DNA of 64,000 bases, taken from positions 64,001 to 128,000 of the forward strand of contig OY970320.1 in NCBI GenBank assembly GCA_963716745.1, read 5' to 3'. The translations under genes were made by a program, and so were the position numbers. Of this stretch, positions 1 through 64,000 are shown in pieces. The notes beneath the pieces were generated by a model. It had not been told where the DNA came from and did no database searches. It saw only the letters and a list, made by a program, of their open reading frames with translations. The number at the start of each line of letters is the position of its first letter. Within the stretch, counting starts at the first letter, position 1. The stretch comes from an uncultured Gemmatimonadaceae bacterium. Its GTDB lineage: Bacteria > Gemmatimonadota > Gemmatimonadetes > Gemmatimonadales > Gemmatimonadaceae.

Positions 1-1
1 G

Positions 2-640
2 GTGCACAGCGTGGAGGACGCGTGGTATGACCGCGCGGCGGGCGAACTGTTCGTGCATGGCGAACAGCCACTAATGGCGCGGCGCGACCTGCCATTGATC
101 GGCGACCACAATGTGGCGAACGCGCTCGCCGCCGTGCTGGCCGTGATGGACTTCGACGAGGCGTACCGAACGCCCGACGCGCGCCGGCGCATCGCCGATG
201 GCCTGCGTGCGTTCCGCGCACTGCCGCACCGCCTCGAGACCGTCGGCGAATATGGCGGCGTGGTCTGGATCAACGACTCGAAGGCGACGAACGTGAGTTC
301 CGCCCTCGTCGCGATCGAAGGGATGACACGGCCCGCGGTGGTGCTGCTCGGCGGACGGCACAAGGGCGAGCCGTACGCGGCGCTCGTCGAGCCGTTGCGC
401 CGAAAGGCCAAGGCGGTGATCGCGTACGGCGAGGCGGGCGCGCAGATCGCGTACGAGCTCGACTCCGTCGTGCCGGTGGAGCGCATGGGCGCCGATTTCG
501 AGGCGGTGATCGCGCGGGCGCGCGCGCTCGCCGCGCCGGGCGACGCCGTGCTCCTCAGCCCGGCGTGCTCGAGCTACGACATGTTCACGAACTACCTGGA
601 GCGCGGCGCGGCGTTCCGTCGCCTCGCGGCCGGCGCATGA
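2..640 (+). CDS. murD: UDP-N-acetylmuramoyl-L-alanine--D-glutamate ligase, 5'-truncated by window edge
   Basis: Motifs HNVANALAA, LPHRLE, INDSKATN, LLSPACSSYDMF; directly upstream of ftsW. Confidence 0.96.
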   Translation: MHSVEDAWYDRAAGELFVHGEQPLMARRDLPLIGDHNVANALAAVLAVMDFDEAYRTPDARRRIADGLRAFRALPHRLETVGEYGGVVWINDSKATNVSSALVAIEGMTRPAVVLLGGRHKGEPYAALVEPLRRKAKAVIAYGEAGAQIAYELDSVVPVERMGADFEAVIARARALAAPGDAVLLSPACSSYDMFTNYLERGAAFRRLAAGA

Positions 641-1815
641 CCGCGCCCGCGAGACCGCTCGCGCGCGAACGCTGGCGCATGGGCGTCGAGGCGCGCGCGC
701 TCGTGATCGTGAGCGCGGTGCTGCTCGCATTCGGCCTCGCGGTGCTGTACAGCGCGAGCCAGTTCCTGGCCGTGAGCGAGCATCATGGGAGCGCCTACTA
801 TGTTTGGCTGCAGATGAGCGGCGTGGCCATCGGCATCGTCGCGTTCGCGTTCGCGGCGAAGCTCGACGCCGAGCGGTGGCGCGAATGGGCGTGGCCGCTG
901 CTCGGCGTGAGCATCGTGCTGCTTCTCATTCCAGTCATCCCGGGCATCCCGTACATCGCGCCCAAGATCCACGGGTCGCGCCGGTGGATCCGCCTGGGGC
1001 TCACGTTCCAGCCGTCCGAGTTCGCGAAGTTCACTGTGATCGCGTGGACCGCCATGCTCGTGGTGAAGAAGGGTGACGCGTTGCGCCGGTTCACCACGGG
1101 GCTGCTGCCCTTCGTCGTGGTGCTGCTCGTGATGAGCGTGCTCGTGATCCTCGAGCCCGATCTCTCGATGGTGATGACGTTCGTCCTCCTCATGGGCGTG
1201 GTGCTCTTCGCCGGCGGCGTGCGCCTGGGTCACGGCCTGCTCCTCGGCGCGCTCGCGCTGCCGCTCATCTGGAAGCTGGTGGAGCGCGTCCAGTACGCGC
1301 TGCTCCGCATGACCTCGTTCCTCGACCCCGGAAAGGCGCCGACCGAGGCGAGCTATCAGCTCAAGCAGTCGTTGATCGCTGTCGGATCCGGCGGATTCTT
1401 CGGCGTGGGGTTCGGGCAAGGGAAGCAGCAGACCGGATTCCTGCCGTTCCCCTTCAACGATTTCATCGGCAGCAACATCGGCGAGGAGTGGGGATTCCTC
1501 GGCCTCATCGGCGTGACCGCGCTGTTCGCGCTCTATGGCTGGCTGGGCTTTCGCATCGCGAAGCAGGCGCGCACACCGTTCCAGCAGCTGCTGGCGCTCG
1601 GGATGACGTTCTGTACGGTGAGTACCGCGTACCTGCATCTTGGCGTCGTGATCGGACTCCTGCCGACGACCGGGCTCACGCTGCCATTCGTGAGCTACGG
1701 GCGCACGAATCTCGTGCTCACTATTCTCATGACGGGGATCCTCGTGAACATCGGGAGCACGCGCGAACGCGTCGCGCTGCGCGTGCCTACGGACCCGCTC
1801 TCGGTGGCGCGCTGA
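637..1815 (+). CDS. ftsW: SEDS peptidoglycan polymerase FtsW
   Basis: Multi-TM protein with GSRRWI, FQPSEFAK, EPDL, GEEWGF, PTTGLTLPFVSYG; ATG at 637 overlaps murD TGA. Confidence 0.95.
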   Translation: MTAPARPLARERWRMGVEARALVIVSAVLLAFGLAVLYSASQFLAVSEHHGSAYYVWLQMSGVAIGIVAFAFAAKLDAERWREWAWPLLGVSIVLLLIPVIPGIPYIAPKIHGSRRWIRLGLTFQPSEFAKFTVIAWTAMLVVKKGDALRRFTTGLLPFVVVLLVMSVLVILEPDLSMVMTFVLLMGVVLFAGGVRLGHGLLLGALALPLIWKLVERVQYALLRMTSFLDPGKAPTEASYQLKQSLIAVGSGGFFGVGFGQGKQQTGFLPFPFNDFIGSNIGEEWGFLGLIGVTALFALYGWLGFRIAKQARTPFQQLLALGMTFCTVSTAYLHLGVVIGLLPTTGLTLPFVSYGRTNLVLTILMTGILVNIGSTRERVALRVPTDPLSVAR

Positions 1816-2907
1816 TGCGCGTGGTGTTCGCGGGCGGCGGCACGGGCGGGCATCTCGTATCCCGGGCTCGCGATCGCGCGCGCGCTCGTGCGCATTGCGC
1901 CGCAGGCGCGGCCGATGTTCATCGGTGCCCAACGGGGTGTCGAGCGCGATGTGCTCCCCGGTGCCGGCTTCGAGTATCAACTGCTCGATCTGCATCCGCT
2001 CTATCGCACGCAGCCGCTCCAGAATGTGCGCACGATCGGCGGCCTGCTCACATCGTTCGCGGCGCTCACGCGCATCTACTCCGTCGATCGGCCGGCGGTG
2101 GTCGTAGGCACGGGAGGATACGCATCGGGCGCCGCGCTCGGCGTGGCGCTCGCGGCCCGGATCCCGATCGCGCTACAGGAGCAGAACGGCGCCCCGGGGA
2201 TGACCACGAAATGGTTCTCGCAGTATGCGCGCGCGATCTTCCTTGGCGTTCCCGAGGGCGCGACCGGACTCAGAGTGCGCGACATGTCGGTGCTCGTCGA
2301 CACCGGCAACCCCATCGAACCGCCGCCCGTGCCGCGCCCCGATCGCCGCGCGGCGCGCCGCGCGTGGGGATTCGCCGAGAGCGGCGCGCCGGTGCTGCTC
2401 GTCACCGGCGGCAGTCAGGGCGCGCGCGCGATCAACGATGCCATGGCAGGATGGGTCGGACGCGGGCTCCCCGACGCGCTCAATGTGATCTGGGCGACGG
2501 GCAAGACTGACTACGATCGCTACGCAACGCACGCATCGCCGCGCGTCGTGGTGCGCCCCTATCTCTCGCCGATCGCCGACGCCTACGCCGCGGCCGATCT
2601 GGCGCTCACCCGCGCCGGCGCGCTCACGCTCGCCGAACTCTGCGCGTGGGGCATTCCCTCGGTGCTCGTGCCGCTCCCCACCGCCGCCGCCGACCACCAG
2701 ACGGTCAACGCGCGAGCGCACGAGGCCGCCGGCGCGGGCCTCGTGCTCACGCAGGACGAACTCACCGTCGACCGTCTCGCGAATAAAGTGGGCGTGCTCT
2801 CCGCCGACGCGTCGCGCCTCAATGCGCTCGCCGCCGCCGCGCGCGCCCGTGCGCGCCCCGATGCCGCGGCGGACATCGCGCGGCGCATACTCGCCCTCGC
2901 GCGGTAG
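1815..2907 (+). CDS. murG: Undecaprenyl-PP-MurNAc-pentapeptide GlcNAc transferase; apparent +1 frameshift near 1857, probably sequence error
   Basis: MRVVFAGGGTGGHL in one frame continues as YPG...GTGGYAS, EQN, TGNP, GGSQGA, RAGA in the next frame. Confidence 0.93.
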
Positions 2908-2980
2908 GAGACGCACGACTCGTTCCTCCTCACGTACTTGAGAGATTCATCGCGCGAGCGCCGTATATTCGTCGCGCCGA

Positions 2981-4357
2981 ATGTCACTTCTCGATCTCTC
3001 CGATCCGCGCCCCATCCATTTCGTGGGGGCGGCCGGCGCGGGCATGAGCGCGCTGGCCGAGTTGTTCGCCCGCCGCGGCGCCACGGTCACCGGCTGCGAC
3101 GCCGCCGGAGGGAACGCCGACCTCGACCGTCTCGGGATCCCGGTGCACGTGGGCCACGCCGCCGCGCACGCCGAGACGGCGCGCGCGCTCGTCGTCACGT
3201 CGGCGATGCCGCACGATCATCCCGAGCTCGCGCGCGGCCGCGCGCTCGGCATCCCCGTGATCCGCCGCGCCGAGGCGCTCGCCGAGGCGGTGGCGGGGAG
3301 CTACGTGATCGGGATCGCCGGCACGCACGGCAAGACCACCACCACGGTCATGACCACCGTGGCGCTCACCGCCGCGGGACTCGCGCCCACCGGCGTCGCC
3401 GGCGGCCGCGTGGGCGCGTGGCAGGGCAATCTCAGCACCGGCGGCGACGCGCTGTTCGTCGTGGAGGCGGACGAATACGACCGCTCCTTCCTCGCGCTGC
3501 GCTGCGAGATTGCGGTGATCACGAACGTCGAGGCCGATCATCTCGACATCTATCGCGACTTGAGCGACATCCGCGCCGCCTTCGCCGAATTCGCATCGCA
3601 CGCGATCACGCTGGTGCAGTGCGCCGATGATCCCGGCGCGAACGCCGTGCCGGCCGCATCCGGCGCGCAGGTGATCCGCTACGGACTCACGAGTCCGGAT
3701 GCGCGGCTCGTCGCGCGCGACGTGCGCCCGGTGAATGGCGGCACCACGTTCACGCCGGTGTTCGACGGCAAGGTGCTGCCCGACGTGACGCTGCGCGTGC
3801 CCGGTGTGCACAACGTGCTCAACGCGCTCGCGGCGCTCGCCGCCGGACTCGGCCTCGGCGCGGATGCCGCGGGCATGATCGCGGGGCTCGGGACGTTCAC
3901 CGGCGTCGAGCGCCGCTTCCAGCGCCTCGGCGACGCGCGCGGCGTCACGATCGTGGACGACTACGCGCATCATCCCACGGAGATCCGCGCCACGCTCGCA
4001 GCGGCGCGCGCGGCGTTCCCGGGACGCCGGCTCGTCGCCGCGTTCCAGCCGCATCTCTTCACGCGCACGCGCGATTTCGCCGCCGAGTTCGGCGCGGCGC
4101 TCGCGACCGCCGATCTCATCTTCCTCACCGAGATCTATCCGGCGCGCGAGCAGCCACTGCCGGGCGTGAGTTCGGAATTGATCGTGCGCGCGCTGCGCGA
4201 TGCCGGCGCGCCGCTCGCCTGGCGCGGCGACCGCAAGCAGCTCGCCGCGGCGCTCGGTGCCGCCGTGCGCGAGGGCGACGTGGTGATCACGCTCGGCGCG
4301 GGCGACATCACGCACACGGGGCCCGAATTGCTCGCACAGCTCGAGGCGGCGGCCTGA
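2981..4357 (+). CDS. murC: UDP-N-acetylmuramate--L-alanine ligase
   Basis: IHFVGAAGAGMSALA, AGTHGKTTTT, EADEYD, DDYAHHPTEI, FQPH. Confidence 0.97.
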   Translation: MSLLDLSDPRPIHFVGAAGAGMSALAELFARRGATVTGCDAAGGNADLDRLGIPVHVGHAAAHAETARALVVTSAMPHDHPELARGRALGIPVIRRAEALAEAVAGSYVIGIAGTHGKTTTTVMTTVALTAAGLAPTGVAGGRVGAWQGNLSTGGDALFVVEADEYDRSFLALRCEIAVITNVEADHLDIYRDLSDIRAAFAEFASHAITLVQCADDPGANAVPAASGAQVIRYGLTSPDARLVARDVRPVNGGTTFTPVFDGKVLPDVTLRVPGVHNVLNALAALAAGLGLGADAAGMIAGLGTFTGVERRFQRLGDARGVTIVDDYAHHPTEIRATLAAARAAFPGRRLVAAFQPHLFTRTRDFAAEFGAALATADLIFLTEIYPAREQPLPGVSSELIVRALRDAGAPLAWRGDRKQLAAALGAAVREGDVVITLGAGDITHTGPELLAQLEAAA

Positions 4358-5061
4358 TGGCGCGGGCGGCGGACGAGAAGCGTCCGTTCCCGTGGCGCGC
4401 GGCGGCCGCCGCGGCGCTCGCCGTCGTGCTCTTCCTGGCGCCGTGGTGGTCGCCGCCGCTGCTCGCGCACCTCGCGTTCTTCCGGGTGCGGCGGGTGGAA
4501 GTGAACGGCACGCATTACATTCAAGCCGATGACATCTACCGGCGTCTCCGGCTCGACAGCACCGCCAGCGTGTGGGATGACACCCGCCCGCTCGAGCGGC
4601 GGCTCGCGTCGCTCGCCGGCGTGCGCAGCGTGACGATCTCGCGCAAACTCCCGGCCACGCTCGTCGTGCAGGTGACCGAGCGCTCGCCCGTCGCGTTCGT
4701 GCCCTCGGCATCGGGGCTCCGCGCGGCGGATGGCGAGGGCAACCTCCTGCCGCTCGATCCGAGCCGCGTCGCGGTGGACCTGCCCGTGCTCGAGCGGCTC
4801 GACACTGCGCTCGTGAAGCTCCTCGCCGACGTTCGCAGCCAGAGCCCGGCGCTCTTCGACCAGATCAGTTCGGCGCGCCGCGCGTCGCCGGGCGAGATCA
4901 CGCTCGCCGTGAGCGGCGTGGTCGTGCGTGCGAAACCGAACATCTCCGCCAGCCGTCTAGCCGATATCATTCCCGTCGAGCAGGATCTCGCGCGCCGCGG
5001 CGCGCATCCGGCCGAGCTCGATCTCCGTTTCCGTGACCAGGTCATAGCCAAACTGCAATGA
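4357..5061 (+). CDS. ftsQ: Cell division protein FtsQ/DivIB
   Basis: N-terminal TM helix, POTRA-like region, C-terminal LDLRFRDQVI; lies between murC and ftsA. Confidence 0.9.
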   Translation: MARAADEKRPFPWRAAAAAALAVVLFLAPWWSPPLLAHLAFFRVRRVEVNGTHYIQADDIYRRLRLDSTASVWDDTRPLERRLASLAGVRSVTISRKLPATLVVQVTERSPVAFVPSASGLRAADGEGNLLPLDPSRVAVDLPVLERLDTALVKLLADVRSQSPALFDQISSARRASPGEITLAVSGVVVRAKPNISASRLADIIPVEQDLARRGAHPAELDLRFRDQVIAKLQ

Positions 5062-6323
5062 ATCCTGAACGCTTGGTCGCCGGACTCGACATCGGCTCCG
5101 CGAAGACGACGGCGATCATCGCCGAGGTGGTCGGCGACATGCCGAAGCATCCGAAGGTCCGCGTGCTGGGCGTCGGCTCGGCGCGCACCGCCGGCCTGCG
5201 CAAAGGCGTCGTGTCGGATATCGAGGAGACGACGCGCTCGATCCAGCAGGCGATGACCGACGCCGAGCGGATGGCGGGCGTCGAGGTGGAATTCGTGTAC
5301 GCCGGCATCGCGGGCGAGCACGTGCAGGCGATGACGAGCCAGGGCGTCGTCGCCGTGAACGGCGAGGAGGTCACGCGCGCCGATGTCGAGCGCGCGCACG
5401 AGGTGGCGCGCGCGCAGCCGATCCCCACCGATCGCGAATTGCTCCACGCGATGCCGCAGGAATACCAGGTCGACAAAGAGAAGGGGATCCGCGATCCGGT
5501 GGGCATGATCGGGATGCGTCTCGAGACCGACATGTACCTCGTCACGATCGGCGTGTCGCCGGCGATGAACCTGCGCAAGGCGGTGGAGCGCGCCGGCTAT
5601 CGCGTGCGCGAGCTCGTGCTCGAGCCGCTCGCGAGCGCGTTCGCGGTGCTCACCGATGACGAGAAGGAACTCGGCGTGGCGCTCGTGGAGATGGGCGCCG
5701 GCACCACGGATCTCGCGATCTTCCAGGATGGAAAGATCCGCTTCCTCGGCACCGTCGCCTTCGGCGGCAACAGCGTGACGAACGACATCGTGCATGGACT
5801 GGGCGTGACGCAGACCGACGCCGAGCGCCTCAAGGAGAAATTCGGCTGCGCCTACGAGCCCAAGTGGGCGCATTCGCCGGAGATCATCCAGTTGCCGAGC
5901 ACCGGCGCGCAGGGCGACCGCCAGATCAAGCGCGAACTGCTCGCGCACATCATCCACCAGCGCATGGACGAGATCTTCGAGCTGGTGGACGCGAAGATCG
6001 CGCAGGCGGGATACGCCGGGAAATTGAGCGCGGGCATCGTGCTCACGGGTGGCGCGGCCGCGATCGATGGCGTGACCGATCTCGCGAGCGACCGTTTCGG
6101 CGTGGGGGCGCGCGTCGGTTCGCCGGCGGACAACGTGGGCGGACTCGCGGATTCCGTGGAGGAGCCTCGCTATGGCACCGTGGTTGGGCTCGCGCTCTAC
6201 GCCGGCCAGCGGATGGCCCAGGGCGTGACAGGCAGCGCCGGCGGCAGCCGCCGCGGCCGAGGCGGAGGCAGCATGAACGGCCTGGTAGAGCGGATCAAGG
6301 TCTGGCTCCAGGACTTTTTTTAG
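5058..6323 (+). CDS. ftsA: Cell division protein FtsA
   Basis: GLDIGSAK, MGAGTTD, GIVLTGG, C-terminal amphipathic helix (IKVWLQDFF). Confidence 0.97.
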   Translation: MNPERLVAGLDIGSAKTTAIIAEVVGDMPKHPKVRVLGVGSARTAGLRKGVVSDIEETTRSIQQAMTDAERMAGVEVEFVYAGIAGEHVQAMTSQGVVAVNGEEVTRADVERAHEVARAQPIPTDRELLHAMPQEYQVDKEKGIRDPVGMIGMRLETDMYLVTIGVSPAMNLRKAVERAGYRVRELVLEPLASAFAVLTDDEKELGVALVEMGAGTTDLAIFQDGKIRFLGTVAFGGNSVTNDIVHGLGVTQTDAERLKEKFGCAYEPKWAHSPEIIQLPSTGAQGDRQIKRELLAHIIHQRMDEIFELVDAKIAQAGYAGKLSAGIVLTGGAAAIDGVTDLASDRFGVGARVGSPADNVGGLADSVEEPRYGTVVGLALYAGQRMAQGVTGSAGGSRRGRGGGSMNGLVERIKVWLQDFF

Positions 6324-6376
6324 CCGCCGACAGTCTGTCGCTGTTGCAGCCTCACGTCCTTGCCGCGAAACACATG

Positions 6377-6581
6377 AATCACGGTTCATGTTTAACGGGA
6401 TGCGGCGGATGACAACGCGGATCGATCCCCTGTAAGAACGACGCCCCCGCGCCGAGCACGGTTTCTGTTTTTGTAGTTAACAACAGAATCACTAACGATT
6501 CGAGTTCCAGGAGGCGTCGCCGGCACGCGGAGTCGATCCGCGTTGTCATCCGCCGCATCCCCTTAAACATGAACCGTGATT
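6377..6581. repeat. Long inverted-repeat element: 49-bp arms around a 107-bp spacer (MITE/REP-like)
   Basis: 6377-6425 is the reverse complement of 6533-6581 with one mismatch; the spacer has further complementary segments (GACGCC/GGCGTC, TTCTGTT/AACAGAA). Confidence 0.9.
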
Positions 6582-6644
6582 TCCGCCTGGGCGCCCCAGC
6601 CTAGGCTGGCGCACGGGCCCAGCCCCGAAATGGCCCTCCCAGAG

Positions 6645-6801
6645 CTATCCACCCCTTTCCACCCCGAGTTATCCACAATTAAGAATTTTGTCCACGGAGG
6701 GTGGCTTGCGCGGCGGAAAGCATTATATTACCGGAGGTTCAGGCTCGAGCCAGTAGACGCCGTAAGCGGTCTTGGCACATAGGCCGCTCAGGTTTTCCAC
6801 T
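6645..6801 (+). promoter_or_regulatory. Cluster of DnaA-box-like 9-mers upstream of ftsZ
   Basis: Perfect TTATCCACA at 6669-6677; co-oriented variants CTATCCACC 6645-6653, CTTTCCACC 6655-6663, TTGTCCACG 6688-6696, TTTTCCACT 6793-6801. Confidence 0.65.
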
Positions 6802-6819
6802 TCCGGAGCTCTCCTCGCC

Positions 6820-8025
6820 ATGCCCTTCGAGTTCGAAGAGAACACCTCGCAAAGCGCCCGCATGAAGGTGGTGGGTGTCGGTGGCGGCGGCGGCAATGCC
6901 GTGAACCGGATGATCGAGGAACATCTCAGCGGCGTCGAGTTCATCTCCGTCAACACCGACGCGCAGGCGCTGCTCGCATTGAAGTCTGATGTGAAACTCC
7001 AGATCGGCAAGAAGCTCACGCGCGGTCTCGGCGCCGGCGCGCGGCCCGAGATCGGCCGCCAGGCGATCGAAGAGAATCGCGAAGAGGTCGAGCGGATCCT
7101 CCAGGACGCCGACCTCGTTTTCGTCACGTGCGGCATGGGCGGCGGCACCGGCACCGGCGCGGCGCCCGTGATCTGCGAGATCGCGAAATCCTGCGGCGCG
7201 CTCACCATCGGCATCGTCACCAAACCGTTCCTCTTCGAGGGACGGAAGCGGATGCGTCAGGCCGAAATGGGCATCGCCGACATGCGCGGACTCGTGGACG
7301 CGATGATCGTCGTGCCGAACGAGCGCTTGCTCGCCGTGGTCGGGAAGGGGATCCCGATCGGCGACGCGCTCAAGAAGGCCGACGAAGTGCTGCTGCACGC
7401 GACGCAGGGCATCTCGAGCCTCATCAGCGTCATCGGTCTCGTGAACGTCGACTTCGCCGATGTGCGCACGGTCATGGCCAACGGCGGCTCCGCGCTCATG
7501 GGCACGGGCATCGGCCGCGGCGAGAATCGCGCGATGGAAGCGGCGCAGCAGGCGATCTCGTCGCCGTTGCTCGACAACGTGTCGATCGCGGGCGCCACCG
7601 GCGTGCTCGTGAACATCACCGGCGGCACCGATCTCACGCTCGGCGAAGTGCACCAGGTGAACGAGATCATCCACGATGCCGTGGGCGACGACGCCGAGAT
7701 CATCTTCGGTGCGGTGAACGAACCGGCGATGCAGGGCGAGATCCGCGTGACGGTGATCGCCACCGGCTTCGACCGCTCCTTCGACTCTGCGGCGCCCGAC
7801 TCGTCGGCGCGCGGCGGACAGACGCCGGTGATCCCGTTCCCGCGCCCCGCGACGCGCACCGGCACCATGGGCGCGGCGGGTATGCCCAGCGCGCGGCCGT
7901 CGGTCGAGCCGCAGCGCCGCACGGGTACCGGTCCGAGTGCGCCCAGTTCGCTCTCGTCGCCGGACAAGGCGACGGATGTGAACGACATGGAGATCCCGAC
8001 GTTCATTCGCCGGCAGATGGACTGA
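6820..8025 (+). CDS. ftsZ: Cell division protein FtsZ
   Basis: [21 protein letters not shown] tubulin signature, NVDFADV, C-terminal [12 protein letters not shown]. Confidence 0.98.
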
Positions 8026-8078
8026 GCTTCACGCGCCGGCCGGGAACGGCCGCCGCGCCCGAAGGGTAGCTTCTCCCC

Positions 8079-9869
8079 ATGCTCGTCTGGGCCCTTTCCG
8101 CGATCGCGGGCGTCGCGCTCGCGCTCTTCTCGTATCGAGGGCGCATCGCGCCGCCGGTCGTCTTACGCGCGCTCGCGCTCACACTCGTGATCGCGCTCGC
8201 GGCCGGCGCACCTGCGCGTCCGCCGCGGCCACCCGCGCCGCTCGTCGCGCTCGACGTGTCGTCGAGCATGCGGCGCGGCGGCGACAGCGCGCTCTGGCGC
8301 GCGGCGCTCGCTCGCGTGAAAGCACTCGCCCCGGACACGCTCTGGCTCTTCGGCGATTCGTCGCGCGCCGGCAGTGCGCTCGCCGTGCCGTCGGATGCAT
8401 TGACGCGCGCGCTCGGCGTCGTCGACCGCGCACGCGCTGCCGGCCGGCCCGTGGTGCTCATTTCCGATGGCGAGGTGGACGACGCGGCGCAGCTCGGCGC
8501 ACTGCCGGCCGGCTCACGCGTGGAGCTGATCGCGCGAGCCCCGCTCCGCGACGCGGCGGTGACGGAGATCGAAGCGCCATCCCGCGCGGTGGCGGGCGAT
8601 ACGATCGCGATGCGGATCACGGTGCGCACCGCCGCGGGCGCGGTGCCGCACGCCGTGCTAAGCGTGCGTGCCGGAAGCCGCCTGCTCGTCGATGCGGTTG
8701 TGGACTCGATGGGAGCCGACGCGGAGCGGGTGATCGCGGTGCGCGTGGCCGTCCCCACGGTGCCCGGCGCCGCGCTGCTCACGGCGTCCATCGCCGCGCC
8801 GGGCGACGCCGAGGCGCGCAACGACAGCGCAAGCGTCACGCTCGAGGTGGCGCGCGCAGAGGGCGCCGTGTTCGTCTCGTCTGCGCCCGATGAGGAGATC
8901 CGTTATCTCGTGCCGGTGTTGCGCGGTGCGCTCGCGCTTCCGGCGCGCGGCTTCTATCGCGTGGCGCCGGGCGCGTGGCGGCGCGAAGGCACGCTCGCGC
9001 CGGTGCCCGAGAGTGAGGTGCGCGCGGCGCTGCGCGCGGCGCCGCTCGCGATCGTCCACGGCGACACCGCGATCCTGGGCGCGCCGCGCGTCGCGGCGTC
9101 GGGAGCGCTGCTACTCATGCCCGAGGGGAATCCCGTGCCGGGCGAGTGGTACGTGTCGGCCGCGCCGGCATCGCCGGTCGCGGCGGCGCTCGCCGGCGTG
9201 CCATGGGACAGCGTGCCTCCACTCGCGGTGCCCGACGTCGCGCCCGATGGCGAATGGGTGGCGCTCGCCGTCGCGCGCGCGCGTCGGTACGATCCGCGAG
9301 CGGCGATCGCGGGATCGGATCGTTCACGGCGCGTGGTGATCGCCGCCGCGATGGGCAGTTGGCGCTGGAAGTTCCGCGGCGGCGCGAGTGCGGCGGCGTA
9401 TGACGCGCTGTGGGGCGGTATAGTGGATTGGCTGGCAGCGGAACGCCGCGATCCGCGCGCCGCGGCGCCCGTAAGCGGACTCCTGCGCGCGGGCGAGCCG
9501 GTGCGGTGGCGGCGCGGCGGCAGCACGAGATCGCCCGAGGTGACCGTCGTCGCGAAGCGCCGCGGTGCGACGCGCGCCGATACGCTCGTGCTCCACTTCG
9601 CTCCGGATGCGATCTTCGCCGAGAGTGCGCCGATGGAGCCGGGCGTATACGACCTCACGGTGCCTGGGGGCGCGGCCGTGCTGGCGGTGAACGCGTCGCG
9701 CGAATGGCTGCCTCGCACCTCCGTGTTGCTTGCGGGTACAACCGTGCCGGGTGACTCGCCATTGCACGGCGATGCGCCACCGCTGCGCGACCGGGGATGG
9801 CCATATCTTCTGGCGATCGCCGCGCTGTGTTCCGAATGGATCCTCCGGCGGCGTGCCGGGCTGCGTTGA
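8079..9869 (+). CDS. Membrane-anchored protein with vWA/MIDAS-like and Ig-like (CARDB-like) regions
   Basis: N-terminal TM helices, LDVSSSM and VLISDG MIDAS-like motifs, C-terminal TM ending EWILRRRAGL. Confidence 0.65.
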   Translation: MLVWALSAIAGVALALFSYRGRIAPPVVLRALALTLVIALAAGAPARPPRPPAPLVALDVSSSMRRGGDSALWRAALARVKALAPDTLWLFGDSSRAGSALAVPSDALTRALGVVDRARAAGRPVVLISDGEVDDAAQLGALPAGSRVELIARAPLRDAAVTEIEAPSRAVAGDTIAMRITVRTAAGAVPHAVLSVRAGSRLLVDAVVDSMGADAERVIAVRVAVPTVPGAALLTASIAAPGDAEARNDSASVTLEVARAEGAVFVSSAPDEEIRYLVPVLRGALALPARGFYRVAPGAWRREGTLAPVPESEVRAALRAAPLAIVHGDTAILGAPRVAASGALLLMPEGNPVPGEWYVSAAPASPVAAALAGVPWDSVPPLAVPDVAPDGEWVALAVARARRYDPRAAIAGSDRSRRVVIAAAMGSWRWKFRGGASAAAYDALWGGIVDWLAAERRDPRAAAPVSGLLRAGEPVRWRRGGSTRSPEVTVVAKRRGATRADTLVLHFAPDAIFAESAPMEPGVYDLTVPGGAAVLAVNASREWLPRTSVLLAGTTVPGDSPLHGDAPPLRDRGWPYLLAIAALCSEWILRRRAGLR

Positions 9870-9889
9870 CCCTCACCCGCTCACCCCAA

Positions 9890-10825
9890 TTGGCCCGTAT
9901 TCAGCGCCGAGCCGGCGACCTCCCGACCCGATCGTTCTGGCAGCGCCTCAAGGACACCGCGCGGCTCGACGTGGGCGCGCTGGTGCGTGGCGAGCGCGTC
10001 GCCGGCTCGCTCGAACTGCTCGAAATGCTGCTGCTCGAAGCGGACTTCGGCGTGCCGGTGAGCGTGCGCCTCGTGGCGGGCGTGGAAGCGCGCGCGAAGC
10101 GCGGTGAGTTGCGGAGCGACGACGAATTCCGGGCGGCCCTCGGCGACGCGATCGAGAGCGCGCTGCGCGCTGGCAAGAGCGATCCGGCGATCGCCGTTGC
10201 CGCCGCGGCGCCGACGGTGATCTTGATCGTTGGCGTGAACGGATCAGGGAAGACGACGTTCATCGGCAAGCTCGCGGCGCGGCTGGCGGCGGAAGGGAAG
10301 TCGGTGCTCGTCGCGGCGGGCGACACCTATCGCGCGGGCGCGATCGACCAGTTGCGCCTCTGGGCGGAGCGCGCTGGCGCGCAGTTCGTCGGCAGTACGC
10401 CGGGCGGCGATCCGGCCGCCGTCGCCTGGGCGGCGCTCGACGCGGCCGCCGCTCGGGGCATCGACGTCGTGATCATCGATACCGCGGGGCGACTGCACAC
10501 GCAGAACGATCTCATGGTCGAACTCAAGAAGGTCGCGACGGTGGTGGCGAAGCGGCTCCCCGGGGCGCCGCACGAAACCCTGCTCGTGCTCGATGGCACG
10601 ATCGGCCAGAACGCGGTGGCGCAGGCGAAGGCATTCGCCGAGGCCGTGCCAGTCACTGGCGTCGTCGTGACGAAGATGGATGGCACGGCGAAGGGCGGGA
10701 TCGTGCTCGCGGTGCACGAAGCGCTCGACGTGCCGGTGAAGTTCGTAGGCGTCGGCGAGCAGGCCGCGGACCTCGAGCCGTTCGATGCCGCGCGCTACGC
10801 CGCGGAGCTCGTGCGCGCCGACTGA
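9890..10825 (+). CDS. ftsY: Signal recognition particle receptor FtsY
   Basis: GVNGSGKTT, DTYRAGA, DTAGR, TKMDGTAKGG; TTG start chosen tentatively. Confidence 0.95.
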   Translation: MARIQRRAGDLPTRSFWQRLKDTARLDVGALVRGERVAGSLELLEMLLLEADFGVPVSVRLVAGVEARAKRGELRSDDEFRAALGDAIESALRAGKSDPAIAVAAAAPTVILIVGVNGSGKTTFIGKLAARLAAEGKSVLVAAGDTYRAGAIDQLRLWAERAGAQFVGSTPGGDPAAVAWAALDAAAARGIDVVIIDTAGRLHTQNDLMVELKKVATVVAKRLPGAPHETLLVLDGTIGQNAVAQAKAFAEAVPVTGVVVTKMDGTAKGGIVLAVHEALDVPVKFVGVGEQAADLEPFDAARYAAELVRAD

Positions 10826-12919
10826 TGCCGCCGCGTGAGGCCGCGCCGCGTCCGGCGCTCGCCCTCGACACTGGCGTCCGGTACCTCAAGGGCGTGGGCG
10901 AGGTGCGCGCCGGCCAGTTGATGCGGCTCGGTCTTCGCACCGCCGGCGATCTGCTCTACCACCTGCCGCACCGCTATGAGGACGCGACCACGGTCACGCC
11001 CATCGCGCGCCTCGCCACCGGCATGGACGTCACGATCATCGGAACGGTGATCTCCAAGGGGATCATCCCCACCCGCAAGGCGCTGCGCGTGTTCCAGGCG
11101 GTGGTGCGCGACGACAGCGGCATGATCGAGGTCGCGTGGCCCGGGCAGCCCTTCCTCGACCGCGTCATCCAGAAGGAGGACGTGCTGCTGCTCACGGGCC
11201 CGGTGCGCTTCTACCATGGGCGCCAGCTCGCGCCGCGCGAGTTCGTGAACCTCGGCGCGAACGCCGAGGGAACGAGTGGCGGGCGCGTGCTCGCGGTGTA
11301 TCCGGCCACCGAGGGGCTGTCGTTCAAGCAGATCCGCACGCTCATCGAGACGCATCTCGACGCGCTGCTGCCGCTCGCGCGCGAATGGCTGCCCGCGCCT
11401 CTGCTCGCGGCGGCAGGCGTCCCGGCGCTGCCCGAGGCGCTGCGCATGGTGCATCGCCCAACGTCGGTGGCGGAGGCGCACCGCGGGCGCAGCCGGTTCG
11501 CGTTCGAGGAACTCTTTGCGGTGCAGCTGCTGCATCATCGCGCCCGGGCGCTCGCACGCGAACAGCGCGACGGCATCCGCTTCGTGAACCGCCGCGAACT
11601 CACGACGCGGCTGAAGGCGACGCTCCCCTTCGCGCTCACCGGCGCTCAGACGCGCGTGACGCGCGAGATCTTCGCCGACATGTGCAGCGAGCGCCGCATG
11701 CACCGGCTGCTCCAGGGCGACGTCGGGAGCGGCAAGACGATCGTCGCGCTTTTCGCAGCGCTGCTCGCGGTGGAGAACGGCATGCAAGCGGCGTTCATGG
11801 CGCCCACCGAACTGCTCGCCGAGCAGCACGCGCGCAATTTCGAGCGCTTGCTCGATCCGCTCGGGATGCGCCCCGTGCTGCTCACCGGATCGCTCGGGAC
11901 GGCGGAGCGGAAGGAGGCCGAGGCCCGCCTCGCCGAGCGCGGCGCCGCTCGTGGCGGTGGGCACGCACGCGCTCGTGCAACAGCACACGGCATTCGGCCG
12001 GCTCGGCCTCGCGGTGATCGACGAGCAGCATCGCTTCGGCGTGGAGCAGCGCGCGGCGCTCGGCGAGAAGGGGAAGCGCCCCGACGTGCTGTTGCTCAGC
12101 GCGACGCCCATTCCGCGGTCGCTCGCGCTCACGATCTACGGCGATCTGGATGTGAGCACGCTCGACGAGCGGCCGCCCGGGCGCCACCCGGTACGCACCG
12201 CGATGCGTCCCGCCAAGGCGCGCGGCAGCGTGATGGATTTCGTGGACGCCGAGGTCGGACGCGGACGGCAGGCGTACATCGTGTATCCGGTGATCGAGGA
12301 ATCGGAGACGCGCGATCTCAAGGCTGCCACGAGCATGGCCAAGTCGCTCGCGGCCGGCGTGTTCGCGGCGCGGCGCGTGGCGCTGTTGCACGGCAAGATC
12401 CCGGCCGTGGAGCGCGACGCGATCATGCGGCAGTTCCGCGACGGCGCGATCGACGTGCTCGTCGCGACCACGGTGATCGAAGTGGGCATCGATGTGCCGA
12501 ACGCCACCGTGATGATCGTGGAGCATCCGGAGCGCTTCGGTCTCTCGCAGTTGCATCAATTGCGCGGCCGCGTGGGGCGCGGCGCGGAGGCGAGCTGGTG
12601 CGTGCTGCTCGGCGACGTGAGCCCCGACGTGCATGAGCGGCTGCGCGTGTTCGTGGAGACCGACGACGGCTTCGAGATCGCGCGCGAGGACTTGAGCCGC
12701 CGCGGGATGGGCGACCTCTTCGGCGAGCGCCAGCACGGAGAGGCGATGTTCAAGATCGCGGACCCGATACGGGATACGGAACTCAACGCGCTCGCGACCA
12801 CCGCGGCGGCTGAGCTGCTCGCGAAGGATCCAGGCCTGGCATCCCCCGAGCACGCCGAGCTTCGCCGGAGGCTTGGTGAGCGCTATGCTCGCGCCATCGA
12901 ACTATTTCGCGTGGGGTAG
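10825..12919 (+). CDS. recG: ATP-dependent DNA helicase RecG; apparent +1 frameshift near 11941
   Basis: LLQGDVGSGKT in ORF 10825; GTHAL, DEQHRFGV, SATPIPR, QLHQLRGRVGRG in ORF 11951. Confidence 0.95.
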
Positions 12920-12930
12920 TCGCGGTTCCG

Positions 12931-13009
12931 ATCATGTCAATCCTGTTAATCCTGTCCAATGCTTTTTTCGGTGAACTGCATTGGACAGGATGAACAAGAT
13001 TGACATGAT
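12931..13009. repeat. Palindromic intergenic repeat, copy 1 (32-bp arms built of 9-bp subrepeats)
   Basis: 12931-12962 pairs with 12978-13009 (30/32); related copy at 53068-53155. Confidence 0.9.
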
Positions 13010-13025
13010 GTGAACGGCAACAGCG

Positions 13026-13054
13026 TTGAAGTACTCCTGGCAGAGGACTACCTT
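13026..13054 (+). promoter_or_regulatory. sigma70-like promoter of asnS
   Basis: TTGAAG-N17-TACCTT, 12 nt before the ATG. Confidence 0.55.
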
Positions 13055-13066
13055 CCCCGATCCTAT

Positions 13067-14369
13067 ATGACAACGACATTCGCGCGTATCGATGAATTGA
13101 AGGATCATGCCGGCACCACGGTCACGGTGCGCGGCTGGGTGTCCCATCTCCGGTCGTCGGGGAAGATCGCGTTCATCGTCCTGCGCGACGGCACCGGGCT
13201 GTTGCAGTGCGTCGTCGTGAAGAGCGAAGTGAGCGCCGACGTCTGGGAGCGGTTCGGTGCGCTCACGATCGAATCGTCGGCCGCGGTCACCGGTGCGGTG
13301 CGCGCCGATGCGCGAGCGCCGGGCGGATTCGAGCTCGGCGTCTCGGCGCTCACGATCGTGGGCGCGAGTGCCGCTCGACTATCCGATCCAGCCGAAGGAA
13401 CACGGCGTCGATTTCCTGCTCGACAATCGCCACCTGTGGCTGCGGGCGCAGCGGCAGCGCGCCATCGCGCGCGTGCGCAACGAGGTGGAGCAGGCGATCC
13501 ACGATTTCTTCTATGAGCGCGGCTTCCTGCGCGTAGACACGCCGATCCTCACAGCGGCCATCGGCGAGCGATCCGGTCTGTTCGCCACCGAATACTTCGA
13601 CGAGGGGAACGCGTACCTCGCGCAGACTGGTCAGCTGTACGGCGAGGCGGCGGCCGCGGCGTGGGGGAAGATCTACACCTTCGGCCCCACGTTCCGCGCC
13701 GAGAAATCCAAGACGCGCCGGCATCTCACCGAATTCTGGATGATCGAGCCGGAGGTCGCGTGGAATGATTCGAATGACAACATGCGCCTGCAGGAAGACT
13801 TCGTCAGCTATCTCGTGCAGCGTGCGCTCGAGCGTTGCCCTGCGGAACTCAAGGAGCTCGAGCGCGACACCTCGCACCTGGTCAAGATCAAGCCGCCCTT
13901 CCCGCGACTGAACTACACCGACGCGATCGCGCTCGTGCAGAAGAAGGGGAGCACGACGCAATGGGGCGAGGACCTCGGTGCCGAGGATGAAGCGCTGATC
14001 GTCGCGGACTACGACCGGCCGGTGTTCGTGTTCAACTATCCGAAGGAGGCCAAGGCCTTCTACATGAAGGAGAACCCGGACGATCCGCGCACGGTGCTCT
14101 GCGATGACCTGCTCGCGCCCGAGGGATACGGCGAGATCATTGGCGGCAGCCAGCGCGAGGACGATCACGACAAGCTCGTCGCGCGCATCGAGGCCGAGAG
14201 ACTCCCGATGGACGCGTACGGCTGGTATCTCGATCTCCGGAAGTACGGCACGTTCACGCACGCCGGCTTCGGACTGGGTCTCGAGCGCACGGTCAGCTGG
14301 ATCTGCGGATTGCCGCATCTCCGCGAAGCGATCGCGTTCCCGAGGATGATGAATCGACTGCGTCCATAG
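13067..14369 (+). CDS. asnS: Asparagine--tRNA ligase; apparent +1 frameshift near 13367-13370
   Basis: OB-fold start (VRGWV, FIVLRDG); [45 protein letters not shown]. Confidence 0.95.
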
Positions 14370-14371
14370 GG

Positions 14372-14481
14372 CGCGGGAAGCGGGAAGCGGGAAGCGGGAA
14401 GCGCCGCGGGAGGCGATGGCATGGGGGAGCACCCCGTTCGTTCTCGCTTCCCGCGGCGCTTCCCGCTTCCCGCTTGCCGCG
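14372..14481. repeat. GCGGGAA heptamer tandem array with inverted counterpart; probable bidirectional terminator
   Basis: (GCGGGAA)x4 at 14373-14400 and complementary TTCCCGC units at about 14444-14481, between convergent asnS and mazG. Confidence 0.8.
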
Positions 14482-14484
14482 TAC

Positions 14485-15276
14485 TTATTCGGAGAGCTTC
14501 ACCTCGTCCCACAGCACGTCGAGCTCCGCGAGCGTCGCCTCGCCCATGACGATCCCTCGCGATTTCGCGAGCGCTTCGAGCTTTTCGAATCGCGCCACGA
14601 ATTTCTCGTTCGCGCGGTCGAGCGCCACCGACGCGTGAACGCCGGCCCGGCGCGCGAGATTCACGGCCGCGAACAGCAAGTCGCCGATCTCGAGCTCCAG
14701 CGCGCGGTGCGCCTCGTCGTACACCGGGCTCGCGTCCACGCCGTCGGTGCGCTGCGTCGGCGGATGAGCAGCCAGATGCTCGCGCACTTCGGCGAGTTCC
14801 TCTTCCACCTTCGCGGCGGGGCCGGCGGTGTCGTTCCAGTCGAAGCCCACGCCGGCGGCGCGTTCCTGAAGGCGATGCGCGCGGTGCAGGGCGGGGAGCC
14901 CGGCCGGCAGCCCCTCGGCGATCGACGCGCGCGACTTGGACTTCATCTTCTCCCACGGCTCGCGCGCGCCGCCGCCATACAGGTGCGGATGACGCCGCTG
15001 CATCTTCGCGATGAGCGCGCGCGGCACGTCGAGCGCCTGGAATTCGCCGGCACCTTCCGCGATCACCGCGTGGAAGAGCACCTGCAGCAAGAGGTCGCCC
15101 AGTTCATCGCGCATCGGGCCGGCGTCGCCCGCGCGGATCGCGTCGTCCAGCTCGTGCGCTTCCTCGATCAGGTACGGCCGCAGCGAGTCGTGCGTCTGCG
15201 CGCGGTCCCATTCGCACCGCGCGCGCAGGTCGCGCATCATCGCGAGCGCGTCGTCGAATGTCGGATTATCTTCCAT
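14485..15276 (-). CDS. mazG: Nucleoside triphosphate pyrophosphohydrolase MazG
   Basis: CEWDRAQT, EEAHEL, ELGDLL, RRHPH, GFDW, EIGDLLF; SD AGGAGG upstream. Confidence 0.93.
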   Translation of the reverse strand: MEDNPTFDDALAMMRDLRARCEWDRAQTHDSLRPYLIEEAHELDDAIRAGDAGPMRDELGDLLLQVLFHAVIAEGAGEFQALDVPRALIAKMQRRHPHLYGGGAREPWEKMKSKSRASIAEGLPAGLPALHRAHRLQERAAGVGFDWNDTAGPAAKVEEELAEVREHLAAHPPTQRTDGVDASPVYDEAHRALELEIGDLLFAAVNLARRAGVHASVALDRANEKFVARFEKLEALAKSRGIVMGEATLAELDVLWDEVKLSE

Positions 15277-15323
15277 CGCTCCTCCTGAGCCGACATACTA
15301 CCCGTTCGAGCGATGACGCGTCA

Positions 15324-16401
15324 ATGCATACGCACTTGAAACGCGCCTGGGTCGAGATCGACCTCGGCGCGTTGCTGCGGAATGGAGCCGTGATGGCGGC
15401 GCGCGGGGCCGCGCTCATCCCCATGGTGAAGGGAGACGCGTACGGTCTCGGCGCGGTGCGCGTGGCGCGCGCGCTCGACCGCCTCGATCCATGGGGGTTC
15501 GGCGTCGCCACGATCGAGGAGGGCCGTGCGCTGCGCGCGGCGGGCATCGACCGGCCCATCATCGTGTTCACACCGGTGACCGGCTCGGAGCTCGACGACA
15601 TCCGCGCCGCGCGCCTCACGCCGATCCTCGCGCGCGCCGAGGACATCGCAGCATGGCGCGGCACCGGCGGGGGCGAGTGGCAGCTCTCGATCGACACCGG
15701 CATGGGCCGCGACGGCGTGCGGTGGAGCGCGATGGCGAACGTGCTCGCGGAGACCGCGCTCTCCGCGCCGCAGGGCGCGTACACGCACTTCCATTCGTCA
15801 GAGGCGGACGCCGCGTCGGTCGCGGAGCAAGAGCGCCGCTTCGAGAATGGCGCTCGGCAGCCTACGCGTGCGGCCGCGGATGCTCCACACCGAGAATTCG
15901 GCCGCGCTCGCGCGCCGCGATCGCTCGGCGTGGAGTCACGCGCGCCCCGGGATCTTCCTGTATGGCGTGGGGAGCGGGCTTGCGGTGAGAGTGGCGCCTG
16001 AGCCGGTGGTCAGTTTGCGCGCCCGCATCGTGTCGATGCGCACGGTTTCAGCGGGCGATACCGTGAGTTATGACGCCACCTGGCGCGCGGGCGGCGAGCG
16101 CACGATCGCGACCGCCGCGATCGGTTACGCCGACGGCTATCGCCGTGCGTTCAGCGGCAAGGGTGCGGCGCTTCTGGGTGGCCGGCGCGTGTCGGTGGCG
16201 GGCGTGGTCACAATGGACATGACGATGCTCGACGTCACCGGCGTTCCGTGTGCGGTGGGCGATGTCGCGACGTTCATCGGTCGCGATGGCGCGAGCCTGA
16301 TCACCGTCGAAGATGCCGCGGTGCTGGGCGGGCTCTCGCCGTACGAATTGCTCACGGGACTTTCACAGCGCCTCGAGCACAGCTACCGCGAGGCGCCATA
16401 G
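15324..16401 (+). CDS. alr: Alanine racemase; apparent +1 frameshift near 15846
   Basis: WVEIDL, VKGDAYG (PLP lysine), DTGMGR, RPGIFLYG, IGYADG, VTMDM. Confidence 0.93.
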
Positions 16402-17566
16402 TGCGCCGCGCGGCGATCGTCGTGCTCGACGGCGTGGGCATCGGCGAGGCGCCCGACGCCGCGGCCTACGGCGACCAGGGCAGCGACACGCTCGGCAACA
16501 TCGCGCGCGCGGTGGGCGGGCTCGATCTGCCCAACCTCGCCGCGGCGGGCCTCGGCCGCATCAAACCGCTCGCGGGAGTGCCCGCGGTGGATCATCCGCG
16601 TGGCGCGTGGGGATCCATGACGCCCCGGTCGCACGGGAAGGACAGCACCACGGGGCATTGGGAGATCGCCGGCCTCGAGCTCGTGCGCGCGTTCCCGACC
16701 TTCCCGCCGGATTCCCGCCGGCGGTCATCGCGGAGTTCGAGAAGCGCACCGGGCGCGGTGTGCTCGCGAACGTCGCGGCGAGCGGCACCGAGATCCTCAT
16801 GCGATTCGGCGAGGAGCACGAACGCACCGGAAAATGGATCGTCTACACGTCGGCCGACTCCGTTTTCCAGGTGGCGGCGCACGAGCGGGTGGTGCCACTC
16901 GATGAGCTGTATCGCGCCTGCGAGACCGCACGGGCGATGCTCGTTGCGCCGCTGGATGTGTCGCGCGTGATCGCCCGCCCGTTCACCGGAGCCGCGGGCG
17001 CGTACGTTCGCACGGCCAACCGGCGGGACTTCTCGATCCCGCCGACGGGTGAGACGCTGCTGGACGCTCTGGCCGCCGCCGGGATCCCGCGCACGGGGGT
17101 CGGCAAGGTGGACGATCTCTTCGCAGGGCGGGGCATCAGCTCGCGCCATACGGCCTCGAACGCCGAGGGCGTGCGGGCGATCTCCGACGCACTTCTTTCG
17201 ATGGAGAGTGGGTTCCTGTTCGCCAACCTAGTAGATTTCGACCAGCTCTGGGGGCACCGGAACGACGTAGCGGGGTTCTATGAGGGACTCCGCGCGTTCG
17301 ACCGCGCCCTCCCATCGCTGGTGCAGCTGCTTCGCGAGGATGATTTGTTCTTTCTGACGGCCGACCACGGCAACGATCCCACCACTCCGACAAGCGATCA
17401 CGCGCGCGAGCGCGTTCCGCTGCTCGCCCTCGGGCCGCGCGTGCGCGCGATCTCGCTGGGCGCGCGCGCGACCTTCGCGGACCTGGGTGCGACGGTCGCT
17501 GAGTGGCTTGGGTTGTCGTTCCGCGGCACGGGCACCTCGTTCCTTGCGCCGCTCGTGGGCGCGTGA
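16401..17566 (+). CDS. deoB: Phosphopentomutase; apparent 1-nt deletion near 16703-16705
   Basis: [42 protein letters not shown]. Confidence 0.93.
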
Positions 17567-17973
17567 CGGCGGATCCGGGGCTCGACCGTTTGCGCGAGTC
17601 GGCATCGAAAGCGATGCGCGCCGCGTATGCGCCATACTCCGGCTTCCGCGTGGGTGCGGCGCTGGAGGCGCGCGATGGGTCGGTATTCGCGGGCTGCAAC
17701 GTGGAGAACGCGAGCTGGCCCGCGGGGATCTGCGCGGAGCGCGGGGCGGTGGCGGCGGCCGTCGCGTCGGGCGCGCGGCACTTCGCACGGATCGTGATCG
17801 TCACGGAGGCTTCGTCGGCCACGCCGCCGTGCGGGATCTGCCGGCAAGTGCTGGGCGAGCTGGCGCCCGAACTCGAAGTGATCAGTTGCACCCTTGCCGG
17901 GTCGGAGGCGCGCTGGAAGCTGGCGGCACTCCTTCCGCATCCATTCACCGCCGCATCGCTGGGTCGCGCGTGA
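17563..17973 (+). CDS. cdd: Cytidine deaminase
   Basis: AYAPYS, VGAA, NVENAS, CAER, PCGICRQ. Confidence 0.95.
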
Positions 17974-18010
17974 TCCCGGCTATCACACGATTCGTTCCGG
18001 AGAGTCTGTC

Positions 18011-19345
18011 TTGTTGAGTAGATCTCATTCGCTGGCGGTCCTCGCGATCGCCGCCTTGGCGTTGGGTGCCTGTCAGGAGAAGCTGACCGGGGGGAACGCC
18101 TGCCCGTCGCTTTGCACCGAGCAGACGGTCGGCTTCGTCGATACCGTGTTCACCGCGGATCAAGTGATCGACACGATGCTCACGCTGCCGGGGCTCCCAT
18201 CGATCGGGACCGAGCCTGGCATCCTGCTCGCGCGGTATGCGCAGAACGGTGATTCGGTCGTCTCGGTTGGCGTGTTCCGCTTCGACTCGATCAACCGGAG
18301 CTTCCTGCCGGCCGATACCGCTTCGCCTCCCGTCCCGTTGACCTCGGCCGACTCGTCGTTCCTGTCGCTCACGGTCACGGGCGCGCTCGACACGATCAAT
18401 GTGCAAGACACGGTCGTGTTCACCGCGTACAACGTGTACGCGAACGTGCCATACCTCGACACGGGCGTCGTGCACGCCAAGTTCTTGGGCACGCCGATCG
18501 GCACGGTCAGCGTGCCGCGCGATTCCGTCACCGGGATCCTGAAGATCCCGATCGATACGTTGTTGGTCACGCAGGCGATCCTGACCAACACTCCCGTGAA
18601 CATCGGGATCAGCGTGTCGAGCAAGAAACGGGTGAATCTCACGGTGCTTGCCTCCGAGGGCACGCCGAACGGCAATGGGGAAGCGGTGCTGAACTATCGC
18701 GGCATCGCGGATACGCTGAAGGAAGGGTTCCGGGTATTCCTGAACACGCAGGTCACGACGTTCGGGCCGCCGATCTCCGCGATGCGCGATTACCAGATGA
18801 GCTTCCAGGGATCTCCGCCCTATCCGGTCGGCGTCCTCGCGGTGGGAGGACTGCCGAGCAATCGCGTACTCGTGCGATTCAAGTTCCCGTCGTGGCTGAT
18901 CGACTCGACTACCACGGTGGTCCGCGCCGACCTCATCCTGAATCAGCAGCCATTCCCGGCCTTCCGCGTCGACAGCGACTCGGTCACGATGAATGGCTGG
19001 CCCGTCACCGCCAGCCCGGCGGTCACGGATCTGGTGAAGATCGGTACGATCATCGGCACCAGCTCGCTCGTGAGCCTGCGACAGGCGTTCCTGCCTCCGT
19101 ACGGCACCGGTGTCGATACGGTCTCGCTGATCCGTGAAGGCGTCGGGACCATCCCGGCGTTCCTCACAATGTTCTCGTACTGGAAGTTCCAGGGCGACCA
19201 GACGCAGCGTGCCATCGTGCTCGCGCTCGCGTCCGAGGGCACGGAACCACGCGAGCTCTGGTTCTACGGCACCTCGGCATCTCCGGCACTGCGGCCAAAA
19301 GTGCATGTGAGCTATGTCCCGCACTCTGTGATCGGTCTCCCGTGA
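18011..19345 (+). CDS. Uncharacterised lipoprotein (beta-rich)
   Basis: Lipobox LGAC after a hydrophobic stretch; CPSLC; start codon approximate. Confidence 0.65.
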   Translation: MLSRSHSLAVLAIAALALGACQEKLTGGNACPSLCTEQTVGFVDTVFTADQVIDTMLTLPGLPSIGTEPGILLARYAQNGDSVVSVGVFRFDSINRSFLPADTASPPVPLTSADSSFLSLTVTGALDTINVQDTVVFTAYNVYANVPYLDTGVVHAKFLGTPIGTVSVPRDSVTGILKIPIDTLLVTQAILTNTPVNIGISVSSKKRVNLTVLASEGTPNGNGEAVLNYRGIADTLKEGFRVFLNTQVTTFGPPISAMRDYQMSFQGSPPYPVGVLAVGGLPSNRVLVRFKFPSWLIDSTTTVVRADLILNQQPFPAFRVDSDSVTMNGWPVTASPAVTDLVKIGTIIGTSSLVSLRQAFLPPYGTGVDTVSLIREGVGTIPAFLTMFSYWKFQGDQTQRAIVLALASEGTEPRELWFYGTSASPALRPKVHVSYVPHSVIGLP

Positions 19346-20475
19346 AGCGATATCGTGTTGTATTGACCGCGCTGGTCGTTGCCGGCGCGGCCAGCGCCGC
19401 CGCACAGGGGACTCTGAGCACGCAGGGCTACGGCTATCCGGCGGGTCCGCTCTCCACGCGGGCGCTCACGCTGGGCGGCTCGGTGAGTGAGCTCGATCCC
19501 ATTAGTGCGGTGAACCCGGCGGCGCTTACGACGTGGGGGCGCTCGGGACTGTACGGCCAGTTCGGTCCGGAGTTCCGCACGGTGACCGCGAACGGCACCA
19601 ACGATGAGTCGACGGTCATTCGCTTCCCGCTCTTCGCGGGAGCGCTGGCCGTGAACGAGCGCCTCATCTTCGGCGTCTCGTTCTCGAATCTGCTCGACCG
19701 CACCTGGCAGACCGAGGTGAAGGGCTACTATCCGGTCGGCGGCGGCGACAGCGTGGCGTACGATCAGCTGTTCAGCTCGAGGGGGGCGATCACGAACGGC
19801 CGGATCGCCGGCGCGTACCGTCTCACGAACACGCTGCGGATCGGCTTCGGATTCCACTTCTACACCGGACAAACGACGCTCGGCATCATCGAGACCTTCG
19901 GCGACTCGACGTTCGCGGGGTTCACCCAGGCGACCGTCGTGAACCTCTCGGGCACGGGCTACAGCGGGGGACTCGCCTGGAGTCCGATCACCACGGTGGC
20001 GATCGGTGTGTCGGGCGAGCTGGGCGGTGTGATGCGCGCGCGCCGGAACGATACGCTCGTGACCAACGCTCATGTTCCCGATCGCGCCGGCGTGAGCATT
20101 CTCTGGGCAGGCATCACCGGCATCAGCGTCTCCGCCGACGCGGAGTGGACGCAATGGTCGGCGATGAACGGGCTCGCCCAGAGCCCGGTGCTCGCGGTGG
20201 ACACGTGGGATTACGGGGTCGGCGCCGAGATCAAGATCGGCGAACTCTCCGGCAATGGCGTGCCGCTCCGATTCGGGTATCGCGTGCGCGGGCTACCCTT
20301 CCAAGCCGATTCGGCGAATGTCACCGAGAGAGTCTTCTCGTTCGGCGGCGGCATCCCGCTCGCGCAGAACCGCGCGCGCATCGACATCGGGGTCCTCCAT
20401 TCGTCGCGCAGTGCGGACCTGCCGGTGAAGGAGAGCGCGTGGACCCTCAGCATCGGCATCCTCGTCCGCCCGTAG
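19342..20475 (+). CDS. Outer-membrane beta-barrel protein (FadL/PorV-like N-terminus)
   Basis: Signal peptide, RALTLGG...NPAAL plug motif, alternating beta-strand pattern. Confidence 0.65.
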   Translation: MKRYRVVLTALVVAGAASAAAQGTLSTQGYGYPAGPLSTRALTLGGSVSELDPISAVNPAALTTWGRSGLYGQFGPEFRTVTANGTNDESTVIRFPLFAGALAVNERLIFGVSFSNLLDRTWQTEVKGYYPVGGGDSVAYDQLFSSRGAITNGRIAGAYRLTNTLRIGFGFHFYTGQTTLGIIETFGDSTFAGFTQATVVNLSGTGYSGGLAWSPITTVAIGVSGELGGVMRARRNDTLVTNAHVPDRAGVSILWAGITGISVSADAEWTQWSAMNGLAQSPVLAVDTWDYGVGAEIKIGELSGNGVPLRFGYRVRGLPFQADSANVTERVFSFGGGIPLAQNRARIDIGVLHSSRSADLPVKESAWTLSIGILVRP

Positions 20476-20479
20476 GCCC

Positions 20480-21646
20480 GTGACCGATCGCGCCGAGCGC
20501 TCGCCCCTGATCCTCGTGGCGGATGACGTGCCGGCCAACGTGGCCGCGCTCGAGGACCAGCTCACGACGCTCGGCTACCGCGTCGTGAGCGCGGTGGACG
20601 GCCCGGGAGCGCTCGCCGCGTGCCAATCGCAGCGTCCTGACCTGTGCATCCTCGATGTCTCGATGCCGCCGGGTTCGCTCGAATGCGACGCGCGCGACAC
20701 CGGGTTCGAGGTGTGCCGGCGCATCAAGCGCGATCCGCGCACCGCGCGCATTCCCGTGATCTTCGTCACGGCGCTCAACGACACCAGCGACCGCGTGAAG
20801 GCGATCGAAGCCGGCGGCGACGACTTCCTGAGTAAGCCGCACAGCCGCCAGGTGTTGAGCGCGCGCGTGCGGTCATTGCTGCGCCTCAAGTTCGCGACGG
20901 AGGCGCTCGAAGAGAGCTACGCGCGGCTCCGCGAACTCGAACAGGTGCGCGATGACCTCATGAAGATGATCGTGCACGACCTCAAGACGCCGCTCGCGAG
21001 CGTCCTCGCGTCGCTCGAGATGGTGCTCGACAACGATTTTGGCCCGGTCACGGAAGAGCAGCGCCGCGCGCTCGGCGATGCCGAGTCACGTGCCGAGGAG
21101 CTGCTCGCGCTCATCGAGGATCTCCTGGAGGTCGCGCGCATCGAGGAGACTTCGCTCGCGCTCGAACGCCGGCCCGTCGCGCCCGGTGCGCTGCTCACCG
21201 AGATCGCGCACGAATGGGGCGCGCGATTCCAACGCGCGCACACCACGGCGAGCGTCACCGCCGCGGATGATGCGCCGGTGTTCGAGGCCGACCGGGCGCT
21301 GCTCAAGCGCGTCTTCGGCAACCTGATCCAGAATGCCATCATGCACGGCGGTGAGCGCGTGACGCTGTCGCTCAGCGCCGAGCGCGACGCCGGCGATGGC
21401 GTGCTATTCACGGTTGCGGACGACGGCCCGGGCATCCCGGTGGAATTCCACGAGTCGATCTTCCGGAAGTTCGAGCGCGTGCGGAAGGCGGACGCGCCAC
21501 GCGTGCGGAGCTCCGGGCTCGGACTCACCTTCTGCAAGCTGGTGGTGGAAGCGCATGGCGGGCGGATCTGGGTGGAGAGCGTCGAAGGGAAGGGGAGCCG
21601 TTTCTTCATCGCGCTGCCCCCGGGCGCCGGCTCGTCCGCGGCATGA
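20480..21646 (+). CDS. Hybrid receiver-histidine kinase (REC-HisKA-HATPase)
   Basis: ILVADD, LDVSMP, DFLSKP; HDLKTPL, NLIQNA, DDGPG, GLGL, HGG. Confidence 0.9.
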   Translation: MTDRAERSPLILVADDVPANVAALEDQLTTLGYRVVSAVDGPGALAACQSQRPDLCILDVSMPPGSLECDARDTGFEVCRRIKRDPRTARIPVIFVTALNDTSDRVKAIEAGGDDFLSKPHSRQVLSARVRSLLRLKFATEALEESYARLRELEQVRDDLMKMIVHDLKTPLASVLASLEMVLDNDFGPVTEEQRRALGDAESRAEELLALIEDLLEVARIEETSLALERRPVAPGALLTEIAHEWGARFQRAHTTASVTAADDAPVFEADRALLKRVFGNLIQNAIMHGGERVTLSLSAERDAGDGVLFTVADDGPGIPVEFHESIFRKFERVRKADAPRVRSSGLGLTFCKLVVEAHGGRIWVESVEGKGSRFFIALPPGAGSSAA

Positions 21647-22887
21647 GAGTATTCCTCGCAACCCACGGCTGCCGCGCGAACCAGTACGACAGCGCGGCCG
21701 TTCGCGCGATGCTGGAGAGCGAGGGGCACGAGATCGAGGGCGCGCCGGAACGCGCGGAGATGGCGGTGTTCAACTCGTGTGCCGTCACCGCGGACGCGGT
21801 CGCGGACCTGCGACAAGGAGTACGGCGCGCGGCGCGCCGCAATCCCGCGCTGCGCACGGTGGTGATGGGCTGCGCGGCGGCGCTGGATCGCGGCGAGATC
21901 GCGGCGCTGCCCACGGTGCGCGACGTGATCGGCGGCGCGCCGATGGATGCGATCGCCGCCGCGCTCGGACTCACGCCCGCGGCGGCGACGGTGCGCGCCG
22001 CCGAACAGACCGGCGTGCGCGCGCTGCTTCGCATCCAGGATGGGTGCGACGAACACTGCACCTTCTGCGCGACGACCATCGCACGCGGCGCGGCGCGCTC
22101 GCGGCCGGTGAACGAACTCGTTGCCGAAGCGTTGCGGCTCGCCGAGCATCACGCCGAGATCGTGCTCACCGGCATTCACATCGGGCAGTACGGACGCGAC
22201 TTTGGCTCGTCACTCGGCGACCTGCTCGAGACGCTCGTGGCGCGCGTGGACACCGTGCGCTTCCGGCTCTCCTCGGTGGAGGCGAGCGAAGTGGATGACC
22301 GGCTCGCGGACCTGCTCGCCGGCGACGCACGGCGCGTCGCGCCCTGGCTGCACGCGCCGCTGCAGTCGGGGTCGGACCGGATCCTGAAGCGGATGGGGCG
22401 GCACTGGTACTCCGCCGCACGCTACGCCGCCGCCATAGAGCGGCTGGCCGCGCGCACGCCGCTGCTCGGGCTCGGCGCCGACATCATCGCCGGCTTCCCC
22501 GGCGAGAGCGACGCCGATCACGACGCGACACTCGCGCTCGTGGCGCAGTTGCCCTTCACGGCCCTCCACGTCTTCCCGTACTCGGAGCGGCCGGGCACGG
22601 CCGCCGCGCGCCTCGGCGGTATTGTTCCGCGGCCGACGGCGATCCGCCGCGCCGCGGAGTTGCGCGCGCTCGGCGAGCGGAAGGCGGCGGCACATCGTGC
22701 CTCGCGCATCGGCGGCATGGCGGACGTGGTGGTGCTCGCGGGCGCGTCGCGCCGGGAGGGACTCACCGAGGATCACCTCACCGTGCGCCTGCGCGACGAG
22801 TCGCTGGCGCGCGGCGCCCGCGTGCGAGCGAGGCTGGAAGGCCAGTCCGGCGATGCGACTCTGTTCGCCCGCACTGGAGCGGAGTAG
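21643..22887 (+). CDS. mtaB: MtaB-like tRNA methylthiotransferase (radical SAM)
   Basis: HGCRANQYD, NSCAVT, IQDGCDEHCTFC, EIVLTGIHIG, HVFPYSERPGT. Confidence 0.85.
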   Translation: MRVFLATHGCRANQYDSAAVRAMLESEGHEIEGAPERAEMAVFNSCAVTADAVADLRQGVRRAARRNPALRTVVMGCAAALDRGEIAALPTVRDVIGGAPMDAIAAALGLTPAAATVRAAEQTGVRALLRIQDGCDEHCTFCATTIARGAARSRPVNELVAEALRLAEHHAEIVLTGIHIGQYGRDFGSSLGDLLETLVARVDTVRFRLSSVEASEVDDRLADLLAGDARRVAPWLHAPLQSGSDRILKRMGRHWYSAARYAAAIERLAARTPLLGLGADIIAGFPGESDADHDATLALVAQLPFTALHVFPYSERPGTAAARLGGIVPRPTAIRRAAELRALGERKAAAHRASRIGGMADVVVLAGASRREGLTEDHLTVRLRDESLARGARVRARLEGQSGDATLFARTGAE

Positions 22888-22895
22888 CTTTCCGC

Positions 22896-24234
22896 ATGGC
22901 CGAGCGTGGCGGGACCGTCTATATCGAGACGTACGGGTGCCAGATGAACGTGAGCGATTCCGAGCTGATGCTCGGCCGTCTCGCGGAAGATGGGTTCGTG
23001 CCGGTGGACGGCCCGGATGGCGCCGACGTCATCCTCGTGAACACGTGCGCGATCCGCGATCACGCCGAGCAGCGGGTGTTCGGCCGCATCGGCGAACTCA
23101 AGCGGCACATGACCGAGCGCACCGTGCTGGGCGTGACCGGCTGTATGGCGCAGCGCCTCGGCCCCGCGCTCCTCGAGCGCGCGGCGCACGTGGACCTCGT
23201 GGTGGGACCCGACGGCTATCGCGCGCTGCCGGCGCTCATCGCCGGCGCGCGCGAGGGCCGTCGTGCGGCGCGCGTGGAATTCGACATCGAAGAGCATTAC
23301 GAGGATTTCAGCGCGAGACGCTTCGAAGGCGTGCGCGCGTGGGTGCCCGTGCAGCGTGGTTGCGACTACAAGTGCACGTACTGCATCGTGCCAACGACGC
23401 GCGGCCCGGAACGCAGCCGCCGGCTGGCGGACGTCGTGCGCGAATCGCACGAGATCGCGGCGCAGGGGATCACCGAGATCACGCTGCTCGGTCAGACGGT
23501 GAACTCCTATCACGATGGCGAGCACGAATTCGGCGCGCTGCTGCGTGCGGTCGGCGCCGTGAACGGGATCCGCCGCGTGAGGTTCACGAGCCCGCACCCC
23601 AACGATTTCTCCAACGCGGTGCTCGCCGCGATGGCGGAGACGCCCGCCGTGTGCGAGCATGTGCATCTGCCCATGCAGTCGGGCAGCGATCGCACGCTCA
23701 AGCGGATGCTGCGCCGGTACACGCGCGACGAATACTTCGCGTGCGCCGAGCGGCTGCGCGCGGCGATCCCCGGATTGGCGCTGAGCACCGACGTCATCGT
23801 CGGCTTCCCGGGGGAGACGGACGACGATTTCGAGGAGACGCTCTCGGCGGTGCGAGCGCTCGCGTTCGACGATGCCTACACGTTCAAGTTCTCGCTGCGC
23901 GAGGGAACGCCCGCCGAACGGCTTCCCGCGGCGCTCACCGTGCCCGACGATGTCGCGAGCGAGCGGCTCGACCGCCTGATCGCGCTGCAGCGCGAACTCA
24001 CGCGCGCGCGCAGCCGGGCGCTGCTCGGCACGCGGCACGAAGTGCTGATCGAGAAGAGCGCACGCCGCGGCGGGCTGCTGCAGGGGCGCACGCGCCGGCA
24101 TCAGACCGTGCTCGTCGCCGGCGACGCGTCGCTCATCGGGACGCTACCTGACCGTGGAGCTCACGGGCACCACGGGCTCGACGTTCACCGGCGCGCCCGT
24201 CTCCTCGCGCGCGGCACTGCCGATGGCCGGATGA
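22896..24234 (+). CDS. miaB: tRNA-2-methylthio-N6-dimethylallyladenosine synthase; apparent +1 frameshift near 24144
   Basis: TYGCQMNVSDSE, NTCAIR, GCDYKCTYCIVP, FTSPHP; the TRAM domain continues in the shifted frame (YLTVELTGTTGSTFTG) to TGA 24232-24234. Confidence 0.93.
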
Positions 24235-24515
24235 AGAATCTCCTCGAGGGCTCCATTCGCGAGCTCTACCGCGAACTGCGCGAGAATTTCCCTGAAGCCT
24301 GCCGCTGCGACCGTTGCGAGAGCGACGCGATCACGTACGCGTTGAACCATCTCCATCCGCGGTACACCGTGGAGGAGAATCCCGGCCGGACGCTCGTCGC
24401 GGTGGACCTGCAGCGCGAGGGCACGCGCGCCGAACTCGCCGTGACCGTGATCGACGCGATCAAGCTCGTGGCGATGAATCCGCGGCATCCGCGCGCGCCG
24501 CGCGCGGCGGAGTGA
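24231..24515 (+). CDS. Late competence development ComFB family protein
   Basis: MKNLLE, CRCDRC, ALNHLHPRY, C-terminal VAMNPRH; ATG overlaps the corrected miaB stop. Confidence 0.85.
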   Translation: MKNLLEGSIRELYRELRENFPEACRCDRCESDAITYALNHLHPRYTVEENPGRTLVAVDLQREGTRAELAVTVIDAIKLVAMNPRHPRAPRAAE

Positions 24516-24607
24516 TCGGGACCTTCGCGCCACGGTAGGATGGCGGCCCGCGCAGGGGCGCGGCGCATGCTGGGAGATCGAGACTCCGGCGCCGCGCGCG
24601 CCGCCCC

Positions 24608-26916
24608 ATGCCCCTCATCGCGTACGCCGTCGCGTCGTTCGCGGCGGGATTGCTGCTCGGGTTCGCCGATCTGCCATTCGCCGGCGCCGTGTGCGCGGGA
24701 GCGCTCGCGGTCGCCGGCTTGTTGCGCGGACGTCGCGCGCTCGCCGCGTTGGGCGCGCTGGTGGCGGCGGGCATCCTCGTGGCCGGCGCGAGCGACGGGA
24801 TGCGCGAGCGCTGTGTGCGCCGCGTCGCCGCCGCGAGCGAATGGCGCGTCGTGCCCGATGACGATGCATCGCCGGGCGCGTTCGTCGGCGGCGAGGCTTC
24901 GGTCGACGGATGCACCGTGCATGCCTCGCTTTCCGTGGTCCGGGGCAATGCGCGCGCCGGCGAGGCGGTGGTCGTGCGCGGAGATGCCACGCGAGCGCCG
25001 CGGGGAGTGCGTATCGCGCACGCGGCCCTCGCGCCGGATGAGGGCGGCTCGGCGCTGATCCGCGCGCGCGCCGATGCCGGCGTGCGCATCGACGCGATCT
25101 TCGGCGCCGACGCGCCCATGGTGCGTGCGCTCCTCATCGCCGACCAGCGGGCGGTCGATCCGGCGATCCGCGACCGCTTCGCCGCAGCCGGCATCGTGCA
25201 CATGCTCTCGATCTCGGGACTGCACGTGGCGATCATCGCCGCCGCGGTGCGACTGCTCTTCCTCGCGCTGCGCCTGCGGAGCGGGCCGGCGACCGCCGCG
25301 ACGCTGGCCGTGCTCGCGCTCTATCTCGCGGTGATCGGCGCGCCGCCGCCGGCGCTCCGGTCCGGCGTGATGCTCGGCGCCGCCGCGCTCACTCGGCAGC
25401 TGCAGCGTCCCGTGTCGGCGTGGGCGGTGCTCGCGCTCGGCGCCGCCGCGCCGCTCGTGGATCCGCGCACGGTCACCGACCTTGGCTACCAACTCAGCGT
25501 GTTGGGCATGGCGAGCCTGATCGCCGGCGGCATCCTCGCGAAGAAGTGGTGCGCGAAGCTGGACGGCTGGCGCGCGACGATCGCGGCGGTCGCGCTCATA
25601 TCGACCATCGCGACGGTCGCGAGCGCGCCGCTCGTGGCGTGGTACTTCGGGCGCGTCAGCGTGATCGCGCCGCTCACGAACATGCTCGCCACGCCGCGTG
25701 GTCGGCGTGCTGCAGCCCACGCTCTTCCTGGCGCTGGCGCTCTCGCCATGGCGCGCGGGCGCGCGATTCATCGCGGACGCGGCGCATCCGATGCTCGCGG
25801 CGTTCGGGGCGATCGCAGCGGCCGGCGCGGCCGTTCCTGGCGCGAGTGTGCACGTCGCGCCAACGCTCGCGACCGCGATGCTCTACGGTGTGGCGGCACT
25901 GGCGTTGCTCGTCGCGTGCGCCAGTCATTTTCCCGAGCGGGCGCTCATCGCAGGACTCGCGGCGCTCGCCGCGGCGGTCTGGGCGCCCGACGTGCTCGCG
26001 CCGCCGCGCGGCATGGAGCTGCACGTGATCGACGTGGGGCAGGGCGACGCGGTGGCGGTGCGCACGCCGCGCGGCCGCTGGATCCTCACCGATGCGGGCC
26101 GCGCGTGGAATGGCGGTGACGCGGGACGCAGCACCGTGGTGCCGTACCTCCGGCGCTACGGCGGGGCGGTGGCGCTCTTCGTACTCACCCATCCGCACGC
26201 CGACCACGCGGGCGGCGCCGCAACCGTGATGCGCGCCCTTCATCCCGCAGCCTATTGGGACGGCGCCTTCGCCGGCACGAGCGATCCATATCGCGCGTCG
26301 CTCGCGGCGGCCGACAGCGGCGGCGTTCCCTGGCAGCGCGCGCACCCCGGCGACACGCTCTCCGTGGACGGTGTCACGCTCCGCGTGCTCGCCCCCGATT
26401 CGCTCTGGATGTCGGGACTCCGCGACCCGAACGCGGCGAGCGTCGTCACGCTCGTGGAATACCGGGACGTACGCTTCCTGCTCACCGGCGACGCAGAGGC
26501 GGGCGAGGAAGAGCGGCTCGTGGAGCGCTACGGCGCCACACTGCATGCCGCCGTGCTCAAGGTCGCGCATCATGGCAGCAAGACGAGCAGCACGCCCGAA
26601 TTCCTGGCCGCGGTCCATCCCCGGCTCGCGATCATCTCGGTGGGCGCCGGCAATTCCTACGGTCATCCGAGCGCCGAGACGCTCGCCGCGCTCGCGCGCG
26701 CCGGCGTTGCCGTGATGCGCACCGATCGCGCCGGCACGATCGTGGTGCGCACCGACGGCCATCGCGTCGTGCTCGCCGGATTCGCTCGGCGACTGGACGC
26801 TCCCCGCCGATCCGCCGATCGGCGTCACCCTTGCAGTATCCATCGCGGAGGGGGAAATTCCGCACGCCGGCGACAGTCGACACTCGACAGCCGAGACCCG
26901 TCTTCCGCCTCCATGA
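24608..26916 (+). CDS. comEC: DNA uptake channel ComEC/Rec2 with metallo-beta-lactamase domain; frameshifts near 25697 and probably 26778; 3' end uncertain
   Basis: [55 protein letters not shown]. Confidence 0.88.
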
Positions 26917-27929
26917 GCGTGGTCAACCACACCAGCACGTCGGTCGTCACGATCGAGCGCTTCATCATCGAGCAGGAGCGCCTCCATCCCGAGGCGACCG
27001 GCGAACTGTCGGGCATCCTGTACGACATGGCACTCGCCGCGAAGATGATCGCGAACAAGGTGCGCAGCGCCGGGCTCGTCGACGTGCTCGGCTCGGCGGA
27101 CACCGAGAACGTGCAGGGCGAGGTGCAGCAGAAGCTCGACGTGATCGCGAACGAGATCGTGGTGAAGGCGATGGACCACGCCGGCCGCCTGTGCGCGATG
27201 GCGAGCGAAGAGGAGCCGGAGATCATCCAGATCCCCGAGGGATTCCGCCTCGGGAAATACCTGCTGATGTTCGATCCGCTCGACGGTTCGTCCAACATCG
27301 ATGTGAACGTGCCGGTGGGCACGATCTTCTCCGTGGTGAAGAAGATCACGCGCGGCGTGCGCGGCGAGCTCGAGGATCTGCTGCAGCCCGGCCGCCGCCA
27401 GGTCGCGGCGGGCTACGTGATCTACGGCTCGAGCACGATGCTCGTATACACCACGGGGCAGGGCGTCCACGGCTTCACCCTCGATCCAGCGATCGGCGAG
27501 TTCCTGCTCTCGCATCCCAACATCAAAGTGCCGGCCACGGGCCGCTATCTGTCGGTGAACGATTCGTACGAGCCGCTGTGGGATCCGCGCGTGCAGACGC
27601 TCATGCGCCAGTACCGCGGCCTCGAGGGCGGACGCAAGCCGCTCAACGTGCGCTACGTGGGCAGTCTCGTGGCCGACATCCATCGCAATCTGCTCGGCGG
27701 CGGCGTGTTCGCGTATCCGGCCAACACGAAATCGCCCAAGGGCAAGCTGCGGCTGCTCTACGAGGCCAATCCGCTCGCGTTCATCGTGGAGCAGGCGGGC
27801 GGCGCGGCGTCCGACGGCACGCGGCGCATCATGGACATCGCGCCGACCGAGCTGCACCAGCGCACACCGCTGTTCATCGGCAACAGCGACGAGGTCGCGA
27901 TGGCGGCCACCGCGCTCGCGGGCGCCTAG
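26913..27929 (+). CDS. fbp: Fructose-1,6-bisphosphatase class 1
   Basis: [45 protein letters not shown]. Confidence 0.95.
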
Positions 27930-27971
27930 CGGCGCTGCGATGGCGCGCTCCGGTGCGCATCGCCACGGATC

Positions 27972-29558
<1,587 letters not shown>

Positions 29559-29631
29559 TCTCCACTCACGCCGTGTCAGTACCATGCGCCATACGCGCCT
29601 CTCAACGTAGTACCAATCTCGCCTCCCGCCG

Positions 29632-29660
29632 TTGAGTCGAACGCACATCGCGGGTAGCTT
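29632..29660 (+). promoter_or_regulatory. sigma70-like promoter of the fmdB-like/argS operon
   Basis: TTGAGT-N17-TAGCTT. Confidence 0.65.
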
Positions 29661-29693
29661 TAGCAGTTGATCTCTCCCTCGCGATAGAGCCAC

Positions 29694-30020
29694 ATGCCGA
29701 CGTATGAATACGCCTGTCCCCGCGGTCACCGCTTCGAACGGTTCGTCCGCAAGATCAGCGACGCCGAAGCCGCTCCCGCCTGTCCGGAGTGCGGTGAGAT
29801 CGCGTCGCGTCTGATCTCGGGCGCGGGGCTCGTCTTCAAGGGGTCGGGCTTCTACATCACCGACTACGGCAAGGACGGCAAGAAGAAGCAGGAGACCGCG
29901 GCGCCGAAGAGCGAGAGCGGCAAGAGCGATGGCGGCGCGCCCGCGTCGCCCGCGCCGGGCGCGTCGACGGAGAAGAAGCCCGCGAACCCTGCGCCGCCGA
30001 AGTCCAAGGGCGGGGAATGA
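29694..30020 (+). CDS. FmdB family zinc-ribbon protein
   Basis: MPTYEYAC..GH.FE, CPECG, FKGSGFYITDY, low-complexity tail. Confidence 0.9.
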   Translation: MPTYEYACPRGHRFERFVRKISDAEAAPACPECGEIASRLISGAGLVFKGSGFYITDYGKDGKKKQETAAPKSESGKSDGGAPASPAPGASTEKKPANPAPPKSKGGE

Positions 30021-31660
30021 CCCCGCGCGATACGATCCATGCCGCGTTGGTGAAGGCGGCGCGCGCGCTCGGCGCGCCGGAGCCCATCGATCCGCTCATG
30101 GAGCGCCCGCGCGACGCGGCGCACGGGCATTGGTCCAGCAACGTCGCGATGACGCTCGCGAAACCGCTGCGCCGCAAGCCGCGCGAACTCGCCGACGCGA
30201 TCGTCGCGTCCCTCGATCTCGCGGCGGCCGGCGTGGAGAAGGTGGAGATCGCCGGCCCGGGCTTCATCAATTTCCACCTCGTGCCCGCGGCCAATGCGAG
30301 CGGCCTCGCCGAGCTCATCGCGGATGGCGATCGCTACGGCCATTCGGTGAACGGCGCCGGGAAGCCCGTGAACGTGGAGTTCGTGAGCGCGAATCCCACG
30401 GGGCCTCTGCATGTGGGCCACGGACGCCAGGCCGCGCTCGGCGACGCGATCTCGCGTCTGCTCGAGAGCGCCGGCTGGAAAGTGTCGCGCGAGTACTACT
30501 ACAACGACGCCGGCGTCCAGATCGCGAATCTCGGACTGAGCGTGCAGGCGCGCATCGCGCAGGCAGCCGGCCGCGATGTGGCCGTGCCGGAGGGCGGTTA
30601 CCAGGGCGAATACGTCGCGGAGATCGCCGCACGCTACGTCGCGGCGCATGCCGCCGACGCGGCCGGCGCCGACGCCGCCGCGATCACCGCGTTCGCTGTC
30701 GCGGAGCTGCGCAAGGAACAGGATCTGGACCTCCAGGCGTTCGGCATCGCCTTCGACACCTACTTCCTCGAGAGTTCGCTCTACTCGGGCGGCCAGGTGG
30801 AGCAGACGGTGAAGGCGCTCGTGGACGCGGGCCATACGTACGCGCACGACGGCGCCGTGTGGCTGCGCACCACGCAGTTCGGCGACGACAAGGACCGCGT
30901 GATGCGCAAGAAGGACGGCACGTACACGTACTTCCTGCCCGACGTCGCTTATCACGTCACCAAGTGGCGCCGCGGCTTCAAACGCGCGATCGATGTCCAG
31001 GGCTCCGATCACCACAGCACGGTCACGCGCGTGCGCGCCGGGCTGCAGGCGCTCGCGCTCGGCATCCCGCCGGGTTATCCCGAATACGTGCTGCACCAGA
31101 TGGTGACGTTGATGCGCGGCGGCGAAGAGGTGAAGTTCTCCAAGCGGTCGGGGAACATTGTGACGGTGCGCGAGCTGATCGACGAGGTCGGCCGCGACGC
31201 GACCCGGTATTTCTTCCTGATGCGCAAGGCGGATTCCTCGCTCGTGTTCGATATCGACCTCGCTCGCTCGCAATCGGAGGACAATCCCGTGTACTACGTG
31301 CAGATGGCGCACGCGCGCATGTCGGGCATCTTCCGCGCGGGCGCGATCGCGCCCGAGTCCGTCACCGGCGTTGGCGTGGACCTCGGCGTGCTTGCCGCGC
31401 CCGAAGAGCAGGCGCTCATCGCGGCGCTGCTCGATTTCCCCGATCTCGTGTCGGGCGCCGTCGGCGCGCTCGAGCCGCACCGCATCGCCGGGTATCTCCA
31501 CGACACGGCCGCGCTCGTGCATGCGTGGTATCACAAGCACCACGTGCTCGACGAACCCGAGCCGGTCACGCGCGCCCGCCTCGTGCTCGCGCGCGCCGCG
31601 CGCCAGGTGCTCCACAACGGCCTCGCGCTGCTCGGCATCTCGGCCCCGGATCGCATGTGA
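30017..31660 (+). CDS. argS: Arginine--tRNA ligase
   Basis: GPGFINF, EFVSANPTGPLHVGHGR, KFSKRSG, NPVYYVQMAHAR. Confidence 0.97.
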   Translation: MTPRDTIHAALVKAARALGAPEPIDPLMERPRDAAHGHWSSNVAMTLAKPLRRKPRELADAIVASLDLAAAGVEKVEIAGPGFINFHLVPAANASGLAELIADGDRYGHSVNGAGKPVNVEFVSANPTGPLHVGHGRQAALGDAISRLLESAGWKVSREYYYNDAGVQIANLGLSVQARIAQAAGRDVAVPEGGYQGEYVAEIAARYVAAHAADAAGADAAAITAFAVAELRKEQDLDLQAFGIAFDTYFLESSLYSGGQVEQTVKALVDAGHTYAHDGAVWLRTTQFGDDKDRVMRKKDGTYTYFLPDVAYHVTKWRRGFKRAIDVQGSDHHSTVTRVRAGLQALALGIPPGYPEYVLHQMVTLMRGGEEVKFSKRSGNIVTVRELIDEVGRDATRYFFLMRKADSSLVFDIDLARSQSEDNPVYYVQMAHARMSGIFRAGAIAPESVTGVGVDLGVLAAPEEQALIAALLDFPDLVSGAVGALEPHRIAGYLHDTAALVHAWYHKHHVLDEPEPVTRARLVLARAARQVLHNGLALLGISAPDRM

Positions 31661-32574
31661 CGGTGCTCGTCGTGGGATCGGTGGCGCTCGATTCGGTCGA
31701 GACGCCCTTCGGCCGCGCCGACAACGTGCTCGGCGGTTCGGCCACTTTCTTCGCCGCCTCCGCGAGTCACTTCGCGCCGGTGCAGCTCGTGGGCGTCGTG
31801 GGTGCCGACTTCCCGCTCGACCAACTCAAGCCCCTCGAGCAGCGCGGCGTGGACCTGGGCGGGCTCGAGCACGCCGAGGGCGAAAGCTTCCGCTGGCGCG
31901 GCCGTTACCGCCACGACCTGAACACGGCGGAGACGCTCGAGACGCGGCTCGGCGTGTTCTCGCATTTCCGGCCGAAGATCCCGCCACAATTCCGCCGCGC
32001 GCCGTTCGTCTTCCTGGGCAACATCGACCCGCGCCTGCAGCTCGACGTCTTGCAACAGGTCGAGAAGCCGCGGCTGGTGGCGTGCGATACGATGAATTTC
32101 TGGATCGAGAGCCGGCGCGCCGATCTCATCGCGCTGCTCGCGCACGTGGACATCCTCACCGTGAACGACGCCGAAGCCCGCCAGCTCACCGAGGAAGTGA
32201 ACCTCGTGCGAGCCGCGCGCTGGATCATGGCGCGCGGCCCGCGGCATGTCGTGATCAAGAAAGGCGAGAACGGCGCCTTCATGTTCTCCAAGGACAGCGT
32301 GTTCTACGCGCCGGCGTATCCGCTCGAGTCGGTATTCGATCCCACCGGCGCCGGCGACTCGTTCGCGGGCGGGTTCATCGGCTATCTCGCGCGCGCCGGC
32401 GATCTGAGCGAGGCGAGCCTCCGGCGCGCCATCGTGTACGGGTCGGCGATGGGCTCGTTCGCCGTCGAGAAGTTCTCGGCCGCGCGCATCTTCGAGGTAT
32501 CGATGGCGGACATCACTGCGCGCGTGAACGAGATCCACAAACTCGTCGCGTTCGAGCGGGAGGTCGCGGGATGA
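31657..32574 (+). CDS. PfkB family sugar/nucleoside kinase
   Basis: VVGSVALDSVETP, LGGSA, DPTGAGDSFAGG. Confidence 0.92.
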   Translation: MTVLVVGSVALDSVETPFGRADNVLGGSATFFAASASHFAPVQLVGVVGADFPLDQLKPLEQRGVDLGGLEHAEGESFRWRGRYRHDLNTAETLETRLGVFSHFRPKIPPQFRRAPFVFLGNIDPRLQLDVLQQVEKPRLVACDTMNFWIESRRADLIALLAHVDILTVNDAEARQLTEEVNLVRAARWIMARGPRHVVIKKGENGAFMFSKDSVFYAPAYPLESVFDPTGAGDSFAGGFIGYLARAGDLSEASLRRAIVYGSAMGSFAVEKFSAARIFEVSMADITARVNEIHKLVAFEREVAG

Positions 32575-33608
32575 CCGAGCGGCTCGATTACCGTTCCGCC
32601 GGTGTGGACATTGATGCCGCCGAGGATTCGAAGCACCGCATCGCGCGGCTCGTGGAGAGCACCTTCACGGCCGGCACGCGCGGGAAGTTCGGCGGCTTCG
32701 GCGGACTGTTCCGCGTGCCCGAGGGCGCGAAGGCGCCGCTGCTCGTGGCGAGCGCCGATGGCGTGGGCACCAAGATCAAGATCGCGATCGAGACCGAGCG
32801 CCACGATACCGTGGGCCACGATCTCGTGAACCACTGCACCAACGACATCCTCGTACAGGGTGCGGCGCCGCTTTTCTTCCTCGACTACGTCGCGTTCGGC
32901 GCGCTGGTGCCGAGCGTGGTCGAAGCCGTCGTGCGCGGCGTGGCCGCCGGCTGTCGCGAGAACGGCTGCGCGCTCCTCGGCGGCGAAACGGCCGAGATGC
33001 CGGGCGTCTACACGCCGCCCGACTACGATCTCGCCGGCTTCATCGTGGGGCTCGTGGAGGAGCCGAACGTCCTCGGCGCGGAGCGCGTGCGCGATGGCGA
33101 CATGCTCGTCGCGCTCGCGAGTTCGGGGCTGCACACGAACGGCTATTCCTTGGCGCGGCGCATCGTCCGCGACCGGATGAAGCTCGGCTGGGACGCGCCA
33201 TTCCCCGACGGCGGCGGTTCGGTGGCGGACGTCCTGCTGGCGGTGCACCGCTCGTATCTCGCGGCGTTGCGCCCGGTGCTCGGGCGGGTTCACGCGATGG
33301 CGCATATCACGGGCGGCGGCCTGCCGGGGAACCTCGACCGTGCGCTGCCGGTATCGTTGGATGCCATCGTCGACACCGCGAGCTGGGAGATCCCTGCGGT
33401 GTTCCGCGCGCTCGAGCGCGCCGGCGCCGTGGACCGCATGGAGATGTTTCGCGCGTTCAACATGGGAGTCGGGATGGTGGTCATCGCGCCGCCGGATGCA
33501 GTGGATGCCGTGCTCGCCGCCGCGGCAAAGGCGGGCGAGCGCGCTTGGGTGTTGGGCCACGTCGCGCCCGGCACAGGCCGGGTGCGGCTCACCTCACAAA
33601 CGGAGTGA
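32571..33608 (+). CDS. purM: Phosphoribosylformylglycinamidine cyclo-ligase
   Basis: YRSAGVDI, DGVGTK, GGETAEMPG, SSGLHTNGYSL, HITGGG, FNMGVG. Confidence 0.97.
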   Translation: MTERLDYRSAGVDIDAAEDSKHRIARLVESTFTAGTRGKFGGFGGLFRVPEGAKAPLLVASADGVGTKIKIAIETERHDTVGHDLVNHCTNDILVQGAAPLFFLDYVAFGALVPSVVEAVVRGVAAGCRENGCALLGGETAEMPGVYTPPDYDLAGFIVGLVEEPNVLGAERVRDGDMLVALASSGLHTNGYSLARRIVRDRMKLGWDAPFPDGGGSVADVLLAVHRSYLAALRPVLGRVHAMAHITGGGLPGNLDRALPVSLDAIVDTASWEIPAVFRALERAGAVDRMEMFRAFNMGVGMVVIAPPDAVDAVLAAAAKAGERAWVLGHVAPGTGRVRLTSQTE

Positions 33609-33613
33609 TCCTC

Positions 33614-34609
33614 ATGGCCGCTCGACTCGTCAGTTCGCTCGCCGCGCTCACGCTCCTGGCTGCCGTGGCCGCCGCACAAGGTGGCACCGTGAATCCGGCG
33701 TGCAGCGATCCGGCGTTCGTCGGCCCGATGCAGGAAGGGGGCAACCCCTGTCAGAAGGCGTACGACATGTTCGGCTACAGCACGCAGCAGTACGCGAACG
33801 TGATCGCCGCCGGCAATCCCGAGATCGGGCGCGCCGATGCCGTTGGGGGATTCCCGAAATTCCGCGTCGCGCTGGAACTCAGCTACGCGACCCTCGTGAC
33901 GCCCGCATTGCGCGAGAGCGGAACGATCGACACGGGACCCGCCGTATCCGGGACGATCCCGACATCGAGCGCGGACTACATCGCCGCACAGATCGATGGC
34001 GCGCTCGGCCTCTTCAACGGATTCGATCTCGGGGGGCTGCGCATCGGCGCGCTGGACGCGATCGCGACCATCAATTTCGTGCCGAGCACGACCGGCGGCG
34101 GCTTCACCGTGAGCGCGGACCACAAGGCCTACATCGGCTACGGCGGCCGGTTGGGCGTGCTGCAGGAAGGGAAGGTGATCCCCGCGGTCGGCGTGAGCTA
34201 CATGATCCGCGATCTGCCGAAAATGAATCTCATCGCGGATGATGTGGTCAACAACACCGTCGCCGTGTCGCAGATGAAGATGAATACCTCGGCATGGAGC
34301 GTGACGGTCGGCAAGCACTTCAAGGCGGTGAGCCTCGTGCTGGGCGGCGGTCAGACCAAGTTCGACGCGTCGGGGCTGCTCATGTGGTCGGTGAACGGCG
34401 TGAACCCCACGGTGTCGCCTTCGATCTCCGCGACGAGCATGCAGACGGACATTTACGGCGACTTCGGTGTGGATCTCGGGAGCAACGTGCACGTGATGGT
34501 CGAATACGGTGCGAGCTCCGGCGGTCAGATCAATACGTTCAACACGTTCGACCCGAGCGCGAATTCCATGCATTCCTACCTCACGGCGGCGATCACGTTT
34601 GGGCGGTGA
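33614..34609 (+). CDS. Secreted or outer-membrane beta-barrel-like hypothetical protein
   Basis: Signal peptide, N-terminal Cys pair, amphipathic beta strands, ends AITFGR; SD GGAG upstream. Confidence 0.6.
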   Translation: MAARLVSSLAALTLLAAVAAAQGGTVNPACSDPAFVGPMQEGGNPCQKAYDMFGYSTQQYANVIAAGNPEIGRADAVGGFPKFRVALELSYATLVTPALRESGTIDTGPAVSGTIPTSSADYIAAQIDGALGLFNGFDLGGLRIGALDAIATINFVPSTTGGGFTVSADHKAYIGYGGRLGVLQEGKVIPAVGVSYMIRDLPKMNLIADDVVNNTVAVSQMKMNTSAWSVTVGKHFKAVSLVLGGGQTKFDASGLLMWSVNGVNPTVSPSISATSMQTDIYGDFGVDLGSNVHVMVEYGASSGGQINTFNTFDPSANSMHSYLTAAITFGR

Positions 34610-34619
34610 ACCGCGGAAT

Positions 34620-35717
34620 GTGAAAGACGGCGGGGATGCCGCGCACATGGCGCTCGCGCTCGAAGCCGCGAGTCGCGGCTGGGGGCAGACGGCGCCGAAC
34701 CCGATGGTCGGCGCCGTCATCGTGCAGGAGAGTCGCGTGGTGGCCGTGGGCTGGCACGCGAGATATGGCGAGGCGCACGCCGAAACGATGGCGCTCGATC
34801 TCGCGGGCGAACGAGCGCGCGGGGCAGCGATGTTCGTCACGCTCGAACCCTGCACACATCACGGCAAGACGCCGCCCTGCGCCGCGGCGATCGTGCGCGC
34901 GGGGGTCGCGCGCGTCGTGATCGCGGCGCGCGATCCGAACCCTGAGGCGGCCGGCGGCGCGGCGCATCTTCGCGAAGCGGGGATCACGGTGGACATCGGT
35001 TTGGGCGCATTGCAGGCGAAGGAGCTCAACGCGCCATTCTTCAATTCATTCGCGTCGCGCCGTCCATGGATCACGCTCAAGCTCGCGCTCTCCGCGGACG
35101 CCGCCATCTCGGGCCCCGCGGGCAGTTCCACCTGGATCACTGGACCGTCTGCGCGCGCCGAAGCGCACCGGATGCGCGCCGGCAGCGACGCCGTGGCGGT
35201 CGGCATCGGCACCGTGCTCGCCGACGATCCGAGGCTCACGGTGCGCGACGCTCCGCCGCCGCGCCGGCCTCCGGTGCGAATCGTATTCGATCGCCACGCG
35301 CGGCTGCCGCTCGAGAGCAAGGTCGTGCGATCCGCGCGCGAGGTGCCGGTGATCGTGGTCGCCGAGTCGCCTCCGGCCGTGCGCCGCGAGGCGCTTGAGC
35401 GAGCGGGCGTCGAAGTGTTGCTCGCGCCGTCGCTCGAGGGATCGCTGGTGGCCTTGCGGGAGCGGGGCATTCGCTCGATGCTGGTCGAGGGCGGCGCCAA
35501 GCTCGCCGCGGCGTTCCTGCAGGCCGCACTCGTCGACCGATTGGTTATCTTTCAGGCGCCCACCGAACTCGGCGATGGCGGGCTGCGCCCATTCGACGCG
35601 CTGCCGGCGTCCATGGCACCGAATGCCGCGAACTATCGCGTGGTGACACAGCGCACGTTGGACGAAGATACGATGACCGTTTTCGCCGTGAGGGACCTCC
35701 CGTGTTCACCGGATTGA
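34620..35717 (+). CDS. ribD: Riboflavin biosynthesis deaminase/reductase
   Basis: PNPMVGA, HAE, TLEPCTHHGKTPPC, VEGG. Confidence 0.95.
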   Translation: MKDGGDAAHMALALEAASRGWGQTAPNPMVGAVIVQESRVVAVGWHARYGEAHAETMALDLAGERARGAAMFVTLEPCTHHGKTPPCAAAIVRAGVARVVIAARDPNPEAAGGAAHLREAGITVDIGLGALQAKELNAPFFNSFASRRPWITLKLALSADAAISGPAGSSTWITGPSARAEAHRMRAGSDAVAVGIGTVLADDPRLTVRDAPPPRRPPVRIVFDRHARLPLESKVVRSAREVPVIVVAESPPAVRREALERAGVEVLLAPSLEGSLVALRERGIRSMLVEGGAKLAAAFLQAALVDRLVIFQAPTELGDGGLRPFDALPASMAPNAANYRVVTQRTLDEDTMTVFAVRDLPCSPD

Positions 35718-36308
35718 TCGACGATGTCGGACTGATCGAGCGCGTCGCGGCCACGCCGGCCGGCGCCGAACTCACGGTCCGCTGCCGCTACGACGACCTC
35801 GCGCCCGGCGAGAGCATCGCGCTGAACGGCGCGTGCCTCACGGTGCGCGAGTGCGGTCCGCGGTGGTTCACCGTCGCGGCGGTGGTCACGACGGTCGAGC
35901 GCACGAACATCGGCAATTGGAAGCTCGGGCACGCGCGTGAACCTCGAGCGCGCGCTCAAGGCTGGCGACCGCCTCGGCGGCCACATCGTGCAGGGGCACG
36001 TGGACAGTGTTGCCGAGGTCCGGAAGGTCCGCGATGAGGGCGACGCGAGACTTCTCGATCTTTCGTTTCCACTCCCCCTTCTCGATCTGGTCGTGCTCCA
36101 CGGTTCGGTCGCGATCGATGGCGTGAGCCTCACGGTGAACGCGTTGCCGGCACCGGACGTCGTGCAGGTCGCGCTCATCGACTATACGCTTCGCCATACG
36201 ACGCTCGGCGGCCTCGCCGCTGGCGACCGCGTGCATGTCGAGGCGGACGTCGTTGCGAAACATGTGCAGCGTTTGATGGCGCCGTTCAGCGCCGGGATGA
36301 TCTCGTGA
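35702..36308 (+). CDS. ribE: Riboflavin synthase (alpha chain); apparent +1 frameshift near 35927-35930
   Basis: MFTGLI, SIALNGACLTV; VNLERAL..GDRLGGHIVQGHVD, GVSLTVN. Confidence 0.93.
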
Positions 36309-37519
36309 GCTCGCCCTTCGGCACTGTCGAGCAGGCGATCGCGGACATCCGCGCCGGCAAGCTCATCATCGTGGCCGACGATGAGGACCGCGAGAACGAG
36401 GGCGATCTCATCGGCGCCGCCGAGCTCATGACGCCGGAGATGGTGAACTTCGTGACCAAGCGCGGCAGCGGGCTGCTGTGCCTCGCGTTGCCGTCCGATC
36501 GCTGCGATGCGCTCGGCCTCACCGCCGTCTCCGAGAATAACGTGGACGCGTATCGCACCGCGTACACGGTGAGCATCGATGCGATGCCGCGCCACGGCGT
36601 TACCACCGGGATCAGTGCGAGCGATCGCGCGATCACGATCCGTGTGGCGGCCGATCCGTCGACGACGGCGGCCGACATCCGCCATGGCGGCCACATCCAG
36701 CCGCTCCGCGCGCGGCGCGGCGGCGTGCTCGAGCGCACCGGGCACACCGAGGCGGCGATCGACCTCGCGCGCCTCGCCGGACTTCAGCCCGCCGGCGTCG
36801 TGTGCGAGATCCTGCGCGATGACAACGGCCAGCCGGCGCGCCGCCCCGAACTCGAAGCGTTCGCCGCCGAGCACAAGCTCACGTTCATCACGGTGGCGCA
36901 GCTCGTGGCGCACCGGCTGCAGAACGAGCGCCTCGTGCATCGCGTCGCCGAAGCGCGGCTCCCCACGGAGTGGGGCGAGTGGCGGATCATCGGCTACCGG
37001 AACGACGTCGACGCGCATGAGCACGTGGCGCTCGTATTCGGCGACGTCACCGGCGGCGACGACGTGCTCGCGCGGATGCACTCGCGCTGCCTGACCGGCG
37101 ACGTGTTCGGGTCGCAGCGCTGCGATTGCGGCTGGCAGCTGCACAGCGCCATGCAGATGATCGCGGAGGCGGGCCGCGGTGTGGTGGTATACCTCGACCA
37201 GGAAGGCCGCGGCATCGGTCTGCTCAACAAGCTCCGTGCGTACGCGCTGCAAGATGCCGGTGCGGACACGGTGGAGGCGAACGAGCAGCTCGGCTTCAAG
37301 CCCGATCTTCGCAACTACGGGATCGGCGCGCAGATCCTGCTCGATCTCGGCCTCAAGTCCATTCGGCCGATGACGAACAATCCGCGCAAGATCGTGGGCC
37401 TCGAAGGCTACGGCCTCGGTGTCGGTGAGCGCGTGCCGATCCGCGCGCCGAGCACCGCCGAGAACAGCGGCTATCTCGCGGCGAAACAGAGCAAGCTCGG
37501 CCACCTGTTGGCGCACTGA
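36305..37519 (+). CDS. ribBA: Bifunctional DHBP synthase / GTP cyclohydrolase II
   Basis: DDEDRENEGD, RTGHTEA, RMHSRCLTGDVFGSQRCDCG, QEGRGIGL. Confidence 0.97.
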   Translation: MSSPFGTVEQAIADIRAGKLIIVADDEDRENEGDLIGAAELMTPEMVNFVTKRGSGLLCLALPSDRCDALGLTAVSENNVDAYRTAYTVSIDAMPRHGVTTGISASDRAITIRVAADPSTTAADIRHGGHIQPLRARRGGVLERTGHTEAAIDLARLAGLQPAGVVCEILRDDNGQPARRPELEAFAAEHKLTFITVAQLVAHRLQNERLVHRVAEARLPTEWGEWRIIGYRNDVDAHEHVALVFGDVTGGDDVLARMHSRCLTGDVFGSQRCDCGWQLHSAMQMIAEAGRGVVVYLDQEGRGIGLLNKLRAYALQDAGADTVEANEQLGFKPDLRNYGIGAQILLDLGLKSIRPMTNNPRKIVGLEGYGLGVGERVPIRAPSTAENSGYLAAKQSKLGHLLAH

Positions 37520-37998
37520 TGGCCGAGTTCAGCGGCACGCCCACCGGCGCAGGGCGTCGCATCGCCGTGGCCGTGAGCCGGTTCAACGAGACGGTCACGC
37601 AGAAGCTGGTGGACGGCGCGCTCGATGCGTTGCTCAAGCACGGCGTGAAGCTCGACGATGTGGACGTGGTGTGGGTGCCCGGCGCATGGGAATTGCCCGC
37701 GGCGGCGCGCGTGCTGCTGGCCACGGAGCGCTACGACGCGCTCGTCGCGCTCGGCGCGGTGATCCGCGGCGAGACGCCGCACTTCGACTACGTCGCCGGC
37801 GAAGGCGCGCGCGGTCTTGCCGACGCCGCCGCCATGGCGAACGTGCCGCTCGGCTTCGGATTGCTCACGTGCGATACGGTGGAGCAGGCGATGGACCGTG
37901 CCGGCGGCGCGCACGGCAACAAGGGGTGGGACGCTGCGATCGCCGCGCTCGAAATGGCCGACCTGTTCGACCAGCTCCAGGCGGGCGATGAAGATTGA
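37519..37998 (+). CDS. ribH: 6,7-dimethyl-8-ribityllumazine synthase
   Basis: SRFN, VPGAWELP, VIRGETPHFDYV, GNKG. Confidence 0.97.
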   Translation: MAEFSGTPTGAGRRIAVAVSRFNETVTQKLVDGALDALLKHGVKLDDVDVVWVPGAWELPAAARVLLATERYDALVALGAVIRGETPHFDYVAGEGARGLADAAAMANVPLGFGLLTCDTVEQAMDRAGGAHGNKGWDAAIAALEMADLFDQLQAGDED

Positions 37999-38401
37999 GA
38001 CCCGCGCCCGGGCGCGCGCGGTGCAGGCGGTGTACGCATGGGACGTGACCGGCGCGGAATCGCTCGAGCGCGTTGCCGAGCGCCTCTGGGATGACATCGT
38101 GGTCACCGGCACCGTGCGGCGCCGCGCCGCATCGCTGGTGCGAGCCGTGAGCGAACGATGCACCGCCATCGACGGACTTCTGCGCGACGTCACCGAGAAC
38201 TGGCGCCTCGAACGACTCGGCGCCATCGAGCGCTCGGTGTTGCGCGTGGCGGCGGCCGAGCTCGCGATGGAGGAGACGCCGCCCAAAGTGGTGATCCAGG
38301 AAGCGGTGCGGCTCACCGAACGCTTCGGCAGCGAGGCGAGCGCCCGCTTCGTGAACGGCGTGCTCGACGCGCTCGCGCGGCACATGGGGCGGTTGACGTG
38401 A
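37988..38401 (+). CDS. nusB: Transcription antitermination factor NusB
   Basis: RARARAVQAVY, NWRLERL, PKVVIQEAV, FVNGVLD; follows ribH. Confidence 0.93.
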   Translation: MKIETRARARAVQAVYAWDVTGAESLERVAERLWDDIVVTGTVRRRAASLVRAVSERCTAIDGLLRDVTENWRLERLGAIERSVLRVAAAELAMEETPPKVVIQEAVRLTERFGSEASARFVNGVLDALARHMGRLT

Positions 38402-39498
38402 GGATCGTCGTCGTCAACTGGAACGATCGCGAGAATCCACATGCCGGCGGCGCCGAGATCCACCTCCACGAGATCTTCGGCCGCCTCGCGGCGCGGGGCC
38501 ACGCGGTGTCGCTCTTGAGCAGCGGGTGGCCGGGCTGCGCGCCGCGCGCCGAGCTCGACGGCATCGACGTGCACCGCGTCGCCGCGCGCTACACGTTCGA
38601 GTTCCATGCGCGAGCCTACTACCGGCGCGTGCTCGCGCCGTTGAACGCGGATGTCCTCGTGGAGGACATCAACAAGGTGCCGCTGTACACGCCGCGCTGG
38701 GGCGCGCGCCGCACGATGGCGCTGGTGCCGCATCTGTTCGGCAGTACGGCGTTCCAGGAGGTGTCCTGGCCGATGGCGGCCATGGTGTGGACGCTGGAGC
38801 GGCCGCTCGTGCCGCTCTATCGCGGCATCCCGTTCGAGGCCATCAGCGAGAGCACCGCCGACGATCTGGCGGCGCGCGGCCTGCCGCGCGGCGACGTGCG
38901 CGTCATCTATCCCGGCATCGATTCGGCGTTCTACACGCCCGCGCCGGGTGATCGCGCGCCGGAGCCGCTGTTCGTCTACCTCGGCCGGCTCAAGCGATAC
39001 AAGCGCGTGGACTTGATCATCCGCGCGTTCGCCGCAATGCAGCATCCCACCGCGCGGCTGGCCATCGCGGGCACCGGCGGCCATCGCGGGGAGCTCGCGG
39101 CATTGGCGCGCTCGCTTGACCTCGACAGTCGCGTGGAGTTTCTTGGATTCGTGTCGGATACGCAGAAGCTCGCGCTGCTGCGCCGCGCGTGGGCGCTCGT
39201 GTTCACGTCACCCAAGGAAGGGTGGGGGATCACGAATTTCGAGGCGGCGGCGTGCTGTACGCCCGTGATCGCGTCGGATTCGCCGGGGCTGCGCGAGTCG
39301 GTGCGCGATGGCGAGACCGGATTCCTCGTACCGCACGGCGATGTCGCGGCCCTGACCGCATCGATGGCTCGCATCGCGGGCGATCCCGCGCTCGTGGCGT
39401 CGCTGGGCGCCAAGGGTCGGGTGTTCGCCGAACGGTTCTCGTGGGAACGGGCGGCCGATCAGACGGAAGCGCACCTCGCGGCGATCGCGGGCGCGTAG
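38398..39498 (+). CDS. Glycosyltransferase family 4
   Basis: AGGAE, YLGRLKRYK, EGWGITNFEA. Confidence 0.9.
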   Translation: MRIVVVNWNDRENPHAGGAEIHLHEIFGRLAARGHAVSLLSSGWPGCAPRAELDGIDVHRVAARYTFEFHARAYYRRVLAPLNADVLVEDINKVPLYTPRWGARRTMALVPHLFGSTAFQEVSWPMAAMVWTLERPLVPLYRGIPFEAISESTADDLAARGLPRGDVRVIYPGIDSAFYTPAPGDRAPEPLFVYLGRLKRYKRVDLIIRAFAAMQHPTARLAIAGTGGHRGELAALARSLDLDSRVEFLGFVSDTQKLALLRRAWALVFTSPKEGWGITNFEAAACCTPVIASDSPGLRESVRDGETGFLVPHGDVAALTASMARIAGDPALVASLGAKGRVFAERFSWERAADQTEAHLAAIAGA

Positions 39499-39516
39499 CT
39501 CAACCGGAGATTCACC

Positions 39517-39828
39517 GTGCGCATCGACTTTCACGCTCACCAAACCCTGATCTCGGATTCTCTCCGTCTGCGTGCGACGCGCGCGATCGCGCGCCTTGCC
39601 GAGCGCACGCCCCATCCGGTGGACGCGGCGGTGCGCGTCGAGCGCGATGGACCGGAGGTACACGTCGAGGTGGAGCTCCACGCCAAGCGCCGGCGGCCGC
39701 TCGTGGGCACCGCCCGCGCCCGTCACGCGGGGCCGGCGTTCACAGCGGCGATCGCGGGGCTCGAGGCGCAGGTGACCAAGGCGCGCACGCGCATCGCGAC
39801 GCGGCGCACCACGAGCGCCCGCGCATGA
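39517..39828 (+). CDS. HPF/RaiA-like ribosome-associated protein
   Basis: About 100 aa beta-alpha-beta-beta-beta-alpha pattern; position upstream of hprK. Confidence 0.65.
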   Translation: MRIDFHAHQTLISDSLRLRATRAIARLAERTPHPVDAAVRVERDGPEVHVEVELHAKRRRPLVGTARARHAGPAFTAAIAGLEAQVTKARTRIATRRTTSARA

Positions 39829-40796
39829 AGCAGCCGTTCACCGTGGGGCGGCTCTTCGAGATGATGCGCGAGCCGCTGCAGCTCGAACTCATCGGCGACG
39901 ACGCCGGCCTCAAGCGCGAGATCAAGAGCAGCGAGGTATCGAGCCCCGGGCTGGTGCTCGCCGGGTACGTGGAGCGCTTCCCTGCGGACCGCGTGCAAGT
40001 GTTCGGCCAGACGGAGATCACCTATCTCGTCGCGCTGCCGGAGCATGAGCGCCGCCGGCTGCTGGAGCTGTTCTTCTCCTTCGACGTGCCGTGCGTCGTG
40101 GTGACCAAGGGGCAGGCGATCCCCGCCGAGATGCGCGAGCGCGCGTCGCAGCGCGGCGTGCCCATTCTGCGCACCGCGCTCACCACCTCCGACTTCTTCC
40201 AGAAGGTAAAGCCGTTCATCGCCGATGAGTTCGCGCCCACCACCACGCTCCATGGATCGCTCGCCGACATCTACGGCGTCGGCGTGCTCTTCACCGGACA
40301 GAGCGGCATCGGGAAATCCGAGTGCGTGCTCGATCTCGTCGAACGCGGCCATCGCCTGGTCGCGGACGATCTCGTGATCGCCTCGCGCCGCGGCAGCGAC
40401 ATCATCATCGGGCGCGGCCATGAGAATCAGCGCCACCACATGGAGATCCGCGGCGTGGGCGTGATCGACATCCCGTCGATCTTCGGCGTGCGCGCGGTGC
40501 GCCAGCAGAAACGCATCGAGGTCGTGGTGCACCTCGAGGAGTGGGACAAGGCGAAGGGCGCGGACCGCACGGGGCTCGACAGCGCCGTCGCGAACATCCT
40601 GGGCGTGGAACTGCCCAAGGCGGTGATCCCGCTCAATCCCGGCAAGAACATCACCGTGGTCGCCGAGGTCGTCGCGATGAACCACCTGCTCAAGTACAGC
40701 GGCGTGAACGCGGCCGAGGATTTCAACGACAAGCTCATCGCGCGTATGCGCGCCACCGCCGACCTGCGGCGCTACCTCGCGGAAGACGATGAATGA
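39825..40796 (+). CDS. hprK: HPr(Ser) kinase/phosphorylase
   Basis: GQSGIGKSE, GHRLVADD, MEIRGVG, PGKNI. Confidence 0.96.
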   Translation: MKQPFTVGRLFEMMREPLQLELIGDDAGLKREIKSSEVSSPGLVLAGYVERFPADRVQVFGQTEITYLVALPEHERRRLLELFFSFDVPCVVVTKGQAIPAEMRERASQRGVPILRTALTTSDFFQKVKPFIADEFAPTTTLHGSLADIYGVGVLFTGQSGIGKSECVLDLVERGHRLVADDLVIASRRGSDIIIGRGHENQRHHMEIRGVGVIDIPSIFGVRAVRQQKRIEVVVHLEEWDKAKGADRTGLDSAVANILGVELPKAVIPLNPGKNITVVAEVVAMNHLLKYSGVNAAEDFNDKLIARMRATADLRRYLAEDDE

Positions 40797-41187
40797 CCGT
40801 CCCGCGGCGATCGTGCTCGCGCACGGTACGCTCGCCGATGGACTCGTGAACGCGGTCGACACGATCAGCGGACGCGGCGGGCGCCTCATGGCCATCTCCA
40901 ACGAGGGGCTGAGCGCCACGGATCTCGCCGCGCGCCTCGTGGCCGCACTCGATGCCACGGGTGCGCACGTGATCTTCACTGATCTGCCCGCCGGCAGCTG
41001 CAACTCGGCGGCCGTGCGCGCCATCCAGGGGCGCCCGGGTGCCGTCGTCGTCATGGGCGCGAACCTCCCCGCGCTGCTCCACTTCGCGATGCACGACGAG
41101 CTGCCACCGGAGTCGGCCGCACGCGAGGCCGCGACGCGGGGACTCGCCGTCTTGAAAGCGTATCCCGGCGCACCCAGTGCCGATTGA
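40789..41187 (+). CDS. PTS mannose-family IIA component
   Basis: VLAHG (phospho-His), TDLPAGS, GANLP. Confidence 0.85.
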   Translation: MNDRPAAIVLAHGTLADGLVNAVDTISGRGGRLMAISNEGLSATDLAARLVAALDATGAHVIFTDLPAGSCNSAAVRAIQGRPGAVVVMGANLPALLHFAMHDELPPESAAREAATRGLAVLKAYPGAPSAD

Positions 41188-41668
41188 GCTCAACCGGGTG
41201 GACGACCGGCTGATCCACGGCCAGGTCGTCGTCGGGTGGGGCCAACCGTTGTCGCTCGCGCGCATCCTGCTCGTGGATGACATGATCGCGGCGAGCGAAT
41301 GGGAACAGGAGCTGTACCGCATGGGTGTGCCGCCCGAGATGGACGTGCAGTTCGCCTCGGTGGCCGAGGCGGCGGCGCAGTGGGTGGCGTGGAACGCCGA
41401 TCCGCGCCCCGCGGTCCTGCTCACCGCGAGCGTTGACGCCATGGTGCGTCTCGCCGCGAGCGTGCCCGCGCTCCGAATGGTGAATCTTGGGGGCGTGCAT
41501 CAGGGCGCAGGCCGCGCGGAATACCTGCGCTATCTGTATCTCACGCCGCAGGAGATACACCAGCTCTCGGCGCTCGCGGAACGCGGCGTGGAGGTCACCG
41601 CGCGTGACGTGCCCACCGCCGGCCCGGTGCCGCTCGCCACGATCCTCGCCGCGCACAACGCTTCGTGA
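41177..41668 (+). CDS. PTS mannose-family IIB component
   Basis: RVDDRLIHGQVV, VNLGG, ARDVP. Confidence 0.92.
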   Translation: MPIELNRVDDRLIHGQVVVGWGQPLSLARILLVDDMIAASEWEQELYRMGVPPEMDVQFASVAEAAAQWVAWNADPRPAVLLTASVDAMVRLAASVPALRMVNLGGVHQGAGRAEYLRYLYLTPQEIHQLSALAERGVEVTARDVPTAGPVPLATILAAHNAS

Positions 41669-42345
41669 CCGAGACCACCGTGCTGCCGCTCGCGCTCTTG
41701 GGCGGGATCGTGGGGCTGGACGTCGTGAGCTTCCCGCAAGCGATGTGGTCGCGGCCGATCGTCGCCGCCACGCTCGGCGGCGCCCTCGCGGGCGATCCGG
41801 CGCGCGGTCTGCTCGCCGGCGTCGTGCTCGAGATGCTGGCGATGGAGATGCTGCCGGTGGGTGCGTCGCGCTATCCGGAGTGGGGCACGGCATTGGTGGT
41901 GGGAGGCGCGATCGCCGCCGCGGCGCCGTTCAGCGCCGGCGAGCTCGTGCTCGGTATCATGACGGCGCTCGCCACCGCCTGGGCCGGCGGATGGTCGATG
42001 CATGTGTTGCGGCGGCTGAACGTGAAATGGAGCACGCGCTCGCGCGCCGCGCTCGAGGCGGGCGATACCCGCGTCGTGAATGCGCTCCAGATCCGCGGCC
42101 TCGTAGCCGATTTCACACGCGGCGCTGCGCTCACCGCGGTCGCCGCGCTGCTGGCGCGCCCGCTCGTCGATGCGCTCGCGACGCGTTGCATTCCATCCGC
42201 CGGCGTCGCACTCGCTACGCTCGCGGCACTCGCCGTCGCCGTCGCTGCCGCCGCCGCCTGGCGCAACGCTCCGCCGTCGCGCGCCGTACGATTGGTGGCC
42301 GCGCTCTCGTTGCTCGCCGGGATCGGCATCGCGGTGCTTCGATGA
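41665..42345 (+). CDS. PTS mannose-family IIC component
   Basis: QAMWSRPIVA, GD...GL, PVGASRYPE; multi-TM. Confidence 0.85.
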   Translation: MTETTVLPLALLGGIVGLDVVSFPQAMWSRPIVAATLGGALAGDPARGLLAGVVLEMLAMEMLPVGASRYPEWGTALVVGGAIAAAAPFSAGELVLGIMTALATAWAGGWSMHVLRRLNVKWSTRSRAALEAGDTRVVNALQIRGLVADFTRGAALTAVAALLARPLVDALATRCIPSAGVALATLAALAVAVAAAAAWRNAPPSRAVRLVAALSLLAGIGIAVLR

Positions 42346-43136
42346 CCGCCGAGGCACGAGGCACGATGCCCGATGCACGCCTCCCTCTCGGCGTCCGCCT
42401 CGCCGTCTTGACCCGTCTCCTCGCCATCCAATCCTCTTGGAACTACGAGACTCTGATCGGCAACGGCATCGCCTTCGCGCTCGAACCCGCGTTGCGCCGC
42501 CTCCCCGGCGGTCCGCAGGGCGACGCATATCGTTCGGCGATGGCGCGGGAGGCGCGCTACTTCAACGCGCACCCGTATCTGGCCGGGCTCGCGGTGGGCG
42601 CGTTGGCTCGTGCCGAACTGGACGCCACGCCGCCGGAAACGATCGAGCGTTTCCGCAACGCGCTCGTCGGACCCCTCGGGAGTGTCGGGGATCAACTGTT
42701 CTGGGCCGGGTGGCTCCCGTGCTGTGCGATGATCGCGCTCCTCGCCTACGGATCGGGCGCATCCACGCTTTTCGTCGTGATGCTCTTCCTCGGAGCGTAC
42801 AACGCGGGCCATATTGCAATGCGCATTTGGGGGCTCGACGCCGGATTCCGATCCGGTCTTCGCGTTGCCGGTGCGCTCGCGCATCCGGTGTTGCGCGAGG
42901 GTCCGCGGCGGATCGCTGCGGCGACGCTGGTGATCGCGGGATTCGCACTGCCGCTCGCGGCGGCGCGGATCATCGGTTCGGGCGCTCCGCTGGGTTCGAC
43001 CGGGTTGCGCTGGCTGATCGCGGCGGGCGCGGCCGTGATGTCCGTCGCACTCGTGCGGCTGCGTGGACGGGTGGAAGGCTGGAAGCTCGCGTTCGGTGTC
43101 CTCGTGCTCCTCGTCATCTACTCCGTGCTGCGATGA
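42342..43136 (+). CDS. PTS mannose-family IID component
   Basis: QSSWNYE, YFNAHPY, GPLGSVGDQLFW. Confidence 0.9.
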   Translation: MTAEARGTMPDARLPLGVRLAVLTRLLAIQSSWNYETLIGNGIAFALEPALRRLPGGPQGDAYRSAMAREARYFNAHPYLAGLAVGALARAELDATPPETIERFRNALVGPLGSVGDQLFWAGWLPCCAMIALLAYGSGASTLFVVMLFLGAYNAGHIAMRIWGLDAGFRSGLRVAGALAHPVLREGPRRIAAATLVIAGFALPLAAARIIGSGAPLGSTGLRWLIAAGAAVMSVALVRLRGRVEGWKLAFGVLVLLVIYSVLR

Positions 43137-43401
43137 CCGCCGAGCGCGTCGTGACGATCGTGAATGAGAATGGCCTCCACGCGCGACCGGCGGCCGAAGT
43201 GGTGAAGGTCGCCGGGAGATTCAAATGCGAGATCACCATGGTCCGTGACGAGCTCGAAGTGAATGCGAAGAGCATCATGGGCGTGATGATGCTCGCGGCC
43301 GAATGCGGCGCGCAGTTGACGATCCGCGCCGACGGACCGGACGCGCAGGAGGCGGTGGATGCGCTCGCCGCGCTCATCGCGAACAAGTTCGGGGAGAGGA
43401 A

Positions 43402-43405
<4 letters not shown>
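43133..43405 (+). CDS. ptsH: Phosphocarrier protein HPr
   Basis: GLHARPA (His15), NAKSIMGVM (Ser46). Confidence 0.96.
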
Positions 43406-46617
<3,212 letters not shown>

Positions 46618-46638
46618 TCGGGCTTGGGAGGCGCGGGT

Positions 46639-47172
46639 ATGGTGGAAGTCACCGTGATGCGACTCGGGCTGGATAGCACGTCCAACTCCTACGTGGTGAT
46701 CCTGCAGGAGAAGGACGGCGAGCGCCTGCTCCCGATCTGGATCGGGCAGCCCGAGGCCGAGTCGATCGGCATGGAGCTGCAGAAGATCAAGCCGCCGCGC
46801 CCGCTCACGCACGATCTGTGCAAGCGCCTCATCACCGGCCTCGGCGCTACGCTGCGCCGCATCCAGATCACGCGCGTCGAGGAGAACACGTACTACGCGG
46901 AGTTGCAGCTGCAGCTGGGTGACCGCATGGTGCAGGTGGACGCGCGGCCGTCCGACAGCATCGCGCTCGCGCTGCGATTCGCGGCGCCGATCTTCGCGCA
47001 GGAGTCGCTCCTCACCGAGGTCGAAGTGGAGGAGAGCGCCGAGGAGCCGGAGGGGCCGAACTTCTCGGTCGAGGGGCCGGCCCTCGGCGAGAGCCGCGAT
47101 CTGTCGGCCGAGGCGCTCAAGGAGTATCTGGAGAAGATGCGGCCGGAGGATTTCGGGAAATTCAAGCTGTGA
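46639..47172 (+). CDS. Bifunctional nuclease (DUF151) family protein
   Basis: LPIWIG, PRPLTHDL, DARPSDSIALALR. Confidence 0.92.
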   Translation: MVEVTVMRLGLDSTSNSYVVILQEKDGERLLPIWIGQPEAESIGMELQKIKPPRPLTHDLCKRLITGLGATLRRIQITRVEENTYYAELQLQLGDRMVQVDARPSDSIALALRFAAPIFAQESLLTEVEVEESAEEPEGPNFSVEGPALGESRDLSAEALKEYLEKMRPEDFGKFKL

Positions 47173-48131
47173 TCGCGGCGCGCATCGCGCCGGCGGCCGC
47201 GCTCGCGCTGTGGTTGGGGCAGGGCGGCGGTGTGAACGAAGCGCGGGTGGTGGAGGGCCGCGTTACGCGCCCCGTCGCCGTGCAGAGCGCCGCGGTCCCT
47301 GTTGCCGGCGCGTGGGTCGTGTTGCATCGCGTGGGATCCGACACGGCGCATCCGCTCGATTCGGTGCGCACTGACGCGAACGGCCGGTACCGGGTCGCCT
47401 ATCGTGCGTTCGGCGTGGCCGACGCGGTGTATTTCGTGGCGGTGCGCCACGACGGCGTCGCGTATTTTTCCGCGCCGCTCGAGGGTGCGCGCGTCACCGG
47501 CGCCGACGCGGCGATCACCGTGTACGACACGTCGTCCGCGGGCGAACCGCTGCACGAGCGCGGGCGCCATGTGGTCGTTTTCGCCCCTGGCGCGGACGGC
47601 ACGCGCAAAGTGGTGGAGGTGTACGAGCTGGAGAATACCGGCATCACCACGCGCGTCGCGGCCGGCTTCGCCGATCCCGTGTGGCGCGCGGCGATCCCCG
47701 AGGCGGCGTCGGGTTTCCAAGCGGGTGAGAGCGACGTGTCGGCGGCATCGATCATCGGCGGAGGCGGGAAGGTGGATGTGTTCGCGCCGGTCGCGCCGGG
47801 ACTCAAACAAGTCACGTTCCAATATTCGCTCCCGTCGGGCGCGTTCCCGCTCACGCTGCCGCCGGCGCGCGACAGTCTGGTGTTCGAGGTCCTGCTCGAA
47901 GAGCCCGGTGCGGTGGCGGCGGGCGCCGGGCTCAAGCGCACTGACAGCGTGACCGTGAACGGTCATCATCTCTCGCGTTGGTTGTCGCCGAATGCGCCGC
48001 GCAATGCGGTCGCGACCATTGGCGGGGTGCCGCATCGCGATCGCATGACGTTCGCGGTGACGGGCCTCGTGATCGCGATGGGCGGTGCAATGCTCGCCGC
48101 GCTCATCATCGGACGCCGCCGCGGCGGTTGA
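47169..48131 (+). CDS. Exported protein with carboxypeptidase-regulatory-like (transthyretin-type) domain and C-terminal TM anchor
   Basis: Signal-like N-terminus, VTLH-type strand and TDANGRY motif, C-terminal TM followed by RRR. Confidence 0.55.
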   Translation: MIAARIAPAAALALWLGQGGGVNEARVVEGRVTRPVAVQSAAVPVAGAWVVLHRVGSDTAHPLDSVRTDANGRYRVAYRAFGVADAVYFVAVRHDGVAYFSAPLEGARVTGADAAITVYDTSSAGEPLHERGRHVVVFAPGADGTRKVVEVYELENTGITTRVAAGFADPVWRAAIPEAASGFQAGESDVSAASIIGGGGKVDVFAPVAPGLKQVTFQYSLPSGAFPLTLPPARDSLVFEVLLEEPGAVAAGAGLKRTDSVTVNGHHLSRWLSPNAPRNAVATIGGVPHRDRMTFAVTGLVIAMGGAMLAALIIGRRRGG

Positions 48132-48156
48132 CGCGCGCCGCGAGCCGCGGTAGCTT
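48128..48156 (+). promoter_or_regulatory. sigma70-like promoter of the B12 riboswitch leader
   Basis: TTGACG-N17-TAGCTT. Confidence 0.75.
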
Positions 48157-48173
48157 CGACGCACAATCGAATT

Positions 48174-48317
48174 GCGGATGCGGGTCCCGGAAGCCGGTGT
48201 GAATCCGGCGCGGTCCCGCCACTGTAACGGGCACATGAGTGCGCTCACCACGCCACTGGCCAGACAGGCTGGGAAGGCGGGCGCGCTGCCCGAAGCCAGG
48301 AGACGCCTCGCGTCCGC
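48174..48317 (+). ncRNA. Cobalamin riboswitch
   Basis: GGAAxxxGGTGxxAATCC, CCCGCCACTGTAA, GCCACTG...GGGAAGGC, AAGCCAGGAGAC; P1 48174-48184 pairs with 48307-48317; upstream of btuFCDB. Confidence 0.93.
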
Positions 48318-48386
48318 GCCACGAACTCAGTCCCTCGGAGAAAGGGCTGGTGGCCGCGCGAGCCGTTCCACTCGCGCGTGCACCCG

Positions 48387-48418
48387 GACACCGCTCCGAA
48401 CTGGAGGGTGTCTTTTTT
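48387..48418 (+). terminator. Riboswitch expression-platform hairpin (intrinsic terminator that includes the btuF SD)
   Basis: GACACCgCTCC-GAACT-GGAGGGTGTC followed by TTTTTT. Confidence 0.7.
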
Positions 48419-49301
48419 GTTGCTCCGCCGTGCCGCCGTGCTCGTGCTCTGCGTCGTCGCCGCATGCCGCTCGCATGACGAGGCCGCGCCCAGCGCGCTC
48501 ACTGATGATTTCGGTGCGACGATCGCGCGCGGTTCGGCCGGCCATCCCGCGCGCATCGTCTCGCTGAGCCCCGCCACCACGGAGCTGCTGTTCGCGATCG
48601 GCGCGGGCCCTCGCCTCGTGGGCCGCACCACGTGGGACACGTATCCCGCCGAAGCGCGCGCCGTGCCCGACGTCGGCGCCGGACTCCGGCCGAATGTCGA
48701 AGCGGTGCTCGCGCGCCGGCCGGATCTCGTGGTGTTGTATGCGAGCGCGGATAACCGCGCCGCCGACGCGCAACTGCGCGCGGCGGGCGTTCCCGTGATC
48801 TCGCTCAAGATCGACCGCATCGCGGCCTTCCGCCGCGCCGCGATGCTGCTCGGGCTCGCCACCGGCGACAGCGCGCAGGCGGCGATGGTGGTCGACTCCG
48901 TGCAGCGCACGCTCGATCGCGTGCGCGCGGCCACGAGCGGCCTCGAGCGGCCGACGGTCTTCTGGCACGTCTGGGACGCGCCCATTTACACCATTGGCGC
49001 GGGCAGCTACCTCAATGAACTCCTCAACATCGCCGGCGCGAAGAACGTGTACGCCGACATCCTCGCGCCCTCGCCGCAAGTGTCGCTCGAGGACATCGTG
49101 CGACGCGATCCGCGTTTCATCCTCGCGGGCCCCGAGGGTGCCGCGCATATCCGTGCGAACGAGGAATGGCAGGGCGTGCGCGCTGTGCGCGAGCATCGCG
49201 TGCTGGTCGTCGACACGATGCTCGTCGGCCGCCCCTCGGTGCGCCTGGGCGAGGCGGCGCTGAGTCTCGCCAAGCTGCTCCATCCCGGCGCCATCAAGTG
49301 A
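48417..49301 (+). CDS. btuF: Cobalamin ABC transporter substrate-binding lipoprotein
   Basis: Lipobox VAAC, RIVSLSPATTELLFAIG, PNVEAVL, GRPSVRL; start approximate (TTG 48417 or GTG 48408). Confidence 0.85.
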   Translation: MLLRRAAVLVLCVVAACRSHDEAAPSALTDDFGATIARGSAGHPARIVSLSPATTELLFAIGAGPRLVGRTTWDTYPAEARAVPDVGAGLRPNVEAVLARRPDLVVLYASADNRAADAQLRAAGVPVISLKIDRIAAFRRAAMLLGLATGDSAQAAMVVDSVQRTLDRVRAATSGLERPTVFWHVWDAPIYTIGAGSYLNELLNIAGAKNVYADILAPSPQVSLEDIVRRDPRFILAGPEGAAHIRANEEWQGVRAVREHRVLVVDTMLVGRPSVRLGEAALSLAKLLHPGAIK

Positions 49302-50275
49302 CGCGCGCCGGCTGGTGGTTCGCGGCCGCGGCCGCGCTCACGCTCCTCGCGCTCGTCGCCATCTCGTACGGATCGGTCGCGCTCCCCCTCGGCGACGTCG
49401 CGCGCGCGCTCGCGGGGCAGGGCAACGCGGAGACGGTGTCGATCGTGCGCGGGCTCAGGCTGCCGCGCGTCGCGCTCGCGCTGCTCGTGGGCGCGGGGCT
49501 GGGCATGGCGGGCGCCGCGCTCCAAGGGTCGCTGCGCAACGCGCTGGCCGAGCCGTATCTCCTCGGTGTTTCGGGTGGCGCTGCGGTGGGCGCGGTGATC
49601 GCGGTGGCGGTCGGCTTCAGCGGCGCGGGTGCGCTCCCCCTCGCCGCGTTCGCCGGCGCCGCGCTCGCGATCGGGGCGGCGTTGCTCGTCTCGCGCGCCG
49701 CGGGTGGCCGTGCCGACGCGCGCGCGCTGCTCATGGCCGGCGTGATCATCGGCGCCTTCGCGAACGCGGCGATCATGGCGCTCCTGGCGAACGCGCCACC
49801 GAACGAGGTGCGCGGCGCGCTCTGGTGGATGATGGGATCGGTGGCCGACGCCGAGTGGCCTCGTGTGCGGTGGCTCGCAGTGTACGTGTTGCTCGCGGGC
49901 GGTGCGCTCATCTGGTTCGCGCGCGACATCGACGTGCTCGCGCTCGGCGAGGAACCGGCTGCCGGCCTCGGCGTGGATGTCGATCGCGCCGGCCGCCGGA
50001 TCTATCTCGTGAGCTCGCTGCTGGCCGCCGCGACCGTGGCCGCGGCGGGCCTCGTCGGATTCGTGGGACTCGTGGTGCCGCATCTCGTGCGCGGCGCGGG
50101 CGTGCGCCGCCACCGTCCGCTCATCGCCGGCGCCGCGCTCGCCGGCGCGGCGCTCGTCGTCGCGGCCGATCTCGCGGCGCGCACCGTGCGCGCGCCCGCC
50201 GAACTGCCGCTCGGCGCCGTCACGGCGCTCATCGGCGTCCCATTCTTCCTCGTGCAGCTGCGGCGGTTCGCATGA
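49298..50275 (+). CDS. btuC: Cobalamin/FecCD-type ABC permease
   Basis: LRLPR, RNALAEPYLLGVSGGA, GFVGLVVPHL, ELPLGAVTALIG. Confidence 0.88.
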   Translation: MTRAGWWFAAAAALTLLALVAISYGSVALPLGDVARALAGQGNAETVSIVRGLRLPRVALALLVGAGLGMAGAALQGSLRNALAEPYLLGVSGGAAVGAVIAVAVGFSGAGALPLAAFAGAALAIGAALLVSRAAGGRADARALLMAGVIIGAFANAAIMALLANAPPNEVRGALWWMMGSVADAEWPRVRWLAVYVLLAGGALIWFARDIDVLALGEEPAAGLGVDVDRAGRRIYLVSSLLAAATVAAAGLVGFVGLVVPHLVRGAGVRRHRPLIAGAALAGAALVVAADLAARTVRAPAELPLGAVTALIGVPFFLVQLRRFA

Positions 50276-51063
50276 TCGCCTTCGAGCATGCCGTCATCCG
50301 CTATCCGCATGCGCGCGTGAATGCGGTGGACGACGTCACCTTCCGCGCGCTGCCCGGCACACTCACCGCGGTGTGCGGCCCGAACGGCAGCGGCAAGAGC
50401 ACGCTCATCCGCGCGCTGCTGCGCCTGGAGCCGCTCGCCGGCGGCGGCGTGAACATCGAGGGCGAGCCGCTCGAGCGGTTCGACCGCCGTGCGCTTGCCC
50501 GGCGCGTCGCGATCGTGCCGCAGCGCGAGGCGCTCGTCTTCCCGCTGCCCGTGCGCGAGTATGTCGCTTTCGGGCGCTATCCGCACGAGGGTCCATGGCG
50601 CGCCGCGGCCGCTGAGGATGAGCGCGCGGTCGATCGCGCGCTCTCGCTCGCCGGCGTCTCGGAGTTCGCCGCGCGCAGCACGCTCGAACTGAGTGGCGGG
50701 GAATGGCAGCGCGTGCGCATCGCGCGCGCGCTCGCGCAGGGCGGTCGCGCGCTCGTGCTCGACGAGCCCACCACCTTCCTCGATGTCGCGCATGAGATGG
50801 CGATGTTCGAGCTGTTCGCGCGCCTCGCCCGCGACGGGATGGCCGTGCTGCTCGTGAGCCATCAGCTGAATCTCGTCGCCCGCTTCGCCGACCTCATCGT
50901 GCTGCTGCACGGCGGGCAGGTCGCCGCCGCGGGTGCGCCCGCCGCCGTCATGCGCGGCGATGTCCTGGAACGAGTCTACGACTGGCCGCTCGTCATTACC
51001 CGCGATCCCGCGGTCGGCGCTCCGGCGCTCGTGCCGCTCCGCCGCCCGCCAACGCACTCCTGA
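50272..51063 (+). CDS. btuD: Cobalamin/iron-chelate ABC ATPase
   Basis: GPNGSGKS, LSGGEWQR, LDEPT. Confidence 0.85.
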   Translation: MIAFEHAVIRYPHARVNAVDDVTFRALPGTLTAVCGPNGSGKSTLIRALLRLEPLAGGGVNIEGEPLERFDRRALARRVAIVPQREALVFPLPVREYVAFGRYPHEGPWRAAAAEDERAVDRALSLAGVSEFAARSTLELSGGEWQRVRIARALAQGGRALVLDEPTTFLDVAHEMAMFELFARLARDGMAVLLVSHQLNLVARFADLIVLLHGGQVAAAGAPAAVMRGDVLERVYDWPLVITRDPAVGAPALVPLRRPPTHS

Positions 51064-51078
51064 CCAAGTGAGCATCCT

Positions 51079-53053
51079 GTGATCCGTCGCCTCGCATCGT
51101 GTGTCCTGCTCGCCCTCGCCTCTGCCGCCGGCGCGCTGCGTGCGCAGAACTCGGTCTTCCAGCCGCCTTCGAAGGACACGGCGGTGCTCCGTTCGGTGGT
51201 GGTCACTGCGACGCGCGACTCCGTGACGCAGGTTGCGCCTACCGCATCCACGACCGTCATTTCGGGCGAAGAGTTGCGCGCGGAGGGGATCATTTCGCTC
51301 GCGCAGGCGCTCAGCGTGATCTCGAGCATGACCACCGTGCAGGCCGGTTCCTTCGGCGCCACCACGTCGCTCTTCACGCGCGGCGGCCAGAGCAACTACA
51401 CGCTCATCATGGTGGACGGTTCACCCGTGAACGATCCGGGCGGCTTCGCCGATCTCGCGAACCTCACCACCGACAACATCGACCGCATCGAGATCCTGCG
51501 CGGACCCGGCAGCGTGCTCTATGGCTCCAACGCGATCAGCGGTGTCATCCAGATCTTCACGCGGCGCCGCACCACCGCCGATTTCGCCAACGTCGTGGCG
51601 AGCGGCGGCAGCTACGGCACGCGCGACTACCAGCTCGGCGGCGGGTTCGGCAAGGAGACGATCTCGGCGTCGCTCGAATGCGTCGCGCTCGAACACGAAT
51701 GGGATCTACTCGTTCAACAACGCCGCGAAGAACAATGTGTACAGCGGCGTCATCCATTTCGGGAGCCCGGGGAGCGCGCACCTGGACATCGCCGGCCGGC
51801 AGAATCGCTCCGTGTACAATTTCCCCACCGACTTCACGGGCGCGCAGGTCGACAGCAGCCAGTGGACCACCAGCCGGCTGACCGTCGCCTCCGTCGACGG
51901 CGGCTTCTATATGGGAAAGAAAGTCGAATTCCGCGTGCTGGCGGCCGGCACGCAGAACCAGAGCACGTCGCAAAGGCTCCAGGAGAGCGGCGCCGATACG
52001 GTCGGCGTCTTCTATGTCGACCCCAGCACCACCAAGCAGTGGAGCATCGACGCGCGGCTCGCCATCCACGCGAATGCCTCGACCGCGATCACGCTGGGCG
52101 GCGAGTACGACGATCAGCAGATCAAGAGCTCCGATTCCAGCTTCTCGTCGGACTTCAACGACACCTCGTCGTTCGCGCACTCCCGCACGAACACGGCGTA
52201 CTACGCCAACGCCACGGGCGACATTGGGTCCAAGTTCTCGTACAACGCCGGCATCCGCATCACGAACAGCGATCTCTTCGGCACGAATACGAGCTATCGC
52301 GTGGGCGCCGGCTACGTGTTGCTGCCCAAGACCATCATCCGCGGCTCCATTGGCAGCGCGTTCAACGAGCCGTCGTTCTACGAGCAGTATTCCACGGGCT
52401 TCACGACCGGAAATCCCGATCTCAAGCCCGAGACCGGCATGTCGTGGGAGATCGGATTGCAGCAGTCGATCTCCGATGGCCGCGGCGTGATGGGCGTCAC
52501 GTACTTCTCGCAGAAGTTCACGAACATGATCCAGTACGATCCGGGCGTGCCGTTCGGCGATCCGAACTATTCGAACATCGCGAAGGCCGACGCGAGCGGC
52601 ATCGAGGCCGAGCTGCGGCTGGCAGTGTCGAAGCAGTGGTTCCTCGACTTCGCGTACACGTGGCTCGAGACGAAGGTCGTGGACGCGCTCTCGAGCGGCG
52701 ATCCCGGCGCCACGCTCATCCAGGGCCAGGCGCTGCTGCGCCGGCCGGCGAACGCGGGCAGCGTGAGCCTCAGCTACGACATGGCGAAGAAGCTCTACGT
52801 GAACGTGCAAGGGCAGTACGTCGGCAGCCGCGCGGACGTCGATTTCAGTACCGATGAGCGCGTGACGCTCCCGTCATATTTCCTTCTGAACGCGGGCATG
52901 CTGCTCACCCTCAAGTCCGACGCCGACGGCCGCTTCATCGGCATCACCGCGCGCGCGAATAACATCTTCAACCACGGCTACCAGCAGACTGTCGGCTTCG
53001 CCGCGCCGGGACGCACGCTGCTGATTGGGATCAGACTGGGAGTCGGCTACTAA
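51079..53053 (+). CDS. btuB: TonB-dependent cobalamin receptor; apparent +1 frameshift near 51676
   Basis: TonB box VVVTATR, plug IDRIEILRGPGSVLYG, GNPDLKPE, LLRRP, ANNIFN...PGR. Confidence 0.85.
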
Positions 53054-53067
53054 CGCCCCTGTAGTTC

Positions 53068-53155
53068 AAATCCTGTCAATCATGTTAATCCTGTCCAATG
53101 CCGTTCACTGGCCTCAAGAAAGGCTTTGACAGGATTAACACGATTGACATGATTT
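53068..53155. repeat. Palindromic intergenic repeat, copy 2
   Basis: 53068-53102 pairs imperfectly with 53122-53155; arms nearly identical to those of 12931-13009. Confidence 0.9.
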
Positions 53156-53189
53156 GGGGACTCATCGCTCCGGCGGTTATCTTGCTCTG

Positions 53190-53954
53190 ATGCCGCTTCT
53201 CGAGACCGACGCGATCGTCCTCCACGCCTTCGACTATTCGGAGACCAGTCGCATCCTCCGGCTCGCGACGCGCGACGCGGGGGTGCAGTCGGTGCTCGCG
53301 CGCGGCGCGCGGCGCTCCAAGAGCCGCTTCGGCAGCGCCGTGGACCTCTTCGCGCAGGGCCACGCCGAGCTGCATCTGCGCGAGGGCCGCGACCTGCAAA
53401 CGCTCAGCGCTTTTGACGTCACTCAGGCGCGCGCGGCGATCGCCAATGACCTCGGTCGCTTCACGGGCGCCAGCGCCATCGCCGAAATTGTGATGCGATT
53501 CGCCGCGGCCGACGACTCGCACGTCTCGCTCTTCGATGCATTAGGCCTCGCGCTCGATCGCGTGGCGAGCGCACCCGCGGAGCAGGCGAGCGAGGCCGCG
53601 CTCGGCGGCGCATGGCGTCTCCTTGCCGAGCTGGGGTTCGCGCCCCAGCTCGCCGAGTGCAGCGCGTGCCACACGCCGCTCGATCCCGCTGCCACCGTCG
53701 CATTCCAGCATGCCCTCGGCGGTGCGCTCTGCGCGTCGTGCGCCGCGCGGAACCCGGGCGGCCGCAGTCTCCCGGCCGCCGACCGCGCGCGCATCGCCGC
53801 GTGGACCGTGGGCAGCAGCACCTCCGCGCTCTCGCCGCGCGAGGCCCAGGCACACCAGCGTCTCCTGCGCGAATTCGTCGAATACCATCTCTCGGACAAT
53901 CGCGCTCTGCGGGCCTTCGCGGCGTGGGAGCATGGACACTGGGACGCTCCGTGA
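53190..53954 (+). CDS. recO: DNA repair protein RecO
   Basis: DYSETSRI, ARGARRSKSRFG, LGFAP, zinc finger CSAC...CASC. Confidence 0.93.
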   Translation: MPLLETDAIVLHAFDYSETSRILRLATRDAGVQSVLARGARRSKSRFGSAVDLFAQGHAELHLREGRDLQTLSAFDVTQARAAIANDLGRFTGASAIAEIVMRFAAADDSHVSLFDALGLALDRVASAPAEQASEAALGGAWRLLAELGFAPQLAECSACHTPLDPAATVAFQHALGGALCASCAARNPGGRSLPAADRARIAAWTVGSSTSALSPREAQAHQRLLREFVEYHLSDNRALRAFAAWEHGHWDAP

Positions 53955-55789
53955 TCCTCGGCACCGCCGGCCACGTCGATCACGGCAAGACCGCACTCGT
54001 GAAAGCGCTCACCGGCGTCGATACCGACCGGCTCGCCGAAGAGAAACGCCGCGGGATCACGATCGAACTGGGCTTCGCGCCACTCGTCATCGACGATCTC
54101 ACGCTCGGCGTGGTGGATGTGCCGGGCCACGAGGCATTCGTGCGCAACATGCTTGCCGGCGCCACCGGCATCGACCTCGCGCTCCTCGTGGTCGCCGCCG
54201 ACGAGGGCGTGATGCCGCAGACGCGCGAGCATCTAGCCATCCTCTCGTTACTCGGAATTCGCGGCGGCGTGATCGCCCTCACGAAGTGCGATCTCGGCGA
54301 CGCCGACTGGCGCGCGCTCGTGGCCGACAATGTGCGTGCCGCGGTGCAGGGAACTCCGCTCGCGAACGCGCCGATCGTCGCCACATCCGTGTCGACTGGC
54401 GAAGGGCTCGACGCGCTGCGTGCCGCCATCGCACACGCCGCCGCCGCGCTTCCCGCGCATGACGCGTCGGACCTCTTCCGTCTCCCGATCGATCGCGCGT
54501 TCACCGTGAAGGGCACCGGCACGGTGGTCACCGGCACCGTGTGGAGCGGCACGCTGGAGCGCGAGGCCGTGGTGAGAGTGCTGCCGCTCGAGAAGGAGGC
54601 GCGCGTGCGCGGCATCGAGTCGCACGGCCGCGCGGCCGAGCGGGCGCTCCCCGGAACGCGTGCCGCGATCGCGCTGTCGGGCGTTGAGGTCGCAGAAGTC
54701 TCGCGCGGCATGACGCTCGTGGCCGGCGCGGCCTGGTCGCCGTCGCGCGTACTGCTCGCCGAGGTCGCGCTGCTCGAGAGCGCTCCGCGCGCGCTCGGCG
54801 CCCGCACCGCCGTGCGATTCCACTTGGGTACGCAGGAGGTCGGCGCGCGTGTGGTCTGTCCGGGCGGCAAGCTCGCGGTGGGCGCCTCGGCACAGGCTCG
54901 CATCATGCTCGATCGGCCCGTGGTCGCGCGCGCCGGCGACAGGTTCGTGCTGCGCGGCGGTTCGCCGCTCACGACGATCGGCGGCGGTGTCGTGAACGAT
55001 CCGGCGCCGCCCGGCCGGCGGGCGCGCCCGTGGCCCGCGAGCACGCTCGCGCCCGCCGCGCGTCTCGCGCACGCCGTGGAGACGGCAGGCGCGCGCGGCG
55101 TGCCGCTCGCGGAGCTTGCATTGCGCACCGGCGTCTCGCCGCCGGAGGCAGCCGCCCTCGCCCAGAGTCTCGATGCCTCGACGCTCGAGGTATCAGGCGC
55201 GATCTATTCCGCGAGTATCCTGGACGATCTCGACCGCCGCCTCATCGCGCTCGTCGACGCCCATCACACGAAGTTCCCGCTCGACGCCGGCGCGCAGCTG
55301 CAATCGATCCGCGCGAAACTCGCAGCCGCGGATGCATTGGTGGACCACGCGCTCACACGCCGCACGCGCGACCGCACGCTCCAGGTGGAAGGCGCGCTCA
55401 TCCGCCGCGCCGGCTTCCGTCCTAAGCTCAATGACAGCCAGTCCAGGCGGCGCAACGAGATCCTCGACGCGCTGCGCGCCGCCGGCCGCGAGCCGCCCAC
55501 GGTCAGCGAACTCGAATCTCGCCTGGGAAAGGGCCTGGCTCCCCTCATGCGCATGCTGGATCGGGAAGGTCTACTCGTGGCCGTCGAGCAAGACCGCTAC
55601 TACGCGAAGGAGGCGCTCGATACGCTCATCGGCCAATTGCGCGCCACCCTCGCGCCGGGTCAGGTTTACCCGCCGAGCGACCTTCGCACCTTGCTGGGTG
55701 TCTCAAGGAAGTACCTGATCCCGCTCCTGGAATACCTCGACCGCACCGGCATGACGCGCCGTCACGCCGACGGCCGCTCGCTCGTGTAG
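53951..55789 (+). CDS. selB: Selenocysteine-specific elongation factor
   Basis: GTAGHVDHGKT, EEKRRGITIELGF, DVPGHEAFVRNM, C-terminal winged helix SRKYLIPLLEYLD. Confidence 0.96.
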   Translation: MILGTAGHVDHGKTALVKALTGVDTDRLAEEKRRGITIELGFAPLVIDDLTLGVVDVPGHEAFVRNMLAGATGIDLALLVVAADEGVMPQTREHLAILSLLGIRGGVIALTKCDLGDADWRALVADNVRAAVQGTPLANAPIVATSVSTGEGLDALRAAIAHAAAALPAHDASDLFRLPIDRAFTVKGTGTVVTGTVWSGTLEREAVVRVLPLEKEARVRGIESHGRAAERALPGTRAAIALSGVEVAEVSRGMTLVAGAAWSPSRVLLAEVALLESAPRALGARTAVRFHLGTQEVGARVVCPGGKLAVGASAQARIMLDRPVVARAGDRFVLRGGSPLTTIGGGVVNDPAPPGRRARPWPASTLAPAARLAHAVETAGARGVPLAELALRTGVSPPEAAALAQSLDASTLEVSGAIYSASILDDLDRRLIALVDAHHTKFPLDAGAQLQSIRAKLAAADALVDHALTRRTRDRTLQVEGALIRRAGFRPKLNDSQSRRRNEILDALRAAGREPPTVSELESRLGKGLAPLMRMLDREGLLVAVEQDRYYAKEALDTLIGQLRATLAPGQVYPPSDLRTLLGVSRKYLIPLLEYLDRTGMTRRHADGRSLV

Positions 55790-55838
55790 TTGTAGTGGCC
55801 GGCGACAGCCCACAGCCGACAGCCCGTGTCCGATTTTC

Positions 55839-55867
55839 TTGACGTTTGTACCTCGCCCCCCTATGTT
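55839..55867 (+). promoter_or_regulatory. sigma70-like promoter
   Basis: TTGACG-N17-TATGTT. Confidence 0.7.
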
Positions 55868-55936
55868 CGCCGCCAAACACACCCTGTATCGCGGAGCAGC
55901 GGAAAGGTCCCTATCCCGTCAGTCCGGAGAAGGCAC

Positions 55937-56413
55937 ATGAAGGTCCGTTGGGCAGCACTGCTGTTCGTGCTCGCCCTCGGTGCGCTCACGCCGGGGACAG
56001 TGAGGGCCCAGGCGACCCCGGTTAATCCGCCGGCACCGCCGGCGCCGCCCGCCCCCCCACGGAGCCCCGGGTTCGAGCTCCAACAGAATAGCCCGAACCC
56101 GTTCACGCAAACGACCATCATCCCGTTCACACTCGGCGATCCGCCCGGCTGCAGCGACGGCGGCCGCGAGTACACGGTGACGCTGCGCATCTTCAACGTG
56201 CTCGCGCAGCTCATGGCGATCCCGGTGCTGCAGACGGGCGAGTTCGCGAACGGGCAGCTCCTGTCGGGACTCGCCCTCCGCTGCGGCAACTACATCGCAT
56301 TCTGGAACGGCAACTTCCTCAACACGACGCAGCCAGTGCCGCCGGGCGTCTACCTGTACCGCATCGAAGTCGACGGTCGCGCGACGGCGAGGAAAATGGT
56401 CGTGGTTCGATAG
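55937..56413 (+). CDS. Small exported protein made of a T9SS type-A sorting / FlgD Ig-like domain
   Basis: Signal peptide, Pro-rich linker, LQQNSPNPF...TIIPF, IFNVLAQ, WNG, PGVYLYRI, RKMVVVR. Confidence 0.75.
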   Translation: MKVRWAALLFVLALGALTPGTVRAQATPVNPPAPPAPPAPPRSPGFELQQNSPNPFTQTTIIPFTLGDPPGCSDGGREYTVTLRIFNVLAQLMAIPVLQTGEFANGQLLSGLALRCGNYIAFWNGNFLNTTQPVPPGVYLYRIEVDGRATARKMVVVR

Positions 56414-56440
56414 GGTGTGCATTGCAATGCACGATGCAGG

Positions 56441-56746
56441 CTATTTCTTTCCGACCCCCGCGTCCACCAGCTTCCACAGCGACTCTGCCCGTGCCGGTTG
56501 CGCCGACAGGGCACGCGCAGCGGCGTCGAGCTGCTCGGGCGTGACCTTGTAGCGCCGTAGGATCAGATGGCGCGTGGAGTCGCGCATCAGCGCATCGACC
56601 GTCGTATCTTGAGCATTACGCCTCAGGTCGATCATGCTGTGCACGAACGTCGTATCGCTCATCCCGAGCTGCGCCTTCTTCTCCGCCGGCGGACAAGCAG
56701 CGAGGAAGAACCCGACACCGATGGTCGTTGCGGAGCGTAATTTCAT
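56441..56746 (-). CDS. Small helical lipoprotein (DUF4296-like)
   Basis: Lipobox LAAC; ILRRYKVTPEQL motif. Confidence 0.55.
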   Translation of the reverse strand: MKLRSATTIGVGFFLAACPPAEKKAQLGMSDTTFVHSMIDLRRNAQDTTVDALMRDSTRHLILRRYKVTPEQLDAAARALSAQPARAESLWKLVDAGVGKK

Positions 56747-56787
56747 TCAACAAGGAGTTAGAGGCGGCGGGTGCAGCGTCATTGCAT

Positions 56788-56816
56788 TCTAAGTCTAACG
56801 TCTAAGTCTAACGTCT
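56788..56816. repeat. 13-bp tandem repeat upstream of clpB
   Basis: (TCTAAGTCTAACG)x2 plus TCT. Confidence 0.8.
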
Positions 56817-56896
56817 GCAGTACCGACGCCAGAACTTACTATGCTATATTGACTTAAAGCCCAGATGATAAACCAGTTTAGGAGATAGAAAGTAGA

Positions 56897-59491
<2,595 letters not shown>

Positions 59492-59495
<4 letters not shown>

Positions 59496-59961
59496 CGCAG
59501 GAGCGCGACGTCGCGTGGATGAAGGAAGCGTTGGTGCTGGCGCGCGAAGCGGCGACGTCACGGCGATGTGCCCGTGGGCGCGATCGTCGTGCGTCGCGAC
59601 GAGGTACTCGCGAAGTCCGCGAACCGCACCGTGCGCGATCAGGATCCCACGGCGCATGCCGAGGTCATCGCCATCCGTGAGGCGTCGCGCGTGCTCGGCA
59701 GCTGGCGGCTGGATGGCTGCTCGCTCTACGTGACGCTCGAGCCCTGCGCGATGTGCGCCGGCGCGATCGTGCTCGCGCGCGTGGATCGCGTGGTCTACGG
59801 CGCCTGGGATGAGAAAGGCGGGCATGGCGGGCAGCGTGGCCGACTTGCTCCGTCATCCGCGTTTGAACCATCGCCCCGAGGTCCTGGCCGGTGTCTGCGA
59901 ACCGTCGAGCGCCGAGTTGCTGAAATCCTTCTTCGCCGATCGCCGAGCGCCGAGCGCCTAG
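59492..59961 (+). CDS. tadA: tRNA adenosine(34) deaminase; apparent +1 frameshifts near 59558 and 59814-59817
   Basis: [32 protein letters not shown]...LNH...LLKSFF in the third frame. Confidence 0.9.
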
Positions 59962-59970
59962 GGCCCGCAG

Positions 59971-59999
59971 TTGGAGTACGGCCCCCGCGCCGTTAACTT
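59971..59999 (+). promoter_or_regulatory. sigma70-like promoter of tRNA-Ser
   Basis: TTGGAG-N17-TAACTT. Confidence 0.55.
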
Positions 60000-60013
60000 T
60001 GTCCGTCCCCCAA

Positions 60014-60100
60014 GGACGGGTGGCCGAGTGGTTGAAGGCACCGGTCTCGAAAACCGGCATACCGGAAACGGTATCGTGAGTTCGAATCTCACCCCGTCCG
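60014..60100 (+). tRNA. tRNA-Ser (anticodon CGA), CCA not encoded
   Basis: Acceptor stem GGACGGG/CCCGTCC plus discriminator G, anticodon arm CCGGT-CTCGAAA-ACCGG, long variable arm, GTTCGAATC T-loop. Confidence 0.96.
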
Positions 60101-60107
60101 TGATGAC

Positions 60108-60142
60108 AGAGAGCCCGCGCAGTGATGCGCGGGCTCTTTTTT
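60108..60142 (+). terminator. Intrinsic terminator after tRNA-Ser, possibly bidirectional
   Basis: AGAGCCCGCGCA-GTGA-TGCGCGGGCTCT followed by a T run. Confidence 0.88.
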
Positions 60143-60161
60143 ATCTCGACGGCGGAGGCGG

Positions 60162-61586
60162 TCAGAACGCCATCCACAAGTACAAGTACAACGCACTGTT
60201 GTTCATTGCGGTCCGTGGTGTCGTGCCATCGTACGCGCTCGCCCCGCCGTTGAACTTGGAGTAGAGTGTGTACTGGATCGCGAACCGCGTGTTCTGCCAC
60301 GGATTGTAATCGAACTCGCCGATCCATCCAGCGCTGTTCGGGCTCCCGCTGGCGCTGCCGGTCACGGCCCCCGGTTGGTAGAGCAATGCATCGGCAGTGC
60401 CGCTCGTGCCGAACGCCCCGAGCGTGAAGCCGAGATAAAGCGATGGGTCGTACGACGCGTTGACTTTCCAACTCGAGAGCGTGTTCGCGACTGACGACGC
60501 TTCACCTGATCCGAACGCCGCACCGAGCGACTGCGATTCGTGGATCCAGCTTGCGCGGCCAATGAGCGCGCCATCGGTCAGCTTGCGCTCATACTGCGCG
60601 TCGAGCGCCACGTCGGTATATCGATTCGTCGGGCCCGAGACGCCGGTCGGGCCCAATGAAGTCTCCATCCCGAACGTGCCCACCATCACATAGTCCTTGG
60701 ACCACTGATGTTGCAGCGCAACGCGCCAATATGGAGCGGCCCCGATCGGCAATCCGGTGACTGTCGTGTCGAGCGGATACGCGACACCCTGCGGCGCGCG
60801 CCCATATGCGGTGAACTCAGCATAGACCAGGTTGTTCCAAAGGCCGTACGCTCCGAGCCCCACCACCTGTTGGCCCAGCGCGCCGTCGACGATCGGTGCC
60901 GCGATGGGCGATGGAGCGATCGGCGACGACATGAACGGGAAGCTCCAGGCGGGCACCGTATTCCACGGATCTTGCACGGTGGGATTGTTCTCAAGCGAGA
61001 CGCCGTACACCAAGCTCTTCCCCGCAAACTGTGTGCGGTCGGCGAATCGCAGATCCACGTTGTCGAGTCCGATGGCGCCGTCCGGCGCGGTGTAGGTCAA
61101 CTGGATGAACGCTCCGATTCTTGGCGTCATCTCGCCGGCGTAGAACAGGCTCAATTGATCGGGAAAGAGCACGCCGCCATTCGCGGTGCCCGGGATCGCT
61201 GCGTTCAGGTGCGTCGACGACACCACAAGCATCGCGGCGACCGGCGAGATCGGCGACAGTTTCAGTGTTTCGCGGTCGGCCGAATCCTTCTGCGAGATGT
61301 TGACGAGACCCGTGAGCGTGTAGCCGTTGAGTTTGAAATTCCGGCCGAACGGTGTGAGTTGCGGGAACTGGTAGTGACACGCGCTGCACGCCAAGTGCGT
61401 TTGGCGGGAGAAACTTGGAAGCCGCCGCGCGAGTTGCGCGGCGCCCGCGGGATTCCCGGTGAGCGTGAAGCGCGCGCTCGCCGGCGACTCCCCGGCGGTC
61501 GCCATCGACCGGCGCGGCGCGAAGCCCGCCAGGAGCAGCGCGAGTGACGCAGCGCTCGCGATCTTGAGTGGACGAGAGATGGTCAT
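60162..61586 (-). CDS. Cyc2-like outer-membrane cytochrome c-porin fusion
   Basis: Signal peptide; LPSFSRQTHLACSACHYQFPQLTPFGRNFKLNGY (single CxxCH at 61374-61388); beta-barrel ending LYLYLWMAF. Confidence 0.82.
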   Translation of the reverse strand: MTISRPLKIASAASLALLLAGFAPRRSMATAGESPASARFTLTGNPAGAAQLARRLPSFSRQTHLACSACHYQFPQLTPFGRNFKLNGYTLTGLVNISQKDSADRETLKLSPISPVAAMLVVSSTHLNAAIPGTANGGVLFPDQLSLFYAGEMTPRIGAFIQLTYTAPDGAIGLDNVDLRFADRTQFAGKSLVYGVSLENNPTVQDPWNTVPAWSFPFMSSPIAPSPIAAPIVDGALGQQVVGLGAYGLWNNLVYAEFTAYGRAPQGVAYPLDTTVTGLPIGAAPYWRVALQHQWSKDYVMVGTFGMETSLGPTGVSGPTNRYTDVALDAQYERKLTDGALIGRASWIHESQSLGAAFGSGEASSVANTLSSWKVNASYDPSLYLGFTLGAFGTSGTADALLYQPGAVTGSASGSPNSAGWIGEFDYNPWQNTRFAIQYTLYSKFNGGASAYDGTTPRTAMNNSALYLYLWMAF

Positions 61587-61633
61587 GTGGATCGACGCTC
61601 CCGGCGTGGAGGAATGGAACTGGGCCGTTCCGA

Positions 61634-62035
61634 TCAGGGCTTCGTTTTGCCGTGGCTCACCGACCACACATAGACCGCCACGTTGACCGCCTGCGCGTCG
61701 GAGATCCCGTTCGGATGGGAGACCATCGCGGTCCCGTCTACGCCGTGCGTGATCACCCGATAGATCTCCGGCAGAGTGCCGTTCGTCGCATCCTTCCATT
61801 TGTGCGCCTGAAGAGCTGGCGCGATGGGCGTGCCCTCGAGGTCCTGTCCATGACAGGCCAGGCAATTGCCGGCGCCATGGAACACCTGGCGGCCTTCAGC
61901 GATCATCGTGGTGGTGATCTGGGCGGTATCGGGGAGCGGTGCCTGCTCGATGCTCGCGCTGCCGGACGTCGACCCGAAAGCCGACGCGAGCACGACCACT
62001 CCGAGTGCAATGGCGATAGCGGAAGATTTGCGCAT
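61634..62035 (-). CDS. Periplasmic monoheme class I cytochrome c
   Basis: Signal peptide, CLACH, GxxxAPxL, candidate distal Met in GTAMVS. Confidence 0.9.
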   Translation of the reverse strand: MRKSSAIAIALGVVVLASAFGSTSGSASIEQAPLPDTAQITTTMIAEGRQVFHGAGNCLACHGQDLEGTPIAPALQAHKWKDATNGTLPEIYRVITHGVDGTAMVSHPNGISDAQAVNVAVYVWSVSHGKTKP

Positions 62036-62138
62036 GCGCGCACGATACGCGGGCTACGGCGTTAGCGCAGTCGGCAGAATCCCGGTTCGGCGTAAGGGTT
62101 TCGCTGAGTACGACCGCTGCGATCGCACCGGTCGACGG

Positions 62139-62828
62139 TCAGGGCCCGGTGGCGCCCCCGTCGGTCAGCAGCCCGAGCTTGAGCGCGAAGGCGACGTAAT
62201 CGGCACGCTTCATTAAGCCGACCTTCTCGTTGATCCGCTGTTTGTACGTATCGACAGTCTTCGGACTGATGACCAGCCGATCGCCGATCTCGGGCGCGGT
62301 GTAGCCTGCCGCTACCAGGCGCAGCACATTGCGCTCGCGCGCAGTCAGCTTCTCATATCGCGCTCGCTCGCCCGCGTGCTCGTCCTTCTTGGTCAGCTCT
62401 TTCGCCAGCACGAGCGCCGCCGTGGGCCGCACGAATATCTCCCCGCGCGCCACGGTTCGCACCGCGTTCACCAACTCGCGGTCCGCGACGCTCTTCATGA
62501 TGTAGCCTGAGGCGCCCGCCTCGAGCAGCGGCACGAGGTACTCCTCCTCCGCGTGCATTGTGAGCACGAGCACGCGCGTCGTACCGCCTTTCGCGGTGAT
62601 CGCCTTCGTGGCGCTCAGGCCATCCATGCCTGCCATTGTCAGGTCCATCACGACGACATCCGGCTGGAGTCGCTCGACGAGCGCGAGCGCCTCCGAGCCA
62701 TTACTGGCCTCGCCCACGACTTCGATGCCTTGCGCGGCGCCGAGGACGGCCTTCAGGCCGGCGCGAACGATCGGGTGATCGTCGGTGAGGATCACGCGGA
62801 TCGTCGTGCCACTGATGCGGTCACTCAT
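62139..62828 (-). CDS. NarL/FixJ family response regulator (REC + LuxR HTH)
   Basis: TDDHPIVRAG, MDLTM, LTMH, LTARERNVL, ISPKTVDTY. Confidence 0.95.
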   Translation of the reverse strand: MSDRISGTTIRVILTDDHPIVRAGLKAVLGAAQGIEVVGEASNGSEALALVERLQPDVVVMDLTMAGMDGLSATKAITAKGGTTRVLVLTMHAEEEYLVPLLEAGASGYIMKSVADRELVNAVRTVARGEIFVRPTAALVLAKELTKKDEHAGERARYEKLTARERNVLRLVAAGYTAPEIGDRLVISPKTVDTYKQRINEKVGLMKRADYVAFALKLGLLTDGGATGP

Positions 62829-63850
62829 CGTGCCAGCGGGATCGAGGTGCGAACGCGAGTTCCGGAGCCCATGGAGCTTTCGATCTCGAGGGATCCCCTC
62901 ACCAGTATCGTGCGCTCGCGCATGGAGAAGAGTCCCATGCCCGGCCGGCGGCGCTCCGCCTCGCGCAGGTCGAAGCCGGAGCCGTCGTCGGAGACTTCCA
63001 GCTGCGCCGCGCCGTCTGTGACGGTCACGCTGATGCGCACGGCGTCGGGGTCAGCATGGCGGACCGCATTTCCGAGCGCCTCCTGCGCGACGCGATAGAG
63101 CACGCTCGCCACGGGCGGCGGCAACTCCGTCACGTCGCCGGAAGCATCGACCGTCACCGGAACGCCGGAAGCGAGTCGCGTGGTACGCGCCAGCCACTCC
63201 AAAGCGGCGACGAGGCCGAGATCGTCCAGCACCCGCGGATGCACAGTGTGCGACAGGTGGCGGACTTCCTCGAGTGCGTCCACCGCCATATTGCGCACTT
63301 CGTCCAGGCGCTGCGCCGATCCCGCATCGCGCTCCTCGCGTACGGCGACGCTCAGATGGAGCAGGAGCGCGGTGAGCGTTTGTGCCACCGAGTCGTGCAG
63401 TTCGCGCGCGATCCGCCCTCGCTCCTCGTCCTGCGCGTTGATCACCTGCGACGCGAGGAGGCGCGACCGCGCACTGTCTGCCGTCAGATCGTCGAGAAGC
63501 GCATTGATGGCGCCGCCGACGCGGAAAAGGTCCGGATCGGCGAGGCGCGACGGCTCCACACGGGCAGCGCGGTCGCCGCGCAGCACGCGCGACGCCGTGA
63601 GCTCCAATTCTCGCAGCGGCCACAGCGCGAGGCGGACGAGTGCGAGGTTCACGATAAGCGCCGCGATCAACAGCCCCGCCATAGCGATCCCGATCTGCGG
63701 CCTCGCCGCCGGAACGAGCCGGTCGAGCACCAGCAGCGCCACCAGCACGATGACCAGGTTCGCGCCGGCGATCTTTGCGCCGAGTGATACGCGAACCACC
63801 CGCTCCCATGCACGGCGGGCCGATGCGTCCCCCTCGGTGGATGTCAGCAC
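62825..63850 (-). CDS. Membrane sensor histidine kinase (2 TM, HAMP, HisKA_3, HATPase)
   Basis: EERGRIARELHDS, LDDLGL, YRVAQEALGNAVRHA, DDGSGF, GMGL; stop overlaps the regulator start. Confidence 0.93.
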   Translation of the reverse strand: MLTSTEGDASARRAWERVVRVSLGAKIAGANLVIVLVALLVLDRLVPAARPQIGIAMAGLLIAALIVNLALVRLALWPLRELELTASRVLRGDRAARVEPSRLADPDLFRVGGAINALLDDLTADSARSRLLASQVINAQDEERGRIARELHDSVAQTLTALLLHLSVAVREERDAGSAQRLDEVRNMAVDALEEVRHLSHTVHPRVLDDLGLVAALEWLARTTRLASGVPVTVDASGDVTELPPPVASVLYRVAQEALGNAVRHADPDAVRISVTVTDGAAQLEVSDDGSGFDLREAERRRPGMGLFSMRERTILVRGSLEIESSMGSGTRVRTSIPLAR

Positions 63851-64000
63851 GTACTGAATCTAGCGCGCACCGCTGGTGCCGGAGTCCGGCGTCCGGATGT
63901 GTTCCGCGCGGAATCCGATCCCGATGACACGCGCCGGGAATGCGCCGCAGCAGCGCGAACTTCTGCAGCAACCAGAGCGGGAAGGGGAGTCTCGAGATCG

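Follow-up and report, generated by a model that had tools for sequence, protein, structure and literature searches.

The locus raises the question of whether a cyc2-type gene in an apparent soil heterotroph serves to take electrons from outside the cell and, if so, from which donor. Cyc2 homologues in Gemmatimonadota are already known and common; they have been published (PMC9769843, PMC11316326), and a Cyc2 of the Cluster 2 clade type was detected in about 53 of 301 genomes of the phylum. The gene call in itself is of little weight, since homologues are routine in heterotrophs, Gemmatimonadota included; whether cyc2 is usable as a marker of iron oxidation in soils depends on the role of Cluster 2 in such hosts. 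The features considered, all within the 64,000-nucleotide stretch of DNA analysed (the window), were as follows.

60014..60100 (+): tRNA-Ser(CGA), convergent with cyc2, left border of a variable slot
60108..60139 (+): hairpin resembling an intrinsic terminator, in the gap from tRNA-Ser to the stop of cyc2
60142..63884: accessory cassette of cyc2 with cytochrome, regulator and kinase genes, from slot comparison with congeners
60162..61586 (-): cyc2-type gene, Cluster 2 by sequence, 474 aa, fusion of monohaem cytochrome and 16-strand porin
60165..61241 (-): predicted 16-strand beta-barrel, residues about 116-474, OprP-like fold, C-terminal Phe
61374..61421 (-): haem motif L56-H71 (xPxFSRQT, three residues, CxxCH), from the sequence and the PMC8406198 consensus
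61422..61499 (-): extra segment, residues about 30-55, ending in Arg-Arg, missing in canonical Cyc2
61500..61586 (-): probable Sec signal peptide, residues 1-29, from sequence, hydropathy window and aligned homologue N-termini
61634..62035 (-): class I monohaem cytochrome c, 133 aa, signal peptide, C58/C61/H62, invariant M104
62139..62828 (-): NarL/LuxR-family response regulator
62825..63850 (-): HisKA_3 sensor histidine kinase, two hydrophobic segments lying close together

The cyc2 gene and its place in the family

The open reading frame begins with ATG at 61586, ends with the stop at 60162 on the minus strand, and encodes 474 aa. The single CxxCH and C-terminal Phe noted in the preliminary description were confirmed, the former as C67, C70 and H71 inside L56-PSFSRQTHLACSACHYQFPQLTPFGRNFKLNGY and the latter as Phe474; exactly one CxxCH was found in 120, and a C-terminal Phe in 119, of 121 proteins (the query and the 120 database matches listed). 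Criteria given for the Cyc2 lineage are a length of at least 365 aa, a single N-terminal CxxCH, PxL four residues beyond the haem His, and GRxFK (PMC8406198, here and throughout cited from the accessible part of its text). The protein here has the length and the single CxxCH (at 67-71) of the lineage, and PQL (P75-Q-L77) lies four residues past the haem His; P75-Q-L77, G81 and F84 are kept across all three Cyc2 clusters. A six-frame search of the 3.29-Mb genome (19,185 ORFs) gave a single occurrence of the Cyc2-type motif pattern. The motif differs from the FARQT form that the preliminary description gave as defining Cyc2: the protein carries F-S-RQT, reading R-L-P-S-F-S-R-Q-T where the strict consensus is AxPxFAR[QK][TY], with Arg replacing the first Ala and Ser the second. 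Because the sequence departs from this N-terminal consensus and from its position, Cyc2 here is a variant rather than a canonical member, and since F-S-RQT replaces the motif screened for in the reference Cyc2 set, its clade may be under-represented there.

Searches of Pfam and NCBIfam returned no family match for the protein, and sequence searches of the PDB no solved relative; the A. ferrivorans Cyc2 used as a control was likewise without an NCBIfam match, so the blank is uninformative. Short-read contigs from soil metagenomes matched parts of cyc2 and the cytochrome-cyc2 junction at 98-100%, one of the sequencing runs possibly being the source sample itself, and by GC3 (0.80, 6th percentile among 1896 genes) the base composition of cyc2 is only mildly atypical.

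The structure models and trees were in agreement with the cytochrome-porin fusion originally described. Both AlphaFold models have 16 long strands; the full-length model (58 close homologues) gave a haem domain with pLDDT below 50 and was replaced by a mature-domain model with pLDDT 93.5 and pTM 0.90. A barrel had thus been rightly anticipated, though it spans about 360 aa rather than the 380 proposed. Its best fold match was OprP (2o4v; Z 21.9, rmsd 3.6, 315 residues aligned), effectively level with further 16-strand porins that scored within 1 Z unit of it, and OprO/OprP is the template class given for the Cyc2 barrel in PMC8406198. Trees were built from 170 extracted Cyc2 cores (cores shorter than 340 or longer than 560 aa or without a stop being left out) minus L004, from an unpublished genome, and the frameshifted L042; cluster names were taken from named Acidithiobacillus, Ferrovum and Zetaproteobacteria loci and from Fig. 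S7 of PMC8406198. By sequence the protein belongs to Cluster 2, as the phylogenetic check was meant to decide, with support of 100/100 (33-row tree), SH-aLRT 100 (54 rows) and 1.0 (168 rows, FastTree), and it falls inside a Gemmatimonadota clade (94/98, 33-row tree).

The suggestion that the N-terminus is particularly like that of Acidithiobacillus held as far as the shared Cluster 2. Identity in the haem domain is 58-63% with seven Acidithiobacillus sequences and as high as 74% with Burkholderiales, and a sister relation between the Gemmatimonadota clade and the Acidithiobacillus group was neither shown nor rejected (p-AU 0.246). A subgroup uniting the two within Cluster 2 appeared in IQ-TREE (97 with 54 rows, 86/92 with 33 rows) and is not claimed, since the FastTree tree lacks it. 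Over the full length, identity is 33-35% (E 2e-52 to 1e-58) to the Cyc2 of A. ferrivorans, A. ferriphilus and A. ferrianus, whose rus-operon status was assigned from gene order and a rusticyanin match, while some Burkholderiales homologues are closer (46-48%). Homologues with 55-61% identity bear Gemmatimonadota names at NCBI, which together with Atlas clusters supports the Gemmatimonadota host proposed earlier. No named iron oxidiser fell inside the Gemmatimonadota Cluster 2 clade in the trees, and to our knowledge no member of this clade has been tested biochemically.

The segment ahead of the haem motif

The N-terminus has a basic start followed by a hydrophobic core of mean hydropathy 2.3, with a probable cut near A29/A31 judged from sequence. 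The signal features reported earlier are present in the sequence, but the haem motif does not follow them directly: about 26 residues separate it from the signal peptide and 35 from the hydrophobic core, the median for the latter distance being 7 in Cluster 1 and the rest of Cluster 2. A segment of 15-50 residues between signal peptide and haem motif was found in 54 of 62 sequences of the Gemmatimonadota Cluster 2 clade and in 1 of 60 from other Cluster 2; in the full-length AlphaFold model of the protein here, it includes a low-confidence helix at 46-54. Unless the protein is cut again, the haem motif is not at the mature N-terminus.

This segment bears on the sixth haem ligand of Cyc2. Besides H71, no distal His or Met was conserved among 103 aligned Cluster 2 sequences (M119 occurs in 80, H349 in 77 and M307 in 66), and the accessible portion of PMC7908018 makes no statement on a sixth ligand. 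Cytochrome f uses the alpha-amino group of its mature N-terminal residue as sixth ligand (PMC6616624), and Cyt572 begins at the motif directly after the signal cut, as determined by Edman sequencing (PMC13741234; both papers cited from accessible parts, here and below). Cytochrome f serves as an analogy for haem ligation only, as no sequence or fold relation to Cyc2 was found. From this analogy, we infer that the N-terminal amine of Cyc2 may be a haem ligand. The fuller proposal, doubtful at present, is that a start at xPxFARQT places the free mature N-terminal amine on the haem iron and that segment-bearing proteins, the majority of Cluster 2 members in Gemmatimonadales, would be either (i) pro-proteins activated by a second protease, the segment here ending in Arg-Arg; or (ii) proteins in which a His from the extra segment retunes the haem, a His from the segment within six residues having been counted in 69 of 165. 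Ligation by the amine would explain why spectra indicate two axial ligands while models and alignments offer one His. The segment is a natural test of the sixth ligand, and the small two-gene system could be expressed in E. coli with or without it. Should Fe(II) still serve as electron donor to the segment-bearing proteins, iron would be an energy source for an abundant soil phylum, by way of a mobile and regulated cassette of cyc2 plus carrier.

The cassette, its host and candidate roles

The gene is part of a 3.7 kb cassette behind tRNA-Ser. The same slot is filled by unrelated DNA in three genomes of the genus, with flanks 83-93% identical, and a full-length Cyc2 match was found in one of five congeners (63-89% complete); as three congeners lack the cassette at this site and one of the five has a full-length match, it is dispensable. 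No direct repeat was found to flank it except for 76% likeness between two tRNA-Ser genes, no integrase was recognised among the nearby, partly annotated gene calls, and a sigma-70 scan found no promoter. The cassette contains no rus-type operon (cyc1, cup, coxBACD, rus) or oxidase genes.

The host genome (3.29 Mb, 89.8% complete) contained no recognisable RuBisCO, NiFe hydrogenase or photosynthetic reaction centre, in line with the heterotroph-like genome described earlier. It carries Ccm haem-attachment genes and a single haem-copper oxidase, with a CxxCH and a cytochrome c domain in subunit II; a cbb3 oxidase was not found in the genome, as there is only one full COX1-family gene. A separate multihaem-plus-barrel locus lies elsewhere in the genome.

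The stop codon of the cytochrome gene is 47 nt before the cyc2 start, and the cytochrome is the probable periplasmic partner of Cyc2. Among 60 related loci flanked on either side by 1450 nt or more, this type of cytochrome adjoins cyc2 in 33, with a blue-copper protein mostly substituting elsewhere; within 1.5 kb there was this cytochrome only in 32, a plastocyanin-type protein only in 7, sulfocyanin only in 4, a cytochrome plus blue-copper protein in 1 and none in 16, and the order of cyc2 and cytochrome differs among loci. Strong matches to the cytochrome (E <=1e-20) were found in 26 Gemmatimonadota genomes; by a hand tally, 23 of these carry a full-length cyc2 of the same type, compared with the 53 of 301 for all genomes, and 20 have the pair within 2 kb (22 and 19 of 25 excluding the unpublished genome G012), these co-location counts being inflated by kin and near-duplicate loci. 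A complex prediction with Cyc2, the cytochrome and two haems scored 0.02 against a mark of 0.32 and speaks neither for nor against the pairing.

On balance, we lean towards a Cluster 2 Cyc2-type conduit in the outer membrane by which an aerobic soil heterotroph draws electrons from a reductant dissolved outside the cell. Cyc2 would be exported, have haem attached at C67/C70/H71 and be inserted in the outer membrane, with the small haem domain plugging the periplasmic mouth of the barrel. A donor entering the pore would reduce this haem, and electrons would then pass through the neighbouring cytochrome and a caa3-type oxidase to O2, supplementing organic respiration rather than sustaining autotrophy. 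Expression of cyc2 and the cytochrome gene is probably turned on by the adjacent two-component pair. Of this scheme, the analysis showed the architecture, the cluster, the linked periplasmic His/Met monohaem cytochrome, the Ccm genes and the haem-copper oxidase. Dissolved or organically bound Fe(II) is the likeliest, though still tentative, candidate for the donor, and Mn(II) or reduced organic matter may take its place. Counting against the scheme are the absence of a rus-type operon and of oxidase genes from the cassette, the single COX1-family gene, the missing RuBisCO and the dispensability of the cassette.

The neighbours of related genes suggest a different benefit. Across 44 loci with flanks of at least 3.5 kb, cyc2 was found near genes for DoxX (11), VIT1/CCC1 Fe-Mn transporters (10), Usp (8), small multicopper oxidases (5) and pyridoxamine-oxidase-like proteins (3); the presence of DoxX, VIT1, Usp and small multicopper oxidase near relatives points to stress or metal handling as much as energy gain. 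Heavy-metal efflux and P-type ATPase-like genes adjoin cyc2 in genome G017 (read from gene calls), and a divalent metal transporter gene lies alongside the Polymorphobacter homologue. Together with the patchy distribution of an accessory cassette, the metal-related neighbours would fit a function in metal homeostasis or protection, with surface oxidation of Fe(II), Mn(II) or Cu(I) limiting entry or Fenton chemistry and electrons reaching O2 as a by-product. We regard this as unlikely, given that VIT1, DoxX, multicopper oxidase and efflux genes are all missing from the cassette here and that the constant neighbour of cyc2 is an electron carrier; the chemistry is the same as for electron intake, and the benefit alone differs.

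The regulatory genes and some of the neighbours could also be read as signs of flow in the opposite direction, from the periplasmic cytochrome through the Cyc2 haem to dissolved Fe(III) chelates or humic quinones at low oxygen. The cassette encodes a NarL-family regulator pair, Usp and pyridoxamine-oxidase-like genes recur near relatives at the frequencies given above, and genes for a U32 peptidase and SCP2, which have a role in O2-independent ubiquinone synthesis, lie beside an Acidiphilium-type plasmid homologue. Such outward disposal is nevertheless quite improbable: FNR-like boxes were not enriched upstream of cyc2 (4 of 106 versus a 3.2% background) and none occurred between 59000 and 64000 at two mismatches, the multihaem-plus-barrel locus would be better suited, and the partners of Cyc2 belong to carrier classes whose potential is normally high. 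As a rule, His/Met cytochromes and blue-copper proteins work at high potential and serve the oxidase side. Cyc1 and rusticyanin of Acidithiobacillus are carriers of this kind (PMC13741234). In favour of the outward direction, a value of -130 mV is reported for one Cluster 1 Cyc2 (PMC13692758), which means that Cyc2 potentials vary widely.

The kinase, read from its sequence as having no large outer sensor domain, recurs near cyc2, the fold is that of a substrate-selective porin, and the N-terminus is altered in the Gemmatimonadota Cluster 2 clade; these features would also suit a haem-gated channel or redox sensor, in which the haem plug controls solutes or signals redox state to the kinase without net electron flux. 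Close homologues of the regulator and kinase were found near cyc2 in only 8 and 5 of 125 loci (own locus included), compared with electron carriers in 91 of 125, and we consider this role very improbable.

Comparison with known Cyc2 systems

All three biochemically tested clusters oxidise Fe(II), and the authors of the family study caution that much of Cluster 2 is distant from the tested proteins (PMC8406198). Cyt572 of Leptospirillum and Cluster 3 have the monohaem cytochrome-porin layout in common with the protein here, but carry a FARKY-type motif, and identity across 13 sequences is 32-47% in the haem domain and 13-18% in the barrel; Cluster 3 was represented in the trees by the second Zetaproteobacterial type, without Leptospirillum. 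Cluster 1 (Mariprofundus PV-1, Ghiorsea TAG-1, Gallionellaceae), the cluster with the best-supported iron oxidation (PMC8406198), shares the architecture and haem-domain motif. Its haem domain is 42-61% identical (residues 55-92) and its barrel only 13-20%, and it forms a separate clade (100/100, 33-row tree) with the protein here outside.

The Cyc2 of A. ferrooxidans, encoded by the first gene of the rus operon, belongs to Cluster 2 and has been shown biochemically to be an Fe(II) oxidase. Compared through the stand-ins A. ferrivorans, A. ferriphilus and A. ferrianus, it has in common with the protein here its cluster, a single CxxCH with the upstream motif and PxL at the same spacing, a barrel of 16 strands and an adjacent gene for a periplasmic cytochrome. 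The rus operon differs in having cup, coxBACD and rusticyanin, which the cassette lacks, and a dihaem Cyc1 where the partner here is monohaem; the motif is F-A-RQT instead of F-S-RQT, and the host here appears to be a soil heterotroph, unlike Acidithiobacillus. In the Acidithiobacillus protein a signal peptide of 31 residues is followed at once by the motif (PMC13741234), whereas about 26 extra residues intervene here. Fe(II)-binding positions reported for it are 137/138, 262 and 308 (PMC13741234); the 485-aa A. ferrianus stand-in has G137, E138, Y262 and E308, partly unlike the residues named in that paper, and the equivalents of 138, 262 and 308 in the protein here are, by an uncertain mapping, E152 and Y261, both retained, and M301, which differs.

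Cluster 2 homologues of heterotrophic Proteobacteria (Caballeronia, Ralstonia, Ideonella, Methylocystis, Acidiphilium plasmids, Burkholderiales) are 30-48% identical over the full length. Unlike the protein here, 59 of 60 retain the -1 Ala and have no gap between signal peptide and motif, and their partners are often dihaem rather than monohaem. Their likeness to the present locus lies in its layout, in which cyc2 and a c-type cytochrome gene form a small mobile or patchy unit.

Gene, predicted fold and cluster placement

The preliminary description read this gene as a cytochrome-porin fusion with one haem motif and a terminal Phe, and the sequence bore this out, the product (hereafter the query) being 474 aa long. 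The gene and its neighbors are listed below.

60162-61586, minus strand: cyc2-type ORF, 474 aa, one CxxCH (C67, C70, H71), terminal Phe
Upstream of cyc2, minus strand: class I cytochrome c, 133 aa, signal peptide, CxxCH, invariant Met104
Upstream of cyc2, minus strand: NarL-family regulator (family search)
Upstream of cyc2, minus strand: HisKA_3 kinase (family search)
Downstream of cyc2 and convergent with it, plus strand: tRNA-Ser(CGA) and terminator hairpin

Of the 19,185 six-frame ORFs in G000, the host genome (single contig, 3.29 Mb, 89.8% complete), one fits a loose Cyc2 motif pattern. Across four of seven listed runs (three studies), soil metagenome contigs were found to be 98-100% identical to pieces of cyc2 and its junction with the upstream cytochrome, with the pieces on cyc2 and the cytochrome coming from runs X1 and X2 only (one study, possibly the sample behind the assembly). 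The gene is real and intact, despite nearby single-base assembly errors. Short-read contigs were one base shorter at window positions 58849, 59820, and 63939, and clpB, a tadA-like gene, and btuB (~51520) are each broken by a frameshift; the clpB/tadA-like splits at these three positions look like errors of the long-read assembly.

Searches of Pfam and NCBIfam with the query gave no match, and NCBIfam likewise gave none for the A. ferrivorans Cyc2 used as a control. The AlphaFold2 model of residues 55-474, made with 103 Cluster 2 sequences (mean pLDDT 93.5), shows 16 long strands behind a small helical haem domain, as the preliminary description had anticipated; an earlier full-length model had an identical barrel and a poor N-terminus. 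A structural comparison with 48,161 solved chains ranked the phosphate porin OprP first (Z 21.9; rmsd 3.6 over 315 residues), level with other 16-strand porins.

Of 8000 candidates scored in a protein search, 2095 were homologues; the organism-naming entries among the 120 matches listed were Gemmatimonadota or Gemmatimonadaceae (56-61% identity), and the closest Atlas clusters were mostly Gemmatimonadota. On these grounds the host is probably a member of the Gemmatimonadota. Named references were obtained by scanning GTDB genomes with a short motif of the Acidithiobacillus protein, which identified 29 loci, including Acidithiobacillus ferrivorans, A. ferriphilus, A. ferrianus, Ferrovum, and one Zetaproteobacterium. 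The Acidithiobacillus cyc2 was the first gene of rus-type operons, followed by a dihaem cytochrome, a cup-like ORF, and oxidase subunits, with a rusticyanin match in the A. ferrianus operon. Sampling covered 61 genomes of Zetaproteobacteria, 301 of the Ferrovum order (which we take, from the taxonomy of Ferrovum, to be Burkholderiales), and 301 of the host phylum.

Three trees (FastTree, 168 rows; quick IQ-TREE, 54 rows; bootstrapped, 33 rows) all reproduced the published Cyc2 clusters, as given in the available text of PMC7029218 and PMC8406198 (Fig. S7). All three placed the query inside Cluster 2 (100/100 in the bootstrapped tree), in agreement with the proposed Cyc2 affiliation, and nested it in a Gemmatimonadota clade (94/98); a sister relationship of this clade to the Acidithiobacillus group was neither supported nor rejected (p-AU 0.246). 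The query core aligned along its whole length with Acidithiobacillus Cyc2 at 33-35% identity and with some Burkholderiales homologues at 46-48%, while alignment to Cluster 1 and Cluster 3 types was almost confined to the first 110 residues. An N-terminus particularly like that of Acidithiobacillus had been suggested; the likeness stands in part, the cluster being the same and the haem domain 58-63% identical, but some unnamed Burkholderiales haem domains are closer (up to 74%; Cluster 1, 42-61%). Judged by its sequence, the query is a known kind of protein, of Cyc2 type, with a putative role in iron oxidation.

Accessory cassette, host capacity and proposed electron path

Three congeneric genomes share the flanks at 83-93% identity (one flank reaching window 60142, the other starting at 63884) and have unrelated genes in the intervening slot; thus, cyc2, the cytochrome, the regulator, and the kinase form an accessory cassette. 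G001, a fourth congener, carries the cytochrome-cyc2 pair at a different site. No att repeat was recognized around the cassette, nor an integrase among the annotated gene calls nearby. The variable slot lies behind tRNA-Ser(CGA) and 5.2 kb ahead of tRNA-Ser(GGA) (G000:C1:129194-129282), and between these tRNA genes four congeneric genomes were found to have four different cargoes within kept flanks. Also in the window are (i) a cobalamin riboswitch (RF00174, 80.3 bits; 48164-48326, plus strand) ahead of an uptake operon whose btuF/C/D/B-like gene names were read from sequence; and (ii) a SelB-like elongation factor (53954-55789, likewise read from sequence), with a tRNA-Sec outside the window at G000:C1:216449-216545.

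The closest solved relatives of the upstream cytochrome were CcoP domains and cytochrome c6. Maturation and oxidase genes are present in G000: Ccm genes, one haem-copper oxidase with a CxxCH in subunit II, a bd oxidase, and an alternative-complex-III-like operon recognized from its gene pattern. RuBisCO, NiFe hydrogenase, and photosynthetic reaction centers were not found in this 89.8% complete genome, and the gene content fits an aerobic heterotroph; the preliminary description had called the genome heterotroph-like. Outside the window, by the ccm operon, region L310 (G000:C1:2666875-2671364) encodes multihaem cytochrome pieces (7 + 2 CxxCH), a 16-haem cytochrome, and a 477-aa protein whose closest annotated Atlas clusters are outer-membrane barrels; it is a probable porin-cytochrome conduit of a kind common in Gemmatimonadota clusters.

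In the path that we propose, a dissolved reductant would pass electrons to the Cyc2 haem and on through a periplasmic carrier to an oxidase, and this inward flow would supplement heterotrophic respiration. The architecture of the protein, its cluster, its linkage to a carrier gene, and the maturation and oxidase genes are observed; protein location, electron direction, donor, and regulation are all inferred here, and we lean modestly toward the query as an inward electron entry point. Fe(II) is the likeliest candidate donor, an assignment made tentatively. Of the Fe(II)-site positions reported in the available text of PMC13741234, E152 and Y261 are kept in the query and M301 is not; of 63 clade members, 38 have Met at this last position and 17 have Glu (mapping uncertain). 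A role of the protein in metal protection is unlikely, outward electron transfer at low O2 is less likely still, and a gated channel or sensor appears very improbable.

Distribution and partner carriers

With a broad Cyc2 profile (E up to 0.001), a match was found in 126 of the 301 genomes sampled from Gemmatimonadota, weak matches being only partly checked for the haem motif; 56 scored below 1e-90, three of them Cluster 1 types. By hand tally, query-type cyc2 occurs in 53 of the 301 (18%), only some of which were placed on the tree. Cyc2 is common in the query's lineage and was previously reported there, with homologues in Gemmatimonadota MAGs described in the available text of PMC9769843 and PMC11316326. 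The portions available of two further papers state that heterotrophic Leptothrix-Sphaerotilus carry Cluster 2 cyc2 (PMC11412304) and, from the family's authors, caution that function should not be read off distant Cluster 2/3 members (PMC8406198).

Cluster 1 cyc2 was also detected in four Gemmatimonadales genomes (L020/L039 in G033, L040 in G021, L185 in G460, and L186 in G525), nested among Cluster 1 sequences of the Ferrovum order; these genes are better iron-oxidizer candidates than the window's gene. In G021 the order is a 4Fe-4S protein, an NrfD-cytochrome fusion, a Cluster 3-type cyc2, a monohaem cytochrome, and then the Cluster 1 cyc2, whose region adjoins an 18-haem cytochrome and a barrel-like gene. 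At L041 (G022:C4) and L042 (G005:C6), a Cluster 3-type cyc2 lies directly 5′ of a dihaem cytochrome and a full haem-copper oxidase operon; the L042 copy, in a genome of the host's genus, is frameshifted. Full-length Cluster 2-like cyc2 was found on 15 plasmid records. Five of six plasmid regions inspected (L021-L026) have an annotated c-type cytochrome gene directly behind it; a Ralstonia record has no annotation there, yet a dihaem ORF is next. A HiPIP lies upstream of cyc2 on a Caballeronia plasmid, and U32 peptidases lie near it on an Acidiphilium-type plasmid.

Linkage to a carrier was examined at 125 close-homologue loci from genomes and metagenome contigs, a set that includes kin, near-duplicates, and one genome twice. 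Within 1.5 kb of cyc2 were the cytochrome family (70), a plastocyanin-type protein (17), or sulfocyanin (5), and two carrier types co-occurred at a single locus. For the 60 fully flanked loci the counts were 33, 8, and 4, respectively (overlap 1), with 16 lacking a carrier, six of these belonging to family f3. The position and orientation of the partner vary, which favors function rather than inheritance as the reason for the pairing. Of 26 genomes with a strong cytochrome match, 23 have query-type cyc2 and 20 have the pair within 2 kb (hand tally; 22 and 19 of 25 without the unpublished genome G012); conversely, only 23 of 53 query-type carriers have the partner cytochrome. The query's clade is one that swaps its periplasmic partner. 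At 44 loci with 3.5-kb flanks, DoxX (11), VIT1 (10), and Usp (8) were also recurring neighbors, as were a small multicopper oxidase (5) and the regulator found in the cassette (4). G000 also has, at unlinked positions, homologues of several genes that lie beside cyc2 in relatives (blue-copper, sulfocyanin, VIT1, and multicopper oxidase), and a plastocyanin-family fragment lies 8 kb from cyc2 (G000:C1:133902-134111; L027:13903-14112).

Altered N-terminus and the sixth haem ligand

The query reads R-L-P-S-F-S-R-Q-T where canonical Cyc2 has AxPxFAR[QK][TY], the reference set having been filtered on PxFAR[QK][TY] (available text of PMC8406198). The F-S-RQT form was found in 37 of 63 sequences from the Gemmatimonadota part of Cluster 2, compared with 3 of 60 from the rest of that cluster and 1 of 32 from Cluster 1. 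Outside the clade, Ala directly precedes the motif in 59/60 Cluster 2, 32/32 Cluster 1, and 11/13 Cluster 3 sequences, and the hydrophobic core lies a median of 7 residues from the motif in Clusters 1 and 2; this Ala position is the predicted signal peptidase site. Within the clade, Ala is present in 13 of 62, and more than 15 residues separate core and motif in 54 of 62 (102 of 111 usable database matches), while family f3 keeps the canonical form. The extra segment ends, across 165 clade sequences, in an AxA-type site (13), His within the last six residues (69), two basic residues (48, among them the Arg-Arg of the query), one basic residue in the last three (24), or none of these (11). As far as sequence can tell, the N-terminus of the query's clade differs measurably from the canonical one.

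This segment may matter through the question of the sixth ligand, with one His modeled and two ligands seen in spectra. In the available text of PMC13741234, Edman sequencing places the start of mature Cyt572 at the motif, and a single axial His is seen when three Cyc2 proteins are modeled with AlphaFold 3; that of PMC13692758 describes, by EPR and UV-vis, a low-spin Cluster 1 haem with two axial ligands, supposed by its authors to be His or Met. Among 103 Cluster 2 sequences, no invariant His or Met besides H71 was found. Reports of the extra segment or of an N-terminal ligand in Cyc2 were not found in the literature available in part, and subscription papers may bear on the point. In cytochrome f, the alpha-amino group at the N-terminus of the mature protein serves as the sixth ligand (PMC6616624, available text). 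Taken together, the Cyt572 start, the one His in models, the two ligands in spectra, and the cytochrome f precedent lead us to hypothesize that canonical Cyc2 may, by analogy, use its mature N-terminal amine as a haem ligand; if so, the Gemmatimonadota clade would require a second cut or an alternative ligand.
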